39,674 bases of DNA, taken from the IMG/VR virus record IMGVR_UViG_3300024991_000028. The stretch is one strand, 5' to 3'. The notes under the pieces were generated by a model, which worked only from the letters and a program-made list of their open reading frames with translations, did no database searches and was not told the origin of the DNA. Of the stretch, positions 1 through 39,674 are shown one piece after another (position 1 is the first letter of the stretch; each line of letters opens with the position of its first letter). The stretch comes from a virus. Made by a program: the position numbers and the translations under genes.

Positions 1-127
1 GCGTATCGACGCGGATCCGGTGGGCTCGGCGCCAGGCGTTGCCTCGTCGTTGGCTCCGGACGAGGGTAGGGCGGTGACCGCCGCGCTGCCCCGCTCCGAC
101 GCCCAGTTCCTCGACCGCATCGAGGCC
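1..127. repeat. Terminal overlap copy 1 (identical to 39548-39674)
   Basis: Read by eye: gcgtatcgacgcggatccgg...gaccgcatcgaggcc occurs at both window ends with no mismatch seen. Confidence 0.95.
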
Positions 128-538
128 GACGCGCTCGCCTACGGCGGCGAGCAGCTCCTCGCCGACATCCGCGCCGAGGCCGCGGCGTGGGCGCTCGAGC
201 ACGACGACCCCGCGCGATGGTCCGCCTACCTCGCGGTGGCGTGGCAGCTCGTCGACGCCCACCGCGCCGACCTCGTCGGACAACTCGTCCCGACCCCCGA
301 CGGACGGGTCCGCGTCGTCACCCCGGCGCGCTGCCCCGCCGGGCACTCGTGGGACGTCCCGGCGCCGTGGGTCGCGTCCTGGGTTGGCTGCCGCGGCGGC
401 GGAGGACACCGAGACCACAAGGGCCACCACCGGTGGAAGTGCCTGCTCCCCAACGCCGACGGCGACGAGTGCGGCAAGATCGTGCTCTACCCGGCCGTCG
501 AGGAGGGCTGCTCGTTCGTGGGCATCGGCGAGGGATGA
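20..538 (+). CDS. Hypothetical protein with Cys/His-rich C-terminus (possible zinc-binding)
   Basis: 172-aa ORF with a GC3-rich frame. C-terminus reads RCPAGHSW..GCRGGGGHRDHKGHHRWKC..DECGK. An alternative GTG start at 74 follows GAGGGTAGGG. Confidence 0.55.
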   Translation: MGSAPGVASSLAPDEGRAVTAALPRSDAQFLDRIEADALAYGGEQLLADIRAEAAAWALEHDDPARWSAYLAVAWQLVDAHRADLVGQLVPTPDGRVRVVTPARCPAGHSWDVPAPWVASWVGCRGGGGHRDHKGHHRWKCLLPNADGDECGKIVLYPAVEEGCSFVGIGEG

Positions 539-548
539 GGACGGCCCG

Positions 549-734
549 ATGAGCGAGCACGACGACCCAGCAGTGGTCCCTACGGTCCGCGACCGGCTCG
601 TGTCAGCCGGCCTGTCGCCCGAGCGGATCGAGTCCCACCTGCAGGCCGGGCGGATCGCGCTCGACGGGGAGCCGGTCGAGGACCTCGACACTCCCGCGCC
701 GATGCCGCGTCGCATCAGGATCCTCGGGTCGTAG
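549..734 (+). CDS. Small stand-alone S4-like RNA-binding-fold protein (tentative)
   Basis: Internal ATG of ORF 384..734, 10 nt after the upstream stop. RDRLVSAGLSPERIESHLQAGRIALDGEPV fits the S4 pattern (R.D..L...gl.sR......I..G.v.vnG..v). Confidence 0.45.
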   Translation: MSEHDDPAVVPTVRDRLVSAGLSPERIESHLQAGRIALDGEPVEDLDTPAPMPRRIRILGS

Positions 735-773
735 CGGCCCGCGCCGTAGGATCGGGCCTCGATCCGCCCCGCG

Positions 774-2165
774 GTGGGCACCACGGCGCCCCGGTGGCCG
801 CGCACCGGAAGGCGCCCCAGCGTGGCCGACCTCGACGTCCTGCGTGGCCTGATCGAGAAGATCTACGACGGCGCGACCGAGCGCCGCCGCCTCAACGCCT
901 ACTACGACGGCGCTCTCCGCCTCGCCGCGCTCGGCATCACCCTGCCGCCCGAGATGCGGAACCTCGCCGTCGTCGTGAACTGGCCCCGCCTCGCGACCCG
1001 CAGCCTCGAGGAACGGCTCGACGTCGAAGGTTTCCGCCTCGCAGGGGAGACCGGCACGTCCGACCGGTTGTGGGGCTGGTGGCAGGCGAACAACCTGGAC
1101 TCGCGCGCCCCACTCGGGCACCGCGAGGCCCTCGTCACCGGTGACGCCTACGTCGTGGTCGGCCGCCGCGACGGCGACGACGAGACCCCGCTGATCACTG
1201 TGGAGTCCGGCGAGCACCTTCACGCCGACGTCGACCCGAGCACGGGGGAGGCCCGATCGGCTGCGCGGGTGTACGCGGCCGACCGCAACGGGGTGCCGCA
1301 GCGCGCGACGCTGTACCTGCCCGACGTCACCCTCTTCTATGAGCTCCGGTCCGGCGGGTTCGTCGAGGTCGACGCCGTCGAGCACGATCTCGGCACCCCG
1401 ACTGTCGTGCCGATGCTGTATCAGGACCGGCTCTCCGACGAGACCGGCCGCTCGGAGCTGCTCGACATCATCGGGCTGACCGACGCGTGTTGCCGCACCC
1501 TGACCAACCTCGGTGGCGCGCAAGAGCTGCTCGCGGTGCCCCAGCGCTACGTCCTGGGCGCGAAGCAGGAGGACTTCGTCGACAAGGACGGCAAGCCGAA
1601 GACAGCATGGGAGGCCTACATCGGGCGGCTCTGGACGCTCTCGGAAGAGGACGCCAAGGTCGGGCAGTTCGCTGCGGCGGACCTGAGGAACTTCACCGAG
1701 GTCATCAATCAGTACTCGAAGCTCGTGTCGGCCATGACCGGCCTCCCGCCGCACTATCTCGGCTACTCCACCGACAACCCCACCTCGGCGGACGCGATCC
1801 GGTCGTCGGAGTCGCGGCTGGTGAAGCGCGCCGAGCGGGCGGCGACCACGCTGGAGGACGCGTGGGAACGTGGGATGCGCCTGGCGCTGCGTTGGATCGA
1901 CGACACCGACGACGTCCCCCGGCTGGAGACCCGCTGGCGCGACCCGTCGACGCCGACGTTCGCGGCGAAGGCCGACGCCGTCACCAAGCTCGTGCAGGCC
2001 GGGATCATCCCGAAGGAAGCGGCGTGGGACATGCTCGGGTTCTCCCCGGAGCAGCAGGCCCACTACGCCCAGCTCATGGCGTCCGACCCGCTCGCGGCGC
2101 TGATCAAGTCGGTCGGCGCGGACCAGGCGCAGCAGCTCACCGCGCCGGCGGCCATCGAGGCGTGA
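774..2165 (+). CDS. Portal protein
   Basis: 463 aa, lies after terL and before the head genes. Sequence character is typical of SPP1 Gp6-type actinophage portals. Alternative GTG start at 822 after GGAAGG. Confidence 0.88.
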   Translation: MGTTAPRWPRTGRRPSVADLDVLRGLIEKIYDGATERRRLNAYYDGALRLAALGITLPPEMRNLAVVVNWPRLATRSLEERLDVEGFRLAGETGTSDRLWGWWQANNLDSRAPLGHREALVTGDAYVVVGRRDGDDETPLITVESGEHLHADVDPSTGEARSAARVYAADRNGVPQRATLYLPDVTLFYELRSGGFVEVDAVEHDLGTPTVVPMLYQDRLSDETGRSELLDIIGLTDACCRTLTNLGGAQELLAVPQRYVLGAKQEDFVDKDGKPKTAWEAYIGRLWTLSEEDAKVGQFAAADLRNFTEVINQYSKLVSAMTGLPPHYLGYSTDNPTSADAIRSSESRLVKRAERAATTLEDAWERGMRLALRWIDDTDDVPRLETRWRDPSTPTFAAKADAVTKLVQAGIIPKEAAWDMLGFSPEQQAHYAQLMASDPLAALIKSVGADQAQQLTAPAAIEA

Positions 2166-2166
2166 C

Positions 2167-2871
2167 GTGCCGCTCGTCGAGCTCCGCCAGCAGCAGGACC
2201 TGATCAGCCGCGAGGCGGCCCAGCTGGTGCTGCCGATCCTGCTCCGCGGCGCCGAGGCCGGCCTGCCCGAAGCGGGGTGGCTGCGGATCGCGGCGCTGCT
2301 CTACCCGCAGCTGGTGGGGTGGCGTGGGCAGGCCGCGGCGATCTCCTACCTCGCGGCGCGGGCGGTGCTGCCGTCGGCGTCGCGGCCGCCGCCGCTGCCC
2401 TACGACATCGCGTGGACGCTGCAGGCGCTGCGCTCAACGGTGTTCGGGGTGCCCCGGAACGCGCCGGGCTGGTCCCCGGCGAAGGTCGCGGCGGACGGCT
2501 CGGCGCGGCTGGTGCGGCACGTCGAGCAGGCCGGGCGGGAGACGACGATCCAGGTGTCATCTGCGTCGGGTGGCAAGGGCCGGTGGGCGCGGGTCGCGGA
2601 CTCGTCGCAGCCGTGCCCGTTCTGCGCGCTGATGATCAGCCGCGGGCCGGTCTACCACTCCGACGCGAGGCGCTCGGCCGGGTTCCAGGCGCACGACAAG
2701 GATCGGTGTGTGGCGATCCTGGTCCGCGACGGCCAGCGGGACTGGCCAGGCCGCGACGAATTCGAGCGAATCCAGGAAATCTATTACGACGCGTCGTCAG
2801 GTGTTTACGGGGAGGAGAAATGGCACGCATTCCGGAAGGCATATGAGAACCCGGACCGCAAGGCTGCGTGA
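2167..2871 (+). CDS. MuF-like minor head (head morphogenesis) protein
   Basis: Immediately follows portal. C-terminal SQPCPFCALMISRGPVYHSD...HDKDRC motif as in SPP1 gp7/MuF-type proteins. Confidence 0.75.
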   Translation: MPLVELRQQQDLISREAAQLVLPILLRGAEAGLPEAGWLRIAALLYPQLVGWRGQAAAISYLAARAVLPSASRPPPLPYDIAWTLQALRSTVFGVPRNAPGWSPAKVAADGSARLVRHVEQAGRETTIQVSSASGGKGRWARVADSSQPCPFCALMISRGPVYHSDARRSAGFQAHDKDRCVAILVRDGQRDWPGRDEFERIQEIYYDASSGVYGEEKWHAFRKAYENPDRKAA

Positions 2872-2902
2872 GCTAGTATTTGCAGGTCGCTGATGGTGCC
2901 GA

Positions 2903-3469
2903 ATGGCCGCGACCTATGAGCCCCGGGTGGGCGCGCTCCCCGCGATTCTGGAGTCTTTCGTGACTGAGCAGCAGCAGACCACGAACACCACCGAGACCGC
3001 GCCCGCCGGCGAGAGCAGCACCGAGGCCGAGCCGTTCGACGCCGACCGCGCCATGGAGAAGATCCGCAAGACCAACAGCGAGAACGCCGGGCTGCGGAAG
3101 CGGCTCAAAGAGCTCGAGCAGTACGAGGCCGCGGCCAAGGCCGCTGACGAGGCGAAGAAGTCCGAGGCGCAGCGGTTCGCCGAGCAGCTCGCCGACGCGA
3201 ACCGGCGCGCGGAGGAGGCCGAGCTCGGCCGTCTCCGGGAGCGGGTCGCGCGCCGGGCGCAGCTTCCCGACGAGCTGGCCGACCGGCTGCGCGGCACCAC
3301 GGAGGAGGAGCTGACGGCCGACGCGAAGGCCTTGGCCGCGCTCACCGCGAGTGTCCAGGCGTCGGGCCGGGAGGAGCGGCGGAAGGCGCCGGACCCCTCG
3401 CAGGGCCAGGGCATGGCGCTCAACGGGGACCCGCTCGAGGAGTCGCTGAGGGCCAAGCTCGGCATCTGA
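2903..3469 (+). CDS. Capsid scaffolding protein
   Basis: 188 aa, acidic and Ala/Glu/Lys/Arg-rich coiled coil, directly upstream of the capsid gene. Alternative GTG start at 2960 after GGAG. Confidence 0.72.
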   Translation: MAATYEPRVGALPAILESFVTEQQQTTNTTETAPAGESSTEAEPFDADRAMEKIRKTNSENAGLRKRLKELEQYEAAAKAADEAKKSEAQRFAEQLADANRRAEEAELGRLRERVARRAQLPDELADRLRGTTEEELTADAKALAALTASVQASGREERRKAPDPSQGQGMALNGDPLEESLRAKLGI

Positions 3470-3565
3470 TCGGCTACCCTCGCCGCATCCAGTCCCCCGC
3501 GGTGGGGGCGCGCTCGCCCGAGGTGGCGGTCCGACATCGGATCCCACACTCGAAAGGCGGGCCCA

Positions 3566-4492
3566 GTGGCTATCACCGCCCCCACCGTCACCGGCGACTT
3601 CTCCGGCTTCCTGACCAAGGAACGCGCCGCCCCGATCTTCAACGAGGCCTACAAGGCGTCCGCGCTGCAACAGCTCGCGCGGAAGGTCCCCCTCGGCCTG
3701 GCCGGTACCGAGGTCCCGGTCATCACCTCGAAGCCCACCGCGGCATGGGTCGCGGAGGCCGGGCAGAAGCCGGCCAGCAAGGGCGGCATGACGCTCAAGT
3801 CGATGACCCCGAAGAAGATCGCGGCCATCGCGGTCGTCTCCGCTGAGGTCGTGCGCGCCAACCCGGGCGGCTACGTCGACGAGATCCGGCCCCAGCTCGG
3901 CGAGGCGTTCGCGATGGCGTTCGACGCCGCCGGCTTCCACGGCACGAACACCCCGTTCGGCGCCTACCTCGACCAGGCCACGAATGCGGTCGGCATCGGC
4001 ACCACGGCGGCCAGCGCCGGTGGCGTCCACGGGGACCTCGTCGCGGCGCTGCGGCTGCTGGTCAACAGCGGGAAGAAGCTGACCGGGTTCGCCCTCGACA
4101 CCCGTCTCGAGCCCGACCTCCTCGGCACCGTCGACACCACCGGTCGCCCGCTCTACATCGAGGCCCCGTACGAGGGCACCGCCCCGGCTGCCCGCGGCGG
4201 CCGGCTCATCGGTCGGCAGTCGTCGATGGCCGACGGCATCGGGGCGCCCACTCCCGGCGGCGCGTCCACGACCTACCCGCTGGGCTACGCCGGCGACTTC
4301 AGCCAGATCGCGTGGGGCCAGATCGGCGGCATCTCCTACGACGTGTCGACCGAGGCCACCGTCACGATCAACGGTGAGCTGACGTCGCTCTGGGAAAACA
4401 ACCTCGTCGCGGTCCGGGCCGAAACGGAGTTCGGCCTGCTCATCAACGACATCTCGTCGTTCGTGAAGCTCACCAAGACCACGGCGGCCTGA
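3566..4492 (+). CDS. Major capsid protein, HK97 fold
   Basis: 308 aa, GTG after GAAAGG. Position and sequence (..KSMTPKKIAAIAVVSAEVV..) are typical of HK97-type capsid proteins. Confidence 0.9.
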   Translation: MAITAPTVTGDFSGFLTKERAAPIFNEAYKASALQQLARKVPLGLAGTEVPVITSKPTAAWVAEAGQKPASKGGMTLKSMTPKKIAAIAVVSAEVVRANPGGYVDEIRPQLGEAFAMAFDAAGFHGTNTPFGAYLDQATNAVGIGTTAASAGGVHGDLVAALRLLVNSGKKLTGFALDTRLEPDLLGTVDTTGRPLYIEAPYEGTAPAARGGRLIGRQSSMADGIGAPTPGGASTTYPLGYAGDFSQIAWGQIGGISYDVSTEATVTINGELTSLWENNLVAVRAETEFGLLINDISSFVKLTKTTAA

Positions 4493-4495
4493 CCC

Positions 4496-4756
4496 GTGGC
4501 GACCTACAAGCACCCCGACGTCGGCACCGTCGTCCAGACCGACGGGCCCACGCCCGACGGGTTCGAGCCCACCGACGACCTCGACTACGGCGACCCGGCG
4601 GAGGACAGCGGCGATGGCGCTGGCGCAGACGACGGACGTGGCGACGCAGCTGAGGCGGGAGCTGACGACCGAGGAGACGAAGTTCGCCCGCGCGCAGCTC
4701 GAGGCCGCCGAGGCAAGGCTGCTGACGCGGCTGCCGTCTCTGCGGACGAGGACTGA
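4496..4756 (+). CDS. Small acidic hypothetical protein (3' extent doubtful)
   Basis: GTG 3 nt after the capsid stop. GC3 is high only to about 4612. The remainder overlaps the better-coding frame of 4614..5018. Confidence 0.3.
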   Translation: MATYKHPDVGTVVQTDGPTPDGFEPTDDLDYGDPAEDSGDGAGADDGRGDAAEAGADDRGDEVRPRAARGRRGKAADAAAVSADED

Positions 4757-5018
4757 CGCAGACCCGACGTACGCGACCCTCGTCCGAGACATCGAGGCCG
4801 AGGCAGTCGCGCGCGTGCTGCGCAACAGCGAGGGCTACCGGCAGGAGTCCATCGGGCCGTGGTCGGCCACCCTCGACACGAGGGTGGCCGCCGGGTTCCT
4901 CACGATCCTCGACGACGAGTGGGCGCTGCTCGGCGCCGGCGGCGGGGCGTTCACGATCACCCCGCACGTCGAGGTGCCCCCGGTGTGGCCGTCTCCGCAC
5001 CTGGCGGGGTGGGCCTGA
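4614..5018 (+). CDS. Head-tail connector (gp6-like adaptor)
   Basis: 134 aa. N-terminus MALAQTTDVATQLRRELTTEE..AQLEAAEARL is typical of head-tail connector proteins. Located after the capsid gene. Confidence 0.68.
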   Translation: MALAQTTDVATQLRRELTTEETKFARAQLEAAEARLLTRLPSLRTRTDADPTYATLVRDIEAEAVARVLRNSEGYRQESIGPWSATLDTRVAAGFLTILDDEWALLGAGGGAFTITPHVEVPPVWPSPHLAGWA

Positions 5019-5335
5019 TGCGCTACCCCGACACGGTCGTCCGGTGCCGCCCCGGTGGCGTGGACCGGTTCGGCGACAAGGGCGCCGAGGTGCGCACGGA
5101 GATGGCGGGGGCGTTCGCGCCTGCGTCGTCGTCGGAGGACCTCGTCACCCGCGGGGACACGGTGACGACCACCGCGACGCTCTATCTGCCCTACGGCAGT
5201 GACGTCGTCGCCACGGACGTCATCGAGATCAGCGGCCGCCGCTGGCACGTCGACGGCGAGCCCGCGCAGTGGTCCTCGCCGCTGACCGGGCGGCGCGCGG
5301 TGTGCTCGGTGCCGCTCAAGGCGGTGTCGGGATGA
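5018..5335 (+). CDS. Head closure / head-tail joining protein
   Basis: Internal ATG of ORF 4859..5335 overlapping the upstream TGA. 105 aa, in the synteny slot after the connector. Confidence 0.6.
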   Translation: MRYPDTVVRCRPGGVDRFGDKGAEVRTEMAGAFAPASSSEDLVTRGDTVTTTATLYLPYGSDVVATDVIEISGRRWHVDGEPAQWSSPLTGRRAVCSVPLKAVSG

Positions 5336-5649
5336 GCACGAACCGGGCGCGGTTCCGCCGCAACAGCCCCGCGATCCGCGCGTACCTGGCGCGGAACGTC
5401 GAGCTGCGCAACGCGGTCAAGCGGCACGCCGACGACGTCGCGGCCCGGGTGGCCAGCGCGCCGGCGGGTGTGTACGCGCAGATGCCGACGCCGGTCGTCA
5501 CGACCTCGCCGGCGTCCGGTGTCCGGCGGGACCGGGCGGGCGCGACCGTCCTCGTCCCGGCCCCGGCCGCCGGCGAGCTCCGGTACCCGGACGTGAAGTC
5601 GCGGTTCCGCGGTGTCGTCGGGGTCGTCGGGTCGGTGACCCATGGCTGA
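5332..5649 (+). CDS. Neck / tail completion protein (HK97 gp10-like slot)
   Basis: ATGA overlap at 5332-5335, 105 aa. Assigned by synteny only. Confidence 0.5.
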   Translation: MSTNRARFRRNSPAIRAYLARNVELRNAVKRHADDVAARVASAPAGVYAQMPTPVVTTSPASGVRRDRAGATVLVPAPAAGELRYPDVKSRFRGVVGVVGSVTHG

Positions 5650-6025
5650 GCTCCTCACGCCGTGGCCCGACGCCGAGGTCGTCCTGCTCGACCTCCTGGA
5701 GCCGATCGCGCCCACGGTCACGTCGACGCCGCCGACGATCACGACCCCGCTCATCCGGGTCGTGCGCACCGGCGGCTCCGACGACGGGATCACCGACTCC
5801 CCGGTGGTGGAGGTGACCTGCATCGGCGCGACCCGGACGGAGTCCTGGCAGCTGTCGGAGCAGTGCAGGCAGGTGATCCTCGCCAGCCCGAACACGGTGG
5901 TCGGCGGGGCTCTGATCGACAACGCGGCGACGTTCACGCCGCCGCAGCAGATCCCCGACCCCGACCTCGACAAGCGGTCGGTCACAACGAACTTCGTGCT
6001 GGCGTGGCGCCGGCCGCGATCCTAG
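5642..6025 (+). CDS. Tail terminator protein
   Basis: 127 aa, directly upstream of the major tail gene. Size and position match siphovirus tail terminators. Confidence 0.58.
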   Translation: MAELLTPWPDAEVVLLDLLEPIAPTVTSTPPTITTPLIRVVRTGGSDDGITDSPVVEVTCIGATRTESWQLSEQCRQVILASPNTVVGGALIDNAATFTPPQQIPDPDLDKRSVTTNFVLAWRRPRS

Positions 6026-6040
6026 GAAGGAACCTCTGAC

Positions 6041-6700
6041 ATGCCGGCATTCACCTCCCTGCAGCAGCGCCAGCAGCAGCTGATCCGGAAGGCGCTCAAC
6101 GGCGGCATCTGGGTCGCCCCGAGTAGCGCCGCGGCCCCGACCGCGATGTCCTCGGGCGCCTCGTCCGACCCCGCCGCGCTGCCCGCGAACTACACCGACG
6201 TCGGGTACATCACCAAGGACGACGGTGCCTCGTGGTCGCGCGACATGGACACCTCCGACACCACGAGCTGGGGCGCGTTCGAGCCGACGCGGCGCGACAT
6301 CACCTCCGACGTCACGAACCTCAAGTTCACGATGCAGGAGACGAAGCGGCTCTCGCTCGAGCTGTCCTACGGTGTCGACCTGTCCGCGGTGACCCCGACC
6401 GCGACCACCGGCGAGGTGGCGTTCAACCAGGCCTCGGCGAACACCACGATCTACCGCCGGTTCCTCGCGATCATGGCCGATGGTGTCGGCCTGGACGCCG
6501 TCTACATCGCGCGGTTCTGCCCGCGCATGTCCATCACGACGGTCGACGACCAGTCGTGGACGGACGGGAACGAGCTGCAGTGGCCCGTCACCGGCACGGC
6601 GTTCGTCGACCCCGTCCTCGGCTACGCGGTGCGGCACTTCTTCTTCGGCCCCGGCTGGAAGTCCCAGCTCGTCGCCGCCGGGTTCCCGGCCGCCACCTGA
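6041..6700 (+). CDS. Major tail protein
   Basis: 219 aa after RBS AGGAAGGAA. Lies before the chaperone and tape measure genes and is followed by a strong hairpin. Confidence 0.8.
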   Translation: MPAFTSLQQRQQQLIRKALNGGIWVAPSSAAAPTAMSSGASSDPAALPANYTDVGYITKDDGASWSRDMDTSDTTSWGAFEPTRRDITSDVTNLKFTMQETKRLSLELSYGVDLSAVTPTATTGEVAFNQASANTTIYRRFLAIMADGVGLDAVYIARFCPRMSITTVDDQSWTDGNELQWPVTGTAFVDPVLGYAVRHFFFGPGWKSQLVAAGFPAAT

Positions 6701-6719
6701 GCCGCTCCCCAGACCCGGT

Positions 6720-6754
6720 CCGGCGGCGGGCGTCCTGCTGCAGCCCGCCGCCGG
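6720..6754 (+). terminator. 12-bp perfect GC stem-loop downstream of the major tail gene (attenuator/terminator-like)
   Basis: CCGGCGGCGGGC (6720-6731), 11-nt loop, GCCCGCCGCCGG (6743-6754). No T-tract follows. Confidence 0.45.
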
Positions 6755-6792
6755 CCGGAACCACCGGCAACGACCCACGAGAGGAACCAGCC

Positions 6793-7029
6793 GTGCAGAA
6801 CACCACCCTCATCGCCCCCGACGGCCGCGAGTACGTCACGAGCGACCCCATCGAGCTCAACAACCTCGTCTACGGCCAGGGCTACCGGATCAAGTCCGGC
6901 CGCTCCTACGACACCATCGTCAACGCCGGCGCGAAGGACGGGGACGCGAAGGCCGCGGACGCGAAGGACGCCGAGCCGGTCGACACGAACACTGCCACCA
7001 ACGGCGGCGGGAAGGCCGCGTCGAAGTGA
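6793..7029 (+). CDS. Hypothetical protein
   Basis: GTG 6793 after GAGGAA, 78 aa, GC3-rich, with a Lys/Asp/Ala-rich tail. Confidence 0.5.
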   Translation: MQNTTLIAPDGREYVTSDPIELNNLVYGQGYRIKSGRSYDTIVNAGAKDGDAKAADAKDAEPVDTNTATNGGGKAASK

Positions 7030-7358
7030 GCACGCCCGTCCCGAACCGCAAGGAACGCCGGTCCTGGAACCGGATGGTCGCCGAGGCCCGCGACGTCGAA
7101 GCCGTCGTCCCGGTCTCGGACGACCCCGAGGACGTCATCCGCGTCCACATCCCGACCGCCGAGGCGCTCCAGTCCCTGCAGGAGCTGCAGCGCAAGGCCG
7201 ACTTCGCCGGCGCGATGGCGGTGCTCATCGGGAAGGACAACTTCGACCGGCTCAACGAGGCCCAGCCCGACGCCCCGTTCACCGCCTACCGCGACCTGAT
7301 CCAGGACGTCATGACCGACCTCAACCTCGGCGGCCCGGGAGCCTCCCCGGAACGGTAG
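7026..7358 (+). CDS. Tail assembly chaperone (gpG-like, short form)
   Basis: GTGA overlap at 7026-7029, 110 aa, directly upstream of the tape measure gene. Slippery heptamer near the 3' end. Confidence 0.8.
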   Translation: MSTPVPNRKERRSWNRMVAEARDVEAVVPVSDDPEDVIRVHIPTAEALQSLQELQRKADFAGAMAVLIGKDNFDRLNEAQPDAPFTAYRDLIQDVMTDLNLGGPGASPER

Positions 7359-7828
7359 GCCGTGCCGTCGACCTCATCGACCGGTACGGCCACGAGCTCG
7401 AGTACGACCTGCAGGCCTTTCTCGGCCTGGACCTCCTGGACTTCCTCCGCGGCAGGCACCCGTGGGGGAAGCTGCTCCGCCTCGCGGACCAGCTCCCCCG
7501 CGAGTCGCGCTACATCGCCGCGCTCCACGACGACGACGAGATCGCGCCGCTGCTCGTCGCCGCGCAGACCGACAGCGGAGAGGAGCCCCGGATGTCCCTG
7601 GTCGGGTGGACCGCCGAACGGGAGCTGCTGACCGAGCTCCTACACGCCGTGCGTGCGATGCACTCCACGCTGATCGGGGTCAACAGCAAGTCGGGGAAGC
7701 CGCCCGAGGTGCCCAAGCCCCAGCGCCCGCGGACGCTCGTCGACGACCTCCGCAAGCGCGCGGATCGCGACGAGGCGGAGCGCGTGATCGCCTTGTTCAA
7801 CCCGCGTCCTGAGGGAGCGGCGTCGTGA
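7026..7828 (+). CDS. Tail assembly chaperone, -1 frameshift fusion (gpGT-like, about 267 aa)
   Basis: The -1 frame is open from 7340 to 7828 with no canonical start before 7592. It encodes VDLIDRYGHELEYDLQAFLGLDLLDFLRGRHPWGKLLRLADQLP, a typical T-part sequence. Confidence 0.7.
7334..7340 (+). promoter_or_regulatory. -1 programmed ribosomal frameshift slippery heptamer C CCG GGA
   Basis: X XXY YYZ pattern in the zero frame of 7026..7358 (codons ggC CCG GGA), 16 nt before the TAG stop. Confidence 0.62.
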
Positions 7829-10800
7829 GCACGTACACCGCGGGTGACATCGCCGTCCCGATGGTCCCGTCGTTCGGCGGGTTCTTCGAGGAGATCACCT
7901 CTCGGATCAACTCGTTCTCCCCGCCGGACATCGTCATCACCCCGGTCGTGGACACCAACGAGGCCGAGGACCAGATCTCCAGCCCCGGCATGGTCGCCGC
8001 CGGCGTCGCGGCAGGCGCGCTGATCGGCGCCGCGCTGGTGAAGGCCCTGGGCGACGCGATGGACTTCTCCGCGGCGAACGGGAAGCTGCAGGCCCAGCTC
8101 GGGCTCTCCTCGGCCGACGCCGGCCGGTACGGGAAGATCGCCGGGGAGCTCTACAGCCAGGCCTACGGCGAGTCCATCGGCGACGTCAACGACGCCATCC
8201 GGTCGGTCCTGCAGTCCGGCGCCCTGGCAGCGGACGCGACGGACGCCCAGATCCAGGACGTCACCGGCAGCGTGCTCAACCTGTCGACGGCGTTCGGGGT
8301 CGACGCCACGGGCGCCGCGAACGCCCTTGGGCAGGTCATGCGCACCGGGCTGGCCCCGAACGCCGAGGTCGCGCTCGACGTCATCTACCGCGGCTTCCAG
8401 TCCGGCGCCGATAAGGCTGAGGACTTCCTCGACACCCTGAACGAGTACGGCACCCAGTTCCGCAAGCTCGGCCTCGACGCCGCCGACGCGACGGGCCTGA
8501 TCACGCAGGGGCTGCAGGCCGGCGCCCGCGACGGCGACCTCGTCGCCGACGCGCTCAAGGAGTTCTCGATCCGGGCGATCGACGGGTCGGAGTCGTCGAA
8601 GACCGCCTTCCAGGGGCTCGGGCTGTCGGCGGAGAAGACGACCGCGCAGATCGCCGCCGGTGGACAGGGCGCGAAGGACGCCCTGGGCCAGGTCCTCGAC
8701 CGGCTCCGCGCGGTGAAGGACCCGACCGATCAGGCCGCGATCGCGACGGGGCTGTTCGGGACCCAGGCCGAGGACCTCGGCGCCGCGCTGTTCGCTCTGC
8801 ATCCCGAGACAGCGGCGGCCGGGCTCGGGCAGATCGGCGGGGCGGCCGACGCGGCAGGTGAGGCGCTGATGACGCCTGCGGCGCGGATGGAGTCGTTCCA
8901 GCGGACCCTGCAGACCACCGTCGTCGACCTCATCGGGGGGAAGATCCTCCCGATCTTCTCCACGCTCATCGACTGGGGCACAGCGATCTTCAACTGGGGC
9001 CCCGTCCCGGAGATCCTGTCGTTCCTCGCGACGTCGGGCGGTGTCGCTGTCGGGCTGCTCCTGGCCGTTGTCGGCGCCACGAAGGCGTGGACCCTCGCGC
9101 AGGCCGCGCTCAACATCGTCATGAACGCCAACCCGGTCACCCTGATCGTCCTGGCGATCGGTGCGCTCGTCGGTGCCCTGATCTGGGCCTACAACAACGT
9201 CGAGTGGTTCCGCGACTTCGTCCAGGCCGCGTTCCGCGTCGTCGCCGACGTTGCGACGTGGCTGTGGCAATCGGTGTTCAAGCCCGCGTTCGACGGGATC
9301 GCCGCCGCGGCGACGTGGCTGTGGCAGTCCGTGCTGCAGCCGGTGTTCTCGTTCATCGGCAAGGCCGCGCAGATCCTGTTCGCGGTCATCATGACCGTCC
9401 TCGTCGGGCCCCTGATAGTGGCGTGGAACCTGCTCGCCGCCGCCGCGACCTGGCTCTACGAGAACGTGCTCGTCCCCGTGTTCGACGGCATCGGGGCCGC
9501 CGCGACCTGGCTGTGGGAGAACGTCCTCAAGCCCGTGTGGGACGCGCTCGTCGCTGTGTGGCAGAACGTCATCGCTCCTGCCGCGCAGTGGCTCTACCAG
9601 AACGTGTTCCTGCCGATCTTCAACGCCATCGGCGCCGTCGTCGAGTGGGTGTGGCTGAACGTCATCAAGCCCAACCTCGACGCCCTCGTGTGGCTGTGGC
9701 AGAACGTCCTCGCGCCGGTCCTGAACTGGTTGTGGCACAACATCTTCGAGCCCGCCTTCCAGGGCATCGGCACGGTCATCTCGTGGGTGTGGACCAACGT
9801 CATCAAGCCCACCTTCGACGCCATCGTCGCCGGCGTGAACTGGGTGAAGGACGGCTTCTCCGCCGCCGTCGACTGGATCGGCCGGATCTGGGACGGCATG
9901 AAGCGGCTCCTCGCGAAGCCCGTGAACTTCCTGATCAACACCGTGTGGAACAACGGCATCCTCAAGGCGTGGAACTGGGTCGCTGACCTGCTCCCCGGCG
10001 TCGAGCCGGCCAAGGGCCTCGACCCGATCCCGGAGTACGCCGCCGGTGGCCCGGTCCCGCGCGACATGCTGCTCCGCGCCGGTGAGGCCGGGCCGGAGTA
10101 CATCCTGTCCGCGCCCGCGGTGAAGTCCCTGGGCGGCCTCGGCGCGGCCGATGCGCTGCACCGCAAGCTGATCGCCGAGCAGGACGTCGAGATCGGCGCC
10201 GGTCTCGGCGGGGTGTCCGGCTCCAGCTCCGTCGGCGCCGGCGCTGGTGGCGCGGTGTGGCAGGCGCTCTGGAATATCATTCACGGCGCTTTCCCCACGG
10301 CGCGGCTCACCTCGAGCGTGCGGCCGGGCGCGGCCGACTACCACGGCGCGGGGAAGGCGATCGACATCGCCGGGCCCCGCTCGGGCGACGCCCCGTTCAT
10401 GCTCGCCGTGGACCGCTGGATCGCCAGCAACTACCCGGGCTCGACGGAACTGATCCACACGCCGGGCATCAACCTCAAGAACGGCCGGCCCTTCACCTAC
10501 AGCCCCGGTATCCAGGCCCAGCACTACAACCACGTGCACTGGGCGATGAACGGGTTCCCCGGCGCGGCCGGGTCGAACGCCGTCGGGTTCTCCGGGTCCG
10601 CGGTCGGCTACAACTGGTTCGAGATGAAGGTCCGCGACCTCGTCAACTCCGCCACCGACGGGCTCGCCGCGCTCATCCCGTTCCACGCCCCGCCAGCCTT
10701 CCTCGACATCCCGAAGAACACCCTGAACTGGGGTCGACAGAAGGTGCTCGACTTCCTGGTCGGGGAAGGCCAGAAGGAAGACGCGAAGTCGTCGGCAGCG

Positions 10801-11367
10801 TCCTCGTACACCGGCGGCGCCGGGGTGGAGCAGTGGCGGGGCCTCGTCACGCAGGCCCTTGCCCGGCTAGGGCTGTCCGCGGGCGACGTCGACCGGACGC
10901 TGCGGCGGATGAACCAGGAGTCGGGCGGCAACCCGCGCGCGATCAACAATTGGGACTCCAACGCCGCCCGGGGCACGCCGTCGAAGGGCCTGATGCAGGT
11001 CATCGACCCGACGTTCCGCGCCTACCGGGACCCGTCCCTGCCCAACGACATCTGGGACCCGATGGCCAACGTCGTCGCGTCGATGCGCTACGCCCGCGCC
11101 CGGTACGGGTCGCTCGCCGCGGCGTATGACCGGCCCGGCGGCTACGACTCGGGTGGCTGGCTGCCGCCCGGGCTCTCGACGGTCTACAACGGCACGTCAC
11201 GCCCGGAGGCGATCCTCACCCCGGAGCAGTGGGACAAGGTCCGCCCGGGCGGTGGTGACGGCGCGCAGATCACCCTGCAGGCCCGCGAACCCATGTCGCA
11301 GTCGGAGATCTCGCGGCTGGCCGACGAGGTCGTCCGCAAGCAGGCCTGGGCCAGGAGGACCGGATGA
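7825..11367 (+). CDS. Tape measure protein with embedded LAS-type zinc peptidase motif and SLT lytic transglycosylase domain
   Basis: 1180 aa, GTGA overlap, Trp-rich internal repeats. YHGAGKAID (H-x6-D) plus HVH, and MNQESGGNPRAINNWDSNAARGTPSKGLMQV. Confidence 0.93.
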   Translation: MSTYTAGDIAVPMVPSFGGFFEEITSRINSFSPPDIVITPVVDTNEAEDQISSPGMVAAGVAAGALIGAALVKALGDAMDFSAANGKLQAQLGLSSADAGRYGKIAGELYSQAYGESIGDVNDAIRSVLQSGALAADATDAQIQDVTGSVLNLSTAFGVDATGAANALGQVMRTGLAPNAEVALDVIYRGFQSGADKAEDFLDTLNEYGTQFRKLGLDAADATGLITQGLQAGARDGDLVADALKEFSIRAIDGSESSKTAFQGLGLSAEKTTAQIAAGGQGAKDALGQVLDRLRAVKDPTDQAAIATGLFGTQAEDLGAALFALHPETAAAGLGQIGGAADAAGEALMTPAARMESFQRTLQTTVVDLIGGKILPIFSTLIDWGTAIFNWGPVPEILSFLATSGGVAVGLLLAVVGATKAWTLAQAALNIVMNANPVTLIVLAIGALVGALIWAYNNVEWFRDFVQAAFRVVADVATWLWQSVFKPAFDGIAAAATWLWQSVLQPVFSFIGKAAQILFAVIMTVLVGPLIVAWNLLAAAATWLYENVLVPVFDGIGAAATWLWENVLKPVWDALVAVWQNVIAPAAQWLYQNVFLPIFNAIGAVVEWVWLNVIKPNLDALVWLWQNVLAPVLNWLWHNIFEPAFQGIGTVISWVWTNVIKPTFDAIVAGVNWVKDGFSAAVDWIGRIWDGMKRLLAKPVNFLINTVWNNGILKAWNWVADLLPGVEPAKGLDPIPEYAAGGPVPRDMLLRAGEAGPEYILSAPAVKSLGGLGAADALHRKLIAEQDVEIGAGLGGVSGSSSVGAGAGGAVWQALWNIIHGAFPTARLTSSVRPGAADYHGAGKAIDIAGPRSGDAPFMLAVDRWIASNYPGSTELIHTPGINLKNGRPFTYSPGIQAQHYNHVHWAMNGFPGAAGSNAVGFSGSAVGYNWFEMKVRDLVNSATDGLAALIPFHAPPAFLDIPKNTLNWGRQKVLDFLVGEGQKEDAKSSAASSYTGGAGVEQWRGLVTQALARLGLSAGDVDRTLRRMNQESGGNPRAINNWDSNAARGTPSKGLMQVIDPTFRAYRDPSLPNDIWDPMANVVASMRYARARYGSLAAAYDRPGGYDSGGWLPPGLSTVYNGTSRPEAILTPEQWDKVRPGGGDGAQITLQAREPMSQSEISRLADEVVRKQAWARRTG
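9240..9860 (+). repeat. Degenerate tandem coding repeats inside the tape measure gene (W-[LV]-[WY]-x-N-V units)
   Basis: ATWLWQSV, ATWLWQSV, ATWLYENV, ATWLWENV, VWQNV, WLYQNV, WVWLNV, WLWQNV, WLWHNI and WVWTNV. The 17-nt string gcgacgtggctgtggca occurs at 9253 and 9310. Confidence 0.7.
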
Positions 11368-12290
11368 GGCTCGTGACCCTCGACGTGCTCACCGCGTCCC
11401 ACGGCCCCACGCACGAGCAGTACGTCGACGCCGACGGCACGACATGGATCTGCACCAGCATCAAGGGCTGGCTGTCCGCGCCGGCGCGGCGCACCAAGCA
11501 CACCGAGCGGACCACCGGCGACGGCGCGCACCGCTCCGCCGCCTACCGGCAGACCCGGTCGATGTCGGTCGAGGGCCGCATGTTCCCGGCCACGGACGCC
11601 CAAGGCTGGGCCGCGGCGGAGCGGCTGCTGGCGATCTGCCCGGACCCGGGCGAGCGGTACCCGATGGTCGTCGACGGCGCCACGCACCCGCTGCTGGCCT
11701 ACGTCGAGCAGGCCGGGGAGGTGCTGTGCGACCAGACCGGGCCGCTGCAGTGGGACTGGTCGGTGCCGGTGATCGCGGCCGACCCGTACCGGTACCTGCC
11801 GTCGTGGACGTCGGTCGGGCCGTCCTCGGCCGGGTCGGACGGGGTCGGTGGCATCGTCACCGCGTCGCCCGGGATCACGACGAGCTCGCCCGGTATCGCG
11901 ACCGGCACGGCCGCATCGCTGGCCCAGGCCACCGTGTTCGGCGCTGGCACGGTCGACAACCAGCTCGTGCTGCAGGTGACCGGCCCAACGTCCGGGGTGC
12001 AGGTCGCAGACCTCGCCGGGACGTCGATCGTCGGTGTGCGGGGCACGGTCGCGGCAGGGGAGTCGGTGTTCATCAACTGCAGCGCGCGGGTCGCGTTCGA
12101 CGTGCCGGGCTGCCCGGTGCCGATCCCGGCCCGCGGGGCGGTCATCGGGGCGTCGAACGCGCGCGGCGCGATCTGGATCAGCGGCGGGTGGCCGCGGCTC
12201 GGCCCGGCCGAGCAGCGCACGTTCCGGCTCACCGGCGCCACCGGCGCGGGGTCGGCGCTGACCGTGCACACCCGCGGTACTTGGGTCTGA
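11364..12290 (+). CDS. Distal tail protein (Dit-like minor tail protein)
   Basis: ATGA overlap with the tape measure stop, 308 aa. First gene after the tape measure gene. Confidence 0.62.
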   Translation: MRLVTLDVLTASHGPTHEQYVDADGTTWICTSIKGWLSAPARRTKHTERTTGDGAHRSAAYRQTRSMSVEGRMFPATDAQGWAAAERLLAICPDPGERYPMVVDGATHPLLAYVEQAGEVLCDQTGPLQWDWSVPVIAADPYRYLPSWTSVGPSSAGSDGVGGIVTASPGITTSSPGIATGTAASLAQATVFGAGTVDNQLVLQVTGPTSGVQVADLAGTSIVGVRGTVAAGESVFINCSARVAFDVPGCPVPIPARGAVIGASNARGAIWISGGWPRLGPAEQRTFRLTGATGAGSALTVHTRGTWV

Positions 12291-12306
12291 GGAAGGGAAC
12301 CAGAAG

Positions 12307-13428
12307 ATGGGCGCATCGTCGGCGAGCACCACGGACCCGTGGATCTCCAACCAGAAGGTGGTGTCGGCGGAGGCGCGGCTCGCGCTCGGCGCCACGTGGG
12401 GCAAGGCGCCGGGCTCGTCGGTCCTCGCGGACTCCGGTGTCGTCGAGGGCGCCGGGCCGTCGGCGTCGGTGTCGGGCAACAACATCCTGGTGACCGCCCA
12501 CCAGGCCATCGTGGAGGCGGCGCTCGGCACGTACGTGTGCACGTCGACCGCGACGATGACCGTGCCGATCGACACGCCGCTGCCGACGTCGGGGCAGTCG
12601 CGCTACGACATCATCTACGGCGAGGTCGTCGACAGCTCCGACTCGGCCACCTACCGGCTCAACACGGTGAAGGGCACCGCGTCCGCGTCGCCGAGCATCC
12701 CCAGCGCGCCGGCGAACACCGTGCCGCTGTTCCGGGTGCAGGTCACCAACGCCGGCCCGCAGACACCCGTCGCGATCATGGCGTGGGCGCGGGCGGCGGG
12801 CGCGTCGCGGCTCGTCGAGACCGGGGACACCCGGATCGGTGGCTACGTCGGGGAGCGGCGGAAGTTCCGCAACGGCCGCGAGGACGTGTGGACGGGGTCG
12901 GTGTGGCTGACCGTGACCGCGCCGACGTCGTGGACGCAGGACCCGGCCGACCTGTACTTCCGGGGCACCGGTGGCGGTGGGTCGGGCCCGGCGGGGACCG
13001 CGGACCTCGGGCCGGGCGCGACGAAGTTCGTGAAGTGGAAGCTCACCGGCAAGGACCTCGAGTTCAAGTACATCTTCAAGGTCGGGAGCGGCGTCGCCGG
13101 GATCGGCATGGGGTCGGGGGAGATCTACACGACGCTGCCGGGCGGTATGACCTCTGCGGCGTACGCGCAGTGGTTCGAGGCGACGCTGTGGGTGATCGGG
13201 CGGGCCGGGGTGAACAACGCGTTCTACTGGCCTGGTGGGCGGGCCGTTGTCCCGGCCAACTCGAACCAGATCAGCCTGTACTTCCCGCGCGCCAACAACG
13301 ACATGCAGATGCTGCCCTACCTCGTCGCGGCCGCGCCGGGCGTGCCGAACCAGTCCGTCCCGTACGTGGCCGGCGGGTTCTCCGACCCCGGTGAGGTCAC
13401 GATCTACGGGAAGATCGAAGTGCAGTGA
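12307..13428 (+). CDS. Minor tail protein
   Basis: 373 aa after GAGGAAGGGAA. Ser/Thr/Gly-rich beta-type sequence in a baseplate position. Confidence 0.62.
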   Translation: MGASSASTTDPWISNQKVVSAEARLALGATWGKAPGSSVLADSGVVEGAGPSASVSGNNILVTAHQAIVEAALGTYVCTSTATMTVPIDTPLPTSGQSRYDIIYGEVVDSSDSATYRLNTVKGTASASPSIPSAPANTVPLFRVQVTNAGPQTPVAIMAWARAAGASRLVETGDTRIGGYVGERRKFRNGREDVWTGSVWLTVTAPTSWTQDPADLYFRGTGGGGSGPAGTADLGPGATKFVKWKLTGKDLEFKYIFKVGSGVAGIGMGSGEIYTTLPGGMTSAAYAQWFEATLWVIGRAGVNNAFYWPGGRAVVPANSNQISLYFPRANNDMQMLPYLVAAAPGVPNQSVPYVAGGFSDPGEVTIYGKIEVQ

Positions 13429-14540
13429 GCGACGACCTCGACTACGAGGTGCTCGTCGCCTACACCCGCACCGGGCAGGTCGTCGACGGCATCGACCAGC
13501 CGGACTGGTCGTTCGAGGAGAACCTCGCCTGGGCGAGCCCCGGGAAGCTCTCGCTCACCGTGCCGCTGCCCGGGCTCGATCGGGCCGGGCAGATCCTGCG
13601 GTCGACGCTGCGCGGCATCGCGTCGGCTGGCTGCGGAGTGTCGCTCGTGCTGATGCGCGGCGACGACGCCCTGTGGGCGGGCCCGGTCGCGACGCTGGAG
13701 TGGACGGACACCTCTGTGTCGGTGGGCTGCTCCACGATCGGGAAGCTGCTCGACCGCCGCGTCGTCGTCGCGGACGGCTACTGGGCCGACCCCACGAACC
13801 CGGCGGCCGACCTCACGGTGGCGCTGCCGCCGCGGGATCTCGTGATCGAGCTGCTCACCCGCGCGATCAGCGGGTCGCGCCGGGACCTGCCGATCGTGCT
13901 GCCCGCGCAGTCCGGGAACTCCGGCGACCCCGTCACCTACAAGGGCGTGGACCTGCGCACCACCTTCGAGGCGGTCAAGGCGGTCGTCGAGGCCGACGGT
14001 GGCCCGGACGTGCTGATGCAGCCGCAGATGTCTGCGGACAAGTCGCAGCTGTCGTGGGGCGCCGCGATCGGCACGCCCGACCTCGGCGGGCTCAACAGCG
14101 ACGCCGTGTGGGACTACCCGCTGACCACGCTGTCCGGGGACGTCGACGACTCCGAGACCGTGTCGACCGCCTACGTCACCGGCGACGCCGCCGGCGGGGC
14201 GTCCACGGCCCGCCCGATCGGTGTTGCGACGTTCGACCGCGGGGACCCGTGGCCGGCGCTGGAGCGCGCGGACCGCACGTCGACGTCGGAGACGCGGAAG
14301 TCGCAGCTCGACGCGCTCGCCGCGTCCTACGGCGAGGAGTACCGGTGGCCGGTGGAGGCGGTGACGCTGGGTGCGCCGACGGACCTGCTGCCGCTGTACC
14401 GCACGACCTGGCAGCTGGGCGACACGGGCACGTTCCCGTTCACCGGGCACCCGTGGCTCGACGACGGGGAGATCAGCGCCCGGATCGTCGGGGTCTCGGT
14501 GGACCCGGACACCACCTCGTTCACGACGAAGGAGAGCTGA
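13425..14540 (+). CDS. Minor tail protein
   Basis: GTGA overlap, 371 aa. By recollection it resembles actinophage Gp37-like tail proteins; not verified. Confidence 0.6.
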   Translation: MSDDLDYEVLVAYTRTGQVVDGIDQPDWSFEENLAWASPGKLSLTVPLPGLDRAGQILRSTLRGIASAGCGVSLVLMRGDDALWAGPVATLEWTDTSVSVGCSTIGKLLDRRVVVADGYWADPTNPAADLTVALPPRDLVIELLTRAISGSRRDLPIVLPAQSGNSGDPVTYKGVDLRTTFEAVKAVVEADGGPDVLMQPQMSADKSQLSWGAAIGTPDLGGLNSDAVWDYPLTTLSGDVDDSETVSTAYVTGDAAGGASTARPIGVATFDRGDPWPALERADRTSTSETRKSQLDALAASYGEEYRWPVEAVTLGAPTDLLPLYRTTWQLGDTGTFPFTGHPWLDDGEISARIVGVSVDPDTTSFTTKES

Positions 14541-14541
14541 C

Positions 14542-15108
14542 GTGGGACGGATCGGGGCGCCGACTTCGGAGGCCAGCGTCGCCGCCCGCGACGAGGCGCG
14601 GCTGCGTGAGCTCGACCGGCGGACCGTCCGCGCGCAGGCCGCCGCGCAGAACGGGCCCCGCGGCACCGTCGCCTGGGGCGAGCGGGCCGGCGCCGGGTTC
14701 ACCTTCGCCGGCCTGGTTCGGACCGCGGTGATGCGCCTGGCCGTCGACGTGACCGTGGGGCGGCAGTACCGGCTCACCGCCCGGTGCGGGCTCTACGTCA
14801 CCGGGGCGGGCGACTCCAACATCACGCTGTGGTTCCACGCCACGACCGACGGGTCGGACGCGACGACGACGTCGCCGACGATCCGGCAGACCGCGCAGAC
14901 CACCCCGGCCAACGCCAGCGTCCGCGACGGCGTCATCAGCCGGCTCTGGCAGCCGCCGTCCGGGGCGTCGCGGCTGAGCCTGCTGTTCGCCCTGGAAGGC
15001 GCAGACGGTGCCCGCACCTACGGCATCTACAACACCAGCCCGTGGCTCGCGCAGGTCGACATCGAGGACCTGGGCGTCGCTGTCGCCGCCTCCGGGACCG
15101 ACTTCTGA
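14542..15108 (+). CDS. Minor tail / receptor-binding-like protein (paralogue of 18764..19459 C-terminus)
   Basis: GTG 14542 is internal to ORF 14371..15108 and lies just after the upstream stop. The C-terminus (..VDIEDLGVAV..) shares a motif and 19 identical nt with 19412-19430. Confidence 0.6.
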   Translation: MGRIGAPTSEASVAARDEARLRELDRRTVRAQAAAQNGPRGTVAWGERAGAGFTFAGLVRTAVMRLAVDVTVGRQYRLTARCGLYVTGAGDSNITLWFHATTDGSDATTTSPTIRQTAQTTPANASVRDGVISRLWQPPSGASRLSLLFALEGADGARTYGIYNTSPWLAQVDIEDLGVAVAASGTDF

Positions 15109-15149
15109 CCGGTGAAACGGGGCCCGGCAGGTAGCATCCCGGGCACCGG
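15109..15149 (+). terminator. Imperfect GC hairpin after the tail block
   Basis: CCGGTG..GCCCGG-loop-CCGGGCACCGG immediately after the stop at 15108. No T-tract. Confidence 0.3.
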
Positions 15150-15213
15150 CCCACGGTGGCCGAAGCCCCGCCCCTGGTGGCACCACGTCTGGTGTCGAGA
15201 AGGGGCCCCGCCG

Positions 15214-15405
15214 ATGGCGCGCCACGAACTGGACCTGCAGGCCCTCGCGTTCCGCGACGTCCCGCCGGAGCAGGTCACCACCGACGACATGATCGGGCAC
15301 TTCGTCGTCCGCGGACACGAGCCGCTGCGCGCGGTCTCCGAGCTCACCCTGCCCGGCGAGTACGAGCTCGCGCAGTGGGACCTCGGCCGTGAGGACGCCC
15401 GATGA
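15214..15405 (+). CDS. Hypothetical protein
   Basis: Internal ATG of ORF 15112..15405 after GAAGGGG, 63 aa, ATGA overlap with the endolysin start. The start could instead be 15112. Confidence 0.45.
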   Translation: MARHELDLQALAFRDVPPEQVTTDDMIGHFVVRGHEPLRAVSELTLPGEYELAQWDLGREDAR

Positions 15406-16172
15406 GCCTCATGGTCGCGTGGCTGGCCGACGCCGCCCGCCTCACCGGCTACCCCGTCGCCGAGGTGTCCGGGTGGCGCAACCGCGGCCACGGCGGCATG
15501 ACCGCCGTCGAGGGCGTCGTCTGTCACCACACCGCCGGGCCGCGGACGGGGGAGTACCCGTCGCTGCAGGTCGTCCGCGACGGCCGCTCCGATCTGCCTG
15601 GGCCGCTGGCGAACCTCGGGATCGGCCGGTCGGGCACCGTGTACGTGTTCGCCGCCGGGCTGGCCTACCACGCCGGTGCCTCGACCTGGGCCGGGTTCTC
15701 CGACCTGAACTACCGGTTCCTCGGGATCGAGGCCGAATCCGCCGGCACCGGGGACTGGACCCCCGAACAGGTCGACTGCTACCCGCGGCTGGTCGCAGCG
15801 CTCCTCTACTACATGCGCCGCAACGCCGACCGGGCCTGCGCGCACCGCGAGTGCGCCACCCCGAAGGGCCGAAAGATCGACCCGACCGGCATCGACATGG
15901 GGGCGTTCCGCGCCCGGGTCGCCGACCTCCTTGCCGACCCCCTGCACCGCATCCCGCGCACGTCCACGACCTCCGGAGGCTTCCTGATGGCACTGTCCGA
16001 CGCCCAGCAGCAGACGATCCTCGAGGCCGCCCAGTCCCAGCTGTTCGGGAAGGCCGGCGTCCGCAACGCCGGCGAGGGCGCGCTCTACCTCGCCGACCTG
16101 CGGGACAAGGTCGAGGCGGTCGAGGACAAGCTCGACGCGATCCTCGCGAAGCTCGACGGCAAGGCGGTCTGA
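15402..16172 (+). CDS. Endolysin, N-acetylmuramoyl-L-alanine amidase (amidase_2/PGRP type)
   Basis: VVCHHTAGP..., YHAGAS, FLGIEAES and CAHRECATPKGRKIDP match amidase_2 motifs. The C-terminal 70 aa is a coiled-coil-like tail. Confidence 0.88.
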   Translation: MSLMVAWLADAARLTGYPVAEVSGWRNRGHGGMTAVEGVVCHHTAGPRTGEYPSLQVVRDGRSDLPGPLANLGIGRSGTVYVFAAGLAYHAGASTWAGFSDLNYRFLGIEAESAGTGDWTPEQVDCYPRLVAALLYYMRRNADRACAHRECATPKGRKIDPTGIDMGAFRARVADLLADPLHRIPRTSTTSGGFLMALSDAQQQTILEAAQSQLFGKAGVRNAGEGALYLADLRDKVEAVEDKLDAILAKLDGKAV

Positions 16173-16173
16173 C

Positions 16174-16536
16174 ATGCGCCGCGAACCCGCGCTGCTCTAT
16201 GTCGGTCTGCTGGCCCCGGTCGTGCAGGTGCTGGCCGCGTTCGTGTTCGACGCGAACCCGACCGTGCAGGGCGCGGTCAACGCCGCTGCCGTCGCAATCG
16301 CCGGCGCCGTGACCGCCGTCCTCGTCCGGACCGACAGCATGGTCCCGGCGATCCTCGGTGCGGCGCAGGCGGTCCTCGCGCTGGTCCTGGCGTTCGGGGT
16401 GCAGTGGGACTCCGAGCAGCAGGCCGCGCTGATGGGCCTGGTCGGCGTCGTCGTGGCGGTCGTGGTTCGCGACCGCGTCGAGGCGCCCGTCCCGGCCGTC
16501 GTCACCGCCCCCGCCCCGCAGCTCGACGGCCCCTGA
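16174..16536 (+). CDS. Holin-like membrane protein (about 4 TM segments)
   Basis: 120 aa, four hydrophobic Ala/Val/Leu-rich segments, immediately after the endolysin gene. Confidence 0.72.
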   Translation: MRREPALLYVGLLAPVVQVLAAFVFDANPTVQGAVNAAAVAIAGAVTAVLVRTDSMVPAILGAAQAVLALVLAFGVQWDSEQQAALMGLVGVVVAVVVRDRVEAPVPAVVTAPAPQLDGP

Positions 16537-16541
16537 CCGCC

Positions 16542-16889
16542 GTGCTGATCCGCTGGCTGGTCCGCCGCTGGCGGGCCCCCGACCGCATCGAGCGGGCCCT
16601 GCTCGAGGTGGAACGCAACACGAAGGAGACACGGAAGATGGCAGAGCAGACGAACGCCGCGCTGGCCGAGCTGGGCAGCGCGATCGACGAGGTCGCCGCC
16701 GAGCTCGACGACGTCACCGCGAAGCTCGACGCGGCCCTGGCCGACGACGCGACCGTCGACCAGGCGACGGCCGACCAGATCCGGGCCGCCGCGACGCGGC
16801 TGCGCGGGCTGCGGCCCGACGACGTCCCGGCCGAGCCCGAGACCCCGGCCGAGCCCGAGGCGCCCGCCGACGGCGAGCCGCAGGCCTGA
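16542..16889 (+). CDS. Hypothetical coiled-coil protein
   Basis: GTG 16542 is 5 nt after the holin stop. GC3 is very high from 16542, so the longer form is preferred over ATG 16638, which follows AAGGAG. Confidence 0.52.
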   Translation: MLIRWLVRRWRAPDRIERALLEVERNTKETRKMAEQTNAALAELGSAIDEVAAELDDVTAKLDAALADDATVDQATADQIRAAATRLRGLRPDDVPAEPETPAEPEAPADGEPQA

Positions 16890-16894
16890 CGCCC

Positions 16895-17308
16895 GTGGCC
16901 GTCCACACCGACCTGACGATCTACCAGGGCGACACCTACCTGTCGCCCTGGTGGGTCGTCGTCGTCGACGGCGCAGGGATCGAGCTCGCCGACCCCGACG
17001 CGGGGTGGACGGTCAAGGCGCAGGCCCGCCGCGACGGCGAGGTCGTACTCACCTGGGCGACGACCGGTTCCACGACCGGCGCCCGGATCCTGACCTCGCC
17101 GTGGACCGGGGAGGTCGACGGGCAGCCCGTGCAGACCTCCGCGGTCCGGCTCTACCTGACCCCCGCGGCCACTGCGCTCCTCGAGGCGAACCGCTCCCTG
17201 GCCTTTGACATCGAGCTGAACAACCCCGACGCCGGCCCGCTGGACGACCCGTACCGGGTCACCCTCGTCGTCGGCGCGATCTCGGTGACGAAGGACGTGA
17301 CGGAGTGA
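16895..17308 (+). CDS. Hypothetical protein, probable tail-fibre-associated
   Basis: 137 aa, beta-rich (TIYQGDTY..). First gene of the fibre block downstream of lysis. Confidence 0.55.
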   Translation: MAVHTDLTIYQGDTYLSPWWVVVVDGAGIELADPDAGWTVKAQARRDGEVVLTWATTGSTTGARILTSPWTGEVDGQPVQTSAVRLYLTPAATALLEANRSLAFDIELNNPDAGPLDDPYRVTLVVGAISVTKDVTE

Positions 17309-17649
17309 CCGCGCCGCTGCTGCCCGGGGAGCGGGTCATCGTCGTCGAGATCGGCGACCCGGGCCCGCAGGTCGTGCAAGTCGGCGACGACTCCGCCGCC
17401 GTGCCGGTGTTCGTGCCCGGCACGGGCTCGGGCGGCAGTGGCGGGGGCGCGCACGCCGCGCAGGTCGACGTCCCCGCCCCGACGCTGCTCGTGCAGGCGC
17501 AGCACAACCTGCCGTGGCGCCCGGCCGGTGTCCTCTGCATCGACACGCTCGACCAGATCGTCGAGCCCGCGTTCATCTCCTGGCCCGACGCCGGGATCAC
17601 CGAGATCACTTTCGGGGTGCCGTTCACCGGCACCGTCTACCTGAGCTGA
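17305..17649 (+). CDS. Hypothetical protein, probable tail-fibre-associated
   Basis: GTGA overlap, 114 aa, GC3-rich. Confidence 0.55.
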   Translation: MTAPLLPGERVIVVEIGDPGPQVVQVGDDSAAVPVFVPGTGSGGSGGGAHAAQVDVPAPTLLVQAQHNLPWRPAGVLCIDTLDQIVEPAFISWPDAGITEITFGVPFTGTVYLS

Positions 17650-17660
17650 GGAGCCCTCCC

Positions 17661-18764
17661 GTGGCACGCCGCTTCGCAACGTCGATCGACCTGACCGGGT
17701 TCTCCCTGCTCGGCGCCCTGCTCAACCCGGTGTCGTCCGACCCGGCCGGGCTGGGCACCCAGGACGCCGGCCGCGTCTGGTTCAACACCACGACCAACAA
17801 GCTGATGGTCTGGAACGGCACGGCGGCCATCGACTTCCTCGCCCGCGCCAACCACACCGGCACCCAGCTCGCCAGCACCATCAGCGACCTCGCCGCGACG
17901 GTGAAGGCCTACCGGCTCGACGAGTTCGCCGTGCCCACCGTCGACGTCTCGCTCGGCGGCAAGAAGATCACCAACCAGGCCGACCCGACCGGCCCGCAGG
18001 ACTCGGCGACGAAGAACTACGTCGACACCCAGCTCTCCGGGCTGTCCTCCGGCCTGGTCATCAAGGGCTCTGTCCGCGTCGCGACCTCGACCAACGTCAG
18101 CACGAGCGCGCCCGGCGCATCCATCGACGGCATCACGATGGTCGCCGGCGACACCATCCTGCTGATGGGGCAGACCACCGCCTCGCAGAACGGCCCGTGG
18201 GTGTGGAACGGCGCCGCCGCCGCGCTCACCCGCCCGTCGAACTGGGCCAACGGAGCCACCGCCACCCCGGGCGCATTCTGGGACGTCCGCGAGGGCACCA
18301 ACGCCGACCTGTTCGCGTTGTTCACCACCGACACCGCGGTCACGATCGGCACCACCAGCGCCACGTTCATCATCCGCGGCAACACCGGCTCGTCCTACAC
18401 CGCCGGTAACGGCATCACATTGCCCGGCAACGCGATCACCGTGAACCCGGCCTCGGGCGGCGGTATCGCCGTCGCGGCGGGCGGGGTGTCGGTCGACGGG
18501 ACCGTCGCGCGCGTCGCGGGTGGCACCGTCCCGACGACCACCGGCGGCATCTTCTCGATCTCCGGGGCGAACGTCACCGTCAACCACGCCCTCAACGACC
18601 GCGGTGTCCAGGTCGTCGTCCGCGCGGGCACCAGCCCCGCGTCCGGCTACACCACCGGGCAGCTCGTCGAGTGCGACTCGGTGTGCTCCGACGCGAACAA
18701 CGTCGTCGTCACGCTCCCGGTCGCGCCCGCCGCGAACGCCTGGGAGCTGCGGGTCATCGGCTGA
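17661..18764 (+). CDS. Tail fibre protein
   Basis: GTG 17661 is internal to ORF 17514..18764. Contains ..PQDSATKNYVDTQL.. (the xATKxYVD fibre motif) and long Gly/Thr/Ala/Val beta-rich stretches. 367 aa. Confidence 0.75.
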   Translation: MARRFATSIDLTGFSLLGALLNPVSSDPAGLGTQDAGRVWFNTTTNKLMVWNGTAAIDFLARANHTGTQLASTISDLAATVKAYRLDEFAVPTVDVSLGGKKITNQADPTGPQDSATKNYVDTQLSGLSSGLVIKGSVRVATSTNVSTSAPGASIDGITMVAGDTILLMGQTTASQNGPWVWNGAAAALTRPSNWANGATATPGAFWDVREGTNADLFALFTTDTAVTIGTTSATFIIRGNTGSSYTAGNGITLPGNAITVNPASGGGIAVAAGGVSVDGTVARVAGGTVPTTTGGIFSISGANVTVNHALNDRGVQVVVRAGTSPASGYTTGQLVECDSVCSDANNVVVTLPVAPAANAWELRVIG

Positions 18765-19459
18765 TGTCGCGCCGGTTCGCGCAGTCAATCCTGCTGCCCG
18801 CCGCGCCTACAGTCGCGCTGGAGGCAGCGACCAAGGGCTACGTCGACGCGGGCGACGCAGCGTCGCAGCCGCTCGATGTCGACCTCACAGCGATCGCAGC
18901 GCTGAGCCCGTCCGATGACTCCGTCATGCAGCGCAAGGCCGGGTCGTGGGCGGCCCGAACGATCGCGCAGCTCGTCACCGACCTCGTTGCGGCGTGGACC
19001 GGAGGGCTCGGCGTCATCGCCCGCGGCCGTCGCACGACGTCGAGCACCACCACGACCGCGACGAGCGCCGGCACCGCGCAGAAGGTGCTGGAGGCCAGCG
19101 CGACGCTCAAGACGGGGCGTCTGTACCGCATCACCGCCCCGAACGTCGGCTACCACCGCACCACGGCTGGCCGCGTCGGTTTGCAGCTCACCTACACGAC
19201 GAACAACACCACTCCGGGTGTGACGAGCACGCAGCTGAACTGGACCCAGGCCCAGACCTACGACGCCGGTGACCCGGTGTACGGGGCGACGCTGTCGGCG
19301 ACGTACACGCCGGCGTCGAACCAGACGCTGCGGGTGCTGCTGTCGGTGTGGTCGGTGACCACCGGGACGTCGGGAACGTACGCGGACGCGGGCTGGCCGA
19401 CCGAGATCGTGATCGAGGACCTGGGCGTCGACCCGGGGAACACGGGCACGTCGTTCTGA
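18764..19459 (+). CDS. Tail fibre / receptor-binding protein
   Basis: ATG overlaps the upstream TGA. N-terminus MSRRFAQSILL parallels VARRFATSIDL of the preceding gene. Has the ATKGYVD motif and a C-terminus paralogous to 14542..15108. Confidence 0.7.
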   Translation: MSRRFAQSILLPAAPTVALEAATKGYVDAGDAASQPLDVDLTAIAALSPSDDSVMQRKAGSWAARTIAQLVTDLVAAWTGGLGVIARGRRTTSSTTTTATSAGTAQKVLEASATLKTGRLYRITAPNVGYHRTTAGRVGLQLTYTTNNTTPGVTSTQLNWTQAQTYDAGDPVYGATLSATYTPASNQTLRVLLSVWSVTTGTSGTYADAGWPTEIVIEDLGVDPGNTGTSF

Positions 19460-19485
19460 CGCAAGGCGAGAGGTGAGGTTGGTGC

Positions 19486-19815
19486 GTGGACGGGCTGGGC
19501 GCGATCGGGACCGAGCTGATCTCCCGGTTCGGGGTGTACGCACTGCTGCTGATCGGGATGGCGCTGATCATCCGGGCGCTGCGCCGCGACGCGGAGAAGG
19601 TCGCCACGCGGATGGCGGAGCAGGACGAGGACCACGCCAGGGAGCGGGCGGCGTGGCGGGACGAACAGGTGTACCTGCAGGGCCAGATCCGGGACCTGCG
19701 GACCGACCTGGAGGACGAACGGATGGCGAGGCACGCCGCGGAGGACGCCGCGCGGGCGGCCGGGGCGCAGCTCTCGCCGCCCGTGTCACCGCGGCATCGA
19801 GCACCTGGCGCCTGA
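19486..19815 (+). CDS. Membrane-anchored coiled-coil protein
   Basis: GTG after GAGGTGAGG. TM segment GVYALLLIGMALIIRAL followed by a charged helix. GC3 falls in the last 10 codons or so. Confidence 0.58.
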   Translation: MDGLGAIGTELISRFGVYALLLIGMALIIRALRRDAEKVATRMAEQDEDHARERAAWRDEQVYLQGQIRDLRTDLEDERMARHAAEDAARAAGAQLSPPVSPRHRAPGA

Positions 19816-20558
19816 TCCGACGGCACGGCGGCTGGCCCGTCGCACTCGTCGCGCTGGGCGTGCTCGGCGGCGCGCTGCTGTCCGTCCACGACGTCGTGTC
19901 CAAGCAGGACGCGGTGCAGGAGAAGACCGTCGCCGTCGAGCAGCTCGGGCAGGTCGCCGACCCGCTCGCGCAGCTGTGTGCCGAGGACCCCGCGATCCGC
20001 GCCCGGGTCGGCGCTGCCTGCGGAGCGGCGCAGGCCGCGGTCGACTCCCCGACGGTGCAGGCCGCGAAGGATGGCAGCAACGGCACCAACGGGGCCGACG
20101 GGCGCGGGATCACCGGCACCACCATCGGCGCCGACGGACACCTCGTCGTCGCCTACTCCGACGGCACCACCCGCGACGTCGGGAAGGTCGTCGGTGACGA
20201 CGGCCGCGGCATCGCCACGACCACTCTCGACGGGGGCCGCCTGGTCCTCGTCTACTCCGACGGCACCCGCGTCGACCTCGGCGGCGTCGTCGGCCCCGCC
20301 GGACGGTCGATCGTCGCGGCGACGACGGACGGCGGGCGCCTAGTCCTCACCCTTGACGACGGGTCGACCCTTGACGCGGGCCCGCTCCCCGCGGGACCTC
20401 GCGGGCAGGACGGTCAGCAGGGCGGGCAGGGACCGGCCGGTCCGGCGTGCCCCGACGGGTTCCAGCCCGTCGAGACCGGCCCGGTGGTCGGCACGGACGG
20501 CATCGCGTACTCGCGGTCGATCACGTGCGTCGACCCGACGTCGGCGTCCGGCGGCTGA
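19812..20558 (+). CDS. Signal-anchored protein with three tandem beta repeats and a short collagen-like GXY run (start uncertain)
   Basis: This frame codes well from about 19785 but has no ATG/GTG that preserves the TM segment. CTG 19812 overlaps TGA 19813-19815 and gives (M)IRRHGGWPVALVALGVLGGALL. Confidence 0.5.
   Translation: MIRRHGGWPVALVALGVLGGALLSVHDVVSKQDAVQEKTVAVEQLGQVADPLAQLCAEDPAIRARVGAACGAAQAAVDSPTVQAAKDGSNGTNGADGRGITGTTIGADGHLVVAYSDGTTRDVGKVVGDDGRGIATTTLDGGRLVLVYSDGTRVDLGGVVGPAGRSIVAATTDGGRLVLTLDDGSTLDAGPLPAGPRGQDGQQGGQGPAGPACPDGFQPVETGPVVGTDGIAYSRSITCVDPTSASGG
20101..20400 (+). repeat. Three tandem coding repeats of about 99 nt
   Basis: GRGITGTTIGADGHLVVAYSDGTTRDVGKVVG / GRGIATTTLDGGRLVLVYSDGTRVDLGGVVG / GRSIVAATTDGGRLVLTLDDGSTLDAG, followed by GPRGQDGQQGGQGPAGPA. 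Confidence 0.6.
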
Positions 20559-20560
20559 CG

Positions 20561-20812
20561 ATGACCCGGCGGTCGCCGGCACGGCTCGCCGACCCGGCCG
20601 AGGCCGAGGAGGCCGCATGGCAGGCCGTGCTCGTCGCGCAGGAACGCCTGCACCGTGCGCTGGTCGAGCACCGGCGCGCCGCGGAGGAACTGTTCCGGGA
20701 GTCCGCCGCGCGCGCTGTCGAGGACGCCGAGCTCGTCAGGAACTTCCGGGCGCTGCTGCCCTACGCGACGCGGCGGACCCGTATCCCGCCGCCGCGCCGC
20801 CCGCAGGACTGA
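20561..20812 (+). CDS. Hypothetical helical protein
   Basis: Internal ATG of ORF 20447..20812, 2 nt after the upstream stop. 83 aa. Confidence 0.5.
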   Translation: MTRRSPARLADPAEAEEAAWQAVLVAQERLHRALVEHRRAAEELFRESAARAVEDAELVRNFRALLPYATRRTRIPPPRRPQD

Positions 20813-21175
20813 TCAGGCCTCCGGGTACATCGCGTTCTCGATGAGCGCCCGCATCTTCTCGAACTCCGGCTGTTGCTTCTTCGTGAAGATGACCGAGTTC
20901 TCGTCCGCGACGGCCGCGCGCGTCTGCCGGCCGTACGTCGCCCGGGACTCGTTCCCGCCCGGGATCGTGAACTGGATGAACCCGTTGGTCATCGCCCCGG
21001 CGGGCTTGATCTGCACGGCCGTGATGGCCTTGACCGGGATGCGCTTCGACCCGCTCGCGCTGGTGAACGCCGCGAGGCCCTTCTTCGCGATCTCGACGAA
21101 CCGGCCGTCGAAGATGACCTTCCCGCCGCGGTAGCCCTCGGCGGTCGCGGGGTTTTCAGGGGTGGGGCTGGTCAT
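20813..21175 (-). CDS. Bacterial PH-like (DUF4429-type) domain protein
   Basis: 120 aa. GKVIFDGRFVEI...KRIPVKAITAVQIKPAGAMTNGFIQFTIPGG matches the remembered pattern of bacterial PH-like domains. High GC3 on the minus strand. Confidence 0.7.
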   Translation of the reverse strand: MTSPTPENPATAEGYRGGKVIFDGRFVEIAKKGLAAFTSASGSKRIPVKAITAVQIKPAGAMTNGFIQFTIPGGNESRATYGRQTRAAVADENSVIFTKKQQPEFEKMRALIENAMYPEA

Positions 21176-21184
21176 GGTCGACTC

Positions 21185-21736
21185 CTACAGCCCGACGGAC
21201 TTCGCGCCGTGGGCCGCCTGGTCCGATGTGAACCCATCGAACTTGAGCTGCTTGATCAGCCCGTCGCGAGAGAACGCAGTGAACGACATGTAGGAGGCGG
21301 CCTTCTTGTCTGCCTGCTCGTTCCAGTCCACGGTGATGTGGTCGACCGCGTACGTGGCGTCGGCCGTGCTGAACTGGTCGAACTGCAGCTGCTTGATCAG
21401 CCCGGTCCGGGAGAACCCGGAGAACGACAGATAGCTTTCCGCCTTGCGCACGGCGTTGGCCTGCGAGGTGGTCATGGCCGGAGTGGTCGGCGCCGGCGGG
21501 GCCTGGACGGCGGGCACGGTCGTCACAGCGGGAACCTGCGACGCCGCGGCGGTCGTGGGTGCCGCCGCCGTGTTCGACGGTGACTTGTCTCCACCACCGG
21601 ACGTGGCGACCGCGATGATGATGATCAGCACAACGGCGGCGGCCACGATCCACGGCCACTTCTTCCGCGACTTCTTCGGCGGCTCCTGCTGCTGGTACTG
21701 CTGGGTCGGATCGAACGGCGGCTGCGGGTAGGACAC
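21185..21736 (-). CDS. Membrane-anchored Ltp-repeat protein (superinfection-exclusion type)
   Basis: N-terminal TM segment WIVAAAVVLIIIIAVA. Two repeats, ANAVRKAESYLSFSGFSRTGLIKQLQFDQFSTADATYAV and ADKKAASYMSFTAFSRDGLIKQLKFDGFTSDQAAHGA. Confidence 0.78.
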   Translation of the reverse strand: MSYPQPPFDPTQQYQQQEPPKKSRKKWPWIVAAAVVLIIIIAVATSGGGDKSPSNTAAAPTTAAASQVPAVTTVPAVQAPPAPTTPAMTTSQANAVRKAESYLSFSGFSRTGLIKQLQFDQFSTADATYAVDHITVDWNEQADKKAASYMSFTAFSRDGLIKQLKFDGFTSDQAAHGAKSVGL

Positions 21737-21769
21737 GGGTAGCTCCTGGCTGGTGCGGTGGTGGCGGAG

Positions 21770-21793
21770 ACTCTTCGTTCGCTGGCGAAGAGT
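21770..21793. promoter_or_regulatory. 8-bp inverted repeat between the micro-ORFs and the Ltp-like gene
   Basis: ACTCTTCG (21770-21777), 8-nt loop, CGAAGAGT (21786-21793), next to a locally AT-richer patch. Confidence 0.35.
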
Positions 21794-21814
21794 TGTTACA
21801 TGGTGAGCACGGAG

Positions 21815-21991
21815 TTACGCCCCGCGCGGGTGCAGCGTCAGTTCTTCCCCCGGCCGGCCGAGAAGGACCACTCGACCGTGGAGGTGGCGGGCGAGGCGGA
21901 TGCCGTCAGTGAGGCACGCCAGCACGGCGAGGCTGTCGATGTGCACGACGACCTCGGCGGCTCGCTTGCAGGACGGGTCGAAGCACCTCAT
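21815..21991 (-). CDS. Hypothetical micro-protein (58 aa)
   Basis: ATG 21991 overlaps the TGA of the upstream minus-strand gene (ATGA). Minus-strand GC3 is about 88% by hand count. Confidence 0.5.
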   Translation of the reverse strand: MRCFDPSCKRAAEVVVHIDSLAVLACLTDGIRLARHLHGRVVLLGRPGEELTLHPRGA

Positions 21992-22212
21992 CCGGGGCCT
22001 CGCGCGGCTCCACGGGATCGGATCACGGCCCGGGCGTCCCCAGCCAGCTCCGCGATCTTGCACGGGAACGCAGCGTGCAGCGACGTCCCCGCGACCCGAC
22101 ACACTCGGCAACGGCCCGCGTTGTCGGGTCGATGCTCGGCGTTGAGTCGCTCGACGAGGCGCCCGTTCTGGGCGATCGTGTCGACGAGTTCCAGCCAGCT
22201 ACGGTCGGTCAT
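21988..22212 (-). CDS. Hypothetical Cys-containing micro-protein (74 aa)
   Basis: ATG 22212 follows AGGAGGGGA on the minus strand. Sequence MTDRSWLELVDTIAQNGRLVERLNAEHRPDNAGRCRVCRVAG..FPCKIAEL. High GC3. Confidence 0.55.
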   Translation of the reverse strand: MTDRSWLELVDTIAQNGRLVERLNAEHRPDNAGRCRVCRVAGTSLHAAFPCKIAELAGDARAVIRSRGAARGPG

Positions 22213-22238
22213 GGGTCCCCTCCTGGTGGGGATCAAGG

Positions 22239-22271
22239 CCCCCGGCGAGGTGTTGCAGCACCTGCCGGGGG
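22239..22271. promoter_or_regulatory. Strong GC hairpin upstream of the leftward cassette
   Basis: CCCCCGGC-g-AGGTG, loop ttgcag, CACCT-GCCGGGGG, 27 nt upstream of ATG 22212 on the minus strand. Confidence 0.4.
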
Positions 22272-22364
22272 CCGTCCAGCTACACCGGAGCCCGGCCGGG
22301 CCCCGTGCTCGTTCCGGCCTGCCGGCCGTTTGCACCCGGGACGAAAATCCGGGGAAGTCCGGTG

Positions 22365-22395
22365 AAATCGGCAAGAACCACGGTCAAATCGGCAA
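22365..22395. repeat. Two direct copies of AAATCGGCAA spaced 21 bp (candidate protein-binding sites)
   Basis: Copies at 22365-22374 and 22386-22395 in an AT-richer patch between divergent genes. Confidence 0.35.
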
Positions 22396-22417
22396 CGCCG
22401 CCGACACCGTCCCGTCC

Positions 22418-22627
22418 GTGCCGAAGCCGCCGCCCCGCTACCTCACGACGCCCGAAGCAGCCCGAGAGCTGAGCGTCAACGAACGCACCCTGCGGCACTG
22501 GGTCGCGACCGGGCAGATCGAGCCGGACTTCCGCACCGCCGGTGGGCACATGCGATGGGACGTCGAACGAGTCCGCGCCGAGCTCCGCGCCGGCCTGCGG
22601 GACCGCCGGGACGCGGACGAGGAGTAG
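22418..22627 (+). CDS. Excisionase-type HTH DNA-binding protein (candidate Xis/RDF)
   Basis: C-terminal part of ORF 21758..22627. LTTPEAARELSVNERTLRHWVATGQIEPDFRTAGGHMRWDVERV matches the excisionase/MerR-like HTH pattern. Convergent with int. Confidence 0.65.
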   Translation: MPKPPPRYLTTPEAARELSVNERTLRHWVATGQIEPDFRTAGGHMRWDVERVRAELRAGLRDRRDADEE

Positions 22628-22635
22628 CGACCCGC

Positions 22636-23532
22636 TCACGACGCACGCTCGCCCAGCAGTGGCCGCGGCAGTGCCGAGAGGGTCCGCGCCATATCTTGCG
22701 GCTGCACCTTCGTATAGATGTGCACGGTCGCGAGCGACGCATGGCCCAGGAGGTCCTGGACCAGCCGGAGATCGCCGGACTCGCGCAACGCCTCCGTGGC
22801 AACGCGATGCCGGAGTGAGTGGAGCCGGTCCGGGATCCCACGGATGACGCCGAAGTAGTACGCGACGGCGTCTGTTACGTGCTTGCCCTTCAACGGCTTT
22901 CCCGCGTCGGCTCGCCGGGGCCGGCCGAAGCATGGGCCGGGGGCGGTGGGCAGCAGTGGCTGGATCGCGACCCACACCCAGCCCGGCATCGGCACCTCCC
23001 TCTCGACCTCGCCCTTCCCGAGGAACCGGATGAACACACCCCCGTCCGGGTCTACGGAGACGTCCTCCGTGCGAAGGCGGGCGATCTCGTCGGCGCGGAG
23101 GCCGCACCAGCCCGCCAGCAGGAGCCACGGCCGGATCCGGTCGGGTGCCTCGACCACGGCCGCGAACAGCCGGTCCTCCGGGATCGGGCGGGGAAGCCGG
23201 CGCTTCCGCTTCGGCATCGGGAGTAGCGCCGCTGGGTTGTCGGTGCGGTACCCGCTGGCCTGCAACCAGCGGAAGTAGGGCCTGATGATGAGCGTCTGCC
23301 AGCGCAGGTAGCTGTGCGACGAGATCGTGGCTTGCCAGCGGCGGAGCTCGTACGGCGTGGCGGTGGCGGGGTCGTGGCCGACGGATTCGGCAAGCCAGGT
23401 GAGCACCATTCGCCTGGCGCGCAGGGTGTTCTCGGACATGCCACAGATGTGCATCCAGTCGAGGTGTTCCTCGAGGTGCCCGATCGGTTCCGTGATGTAC
23501 GGACCGGTCACCCGTGTCGTGCGCTTTGCCAT
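22636..23532 (-). CDS. int: Tyrosine integrase (short, XerC/D-like, about 298 aa)
   Basis: HSLRHRVATEALRESGDLRLVQDLLGHASLATVHIYTKV gives the R..H-x-x-R..H..Y catalytic pattern. Start ATG 23532 follows GAGGGGAA. Confidence 0.9.
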   Translation of the reverse strand: MAKRTTRVTGPYITEPIGHLEEHLDWMHICGMSENTLRARRMVLTWLAESVGHDPATATPYELRRWQATISSHSYLRWQTLIIRPYFRWLQASGYRTDNPAALLPMPKRKRRLPRPIPEDRLFAAVVEAPDRIRPWLLLAGWCGLRADEIARLRTEDVSVDPDGGVFIRFLGKGEVEREVPMPGWVWVAIQPLLPTAPGPCFGRPRRADAGKPLKGKHVTDAVAYYFGVIRGIPDRLHSLRHRVATEALRESGDLRLVQDLLGHASLATVHIYTKVQPQDMARTLSALPRPLLGERAS

Positions 23533-23541
23533 AGCCGTTCC

Positions 23542-23575
23542 CCTCGCATCGTCGAGCCTTACGACGTCTGCGAGG
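23542..23575 (-). promoter_or_regulatory. Hairpin overlapping the int ribosome-binding site
   Basis: CCTCGCA-t-CGTCG, loop agcctta, CGACG-tc-TGCGAGG. On the minus strand the 3' arm TGCGAGG runs into the GAGGGGAA Shine-Dalgarno sequence. Confidence 0.42.
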
Positions 23576-23675
23576 TGGGGAGCGACGCGGGTCGAGGCGT
23601 CGATACTTTCAAGCGCGAGGGTGTTGGGACATCCGCCGTCGGGTGGTTGAGGATCTTGACGCGAGTACGCTGCGT

Positions 23676-24038
23676 TCATGCCGACCGGGCCAGCGACAGA
23701 CGTGTGGGGCCAAACGGATGAGTGCCCCAACCTGCGTTTCCGACGTAACCACGATTAACTCGGAAAGCCTCCGCGTCTGTCGGGGCAGGGGTGTCGACGC
23801 CGAGCAGCCACGAGGCCGGCACTCCTGAGAGCAGCTCGACCCTGCGGGCGATAGCGATCAGGTCGCGCGGCTGCGTGCGGCCGGACTCCCAGGCGGCGTA
23901 GGCCGCCTTCGTGACGCCGAGCTTCTCGGCGAGTTCGGCCTGGTGCAGTTCGAGGACGTCGAAGCGGACCTTGCGCATGCGGTCGGCGAAGGTCCACCTG
24001 GGGACGACCGGCTTGGTCCCGGCCGCTGGCGTGGTCAT
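23676..24038 (-). CDS. XRE/CI-type HTH repressor
   Basis: Start ATG 24038. LHQAELAEKLGVTKAAYAAWESGRTQPR is an HTH_XRE pattern. The last 30 codons or so have low GC3. Confidence 0.8.
   Translation of the reverse strand: MTTPAAGTKPVVPRWTFADRMRKVRFDVLELHQAELAEKLGVTKAAYAAWESGRTQPRDLIAIARRVELLSGVPASWLLGVDTPAPTDAEAFRVNRGYVGNAGWGTHPFGPTRLSLARSA
23737..23766. other. 7-bp inverted repeat around an AT-richer core inside the repressor 3' tail (candidate attP core region)
   Basis: TTTCCGA (23737-23743), loop cgtaaccacgattaac, TCGGAAA (23760-23766). Lowest-GC patch of the lysogeny region. Confidence 0.3.
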
Positions 24039-24151
24039 GCGACGAGTGTAACCACGTCTCCCACAAACGCACCAGAGTGCACTACGCCGCACCCGGGAGA
24101 CACGCGGCACGTATTTGTGTGTTGAGAGTAAGTCTGGTTACATACTGCCCC
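24039..24151. promoter_or_regulatory. Divergent switch region with two probable leaderless promoters
   Basis: Minus strand: TGGTTACACT + 6 nt + ATG 24038. Plus strand: TGGTTACATACT + 5-7 nt + ATG 24152. No Shine-Dalgarno sequence before either start. Confidence 0.5.
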
Positions 24152-24361
24152 ATGCCCAGTAACCCCGCTTACAGCGACGAGGACCTGGTTACGGTCGCCG
24201 TCGCAGCCGAGCTCCTGGGGGTCCACCGGAACACGCTCCGCCGCTGGGTCGACGCCGGCGAACTCCCCGAGCGCCGCACCCCCGGCAACCACCGCCTGTT
24301 CCGAGTCGGTGACCTCCGCAAGTTGAACGTCCCCACCATCACGAAGCCGCAGGCCTCGTGA
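24152..24361 (+). CDS. Excisionase-type HTH DNA-binding protein in the Cro position
   Basis: Internal ATG of ORF 24077..24361. VAVAAELLGVHRNTLRRWVDAGELPERRTPGNHRLFRVGDL. Divergent from the repressor. Confidence 0.75.
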   Translation: MPSNPAYSDEDLVTVAVAAELLGVHRNTLRRWVDAGELPERRTPGNHRLFRVGDLRKLNVPTITKPQAS

Positions 24362-24663
24362 CCGGCGACAACAAGAGCTGGAACCAGCCGCCCCAGCTCC
24401 TCACACCCGTCGTCGAGAACACCCAAGCCGCCCGCGTCGCCCGACGCCGCGCCTTCCGCACGATGTTCGACTACGCCCCCGAGGCCCGCCGCTACGTGCC
24501 GCAGCCCTACAGGAACCGACTGACTCCCGAGCAGGCCGTCGACCACGACGACCACGCCGAGACGGGGGAGTGGGGCGACGACCTAACCGACTCGCTGCTC
24601 GACGTCATCGAGCGCCACTCCAACGGCGAACGGGCCGGCGCTGCACACGCCGACCCGTCCTGA
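24358..24663 (+). CDS. Hypothetical protein
   Basis: GTGA overlap, 101 aa, GC3-rich. Confidence 0.6.
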   Translation: MTGDNKSWNQPPQLLTPVVENTQAARVARRRAFRTMFDYAPEARRYVPQPYRNRLTPEQAVDHDDHAETGEWGDDLTDSLLDVIERHSNGERAGAAHADPS

Positions 24664-24702
24664 CCCGCATCCATCACCACTGATCACGAGGACAACGCAC
24701 TC

Positions 24703-24876
24703 ATGACCACCAAGAGCATCGCACACCCGATGCCCATCCCGACGCCTCCGCGCGGGCTCACGCTGACCCCGATGCCCCCGGCCGCGGTCCGCCGGCCGGG
24801 CCGTCACCGCCTCGTCCGCCGCACACGGTGGCAGCGCACCGTCGACGCCGTCACCCGCTGGATGGTGTCCTCGTGA
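24703..24876 (+). CDS. Hypothetical Pro/Arg-rich micro-protein (57 aa)
   Basis: Not in the ORF track (below its cutoff) and read by hand. ATG after GAGGA. The stop TGA 24874-24876 overlaps the next GTG. Confidence 0.4.
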   Translation: MTTKSIAHPMPIPTPPRGLTLTPMPPAAVRRPGRHRLVRRTRWQRTVDAVTRWMVSS

Positions 24877-25448
24877 AGGCGCTGGCCGACTTCCTCCGCG
24901 GGTTCGCCGACGGGATCGACCGCGCCGCCGGCCGCGACGTCGTCGACCAGGCCGCCGTCGAGGCGGCCGAGCTGCTCGACGACCCGGCCGAGGTGGTCGT
25001 CACCGGGCCCGACCTGACCGACAACCAGGCGTTGCAGGTCGCGATCCACTTCCAGGAGACCCGGCGCGACCTTCGCCGCTTCCAGCAGATGTACGGGAAG
25101 GCGTCGGCGACGATCGGGCACCTCCGCGGCCGCAACGCGTTCCTGGCCGAGGAGCTGCTCGCCGCGCGGACCACGATCCGCCTCGCGCGGGCCGAGCTGG
25201 ACCTCGCCGCGGGGGAGTCGCTCTCCGACGCGATCGTTCAGACGCGCGACCGGGCCCGCACGCTGGAGGCGAAGCTCGCCGAGAAGAACGGCACCGGCCG
25301 CCCGACCGTGGCGCGCGAGGACCTCGCGAACGAGCTGCTGCGCGCCTACACCGGCAACGAGGAGTCCAACGCCGGCGTGGCGATCGGCTGGGGCCCGGTC
25401 GCCGACCGCGCCGTCACCGTCCTCCTCGGCACCTCGGATGCCACGTGA
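24873..25448 (+). CDS. Hypothetical coiled-coil protein
   Basis: GTG 24873 is internal to ORF 24828..25448, chosen for its GTGA overlap. 191 aa. Confidence 0.58.
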   Translation: MKALADFLRGFADGIDRAAGRDVVDQAAVEAAELLDDPAEVVVTGPDLTDNQALQVAIHFQETRRDLRRFQQMYGKASATIGHLRGRNAFLAEELLAARTTIRLARAELDLAAGESLSDAIVQTRDRARTLEAKLAEKNGTGRPTVAREDLANELLRAYTGNEESNAGVAIGWGPVADRAVTVLLGTSDAT

Positions 25449-25657
25449 CCCGCGCAGCCGTTCTCGCCGCCGTCGCGACCAGCGCGCTCCTGAGGCCCCT
25501 CCCCAACCCCATCGAGGCTCCTGCGCCTGGTGCGGCAGCGATGGCCTGTGGCGCGTGCGGCGAGGTCGTCGACCTCCACCAACTCCGGTGGCGCAACCGG
25601 CGCTCGCTGCTCCTCGGCTGCCAGTTCTGCACCCCGAAGGAGGACCCGTGCCCTTGA
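25445..25657 (+). CDS. Zinc-ribbon micro-protein
   Basis: GTGA overlap. Two CxxC pairs: CGAC...CQFC. Confidence 0.5.
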   Translation: MTRAAVLAAVATSALLRPLPNPIEAPAPGAAAMACGACGEVVDLHQLRWRNRRSLLLGCQFCTPKEDPCP

Positions 25658-26058
25658 CCGCCGACTACCCCGGCCTCTACACCGACGTCGCCAGCTCCGC
25701 CCACGCACTGCTCCAGTCCCACTCCTGGATCACCCGCGACCCCGACACCCGCGAGCTCCACCTCATCGACCTCGACGCGATGACCCCCAGCCACCGCGCC
25801 CACCTCCTCGACTGGTTGCGCCGCAACGCCCACGTCATGCGCGGCCACGTCCACCGATCCATCAACCAGTCCCAGCGGTGGGGCGCGATCACCTGGGTCG
25901 AACGCGCCGAGCTGATTCGCGACCTCGAGGTCCACCCGCCCGAGGTGTGGATCGAGGACACGCCCCTCGTCCGCCGCCTCGTCCAGCTCGAACCGCCGGC
26001 CGCCCCACGGCGGGAACGGCAGCGCTGGCTCCCCCAACGCCTCCGGAGGAACCGATGA
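25648..26058 (+). CDS. Hypothetical protein
   Basis: GTG 25648 after GAAGGAGGA, internal to ORF 25438..26058. 136 aa. Confidence 0.58.
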   Translation: MPLTADYPGLYTDVASSAHALLQSHSWITRDPDTRELHLIDLDAMTPSHRAHLLDWLRRNAHVMRGHVHRSINQSQRWGAITWVERAELIRDLEVHPPEVWIEDTPLVRRLVQLEPPAAPRRERQRWLPQRLRRNR

Positions 26059-26276
26059 ACCTCACCTACCCCGGCGACGTCCGGCACGTCGCCGTCGGCC
26101 GCGTCATGGGCCCCGACCTCCACGGCGGATTCGTCGTCGCCACCGCCGCCGAGTACGACCCGGGCACCGACAAGACCCGCGTCGCGTTCCGCCCCCTGCA
26201 GCCCGCCGAGCGCGAGCACGTCGTCGAGGACACCGACGGCGCTCCGTGGCTCGGACAGATCGGAGTCGCCTGGTGA
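26055..26276 (+). CDS. Hypothetical protein
   Basis: ATGA overlap, 73 aa. Confidence 0.55.
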   Translation: MNLTYPGDVRHVAVGRVMGPDLHGGFVVATAAEYDPGTDKTRVAFRPLQPAEREHVVEDTDGAPWLGQIGVAW

Positions 26277-27184
26277 ACACCTACGTCGGGCCCATCCGCC
26301 GCCGCCAGTACGGCCGCAGCGGCCACGGGTACATCGACGCCAACGGACTCAAGGTCCCCGGCGTCACCACCATCCTCAAGGCGCTCCCCAAGGACGCCCT
26401 CATCAACTGGGCCGCCAACGCCACCGCCGACGCCGCCGTCGACCGCTGGGACGAACTCGCCGCGCTCAAGCCCGCCGCCCGCCTCGCCACCCTCAAGAAG
26501 GCCCGCTACGAGGACCGCGACACCGCCGCCAACCGCGGCACCGAGGTCCACAACGCCGCGCAGCGCTACCTCCAGGGCGAGGAGATCGAACTCCCCGACG
26601 ACATCGCCGGCCACGTCGAGTCCTACATCGCGTTCGTCGAGGACTGGCAGCCCGAACCGCTCCTCGTCGAAGCCGTCGTCATGTCCCACAAGTACGGCTA
26701 CGCCGGCACCCTCGACCTCGGCGTCACCTTCGACGACCCCGCGATCATCGCCCGCCTCGCCGAGCAGATGCGCATGCCCGAGCTCGTCGACCTCGACCGG
26801 CCCGTCGTCGGCATCGGCGACATCAAGACCAGCCGGTCCGGCATCTTCCCCGAGACCGCCTGGCAGGTGTGCGCCTACCGCTACGCCGACGTCTACGTCG
26901 ACGCCCAGGGCGCCGAGCAGCCCATGCCCGCGTTCGACTTCGCGTTCGCGCTCCACGTCCGCGGCGACGACTACGGCCTGCGGCCCCTCGTCGCCGGGCC
27001 CGAGCAGCTCCGCGAGTTCCTCTACATCCGCGAGGTCCACCGCGCCGTCGAGGAGACCTCCAAGGCCTACGTCGGCGAGGAACTCACCCCCGGGCGCCGG
27101 CTCAAGCGCCGCCGCCTCGAGGTCGTCGAGGAGCCCGCCCCCACGACCGCGCGCCGCCGCGCGAAGGAAGGGGCACCGGCGTGA
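26273..27184 (+). CDS. PD-(D/E)XK exonuclease (RecE/Cas4-like recombination nuclease)
   Basis: GTGA overlap. GTEVHNAAQ, YAGTLDL and IGDIKTSRS give the D...D-x-K nuclease pattern. Lies next to RecT. Confidence 0.72.
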   Translation: MNTYVGPIRRRQYGRSGHGYIDANGLKVPGVTTILKALPKDALINWAANATADAAVDRWDELAALKPAARLATLKKARYEDRDTAANRGTEVHNAAQRYLQGEEIELPDDIAGHVESYIAFVEDWQPEPLLVEAVVMSHKYGYAGTLDLGVTFDDPAIIARLAEQMRMPELVDLDRPVVGIGDIKTSRSGIFPETAWQVCAYRYADVYVDAQGAEQPMPAFDFAFALHVRGDDYGLRPLVAGPEQLREFLYIREVHRAVEETSKAYVGEELTPGRRLKRRRLEVVEEPAPTTARRRAKEGAPA

Positions 27185-27609
27185 AGGGCCCGAAGCCGCG
27201 GCCGGCGATCGACCGCCTGCTGGCGAAGGCCGTCGAGGAGGACGGCTGCTGGCTGGTCAAGAGCGGCCTCGCCCCCAACGGCTACTCGCAGGTCTCGGTC
27301 GGCTCTGCTCGGAAGCTGATCGGCCACCGGGTCGCCTACGAGTTCTTCATCAGCGACATCCCGCCCGGCCTGGAGATCGACCACATCTGCCTGCGACGGA
27401 ACTGCGTCAACCCGTGGCACATGGACCCGGTCACCCACGCCGAGAACATGCGCCGCCAGCACGAGGCGCTCTGGCACGGCCGCAAGACGTGCGCGCGGGG
27501 TCACCAGCTCGCCGACGCGGGCGTCATCACGAAACAGAGCGGCGCCCTGACCGTGCGCATCTGTGCCGCCTGCTACCGCGAGAACAACCGGAAGGACCGC
27601 GCAGCATGA
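27181..27609 (+). CDS. HNH endonuclease (homing-type)
   Basis: GTGA overlap. IDHICLRRNCVNPWHMDPVTHAENMRR is an HNH core. C-terminal CARGH...CAAC zinc motif. Confidence 0.8.
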   Translation: MKGPKPRPAIDRLLAKAVEEDGCWLVKSGLAPNGYSQVSVGSARKLIGHRVAYEFFISDIPPGLEIDHICLRRNCVNPWHMDPVTHAENMRRQHEALWHGRKTCARGHQLADAGVITKQSGALTVRICAACYRENNRKDRAA

Positions 27610-28760
27610 GCGCCGAGATCGAGCAGTACCGCGGCGGGACCGTCACCCAGATCACGGGCGGCACGCCCGTCCCCGCGCTCCCGCCGGCCAACGACGTCGA
27701 CGGCTGGATCCGCGTCGTCGCCGACATCAGCAAGCTCGCAGCCCAGGTCGCGCACACCGACTTCGTGCCGCGCGCGATGCAGGGCAAGCCGGCGGCCGTC
27801 GCCGCCGCGATGCTCGCTGGTCGCGAGATGGGCATTGGCCCGATGACGTCGCTCCAGAACATCCATGTGATCAGCGGGAAGCCGGGGCAGTCGGCGCTGC
27901 TGATGCGCGCGATGGTGCTGGCCAAGGGCCATCAGATCGAGTACGTGGAGACGACCGACTCGCGCGCCGTGCTGCGTGGGCGGCGCGCGAACGAGGAGGA
28001 GTGGACCGAGGTCGAGTTCACCGCCGAGCAGGCGCGGAAGGCCAAGATCGACCTCGGTGGATACCCTGCCGACAAGCTCGTGGCTCGCGCGTCGGCGCGG
28101 TTGTGCCGCAGGAAGTTCGCCGACGTCATCTCCGGCATGGCCTACACGCTGGAGGAGCTCCAGGACGGCGACGCCCAGCTGATCGAGGCCGGCGAGACAC
28201 ACGCTCCTCCGGGCGACGACACGACGCCCGAGCAGCCGCCCAGGACCGCGCAGCGCGCCACACGCCGCAAGGCGGCACCGAAGACCCCCGCAGCCGCAGT
28301 CGGCGGCGGCACGGCCGCGGGAACGGGCGCGGCGGCCCCGAGTTCGGCGGGGCCGCCGCTGCCCGGCGAGGACGGCTACGACGCCCCCGGCGACGAGCAC
28401 GAGGACCGCGACCCGAACCGACCGTCGTCGCCCGAGCAGAACCGCCTCATGCACGCGATGTTCCGTAAGGCCGAGCTCGGCGGCCAGGACGACCGCGACG
28501 ACCGGCTGCGCCTCACCGGGCTCCTGCTCAAGCGCCAGCTCGACACCTCCAAGGGCCTCACCGTCGCCGACGCGTCGCTCGTCATCGACGCCCTGTCGCA
28601 GCTGGAGTCCAGCGGGCACCCGGACGGGCTCGCCGGCGCGGCGGCCGACCTGCTGACCGCGGACGACGTCGCGCGTGCGGAGGCCACGATGGCGGCCGAG
28701 GCGGAGCAGGAGGCGGCTGAGCAGGAAGCCGCCGACGACGACGCTCGGACCGAGTCGTGA
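27606..28760 (+). CDS. recT: RecT-family single-strand annealing protein with long C-terminal extension
   Basis: ATGA overlap. AMLAGREMGIGPMTSLQNIHVISGKPGQSALLMRAM is a RecT core pattern. Then a low-complexity linker, a domain of about 100 aa and an acidic tail. Confidence 0.78.
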   Translation: MSAEIEQYRGGTVTQITGGTPVPALPPANDVDGWIRVVADISKLAAQVAHTDFVPRAMQGKPAAVAAAMLAGREMGIGPMTSLQNIHVISGKPGQSALLMRAMVLAKGHQIEYVETTDSRAVLRGRRANEEEWTEVEFTAEQARKAKIDLGGYPADKLVARASARLCRRKFADVISGMAYTLEELQDGDAQLIEAGETHAPPGDDTTPEQPPRTAQRATRRKAAPKTPAAAVGGGTAAGTGAAAPSSAGPPLPGEDGYDAPGDEHEDRDPNRPSSPEQNRLMHAMFRKAELGGQDDRDDRLRLTGLLLKRQLDTSKGLTVADASLVIDALSQLESSGHPDGLAGAAADLLTADDVARAEATMAAEAEQEAAEQEAADDDARTES

Positions 28761-29113
28761 GCTTCGACTACAGCGACGTCCGCTGCCCGATGCCGGGCTG
28801 CACCGGGCGCCTCTACATCGAGTGGACCAGCACCTACACGCTGTCGGTGGGAGACCTCACTGACGTCGACGTGCCCAGCGCCACGGGTGCCCACTGCCAG
28901 CGCTGGGACATCCGCTGCGAGGAAGGGCACGTCGTCCTGATCCCCGGTGACACCGGCTGCGGATGCGACGACCCCGAAGGACCGGGCTGCAAGCACGACC
29001 CGCTGGCATATGACTGGTCCGACGAGAACCGGACCTTGCGCCTCAACGACATGGCCCGCCTGCGCGCCCTGGTCCCGTTCTTCGCCGCTATCGCCGAGGG
29101 GGTCCGGTCGTGA
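28757..29113 (+). CDS. Cys-rich hypothetical protein
   Basis: GTGA overlap, 118 aa. CPMPGC...HCQRWDIRC...CGCDDPEGPGC. Confidence 0.58.
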   Translation: MSFDYSDVRCPMPGCTGRLYIEWTSTYTLSVGDLTDVDVPSATGAHCQRWDIRCEEGHVVLIPGDTGCGCDDPEGPGCKHDPLAYDWSDENRTLRLNDMARLRALVPFFAAIAEGVRS

Positions 29114-29418
29114 TCCCCGGCGTCCAGATCGCCGGCCACACCGGCCGCGTCGTCATCGAACCCATCACCTCCACCGACGACGCCGCCGCCCTCTGGCTCC
29201 GCCCCCGCACCGCCAACGCCGACGCCCGCTGCGTGTGGCTCACCGCCACCCAGCTCCGCGTCCTCGCCGAGAAGGCCACCGACGCCGCCGACTACCTCGC
29301 GTCCACCGAGGGCCACCACGTCGCCCGCATCACCGCCGAACGACACCCCGAGCCCGACCGCCTCGCCGACCTGTTTCGCCCCACCGCGACCGCCCCCCGA
29401 CAGGAGACCCCCGCATGA
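29110..29418 (+). CDS. Hypothetical protein
   Basis: GTGA overlap, 102 aa. Confidence 0.55.
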   Translation: MIPGVQIAGHTGRVVIEPITSTDDAAALWLRPRTANADARCVWLTATQLRVLAEKATDAADYLASTEGHHVARITAERHPEPDRLADLFRPTATAPRQETPA

Positions 29419-29690
29419 GCGACAAGCCCGACCCCGACGAGACGTTCGTCCGGTTCACCGGCATGAAGGCCGCCGCGATCGTCGAAGAGCTCCCCACCCT
29501 CGGCGGCCGGATGCGGTTCTCCGGGATCGCCGAATGCGTCAAGGAGCCCCACCACGAGCTCATGGCCGACGGGCACCACCGCCCGGTCGTCGGGATGAAG
29601 GTGATCGAGGTGGAGCTCGGCGAGGTCACGCCGGCGCCCGAGGGCGACCCGCAGCTGCCGTACGACGCCAACACCGAGGAGATCGGCTGA
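29415..29690 (+). CDS. Hypothetical protein
   Basis: ATGA overlap, 91 aa. Confidence 0.55.
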   Translation: MSDKPDPDETFVRFTGMKAAAIVEELPTLGGRMRFSGIAECVKEPHHELMADGHHRPVVGMKVIEVELGEVTPAPEGDPQLPYDANTEEIG

Positions 29691-29971
29691 TGCCGCCCGT
29701 GCTGCACGTCCGCAAGAAGCCCGTCGAGGTGCAGGCGATGGGCCCTCTCACGCCCGAGAACCGCGACGAGATCGCCGCCTGGTGCAACGGGAAGGCCGAG
29801 GAGGCCAAGGTCGCCGGTCCGGGCCGAGGGCTCGTCACGGCCGTCGTCATCCACACCCTCGAGGGCGACATGAAGGCGTCCTACGGCGACTACGTGATCC
29901 GCGGGGTGAAGGGCGAGCACTACCCGTGCAAGCCCGCGATCTTCGCCGAGACATACGAGGCGGTCAGCTGA
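29690..29971 (+). CDS. PGDYG-like domain protein (tentative)
   Basis: TGATG overlap. YGDYVIRGVKGEHYPCKPAIFAETYE resembles the remembered PGDYG phage domain pattern. Confidence 0.55.
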   Translation: MPPVLHVRKKPVEVQAMGPLTPENRDEIAAWCNGKAEEAKVAGPGRGLVTAVVIHTLEGDMKASYGDYVIRGVKGEHYPCKPAIFAETYEAVS

Positions 29972-30168
29972 TGACGAAGCCACTCCTGACCGACGACGAG
30001 CGCGAGCGGCTCCGCCACACCAACAGCTCGTTCGGGATCGCGATCGCCCTCGGCCTCCGCGACAAGCAGGTGTGGCCCGGGACCTTCGACGTCACCGCGT
30101 GGCGGAAGCGGCGCACCCGGAACCGGCTGGCGCGCAGGAGCCGCGCCATCAACCGACGGCGCGGCTGA
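29971..30168 (+). CDS. Hypothetical basic protein
   Basis: TGATG overlap, 65 aa, Arg-rich C-terminus. Confidence 0.5.
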   Translation: MTKPLLTDDERERLRHTNSSFGIAIALGLRDKQVWPGTFDVTAWRKRRTRNRLARRSRAINRRRG

Positions 30169-30236
30169 TCCCGACGTCGGCGCGTTGCCCTCGCTGCGCG
30201 CCGACGGTGCCGCCCCGGTGCCCCGGAGCGACACCA

Positions 30237-30275
30237 CCCGGCCGGGCGTCACTTCCCCTCCGACGCCCGGCCGGG
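30237..30275. promoter_or_regulatory. 14-bp perfect inverted repeat in the only sizeable early-region gap
   Basis: CCCGGCCGGGCGTC (30237-30250), 11-nt loop, GACGCCCGGCCGGG (30262-30275). Each arm contains the self-palindrome CCCGGCCGGG. Confidence 0.45.
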
Positions 30276-30310
30276 CACCACCAACCCCCTCACCCCCGAG
30301 AGGAGGCACC

Positions 30311-31243
30311 GTGGCCGACGACGGCCGCACATACATCCGCGTCCACGACGGCATGCCCGACCACCCCAAGGTCGAGACCCTGTCCGACCGCGCCTTCCGA
30401 CTCCTCGTCGAAACCTGGTGCTGGAGCAGCCGCCACCTCACCGACGGCCGCGTCCCCGCGAACATCTGGCGCCGCCGCGGAACCCCCGCAGCCCGCCGCG
30501 AGCTCACCGACGCCGGCCTCGTCGAGGACCACGGCCCCGAAGGCGTCCGGATGCACGACTACCTGGAGCACCAGCGGTCCAAGGCGGAGGTCGAGGAGAT
30601 CACCGCTGCGCGGCGCGCGGCGCAGCAGAAGGCGTCGGTGAAGGGCAACCACAGCCGATGGCACGTCGGGCCCAAGGGCCGACCTTCCGACGAGTGCGAG
30701 CTGTGCCAGAACGCATCCGATTCGGGATCGCAGAGGGATGCCGATGGGATCGGGTCTGGGACTCCGTCCGGATCGCTCATAGGCATAGGCACAGACAGAG
30801 ATAAAGAACCACGGGGAGACTCCCGCCGCCGCCCTGCGGATCCGGACGCGCGAACCACGCCGCGGCGGCCGCGCCGCGAACACACCGCGGCCGCCGAGCT
30901 CGACGCCACCGCGCACAGCCCCAGCGCCTTCGGCCTCGTCCAGGCCTGGTCGGAGACCAACCCCGGCCTCACCAGCGGGAAACGCCGCGAACTCGGCAAG
31001 GCCGTCGACCAGCTCCTCGCCCAGGGCGCCGACCCCGAGCTCATCCCCGCCGCGCTCGACGCCGCCCACGACAGCCGGTTCCGGAACCCCGTCGGAGCCC
31101 TCCCACACGCCTACGACGACGTCCGCCGAGCCCGCAACCAGCCCGCCGGCGCGCAACAGATGCACCCCACCGACGCCCGCATCCAGGCCCTGCTGCAGGG
31201 CTCGCCGGGCGACCTCCCGCCCGCCATCGGAGGCCCCACGTGA
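30311..31243 (+). CDS. Putative replication initiator / replisome organizer (winged-helix N-domain)
   Basis: GTG 30311 after GAGAGGAGG. YIRVHDGMPDHPKVETLSDRAFRLLVETWCWSSRHLTDGRVP resembles phage replisome-organizer N-domains. Central low-complexity linker. Confidence 0.5.
   Translation: MADDGRTYIRVHDGMPDHPKVETLSDRAFRLLVETWCWSSRHLTDGRVPANIWRRRGTPAARRELTDAGLVEDHGPEGVRMHDYLEHQRSKAEVEEITAARRAAQQKASVKGNHSRWHVGPKGRPSDECELCQNASDSGSQRDADGIGSGTPSGSLIGIGTDRDKEPRGDSRRRPADPDARTTPRRPRREHTAAAELDATAHSPSAFGLVQAWSETNPGLTSGKRRELGKAVDQLLAQGADPELIPAALDAAHDSRFRNPVGALPHAYDDVRRARNQPAGAQQMHPTDARIQALLQGSPGDLPPAIGGPT
30715..30811. promoter_or_regulatory. Candidate origin of replication inside the initiator gene (iteron-like repeats plus A/T-rich patch)
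   Basis: GGGATCG at 30724 and 30746, CCGGATCG at 30768, tandem CATAGGCATAGGCA at 30778-30791, then ACAGACAGAGATAAAGAACCA. Confidence 0.4.
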
Positions 31244-31713
31244 TGGACTCCCAGCAGGTCAGGCAGCTCCTCGCTGTCGTGATCGCCTACGACAACCGCA
31301 AGCTCGCCGACGCGAACATCCTCGCCTGGACCGAAGCCGCGCGCCGCGGCCGCTGGACCCTCGCCGAGGCCGTCGACGCCGTCCACGAGCACTACGCCTC
31401 CCAGTCGGTGTGGCTCATGCCCGGCCACGTCAGCGCCACGATCCGCGCCCGCCGCCAGGACCTCGCGCAGCGCGAGCAGGCCGGCTACCAGATCGCCGCT
31501 GCGGCCGAGGTGCGCGAGCTCGTCGCCGGCGTCGGCCGCCACGTCGACGACGTCGCCGAGCACGAGCCCGCCCCGGTGCCGTCGAAGTGGCGCAGCGCGT
31601 GCCCGCACTGCCACGCCGGGCCCGGTGCGCCGTGCGTGCGGCCCAGCCGCGACGCCGCGCCCGTCGCGCTCGCCAACGTGCACCCGTCGCGGCTGAACGT
31701 GGCGGCGTCGTGA
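31240..31713 (+). CDS. Hypothetical protein with C-terminal CxxC..PCVR zinc motif
   Basis: GTGA overlap, 157 aa. C-terminus CPHCHAGPGAPCVRPSRDAAPVALANVHPSRL. Confidence 0.58.
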   Translation: MMDSQQVRQLLAVVIAYDNRKLADANILAWTEAARRGRWTLAEAVDAVHEHYASQSVWLMPGHVSATIRARRQDLAQREQAGYQIAAAAEVRELVAGVGRHVDDVAEHEPAPVPSKWRSACPHCHAGPGAPCVRPSRDAAPVALANVHPSRLNVAAS

Positions 31714-31907
31714 ACCTCGAGTCCGCGGAAGACCGCGACCGCGCGATGACCGTGTCGTGCACGTACTGCCTCGCCCAGGCCGGCCAGCCGTGCGTCCGGA
31801 AGGGCACCGACGAGGTCCTCGCGAACCTGCCCGCTCACATCTCGCGCCTGTCCGACGCCGGCGTCGTGCACGCGCCCCTCGACTCCCGGGAGTACACCCG
31901 TGGCTGA
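31710..31907 (+). CDS. Stand-alone CxxC..PCVR zinc-motif micro-protein
   Basis: GTGA overlap, 65 aa. CTYCLAQAGQPCVRKGTDEVLANLPAHISRL is paralogous to the preceding gene's C-terminus. Confidence 0.55.
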   Translation: MNLESAEDRDRAMTVSCTYCLAQAGQPCVRKGTDEVLANLPAHISRLSDAGVVHAPLDSREYTRG

Positions 31908-32166
31908 CACCCGCACCACCACCATCGCCGTCCCGCCTGAGCTGCTCGTCTACGCCTTCCGCTACGCCCTCGGCCGCCGCACCTACGCCGTCGCCGACGT
32001 CGCCCAGGCCCTCCGCGAACACCACACCGCGCTCACCCCGCAGACCCGCCGCCAGATCGCCGACGAGATCCGCGACGCCATCCGCGCCGGCCGAGCCGGG
32101 TCGATCACCGACGCCGACGAATGGGACGCCGTCGCCGCGTTCCTCGAGGAGGACCGCGATGCCTGA
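31900..32166 (+). CDS. Hypothetical protein
   Basis: GTG start, 8-nt overlap, 88 aa. Contains ..YAFRYALGRRTYAV.. Confidence 0.58.
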   Translation: MADTRTTTIAVPPELLVYAFRYALGRRTYAVADVAQALREHHTALTPQTRRQIADEIRDAIRAGRAGSITDADEWDAVAAFLEEDRDA

Positions 32167-32527
32167 CCCGCACCGCCCGTGCGGCGACCCCCGCTGCCCG
32201 ATCTGCGCGACGACCCGCATCCCCGCCGCCCGCATCGACCCACCCACCACGCCCGTCCCCGCGATCCGCCCCGAGTGGCTCCCCGGCCACTGGCAGCCCG
32301 CCCCGCCCCGCACCAACGGGCACGACCACCAGCTCCGAGAGGACGAGACCGGTGACGGGCTCGCCCCGAAGGTCGCCGTCGCGACCTGCTCCCTCGCCGT
32401 CCTCGTCTCCGGCGCCGGGCTCTACGCGACCGGGGACCTGCTGTGGCTCCTCGGGATCATGCCGGGCGCCGTCATCGCCGCCTCGTTCGTCGTCGCCGTC
32501 GTCGAGCTCGTGCGGCGGCACCGATGA
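32159..32527 (+). CDS. Membrane protein (2 TM) with N-terminal Cys motif
   Basis: Internal ATG of ORF 31757..32527. CGDPRCPIC, then VAVATCSLAVLVSGAGLYA and LLWLLGIMPGAVIAASFVVAVV. Confidence 0.55.
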   Translation: MPDPHRPCGDPRCPICATTRIPAARIDPPTTPVPAIRPEWLPGHWQPAPPRTNGHDHQLREDETGDGLAPKVAVATCSLAVLVSGAGLYATGDLLWLLGIMPGAVIAASFVVAVVELVRRHR

Positions 32528-32826
32528 TCCGCCCGACCGGATGCACCTGCCCCACCTCGGCCCAGCTCATCGAGAGCTGCCCGGTCCACGGGTCCGCCGC
32601 GATGCTGCTCGCCGAGCACGCCCGGTGGGCCGAGGCCGACGCGACCGTCGACCGCTACGAGAAGAGCCAGCGCGACCGCGTCCGCACCGCCGTCGCAGCA
32701 GTCCGGGCCCGCCACACGAGCTGCTCGACGGAACGGGGCGCCTGCCCGTGGCCGAACTTCACCGAGCACGAGGCCGACGAGCTCGCCGCCGAGCTGCTCC
32801 AGCCGGAACGGGGGCAGGCATCGTGA
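32524..32826 (+). CDS. Cys-containing hypothetical protein
   Basis: ATGA overlap, 100 aa. Confidence 0.52.
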   Translation: MIRPTGCTCPTSAQLIESCPVHGSAAMLLAEHARWAEADATVDRYEKSQRDRVRTAVAAVRARHTSCSTERGACPWPNFTEHEADELAAELLQPERGQAS

Positions 32827-33389
32827 CCGACCACGTCCTCGGCCTCGACCTCGGCCTCGCCAAGGCCGGCGCCGCCACCCTCACCGCCGACGGCCGCATC
32901 CAGACCTGGCTCAAGACCACCCCCAGGCTCGGGGAGACCGCGACGCTCGACGCCGTCGCCGACCGCATCGGCACCATGGCCGGCTGGGCCGTCGACCTCA
33001 CCACCACCGGCACGATCCTCGCCGTCGTCGAAGGCCCCGCCCACGCCGCACAGCACGGCCAGCCCCACGAACGGGCCGCGATCTGGTGGCTCGTCGTCCG
33101 CGCCCTGCTGCGCCGCGAGATCCCCGTCGCCGTCCTCGCCCCGACCACGGTGAAGGGCTACATCGCGGGCAAGGGCAACGCGTCCAAGGACGACGTACGC
33201 CGCGCCGTCGCGCTCGCCTGGCCCGGGCAAGGCCTCGCCCGCGTCTCGGCCGATGAGGCCGACGCCGTCGCCATGTGCACCGCCGCGGGGGACTGGCTCG
33301 GCTGGGACGGCCCGTGGCTCGACGGCCGCCGCGGCGTCGACTGGCTCAAGAAGGCGCAGTGGCCGGAGCGGGACGAGGTCCGCGCATGA
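32823..33389 (+). CDS. RuvC-like Holliday junction resolvase
   Basis: GTGA overlap. VLGLDLGLAKAG (Asp), VVEGPAH (Glu), KGYIAGKGNASKDDV and SADEADAVAM (Asp, Asp) fit the RuvC fold. Confidence 0.75.
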   Translation: MTDHVLGLDLGLAKAGAATLTADGRIQTWLKTTPRLGETATLDAVADRIGTMAGWAVDLTTTGTILAVVEGPAHAAQHGQPHERAAIWWLVVRALLRREIPVAVLAPTTVKGYIAGKGNASKDDVRRAVALAWPGQGLARVSADEADAVAMCTAAGDWLGWDGPWLDGRRGVDWLKKAQWPERDEVRA

Positions 33390-33535
33390 ACGACCCGAGG
33401 ACCGAACTGGAGTTCCCCTGCGACCGCTGCTCCGAGGTCGCGCACCTGCATCCGAACCGGCCCGGTGAGCTGCTCTGCCGCCCGTGCCGCGACGCCGCAC
33501 GCGGCGCAGACCACCGCGAGAGGACTACCCGATGA
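33386..33535 (+). CDS. Zinc-ribbon micro-protein (49 aa)
   Basis: ATGA overlap. CDRC...CRPC. Confidence 0.48.
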   Translation: MNDPRTELEFPCDRCSEVAHLHPNRPGELLCRPCRDAARGADHRERTTR

Positions 33536-33792
33536 GCGCCACCGAGCACGACATCGAGACCAGCGTCCGCGTCTACCTCGACTGGGTCGACGGCCGCTGG
33601 GAGGTCGCCGGGGCCACCGTCGACGGCTACGCCCTGGACGAGCGCGACACCGGGCCCGCCTGCGACACCCCGCACCGCACCGAGGCCGAGCGTGCCGCGT
33701 GCCGCCGCCTGATGGAGCAGGTGTCGAAGGCGGACATGCCGACCGCCGCCGAGCTTGTCGAGCTGCTGCGCGATGCGCTGGGGGAGTCATGA
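33532..33792 (+). CDS. Hypothetical protein
   Basis: ATGA overlap, 86 aa. Confidence 0.52.
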   Translation: MSATEHDIETSVRVYLDWVDGRWEVAGATVDGYALDERDTGPACDTPHRTEAERAACRRLMEQVSKADMPTAAELVELLRDALGES

Positions 33793-33986
33793 GCTACGAG
33801 CCGCTCCCGCCACCCATGCCGTTCGACGAGGCCGAGAACCTCGGCATCACCGTCCTCGGGACCTGCGACTGGGGCGGCTGTGACCGCGAGGCCTGGGGCG
33901 TCCGCTGGTCTCGCGACCTCGACGCCTACCTGACGGTGTGCGCGTCCTGCCGTCGCGGCCCTGGCGCTGTGCGAGGCGCCCGGTGA
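33789..33986 (+). CDS. Cys-containing micro-protein
   Basis: ATGA overlap, 65 aa. CDWGGC...CASC. Confidence 0.5.
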   Translation: MSYEPLPPPMPFDEAENLGITVLGTCDWGGCDREAWGVRWSRDLDAYLTVCASCRRGPGAVRGAR

Positions 33987-34219
33987 CCCCCGACGTGGTC
34001 GAGACGGCCGCCCAGGTCCTCCACGATCGCCGCCACCGCGCCGGGACCGGGCAGGTGTGTGACGAGTGCCGCGACCTGGTGCGCGCGATCGCCGACGTGC
34101 TCGACGTCCCGCGGCTGACCGCGATCGAGACGAGGCTCCGCGACGCGGTGGACGGCGGGCTGTGCCCGGCGTGCCACGAGACGTGCGTCGAGTACGTGCT
34201 GAGGGGGGAGCGGTCGTGA
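33983..34219 (+). CDS. Zinc-ribbon micro-protein
   Basis: GTGA overlap, 78 aa. CDEC...CPACHETC. Confidence 0.5.
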   Translation: MTPDVVETAAQVLHDRRHRAGTGQVCDECRDLVRAIADVLDVPRLTAIETRLRDAVDGGLCPACHETCVEYVLRGERS

Positions 34220-34719
34220 CCGCCTCAACCCCGGACGAGGCCGCCGAGCCCGACCTCCTCGACCGCCTGCAGAAGTCGCTCGAACTGACGCCGGACCAAG
34301 CCTCCGCGAAGATCGACCGCTTCATGAAGGCGTTCGAGGGGACGCCGACCGAGCACGCCTGGCGCGTGATCCAGGCCGAGCGTGACGCTCTCCGCGTCGA
34401 GGTGGAGCGGGCGCGCGCCCGGGAGCAGGCCGCCCGCCCCGTACTCGACGCCGCCGAGGCGGCTGCCGACCGAATCGCAGAGGTCGCCACGCGTGAGTCC
34501 GAAGCGGAACGGCTCGCGCTGCAGCTCTCCGACGACCTCCGCGCGGCCCGCGCGGCGCTGGGTTCCGCCGAGGCCGAGAAAGTCGTACGCCAGGACCAGA
34601 CCGAAACGACGCGCACGACTTCCGCCGAGGCGGTCGCCCCGGCCGCCGAACCCGACCTGCTGGGTCAACTCCAGTCTTCCTTCGAGCGCGCCCGGGAGGC
34701 CCGCCGTGACCACGCCTGA
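34216..34719 (+). CDS. Coiled-coil hypothetical protein with repeated terminal motif
   Basis: GTGA overlap, 167 aa. AEPDLLDRLQKSLE near the N-terminus and AEPDLLGQLQSSFE near the C-terminus. Confidence 0.55.
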   Translation: MTASTPDEAAEPDLLDRLQKSLELTPDQASAKIDRFMKAFEGTPTEHAWRVIQAERDALRVEVERARAREQAARPVLDAAEAAADRIAEVATRESEAERLALQLSDDLRAARAALGSAEAEKVVRQDQTETTRTTSAEAVAPAAEPDLLGQLQSSFERAREARRDHA

Positions 34720-35287
34720 TCGCGTCAGCGCCGCTATCGAGAGCGCCATCGTCGACCTGACCGGGCAGCCGCAGGTCGGCGCCGCGTACGCGCAGGCGTT
34801 CATCAAGCGGCTGGCGGAGAACGGTGTCACCGTCGCCCCGGCCGCCGAACCCACACCCGACGACGTCCCTGTAGAGGTGCTGAGCCTCGCCCGCCGCATC
34901 CACGAGGCGAACGGTGACCCGCGCATGTCGACGTTCCGTCGGGTCATGGCGGCGCTCGGGATGTGCGTCGAGGTCACGGTCACCCGGGACCCAGACGCGC
35001 CCGTCGCCCCGAACGACGAGGACGAGGAGCCGGACGACAAGACCGCTCACGGCTACGTCGTGGGCTGCATCCTCGACGCCACCGAACACCACGGGGACCG
35101 CGCGATCACGCTCTGGTCCGACGATGTCCACTGCACCCTGACCGCAGCCTCGGACGTCGAGGTCGAGGACGCTCCCGCCGACGAGCAGTGGGAGGTCTAC
35201 GAGCTGCGGCGCGTGACGATCCCACTGGCTGGGGCGGGCGCCCCCGAACCCGCGCAGGACGACGAGCCGGGAGCCGACCGTGGCTGA
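34706..35287 (+). CDS. Hypothetical acidic protein
   Basis: GTG 34706 is internal to ORF 34382..35287, 14-nt overlap. 193 aa. Confidence 0.55.
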   Translation: MTTPDRVSAAIESAIVDLTGQPQVGAAYAQAFIKRLAENGVTVAPAAEPTPDDVPVEVLSLARRIHEANGDPRMSTFRRVMAALGMCVEVTVTRDPDAPVAPNDEDEEPDDKTAHGYVVGCILDATEHHGDRAITLWSDDVHCTLTAASDVEVEDAPADEQWEVYELRRVTIPLAGAGAPEPAQDDEPGADRG

Positions 35288-35468
35288 GCGCTGGTGTCCG
35301 ATCTGCGAGCGACTGACGCACCACGACGGCTCGTGCTGCACGTCCTGCCACGGCAACCGAGTGAGCGTGATCCGAGAGCGCTGGGACCGCATCCAGGCCG
35401 AGCGGGCAGCACGCCGCGCCGCGCTCGCTGCTGGTGCGCCGCAGCCCCCGGAAGGTAAGGAGCCCTGA
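35280..35468 (+). CDS. Zinc-ribbon micro-protein
   Basis: 62 aa. CPIC...CCTSC. C-terminal tail AAGAPQPPE encoded by repeat copy 1. Confidence 0.52.
   Translation: MAERWCPICERLTHHDGSCCTSCHGNRVSVIRERWDRIQAERAARRAALAAGAPQPPEGKEP
35426..35452 (+). repeat. 27-bp direct repeat copy 1 (cgctgctggtgcgccgcagcccccgga)
   Basis: Identical to 35650-35676. Sits at the 3' end of gene 35280..35468, just before the next RBS. Confidence 0.85.
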
Positions 35469-35689
35469 TGTCTGACACCGATCCCAGCGACTGGCAGCCC
35501 GGCGATCCGGTCCACGAACCCCCGACGCCCGACACCGAACTGGCCGCGATCGAGACGATCCACGGCGTGCTGGCCGTGCTCGACCCGGAGACGCAGAGGC
35601 GGGTGCTCCGCTGGGCCTATGACCGGTACGTCGTGCACCCAGCCCCGGCCGCTGCTGGTGCGCCGCAGCCCCCGGAGGCCGGATCGTGA
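35468..35689 (+). CDS. Hypothetical protein
   Basis: TGATG overlap, 73 aa. C-terminal tail AAGAPQPPE encoded by repeat copy 2. Confidence 0.52.
   Translation: MSDTDPSDWQPGDPVHEPPTPDTELAAIETIHGVLAVLDPETQRRVLRWAYDRYVVHPAPAAAGAPQPPEAGS
35650..35676 (+). repeat. 27-bp direct repeat copy 2
   Basis: Identical to 35426-35452. Sits at the 3' end of gene 35468..35689. Confidence 0.85.
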
Positions 35690-35925
35690 GCGGAACCAAG
35701 TCGCAGCGCCGCATCGCCCAGCTCGGACGGTGGCGGCTGGACTTCCACCGCTACCGGGCCCGCGCCACGAGGTACAGCAGCGGAGGGCAGAACACGCCGG
35801 GGCCGTGGTGGTGCCTGGACGTCTGGCGCGTAGGCGTCTTCACCTTGGGCCACGACCGGACGCTGTTCGGCTGGAGCGACCCGACCAACGCCACGCCGCA
35901 GCCCCCGGCCGGGGAGGACGCGTGA
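35686..35925 (+). CDS. Hypothetical Trp-rich protein
   Basis: GTGA overlap, 79 aa. C-terminal tail TPQPPAGEDA encoded by the partial third copy. Confidence 0.5.
   Translation: MSGTKSQRRIAQLGRWRLDFHRYRARATRYSSGGQNTPGPWWCLDVWRVGVFTLGHDRTLFGWSDPTNATPQPPAGEDA
35894..35908 (+). repeat. Partial third copy (cgccgcagcccccgg, 15 bp)
   Basis: Matches the core of the 27-bp repeat. Again sits at the 3' end of a gene, just before the next start. Confidence 0.8.
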
Positions 35926-36191
35926 CGCCCGACCCCACCGCACTGTCTGGCGCCGAGGTCGGACCATGGCGGATCAGGCCGACCACGCTGATGGCACTCG
36001 ACAGCGTCGGACCAGCCCTGCACATCACCAACACCAGGCGCGACGAGCAGCCCTTGTGTATCCGCCAGGACGAAGCCGTCGAACTCCTCTGCGCGATGGC
36101 CCTCGCCCTCGCTATCGAGCACATCGACATCCCCAGTGCAGTCGACGAGCCCGACGTCGACGCCGACCGCTACCGATGGGGCCACACGTGA
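35922..36191 (+). CDS. Hypothetical protein
   Basis: GTGA overlap, 89 aa. Confidence 0.52.
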   Translation: MTPDPTALSGAEVGPWRIRPTTLMALDSVGPALHITNTRRDEQPLCIRQDEAVELLCAMALALAIEHIDIPSAVDEPDVDADRYRWGHT

Positions 36192-36409
36192 TGTTCCTGC
36201 TCTGGTGCCGTGTCTGCGAGCCCGAGCCCAGCCCCGACAACGTCATGCCCTTCGACTCCCCGGCCGAGCGCGGCAAATGGTCAGCCGAGCACCGACGCGG
36301 CACCGGCCACGACCGCTGGCTCGTCCTCGACATCCCGCCTGACCTGGGCGTGCCCAAGCGGTTCGTCTACGGCGTCGCCCAGGACAGCCCCCCGGGTGCT
36401 CCACAGTGA
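36188..36409 (+). CDS. Hypothetical protein
   Basis: GTGATG context, so the start is 36188 or 36191. About 73 aa. N-terminal CRVC. Confidence 0.52.
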   Translation: MMFLLWCRVCEPEPSPDNVMPFDSPAERGKWSAEHRRGTGHDRWLVLDIPPDLGVPKRFVYGVAQDSPPGAPQ

Positions 36410-36684
36410 CCCCCCGCCGGCGCTCACCACTACCCCCCAACTGGCCCCGCCTACGCCGCCACGTCCTCGACCGCGACCAACACCGCTGCCGCCTCGCGCT
36501 ACCCGGCTGCGAAGGCAGAGCCACCGACGTGCACCACACCGCGGCCCACGACGACCACCGCATCGAACACCTCGTCGCAGCATGCGGCCGATGCCACGAC
36601 ACCGTCACCGGACGAGACGCCATCAACGCACGACGCAGAGCCGAACGACGCAGCCCAACCCGACACCCAGGAGTCACACCATGA
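36406..36684 (+). CDS. HNH endonuclease (terminase-associated type)
   Basis: GTGA overlap. DQHRCRLALPGC...DVHHTAAHDDHRIEHLVAACGRCHD is an HNH core with Cys pairs. Lies just upstream of terS and terL. Confidence 0.85.
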   Translation: MTPRRRSPLPPNWPRLRRHVLDRDQHRCRLALPGCEGRATDVHHTAAHDDHRIEHLVAACGRCHDTVTGRDAINARRRAERRSPTRHPGVTP

Positions 36685-36923
36685 CCGAGCAGCAGGCCGA
36701 GCCCAACGTCGAGCAGCCCGAGGCCAAGCACATCGTCGTCATCCTCACCGACGGCACCGTCGCCAACTGGCCGGCCGAGACCACTGCGTTCACCTACCAG
36801 GACGACGGCCCGCTCACCCTCTACACCTGGGACCCCGAGACCGAGCAGCGCGGCGTCGGCATCGCCGCCTTCGCCCGAGGCCAGTGGGCCGCCTGCTACG
36901 ACGACACGTACCTCGCGAGCTGA
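36681..36923 (+). CDS. Hypothetical protein
   Basis: ATGA overlap, 80 aa. Last gene before the packaging-region gap. Confidence 0.55.
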   Translation: MTEQQAEPNVEQPEAKHIVVILTDGTVANWPAETTAFTYQDDGPLTLYTWDPETEQRGVGIAAFARGQWAACYDDTYLAS

Positions 36924-37091
36924 CCCAGGGGGGGCGGCCCCCCGCCCCGGCCAGCCGCCGACTCGGTAGGCATAGCCGCTCCGATCCCGTGCGCATCCGC
37001 GGAACGGGCGCCCGGGGAAACCTCGATTACGATTTCTGAATTCGCCCCGGTGGCGGCCTGACTCGCATTGACCCTCATGGAGGTCGCTGAA
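36924..37091. promoter_or_regulatory. Packaging-region gap: probable cos site, early-operon terminator and late promoter
   Basis: GGGGGG-gcgg-CCCCCC hairpin at 36929-36943. AT-richer patch aaacctcgattacgatttctgaattcg at about 37017-37045. Lies between the HNH gene and terS. Confidence 0.4.
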
Positions 37092-37565
37092 ATGCCACCG
37101 GTCCCGAAGCCGACAGCGCAGCGAGTGCGTCGTCACAAGCGCGTGGTCGACACCCCGCTCACTGCGCCGGAATCGCCGAGGCGGGTACCGGAATGGCGGC
37201 GTGCGTCGTCGAAATGGCACCCGGCGGCTCGCGACTGGTATCTGTCGTTGCGGGAATCGGGGCAGGCGTTCTACTACCAGCCGTCCGACCGGATGGCGGC
37301 GTGGTTCCTGGCCGAGCAGATGTCGCGGGTCCTCGCGGATCCGGAGGCGAAGGCGTCGTCGTACGACTCGGTGATGCGCGGCATGGAGCAGCTGCTGTGC
37401 ACGGAGCGGTCGCGGCGGTCGGCGCACGTCGAGCTGGCGCCGCCCGGGGCGTCGTCGAGGCTGCCGGGGGAGTCGACGTCGTCGGCGGGGGAGCAGCGCG
37501 CGGCGGAGGTGGCGCGCGGGGTGGCGCACCTCGACGAGGCGCGGCGCCGGCTGTCCGGGTCCTGA
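37092..37565 (+). CDS. terS: Terminase small subunit
   Basis: ATG 37092 lies 8 nt after GGAGG, internal to ORF 37068..37565. Basic N-terminus PKPTAQRVRRHKR. Directly upstream of terL. Confidence 0.75.
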   Translation: MPPVPKPTAQRVRRHKRVVDTPLTAPESPRRVPEWRRASSKWHPAARDWYLSLRESGQAFYYQPSDRMAAWFLAEQMSRVLADPEAKASSYDSVMRGMEQLLCTERSRRSAHVELAPPGASSRLPGESTSSAGEQRAAEVARGVAHLDEARRRLSGS

Positions 37566-37571
37566 GCCCGC

Positions 37572-39224
37572 GTGCTGGAGCCGCTCGACACCCTGCCGCC
37601 GGGTATCCCGGACCTGACCCTCGGGTGGGGTGTCCTGGAGTGGGCCGCCGGCGCGCGGCACGGGGAGCCGCTGTTCCACGTCCCCGACGGCGACCTCGCC
37701 GGGCTGCCGCTCACGCTGACCGACTACCAGATCCGGCTGGTGCTCTGGTGGTACGCGATCGACGAGCACACGCGGTGGCGGTACCGGGCCGCGCTGGTGC
37801 GGCTGGCCCGCGGCACGATCAAGAGCCCGACGGCCGGGTTCCTCGCCCTGGCCGAGCTGCTCGGGCCGGTCCGGTTCGCCGCGTGGGACCCGGACGCCCC
37901 GGGCGGCGTACGCGGCCGGCCGGTGTCGATGCCGCTCGTGCAGCTGTCGGCGGTGTCGCAGGCGCAGGTCGGGAACACCTACAAGTACGTGGCGGCGTGG
38001 ACGGCGCGCGGGACGCCGCTGCAGCGCATCTACAACCTCGACCCTGGCCGGGAGCGGATCTATGTGCCGTCGGCGCCGGGCATCACTGGCGGGGAGCTGC
38101 GGGTCACGACTTCCTCGCCGGCGACTGCGCGTGGTGGCCGGCCGACGTTCGTGGTGGCCGACGAGCTGTCGGAGTGGACGGTGTCGAACCACGGCCAGGA
38201 GTTCTACGACGTGCTGTCGGACAACGCGACGAAGGTGCCGCGGGCCCGGGTGCTCGGGCTGGCGAACGCCCCGGAGCCGGGCTCGGGGAGCGTCGCGGAG
38301 GACCTGTGGGAGACGTGGTCGGCGGAGCAGGAGGGCCGCACGCGGGGCCGTCAGCGGCTGCTGATGGTGGTGCGGGAGGCGCCGGCGGACACGGACTGGT
38401 CAGACCCGGAGTCGATCCGGGCGGCGCTGCACACCATCTACGACGACTGCCCGTGGGTGGACCAGGAGCAGATCCTCGAGCAGATCCTCGACCCGAAGCG
38501 GCCGATCGAGCGCAGCCAGCGCGAGTTCGGGAACTGGCGGGTGTCGTCGTACTCGACGTGGGTGTCGGCGCAGGCCTACGACGCGTGCGCGGCCCCGGAG
38601 GTCGTCGTCGAGGACGGCGAGGAGATCGCGCTGGGGCTGGACCCGTCGGAGTCCGACGACGCGACGGCGCTGATCGCGTGCCGCATCTCCGACGGGTTCA
38701 CCTGGCCGATCTGGATCCACGAGCCGCGGCACACCGGGGCCCCGGTCGACGTCGCCGAGCTCGACTACTGGGTGACGCAGGCGCACGAGCGGTTCCGGGT
38801 GTGCGCGCTGTGGTCGGACGTGCGGCCGATGGAGCAGCTCGTGCGCGTGGAGTGGCCGGGCCGCTGGGGCACCGACTACGACGCACCGGCGACACCGGCC
38901 TCGCAGGGGTCGCCGTCGGACCCGATCGCGTTCGACATGCGCCGCCACATCTACCGGTTCGCGCTCGGCGCCGAGCTCGTAGCGTCGGAGATCGAGCAGC
39001 GCACGCTGCTGCACTCGGGGGACCGGGTCATGGCCCGGCACGTGTACTCGGCCTGGCGGCGGCCGTACCGGGACCGGATCAGCGTCGGGAAGGGCCCGGA
39101 CCGGGACCGGAAGGTCGACGCGGCGGTGTCGATGGTGATCGCGAGGATGGCGCGGCGAGCGGTGCTGGAGTCGAAGTCGTACAAGAAGCGGCACCGCTCG
39201 CGCGCCGTGGTCATCCTCGGGTGA
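37572..39224 (+). CDS. terL: Terminase large subunit
   Basis: 550 aa. ARGTIKSPTAG is Walker-A-like, and VVADELSEW plus downstream acidic nuclease-type motifs follow. Position is before the portal gene. Confidence 0.9.
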   Translation: MLEPLDTLPPGIPDLTLGWGVLEWAAGARHGEPLFHVPDGDLAGLPLTLTDYQIRLVLWWYAIDEHTRWRYRAALVRLARGTIKSPTAGFLALAELLGPVRFAAWDPDAPGGVRGRPVSMPLVQLSAVSQAQVGNTYKYVAAWTARGTPLQRIYNLDPGRERIYVPSAPGITGGELRVTTSSPATARGGRPTFVVADELSEWTVSNHGQEFYDVLSDNATKVPRARVLGLANAPEPGSGSVAEDLWETWSAEQEGRTRGRQRLLMVVREAPADTDWSDPESIRAALHTIYDDCPWVDQEQILEQILDPKRPIERSQREFGNWRVSSYSTWVSAQAYDACAAPEVVVEDGEEIALGLDPSESDDATALIACRISDGFTWPIWIHEPRHTGAPVDVAELDYWVTQAHERFRVCALWSDVRPMEQLVRVEWPGRWGTDYDAPATPASQGSPSDPIAFDMRRHIYRFALGAELVASEIEQRTLLHSGDRVMARHVYSAWRRPYRDRISVGKGPDRDRKVDAAVSMVIARMARRAVLESKSYKKRHRSRAVVILG

Positions 39225-39540
39225 GGCTCTCGGCCATCTCGCGGTGTCGCGCGGCCTCCTTGAGGCGTTGCGCCCGCTGTCTGCCGAACAGCGAGTAGGC
39301 GGCACTCTCCCCGTCAGGATTGTCGTACGTCGTGGCGGTGTGGAGAACTGTCTCGGCCTCGACGGTGGCTTCGATGGCGTCGGCGAGGGCGATCAGGTCG
39401 GCGGCGAAGTCGTCGCGGTTCGTCTGCGACGTCGAGTCGCTGTCGTAGCGGCTCTTGCTGATGAGGACATTGCGTGCGGCGTCGGTCTCGGCCTCTTTGG
39501 CCAGCTCGTAGGTCCGGAACATGGCGTGCGGGTCGGTCAC
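39211..39540 (-). CDS. Hypothetical protein on the opposite strand, tail-to-tail overlap with terL
   Basis: 109 aa, helical, non-shadow-like composition (Asp/Glu/Ala/Thr-rich, few Arg/Gly/Pro). Visibly lower GC than its neighbours. Confidence 0.6.
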   Translation of the reverse strand: MTDPHAMFRTYELAKEAETDAARNVLISKSRYDSDSTSQTNRDDFAADLIALADAIEATVEAETVLHTATTYDNPDGESAAYSLFGRQRAQRLKEAARHREMAESLTRG

Positions 39541-39547
39541 GGGGCGA

Positions 39548-39674
39548 GCGTATCGACGCGGATCCGGTGGGCTCGGCGCCAGGCGTTGCCTCGTCGTTGG
39601 CTCCGGACGAGGGTAGGGCGGTGACCGCCGCGCTGCCCCGCTCCGACGCCCAGTTCCTCGACCGCATCGAGGCC
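39548..39674. repeat. Terminal overlap copy 2 (identical to 1-127)
   Basis: Same 127-bp string as the window start. It runs into the start of ORF 20..538, so the linearisation point is arbitrary. Confidence 0.95.

What the first reader, a model, noticed from the sequence alone, without database searches (positions are those of the whole stretch)
20813..22271. Leftward four-gene lysogeny-side cassette: two coupled micro-ORFs, a TM-anchored Ltp-repeat protein and a PH-like protein (candidate multi-component exclusion or defence module)
Seen in the sequence:
- Four minus-strand ORFs lie between the late operon and xis/int, in a genome otherwise almost entirely on the + strand.
- By hand count, minus-strand GC3 is higher than that of the long + strand shadow ORF 21758..22627.
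- The first two ORFs (74 aa with RCRVC...FPC, and 58 aa) are joined by an ATGA overlap at 21988-21991 and are preceded by a strong hairpin at 22239-22271.
- An 8-bp inverted repeat at 21770-21793 separates them from the last two genes.

Established knowledge: the paired ..KAESYLSFSGFSRTGLIKQLQFDQFS.. and ..AASYMSFTAFSRDGLIKQLKFDGFT.. repeats are the Ltp type. Its prototype, Streptococcus phage TP-J34 Ltp, blocks DNA injection by incoming phages. Here the protein is TM-anchored and has no lipobox Cys.

Inference: the PH-like protein (GFIQFTIPGG core) and the two micro-proteins have no assigned role. Their fixed association with an Ltp-like gene in a prophage-expressed position suggests an undescribed multi-part exclusion, abortive-infection or toxin-antitoxin-like system.
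Basis: partly seen in the sequence, partly recalled or inferred. Interest (0 to 1): 0.7.

Follow-up and report, generated by a model that had tools for sequence, protein, structure and literature searches.

The report
Prophage accessory locus with swappable cargo
The four leftward genes are real, but they are not one four-part machine: a conserved pair of tiny cysteine-rich proteins sits in front of a promoter-like site and a slot where related phages carry different accessory genes, here an Ltp-type exclusion protein and an unrelated DUF4429 protein.

Summary
The sequence observations hold. Four minus-strand genes, the ATGA overlap, the upstream hairpin, the Ltp repeats, the membrane anchor without a lipobox Cys and the DUF4429 domain are all there.

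The "fixed four-gene association" does not hold. In relatives (Pseudonocardia prophages and metagenomic phage contigs), micro1 and micro2 stay next to the integrase while the genes downstream vary:
- Ltp plus DUF4429 (this phage)
- Ltp alone
- DUF4429 alone
- two unrelated lipoproteins
- another membrane-anchored protein

Ltp and DUF4429 also occur alone in many other phages.

Both micro-ORFs are probably coding. micro1 belongs to a large, unnamed actinobacterial small-protein family (141 clusters) with the signature H-x7-CxxC-x9-12-[W/F]PC. Its predicted fold is confident (pLDDT 95) and has no structural match.

A bipartite motif, GTAACA-N16-CGAA, lies between micro2 and the cargo. It is conserved in 6 of 7 locus types despite divergent spacers, and it nearly equals the actinobacterial sigma-D (ECF) promoter consensus.

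Best reading: this is a modular accessory locus at the attR end of a temperate phage. The phage also appears to use integration-dependent immunity. Ltp probably blocks DNA injection by incoming phages. The roles of micro1, micro2 and DUF4429 are unknown. Expression and phenotype were not tested.

The parts
22237..22273 (-). Strong stem-loop about 20 nt upstream of the micro1 start codon. It is conserved as a structure, not as a sequence.
   Evidence: (I25). Seven loci carry a 12-15 bp stem at the same position, with five different stem sequences. In L016, L030 and L032 it lies within about 35 nt of the int stop codon.
22213..22236 (-). micro1 translation-initiation region. The sequence is TTGATCCCCACCAGGAGGGGACC before the ATG. 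The Shine-Dalgarno GGAGG sits in a small UCCCC/GGGGA stem-loop.
   Evidence: GGAGGGGACCCATG is invariant in six loci. In L035 the small stem changes on both sides (CGCC/GGCG), as seen.
21988..22212 (-). micro1, 74 aa. A small basic protein with the invariant residues H27, C35, C38, P50 and C51; probably metal-binding.
   Evidence: The family has 141 clusters at E < 1e-3, and 134 of 141 carry H-x7-CxxC-x9-12-[WF]PC. AlphaFold2 gives pLDDT 95. dN/dS is 0.28 and the codon log-odds is +23.7 bits.
21815..21991 (-). micro2, 58 aa. It is translationally coupled to micro1 through the ATGA overlap. C3, C8 and C26 are conserved.
   Evidence: It is exactly 58 codons long in seven loci. dN/dS is 0.41, against 1.47 for the + shadow frame. 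The AlphaFold2 model has pLDDT 73.
21774..21799 (-). Bipartite promoter-like motif GTAACA-N16-CGAA, of sigma-D / ECF type, ahead of the cargo genes.
   Evidence: it is the only match in the window, against 0.05 expected; it is conserved in 6 of 7 locus types, with pairwise identity 1.0 / 0.35 / 0.92 for the -35 element, spacer and -10 element. The published consensus is GTAACA/G-N16-CGAT (PMC13537577; PMC6338062).
21185..21736 (-). Ltp-type protein, 183 aa. From N to C: a cytoplasmic tail, one transmembrane helix (aa 30-48), a Pro/Thr/Ala-rich linker, and two Ltp repeats predicted to lie outside the membrane.
   Evidence: PF07553 twice, E = 3e-28; phrog_4980, superinfection exclusion, E = 2e-42; PDB 4EQQ, E = 5e-9; no Cys; transmembrane helix; D1, internal 89-nt duplication.
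20813..21175 (-). DUF4429 protein, 120 aa, with no hydrophobic segment. It starts 9 nt after the Ltp stop codon, so it is probably co-transcribed with Ltp. Relatives show it is a gene-sized insertion.
   Evidence: PF14472, E = 3e-15; it is absent from L015-L017, with clean indel boundaries; an 84%-identical copy directly follows micro2 in L031. One search gives the hydropathy profile.
22421..22627 (+). Context: an Xis-like HTH_17/MerR DNA-binding gene, divergent from micro1. It is absent from L016, L030 and L032.
   Evidence: MerR E = 2.5e-7, HTH_17 E = 2e-6; the 'excise' model scores below its cut-off.
22360..22395 (+). Context: two 15-nt direct repeats, CGGTSAAATCGGCAA, spaced 21 bp apart between the xis start and the micro1 hairpin. 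They are candidate regulator-binding sites.
   Evidence: (D3), and (conserved in L015).
22636..23532 (-). Context: tyrosine integrase, 298 aa as called publicly.
23676..24038 (-). Context: HTH_3 repressor-like gene whose 3' part contains the attP core (about 23738-23770). It encodes 120 aa in the free phage and 97 aa in the prophage.

Best explanation
The region is a modular accessory ("moron") locus, not a four-component system. It sits at the integrase-proximal (attR) end of a temperate siphophage whose host was named Pseudonocardia sp. SCN 73-27 by a public source.

Unit A, conserved in all relatives:
- a stem-loop;
- a partly sequestered ribosome-binding site;
- micro1 and micro2, joined by translational coupling.
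Both are small Cys/His proteins. micro1 probably binds a metal through H27, C35, C38 and C51. With no room for a promoter between the hairpin and the ribosome-binding site, they are most likely transcribed through the stem-loop from upstream: from the int promoter, or from the xis-micro1 intergenic region. I infer that they act in the cytoplasm as small regulatory or protein-binding factors tied to int and lysogeny, rather than as partners of any particular cargo.

Unit B, variable between relatives:
- a promoter-like site, GTAACA-N16-CGAA, that nearly equals the host sigma-D (cell-envelope ECF sigma) consensus;
- whatever cargo the phage carries behind it.
Here the cargo is Ltp plus DUF4429, co-transcribed. 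The Ltp protein is anchored N-in/C-out by a signal-anchor helix and displays two Ltp repeats on the outer face of the membrane. By analogy with TP-J34 Ltp, it would bind the tape-measure protein of an incoming siphophage and stop DNA injection. DUF4429 is an independently mobile, cytoplasmic accessory gene of unknown action.

Shown: gene reality, modularity, family memberships, motif conservation and structural conservation of the hairpin.
Inferred: lysogenic expression, sigma-D dependence, the exclusion phenotype and metal binding.
For: Modularity:
- Searches show micro1 and micro2 constant next to int in eight locus types, with five different cargo configurations.
- DUF4429 is a clean gene-sized indel relative to L015-L017.
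- It takes the first cargo position in L031.

Coding status of the micro-ORFs:
- invariant ribosome-binding site and ATG, and a conserved ATGA overlap;
- micro2 is 58 codons long in seven loci;
- dN/dS is 0.28 for micro1 and 0.41 for micro2;
- codon log-odds are comparable with Ltp and DUF4429.

micro1 family.

Promoter-like motif:
- Unique in the window.
- Conserved at fixed spacing across divergent spacers.
- Matches the published sigma-D consensus.
- A perfect GTAACG-N16-CGAT lies about 50 nt upstream of the Ltp-like gene of Gordonia phage Stormageddon.

Ltp.

Position at the prophage end, opposite in orientation to the late genes.
Against: - No expression data exist, so lysogenic transcription is assumed from position and orientation only.
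- The -10 element is CGAA, not CGAT, and one locus (L025) has CAAA. Whether the host has a sigma-D orthologue was not checked.
- Ten other Ltp loci lack the motif, so it is not a general feature of Ltp genes.
- Shared ancestry of the seven loci inflates the apparent conservation.
- The cargo after micro2 is an exported envelope protein in six of seven locus types. This could mean the micro pair does serve the cargo (see rival 4).
- Neither micro1 nor micro2 has a homologue of known function or a structural match. Their assigned role is therefore a guess.
- TP-J34 Ltp acts in a Gram-positive host without a complex actinobacterial envelope.
Confidence: 0.55

Rival explanations
1. One reading: the four proteins form one undescribed multi-component exclusion, abortive-infection or toxin-antitoxin-like system.
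For: All four genes are co-oriented and tightly spaced, and identical copies occur in more than 60 assemblies. micro1 and micro2 are coupled, and Ltp and DUF4429 are 9 nt apart.
Against: The more than 60 copies are the same phage, so they are not independent. In diverged relatives the genes assort independently: Ltp without DUF4429, DUF4429 without Ltp, and micro1/micro2 with unrelated cargo. Ltp and DUF4429 are each found alone in many phages. No protein has a significant PADLOC match.
Confidence: 0.05
2. micro1 and micro2 are a two-gene toxin-antitoxin or abortive-infection pair that stabilises the prophage or kills infected cells, independently of the cargo.
For: They are two small, translationally coupled genes in a prophage, always together in the core group. 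The ribosome-binding site lies in a small stem, which suggests tightly limited translation.
Against: micro1 homologues occur without any micro2: standalone in chromosomes (L027), beside Xre/DUF397 genes (L028, L029), or with a different 52-aa membrane peptide (L040). L030 and L031 carry a 121-aa gene between the two. No significant similarity to any model in Pfam, NCBIfam or PADLOC. Neither protein has a recognisable toxin fold.
Confidence: 0.12
3. The micro-ORFs are not genes. The real feature is the long + strand ORF 21758-22627 (an extended xis), or the region is non-coding regulatory DNA.
For: The + frame is open for 289 codons. One public gene caller extends xis to 133 aa. Over micro1 the + frame shows a dN/dS as low as micro1's own (0.24 against 0.28), because the third codon positions coincide.
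Against: Over micro2 the + frame has dN/dS 1.47. Over micro1 its codon log-odds is -47 bits, against +23.7 bits for micro1. L016, L030 and L032 have no xis, yet they keep micro1 and micro2 with their ribosome-binding site, ATG and ATGA overlap intact. micro1 has 141 homologous clusters and a pLDDT-95 model built from that alignment.
Confidence: 0.03
4. The constant unit serves the cargo. micro1 and micro2 would be dedicated regulators of the sigma-D-like promoter, or cytoplasmic helpers for the export or insertion of whatever envelope protein sits downstream. Together they would form a conserved "expression platform" for swappable cargo.
For: micro2 always ends at or just before the GTAACA element. 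Five of the six complete or near-complete locus types carry an exported or membrane protein immediately downstream. The constant and variable parts meet exactly at the promoter-like motif.
Against: In L031 the cargo is cytoplasmic DUF4429. micro1 relatives occur in unrelated contexts. Exclusion proteins are usually envelope proteins anyway, so the pattern may carry no information. There is no DNA-binding or chaperone signature.
Confidence: 0.2

Closest known systems
Ltp of Streptococcus thermophilus phage TP-J34 (Pfam PF07553; PDB 4EQQ), a superinfection-exclusion lipoprotein
   Same: Both have two tandem Ltp repeats, with direct sequence similarity over both repeats (E = 5e-9). Both are prophage-encoded near the integrase. 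The window protein falls in PHROG families annotated as superinfection exclusion. Ltp is described as the prototype of a widespread family of surface-exposed exclusion proteins (PMC3952083).
   Different: Here the protein is anchored by an uncleaved transmembrane helix and contains no Cys at all, instead of a lipobox-acylated Cys. A relative, L035, does carry a lipobox version. The host is an actinobacterium. The gene sits behind an ECF-type promoter-like motif and is followed by DUF4429. Exclusion activity and the target are untested.
Variable, lysogenically expressed defence region of temperate actinophages (Cluster N mycobacteriophages and phage Sbash; PMC6426596 and bioRxiv 10.1101/2023.01.03.522681, seen; details of Cluster N partly from memory)
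   Same: Both are a stretch of variable accessory genes between the end of the late or lysis genes and the integrase/immunity cassette, differing between otherwise similar phages. From memory, Cluster N phages also use integration-dependent immunity, as this phage appears to.
   Different: The gene content is different. Here a conserved small-protein pair and a conserved promoter-like site flank the variable slot. There is no experimental evidence of expression or defence.
Sigma-D (ECF) dependent promoters of Corynebacterium glutamicum and Mycobacterium abscessus
   Same: The -35 element GTAACA is identical, and the spacing of 16 nt to CGA(N) is the same as in GTAACA/G-N16-CGAT. Sigma-D regulons encode cell-envelope proteins, as does most of the cargo here.
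   Different: The last -10 base is A, not T, and L025 has CAAA. Recognition by any sigma factor is untested, and the host's sigma-D was not examined.
Integration-dependent immunity of mycobacteriophage BPs and relatives (PMC4557955)
   Same: The attP core lies inside the 3' part of the repressor gene. The prophage form is shorter: 97 aa against 120 aa here, 103 against 136 in BPs. After integration, int and rep end up at opposite ends of the prophage.
   Different: This concerns the neighbouring genes, not the four-gene cassette. attB is the 3' end of a response-regulator gene. From memory, the BPs-type phages integrate at tRNA genes. Instability of the long form and its C-terminal tag are untested.
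Type II toxin-antitoxin modules
   Same: Two small overlapping genes on a mobile element.
   Different: There is no significant match to any model in the libraries searched (Pfam, NCBIfam, PADLOC). micro1 relatives stand alone or have other partners. A third gene can separate the pair.

Membership tests
Ltp-type superinfection exclusion proteins (TP-J34 Ltp) | Two tandem Ltp repeat domains (Pfam PF07553) | tested here: met
   PF07553, two stretches, E = 3.1e-28; aligns to PDB 4EQQ over both repeats, E = 5.4e-9.
Ltp-type superinfection exclusion proteins (TP-J34 Ltp) | Lipoprotein signal peptide with a lipobox Cys for surface anchoring | tested here: not met
   no Cys in the protein. The anchor is a single hydrophobic helix (aa 30-48) after a positively charged N-terminal tail. 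The repeats would still be displayed outside the membrane, so the topology is functionally equivalent.
Ltp-type superinfection exclusion proteins (TP-J34 Ltp) | Expressed from the prophage | not testable with these tools
   Only position and orientation are known: the attR end, opposite to the late genes. No transcript data.
Ltp-type superinfection exclusion proteins (TP-J34 Ltp) | Blocks DNA injection of superinfecting phages by acting on their tape-measure protein | not testable with these tools
   Needs infection assays. The mechanism is recalled from the TP-J34 literature.
DUF4429 (Pfam PF14472) | Match to the family model above its curated cut-off | tested here: met
   57.1 bits against a cut-off of 25, covering profile positions 3-94 of 95.
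Neither the sequence nor a five-sequence profile found anything significant in the PDB. Membership of DUF4429 in the PH clan is from memory only.
Multi-gene defence system (co-inherited components) | Components co-occur across diverged genomes | tested here: not met
   matrix. Ltp and DUF4429 each occur without the other, and micro1/micro2 occur with unrelated cargo.
Type II toxin-antitoxin pair (micro1/micro2) | Obligate pairing of the two genes | tested here: not met
   micro1 relatives occur without micro2 in L027-L029 and L040. A 121-aa gene is inserted between the two in L030 and L031.
Type II toxin-antitoxin pair (micro1/micro2) | Homology to a known toxin or antitoxin family | tested here: not met
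   Searches gave no significant match. Foldseek gave only non-significant matches.
Sigma-D / ECF-dependent promoter | -35 GTAACA/G and -10 CGAT (GAT) separated by 16 nt (17-18 to GAT) | tested here: inconclusive
   GTAACA-N16-CGAA, one mismatch in the -10 element, in 6 of 7 locus types. Consensus taken.
Sigma-D / ECF-dependent promoter | Transcription start downstream of the motif that depends on sigma-D | not testable with these tools
   Needs 5'-end mapping and a sigD mutant, or in vitro transcription.
Zinc-binding anti-sigma (ZAS, HxxxCxxC), considered for micro1 | H-x3-C-x2-C motif and a match to the zf-HC2 model | tested here: not met
   The micro1 family has H-x7-C-x2-C-x9-12-PC. No family member matched zf-HC2 at E <= 0.01.
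Integration-dependent immunity (neighbouring genes) | attP core inside the repressor gene, so that integration shortens the repressor | tested here: met
   The junctions lie at window 23738 and 23770, inside rep (23676-24038). The repressor is 120 aa in the free form and 97 aa in three prophage copies.
Integration-dependent immunity (neighbouring genes) | The long form is inactive because of a C-terminal degradation tag | not testable with these tools
   The removed tail is YVGNAGWGTHPFGPTRLSLARSA. Its effect on stability is unknown.

The most novel reading that the evidence does not exclude
Hairpin, micro1, micro2 and GTAACA-N16-CGAA together form a conserved "expression platform". Through it, this group of actinobacterial temperate phages would wire interchangeable exclusion or envelope genes into the host's sigma-D cell-envelope regulon. 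micro1 would be the founding member of a large, undescribed family of small metal-binding actinobacterial proteins (H-x7-CxxC-x9-12-WPC) with a new fold. With micro2, it would act as a regulator of that platform or of the int/lysogeny circuit.
Probability: 0.25. Interest if true: 0.6.

Novelty: new variant of a known kind. Interest (0 to 1): 0.4.

Why it matters
If the modular reading is right, it has four consequences:
- It shows how this group of actinobacterial phages exchanges exclusion and envelope genes at one defined slot behind one conserved control region.
- It suggests that a prophage can place such genes under a host envelope-stress sigma factor rather than under a phage promoter.
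- It puts a name and a testable signature on a family of at least 141 clusters of small Cys/His proteins that no database describes.
- It warns against inferring multi-gene defence systems from tight spacing in a single genome.

The Ltp and DUF4429 genes themselves are ordinary members of known families.

Tried and rejected
Searches that found nothing useful:
- tblastn of micro1 and micro2 against 50,697 phage records: no match.
- Megablast of the region: only a 107-bp hit in Gordonia phage Walrus.
- Pfam, PHROGs, NCBIfam and PADLOC for both micro proteins: nothing significant. The same was true for 48 members of the micro1 family.
- PDB sequence search with the micro1 profile: nothing.
- Foldseek of the micro1 model against PDB and BFVD, and of the micro2 model against PDB: best E-values above 1. 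The weak Dmd-antitoxin and zinc-finger hits for micro2 are not significant and were not used.
- Full-text search for "DUF4429": no paper.
- DUF4429 sequence and profile against the PDB: nothing significant.
- Metagenome scans with the micro2 and micro1 alignments: zero new loci and one already-known locus.
- Broad micro1 alignments were too divergent for pattern-based locus searches.

Ideas rejected:
- The 8-bp inverted repeat as a conserved structure. It does not fold in L016.
- The + strand ORF.
- GC3 alone as evidence for micro1, because its third codon positions coincide with those of the + frame.
- A sigma-70-type promoter or a canonical terminator in 20600-24400. The scan found none that is relevant.
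- The sigma-D-like motif as a general feature of Ltp genes. It was found in 1 of 11 other Ltp loci.
- RNAalifold on a MAFFT alignment of the hairpins recovered only the outer pairs, because the stems differ in sequence and length. The single-sequence folds are the evidence used.
Full report
WHAT THE WINDOW IS

The window is a whole 39,674-bp metagenomic contig (JGI 3300024981 Ga0209934_1000592) with 72% G+C. It carries tail, lysis, integrase and repressor genes. Copies with identical cassette proteins occur in more than 60 assemblies, some free or circularly permuted and some integrated next to host genes. One source names the host as Pseudonocardia sp. SCN 73-27. The DNA has no close relative among deposited phages.

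CHECKING THE OBSERVATION

| Gene | Coordinates | Length |
|---|---|---|
| DUF4429 protein | 20813-21175 | 120 aa |
| Ltp-like protein | 21185-21736 | 183 aa |
| micro2 | 21815-21991 | 58 aa |
| micro1 | 21988-22212 | 74 aa |

- Public gene callers call all four.
- The ATGA overlap at 21988-21991 is read directly.
- The hairpin is at 22237-22273.
- The 8-bp inverted repeat is present but does not fold in the relative L016.
- Pfam gives PF07553 (Ltp) twice, E = 3e-28, and PF14472 (DUF4429), E = 3e-15.
- PHROGs places the Ltp-like protein in families annotated as superinfection exclusion.
- The Ltp-like protein aligns with PDB 4EQQ over both repeats (E = 5e-9). I take 4EQQ to be the TP-J34 Ltp structure from memory.
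- It has no cysteine. Its one hydrophobic helix (aa 30-48) follows a positively charged tail. This gives an N-in/C-out signal anchor rather than a lipoprotein.

ARE THE MICRO-ORFS GENES?

GC3 cannot settle micro1, because its third codon positions coincide with those of the 289-codon + strand ORF. For the same reason, dN/dS is equally low in both frames over micro1 (0.28 and 0.24). Other evidence does separate them:

- A codon-usage model was trained on nine long genes of the window. It gives micro1 +23.7 bits (0.32 per codon, like Ltp and DUF4429) and the + frame over the same bases -47 bits.
- Over micro2 the + frame has dN/dS 1.47, against 0.41 for micro2.
- The ribosome-binding site and start (GGAGGGGACCCATG) are invariant in six loci, and the ATGA overlap is conserved.
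- micro2 is exactly 58 codons long in seven loci.
- Three relatives have no xis at all and still keep both micro-ORFs.

I conclude both are coding.

THE ASSOCIATION IS NOT FIXED

Diverged relatives were found through exact and profile protein searches and contig look-ups. They were compared in one tblastn matrix.

| Locus | Arrangement |
|---|---|
| Window | int, xis, micro1, micro2, Ltp, DUF4429 |
| L015, L018, L026 (Pseudonocardia sp. N23) | same, without DUF4429 |
| L016, L017 | same, without DUF4429 (L016/L017 also lack xis) |
| L025 | micro1, micro2, then a lipobox lipoprotein |
| L030 | micro1, an extra 121-aa gene, micro2, then a different membrane-anchored protein |
| L031 | the 121-aa gene, micro2, then DUF4429 directly (84% identical to the window's copy), no Ltp |
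| L032-L034 | int, micro1, an uncalled micro2 homologue, then a 233-aa lipoprotein |
| L035-L037 | int, xis, micro1, an uncalled and diverged micro2, then a lipobox Ltp |

The alignment shows DUF4429 as a clean gene-sized insertion between the Ltp stop codon and the converging late gene.

Ltp also occurs without the micro-ORFs or DUF4429 in L043-L045. About 100 Gordonia phages gave a single-gene Ltp hit, and eight of those records were inspected. DUF4429 occurs alone between repressor and integrase in Streptococcus and Ruminococcus phages, and reversed inside the tail operon of a Microbacterium phage.

The four genes are therefore at least three independently assorting units: the micro pair, Ltp and DUF4429.

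THE CONSTANT UNIT

micro1
- An exhaustive HMMER search gave 141 clusters at E < 1e-3.
- H27, C35, C38, P50, C51 and A60 are invariant in a 48-sequence alignment.
- 134 of the 141 carry H-x7-C-x2-C-x9-12-[W/F]PC.
- No Pfam, NCBIfam or PHROG family covers them, and no PDB sequence matches.
- AlphaFold2 with that alignment gives a confident model (pLDDT 95, pTM 0.80): two helices, a beta-hairpin carrying CxxC, and a long C-terminal helix that starts right after C51.
- Foldseek finds nothing similar in the PDB or BFVD.
- The ligand pattern suggests a zinc knuckle.
- More distant members sit in other phage positions or in chromosomes, alone or beside Xre/DUF397 genes.

micro2
- The family is narrow.
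- C3, C8 and C26 are conserved.
- The model has medium confidence (pLDDT 73) and a beta-beta-alpha-beta-beta layout, with no structural match.

The hairpin
- It recurs in seven loci with five different stem sequences.
- Where xis is absent, it lies within about 35 nt of the int stop codon.
- Only about 20 nt separate it from the micro1 start, so micro1 must be transcribed through it.
- It may attenuate read-through from int, or it may stabilise the 5' end of the transcript. I cannot tell which.
- A second small stem pairs UCCCC with the GGGGA of the ribosome-binding site. L035 changes both sides of this stem.

THE BOUNDARY BETWEEN CONSTANT AND VARIABLE PARTS

Anchoring the micro2-to-cargo spacers on GTAACA shows CGAA exactly 16 nt later in six of seven locus types; L025 has GTAACG-N16-CAAA. 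Pairwise identity is 1.0 for GTAAC, 0.35 for the spacer and 0.92 for CGAA.

In the window the pattern GTAAC-N17-CGAA occurs once, at 21774-21799 on the minus strand, against 0.05 expected by chance.

The motif nearly equals the sigma-D (ECF) promoter consensus. That consensus is GTAACA/G-N16-CGAT in Mycobacterium abscessus (PMC13537577) and GTAACA/G with -10 GAT in Corynebacterium glutamicum (PMC6338062). Both regulons encode cell-envelope proteins.

One independent case supports a link. The Ltp-like gene 137 of Gordonia phage Stormageddon has a perfect GTAACG-N16-CGAT about 50 nt upstream. Ten other Ltp loci have none.

I treat this as a candidate ECF-type cargo promoter.

HOW IT MOST LIKELY WORKS

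- Shown: modular architecture, family memberships and conserved signals.
- Inferred: in the lysogen the cargo is transcribed from the ECF-like promoter. Ltp inserts N-in/C-out and presents its two repeats outside the membrane. There it blocks DNA injection by incoming siphophages through their tape-measure protein, as reported for TP-J34 Ltp (mechanism from memory; family description in PMC3952083).
- DUF4429 is cytoplasmic and co-transcribed with Ltp. It recurs in lysogeny modules of unrelated phages, so it is a plausible but uncharacterised lysogenic-conversion or defence gene.
- micro1 and micro2 are most likely small cytoplasmic metal-binding regulators or protein-binding factors tied to int and lysogeny. 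This part is weak.

COMPARISON AND NOVELTY

- Ltp is a new member of a known family with a variant anchor.
- The locus as a whole resembles the variable, lysogenically expressed defence regions of temperate actinophages.
- What appears undescribed: the micro1 family, the conserved micro1-micro2 pair, and the ECF-like site in front of a swappable slot.
- Nothing was tested for expression or phenotype.

SIDE FINDING: THE IMMUNITY SYSTEM

Homology with integrated copies stops at window 23770 on one side and at 23738 on the other, inside the HTH_3 repressor gene. The repressor is 120 aa in the free form and 97 aa in prophages. The 3' end of a host response-regulator gene is rebuilt by phage sequence. 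This matches the integration-dependent immunity layout of mycobacteriophage BPs (PMC4557955).

Noticed in passing
window 23676-24038 (rep), attP core about 23738-23770; L021, L022, L024, L010: The attP core (AACCACGA) lies inside the 3' part of the HTH_3 repressor gene. The free phage encodes 120 aa and the prophage 97 aa, losing YVGNAGWGTHPFGPTRLSLARSA. Integration occurs at the 3' end of a host response-regulator gene, whose last codons (NHD*) are rebuilt by phage DNA. The other junction abuts a DraK-like histidine kinase gene. This is the integration-dependent immunity layout known from mycobacteriophage BPs, here in a phage whose host is named Pseudonocardia sp. and at a protein-coding attB.
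   Followed up: partly
window 23745, 24048, 24159, 24184: GTAACCACG, exact or with one mismatch, occurs four times within 450 bp around the repressor gene and the rep-cro intergenic region. Window-wide there are six matches at up to one mismatch, which is no more than chance in number, but four of them cluster here. They are candidate operator half-sites. One copy overlaps the attP core.
   Followed up: no
window 22360-22395 (possibly a third degenerate copy near 22339): Direct repeats CGGTSAAATCGGCAA spaced 21 bp apart, just upstream of the Xis-like gene and between it and the micro1 hairpin. They are conserved in L015, and L016, L030 and L032, which lack xis, have no xis-to-hairpin intergenic region. 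They probably bind a regulator of the divergent xis and micro1 region.
   Followed up: partly
window 22280-22300; L032 3900-3933: The frame ending at the TAG just before the hairpin reads ...GPGRAPV* in the window, where it is antisense to xis. It matches the true C-terminus of the integrase in L032 (...APGRAPV*). This suggests that the xis gene was inserted, or lost, between int and its terminal stem-loop during the divergence of these phages.
   Followed up: no
L030 3003-3368; L031 3-137: A 121-aa gene with no Pfam match is inserted between micro1 and micro2 in two relatives. It ends with the same ...ARGSG* and ATGA coupling to micro2 that micro1 uses elsewhere.
   Followed up: no
L049 (Gordonia phage Stormageddon, NC_054726.1) 865-890: A perfect sigma-D consensus, GTAACG-N16-CGAT, lies about 50 nt upstream of the Ltp-like "superinfection exclusion" gene 137. 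It is absent upstream of the Ltp-like genes in ten other loci examined.
   Followed up: partly
window 20800-20825: The DUF4429 gene and the last + strand late gene (83 aa, 20561-20812) end stop-to-stop around a TGATCA-centred imperfect palindrome. The same boundary sequence follows the Ltp stop in relatives that lack DUF4429.
   Followed up: partly
protein P0004 (identical to micro2): One public source labels the identical 58-aa protein as Salana multivorans, whereas micro1 is labelled Pseudonocardia sp. SCN 73-27. This is probably a binning artefact of metagenome-assembled genomes, but it could indicate a second host.
   Followed up: no
L003 (Ruminococcus phage phiRg519T2 gp22) C-terminus: The DUF4429 homologue carries an extra C-terminal tail (…EILKFKSLLDQGIITEDEFAIKKKQILGL). 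From memory it resembles a SHOCT motif. The window's DUF4429 protein lacks it.
   Followed up: no
L023 1-1565: One otherwise identical contig (KANT15-1 scaffold_2109) diverges from the window to the left of about 23385, inside int, and carries different genes there. It may be a recombinant or an assembly variant.
   Followed up: no
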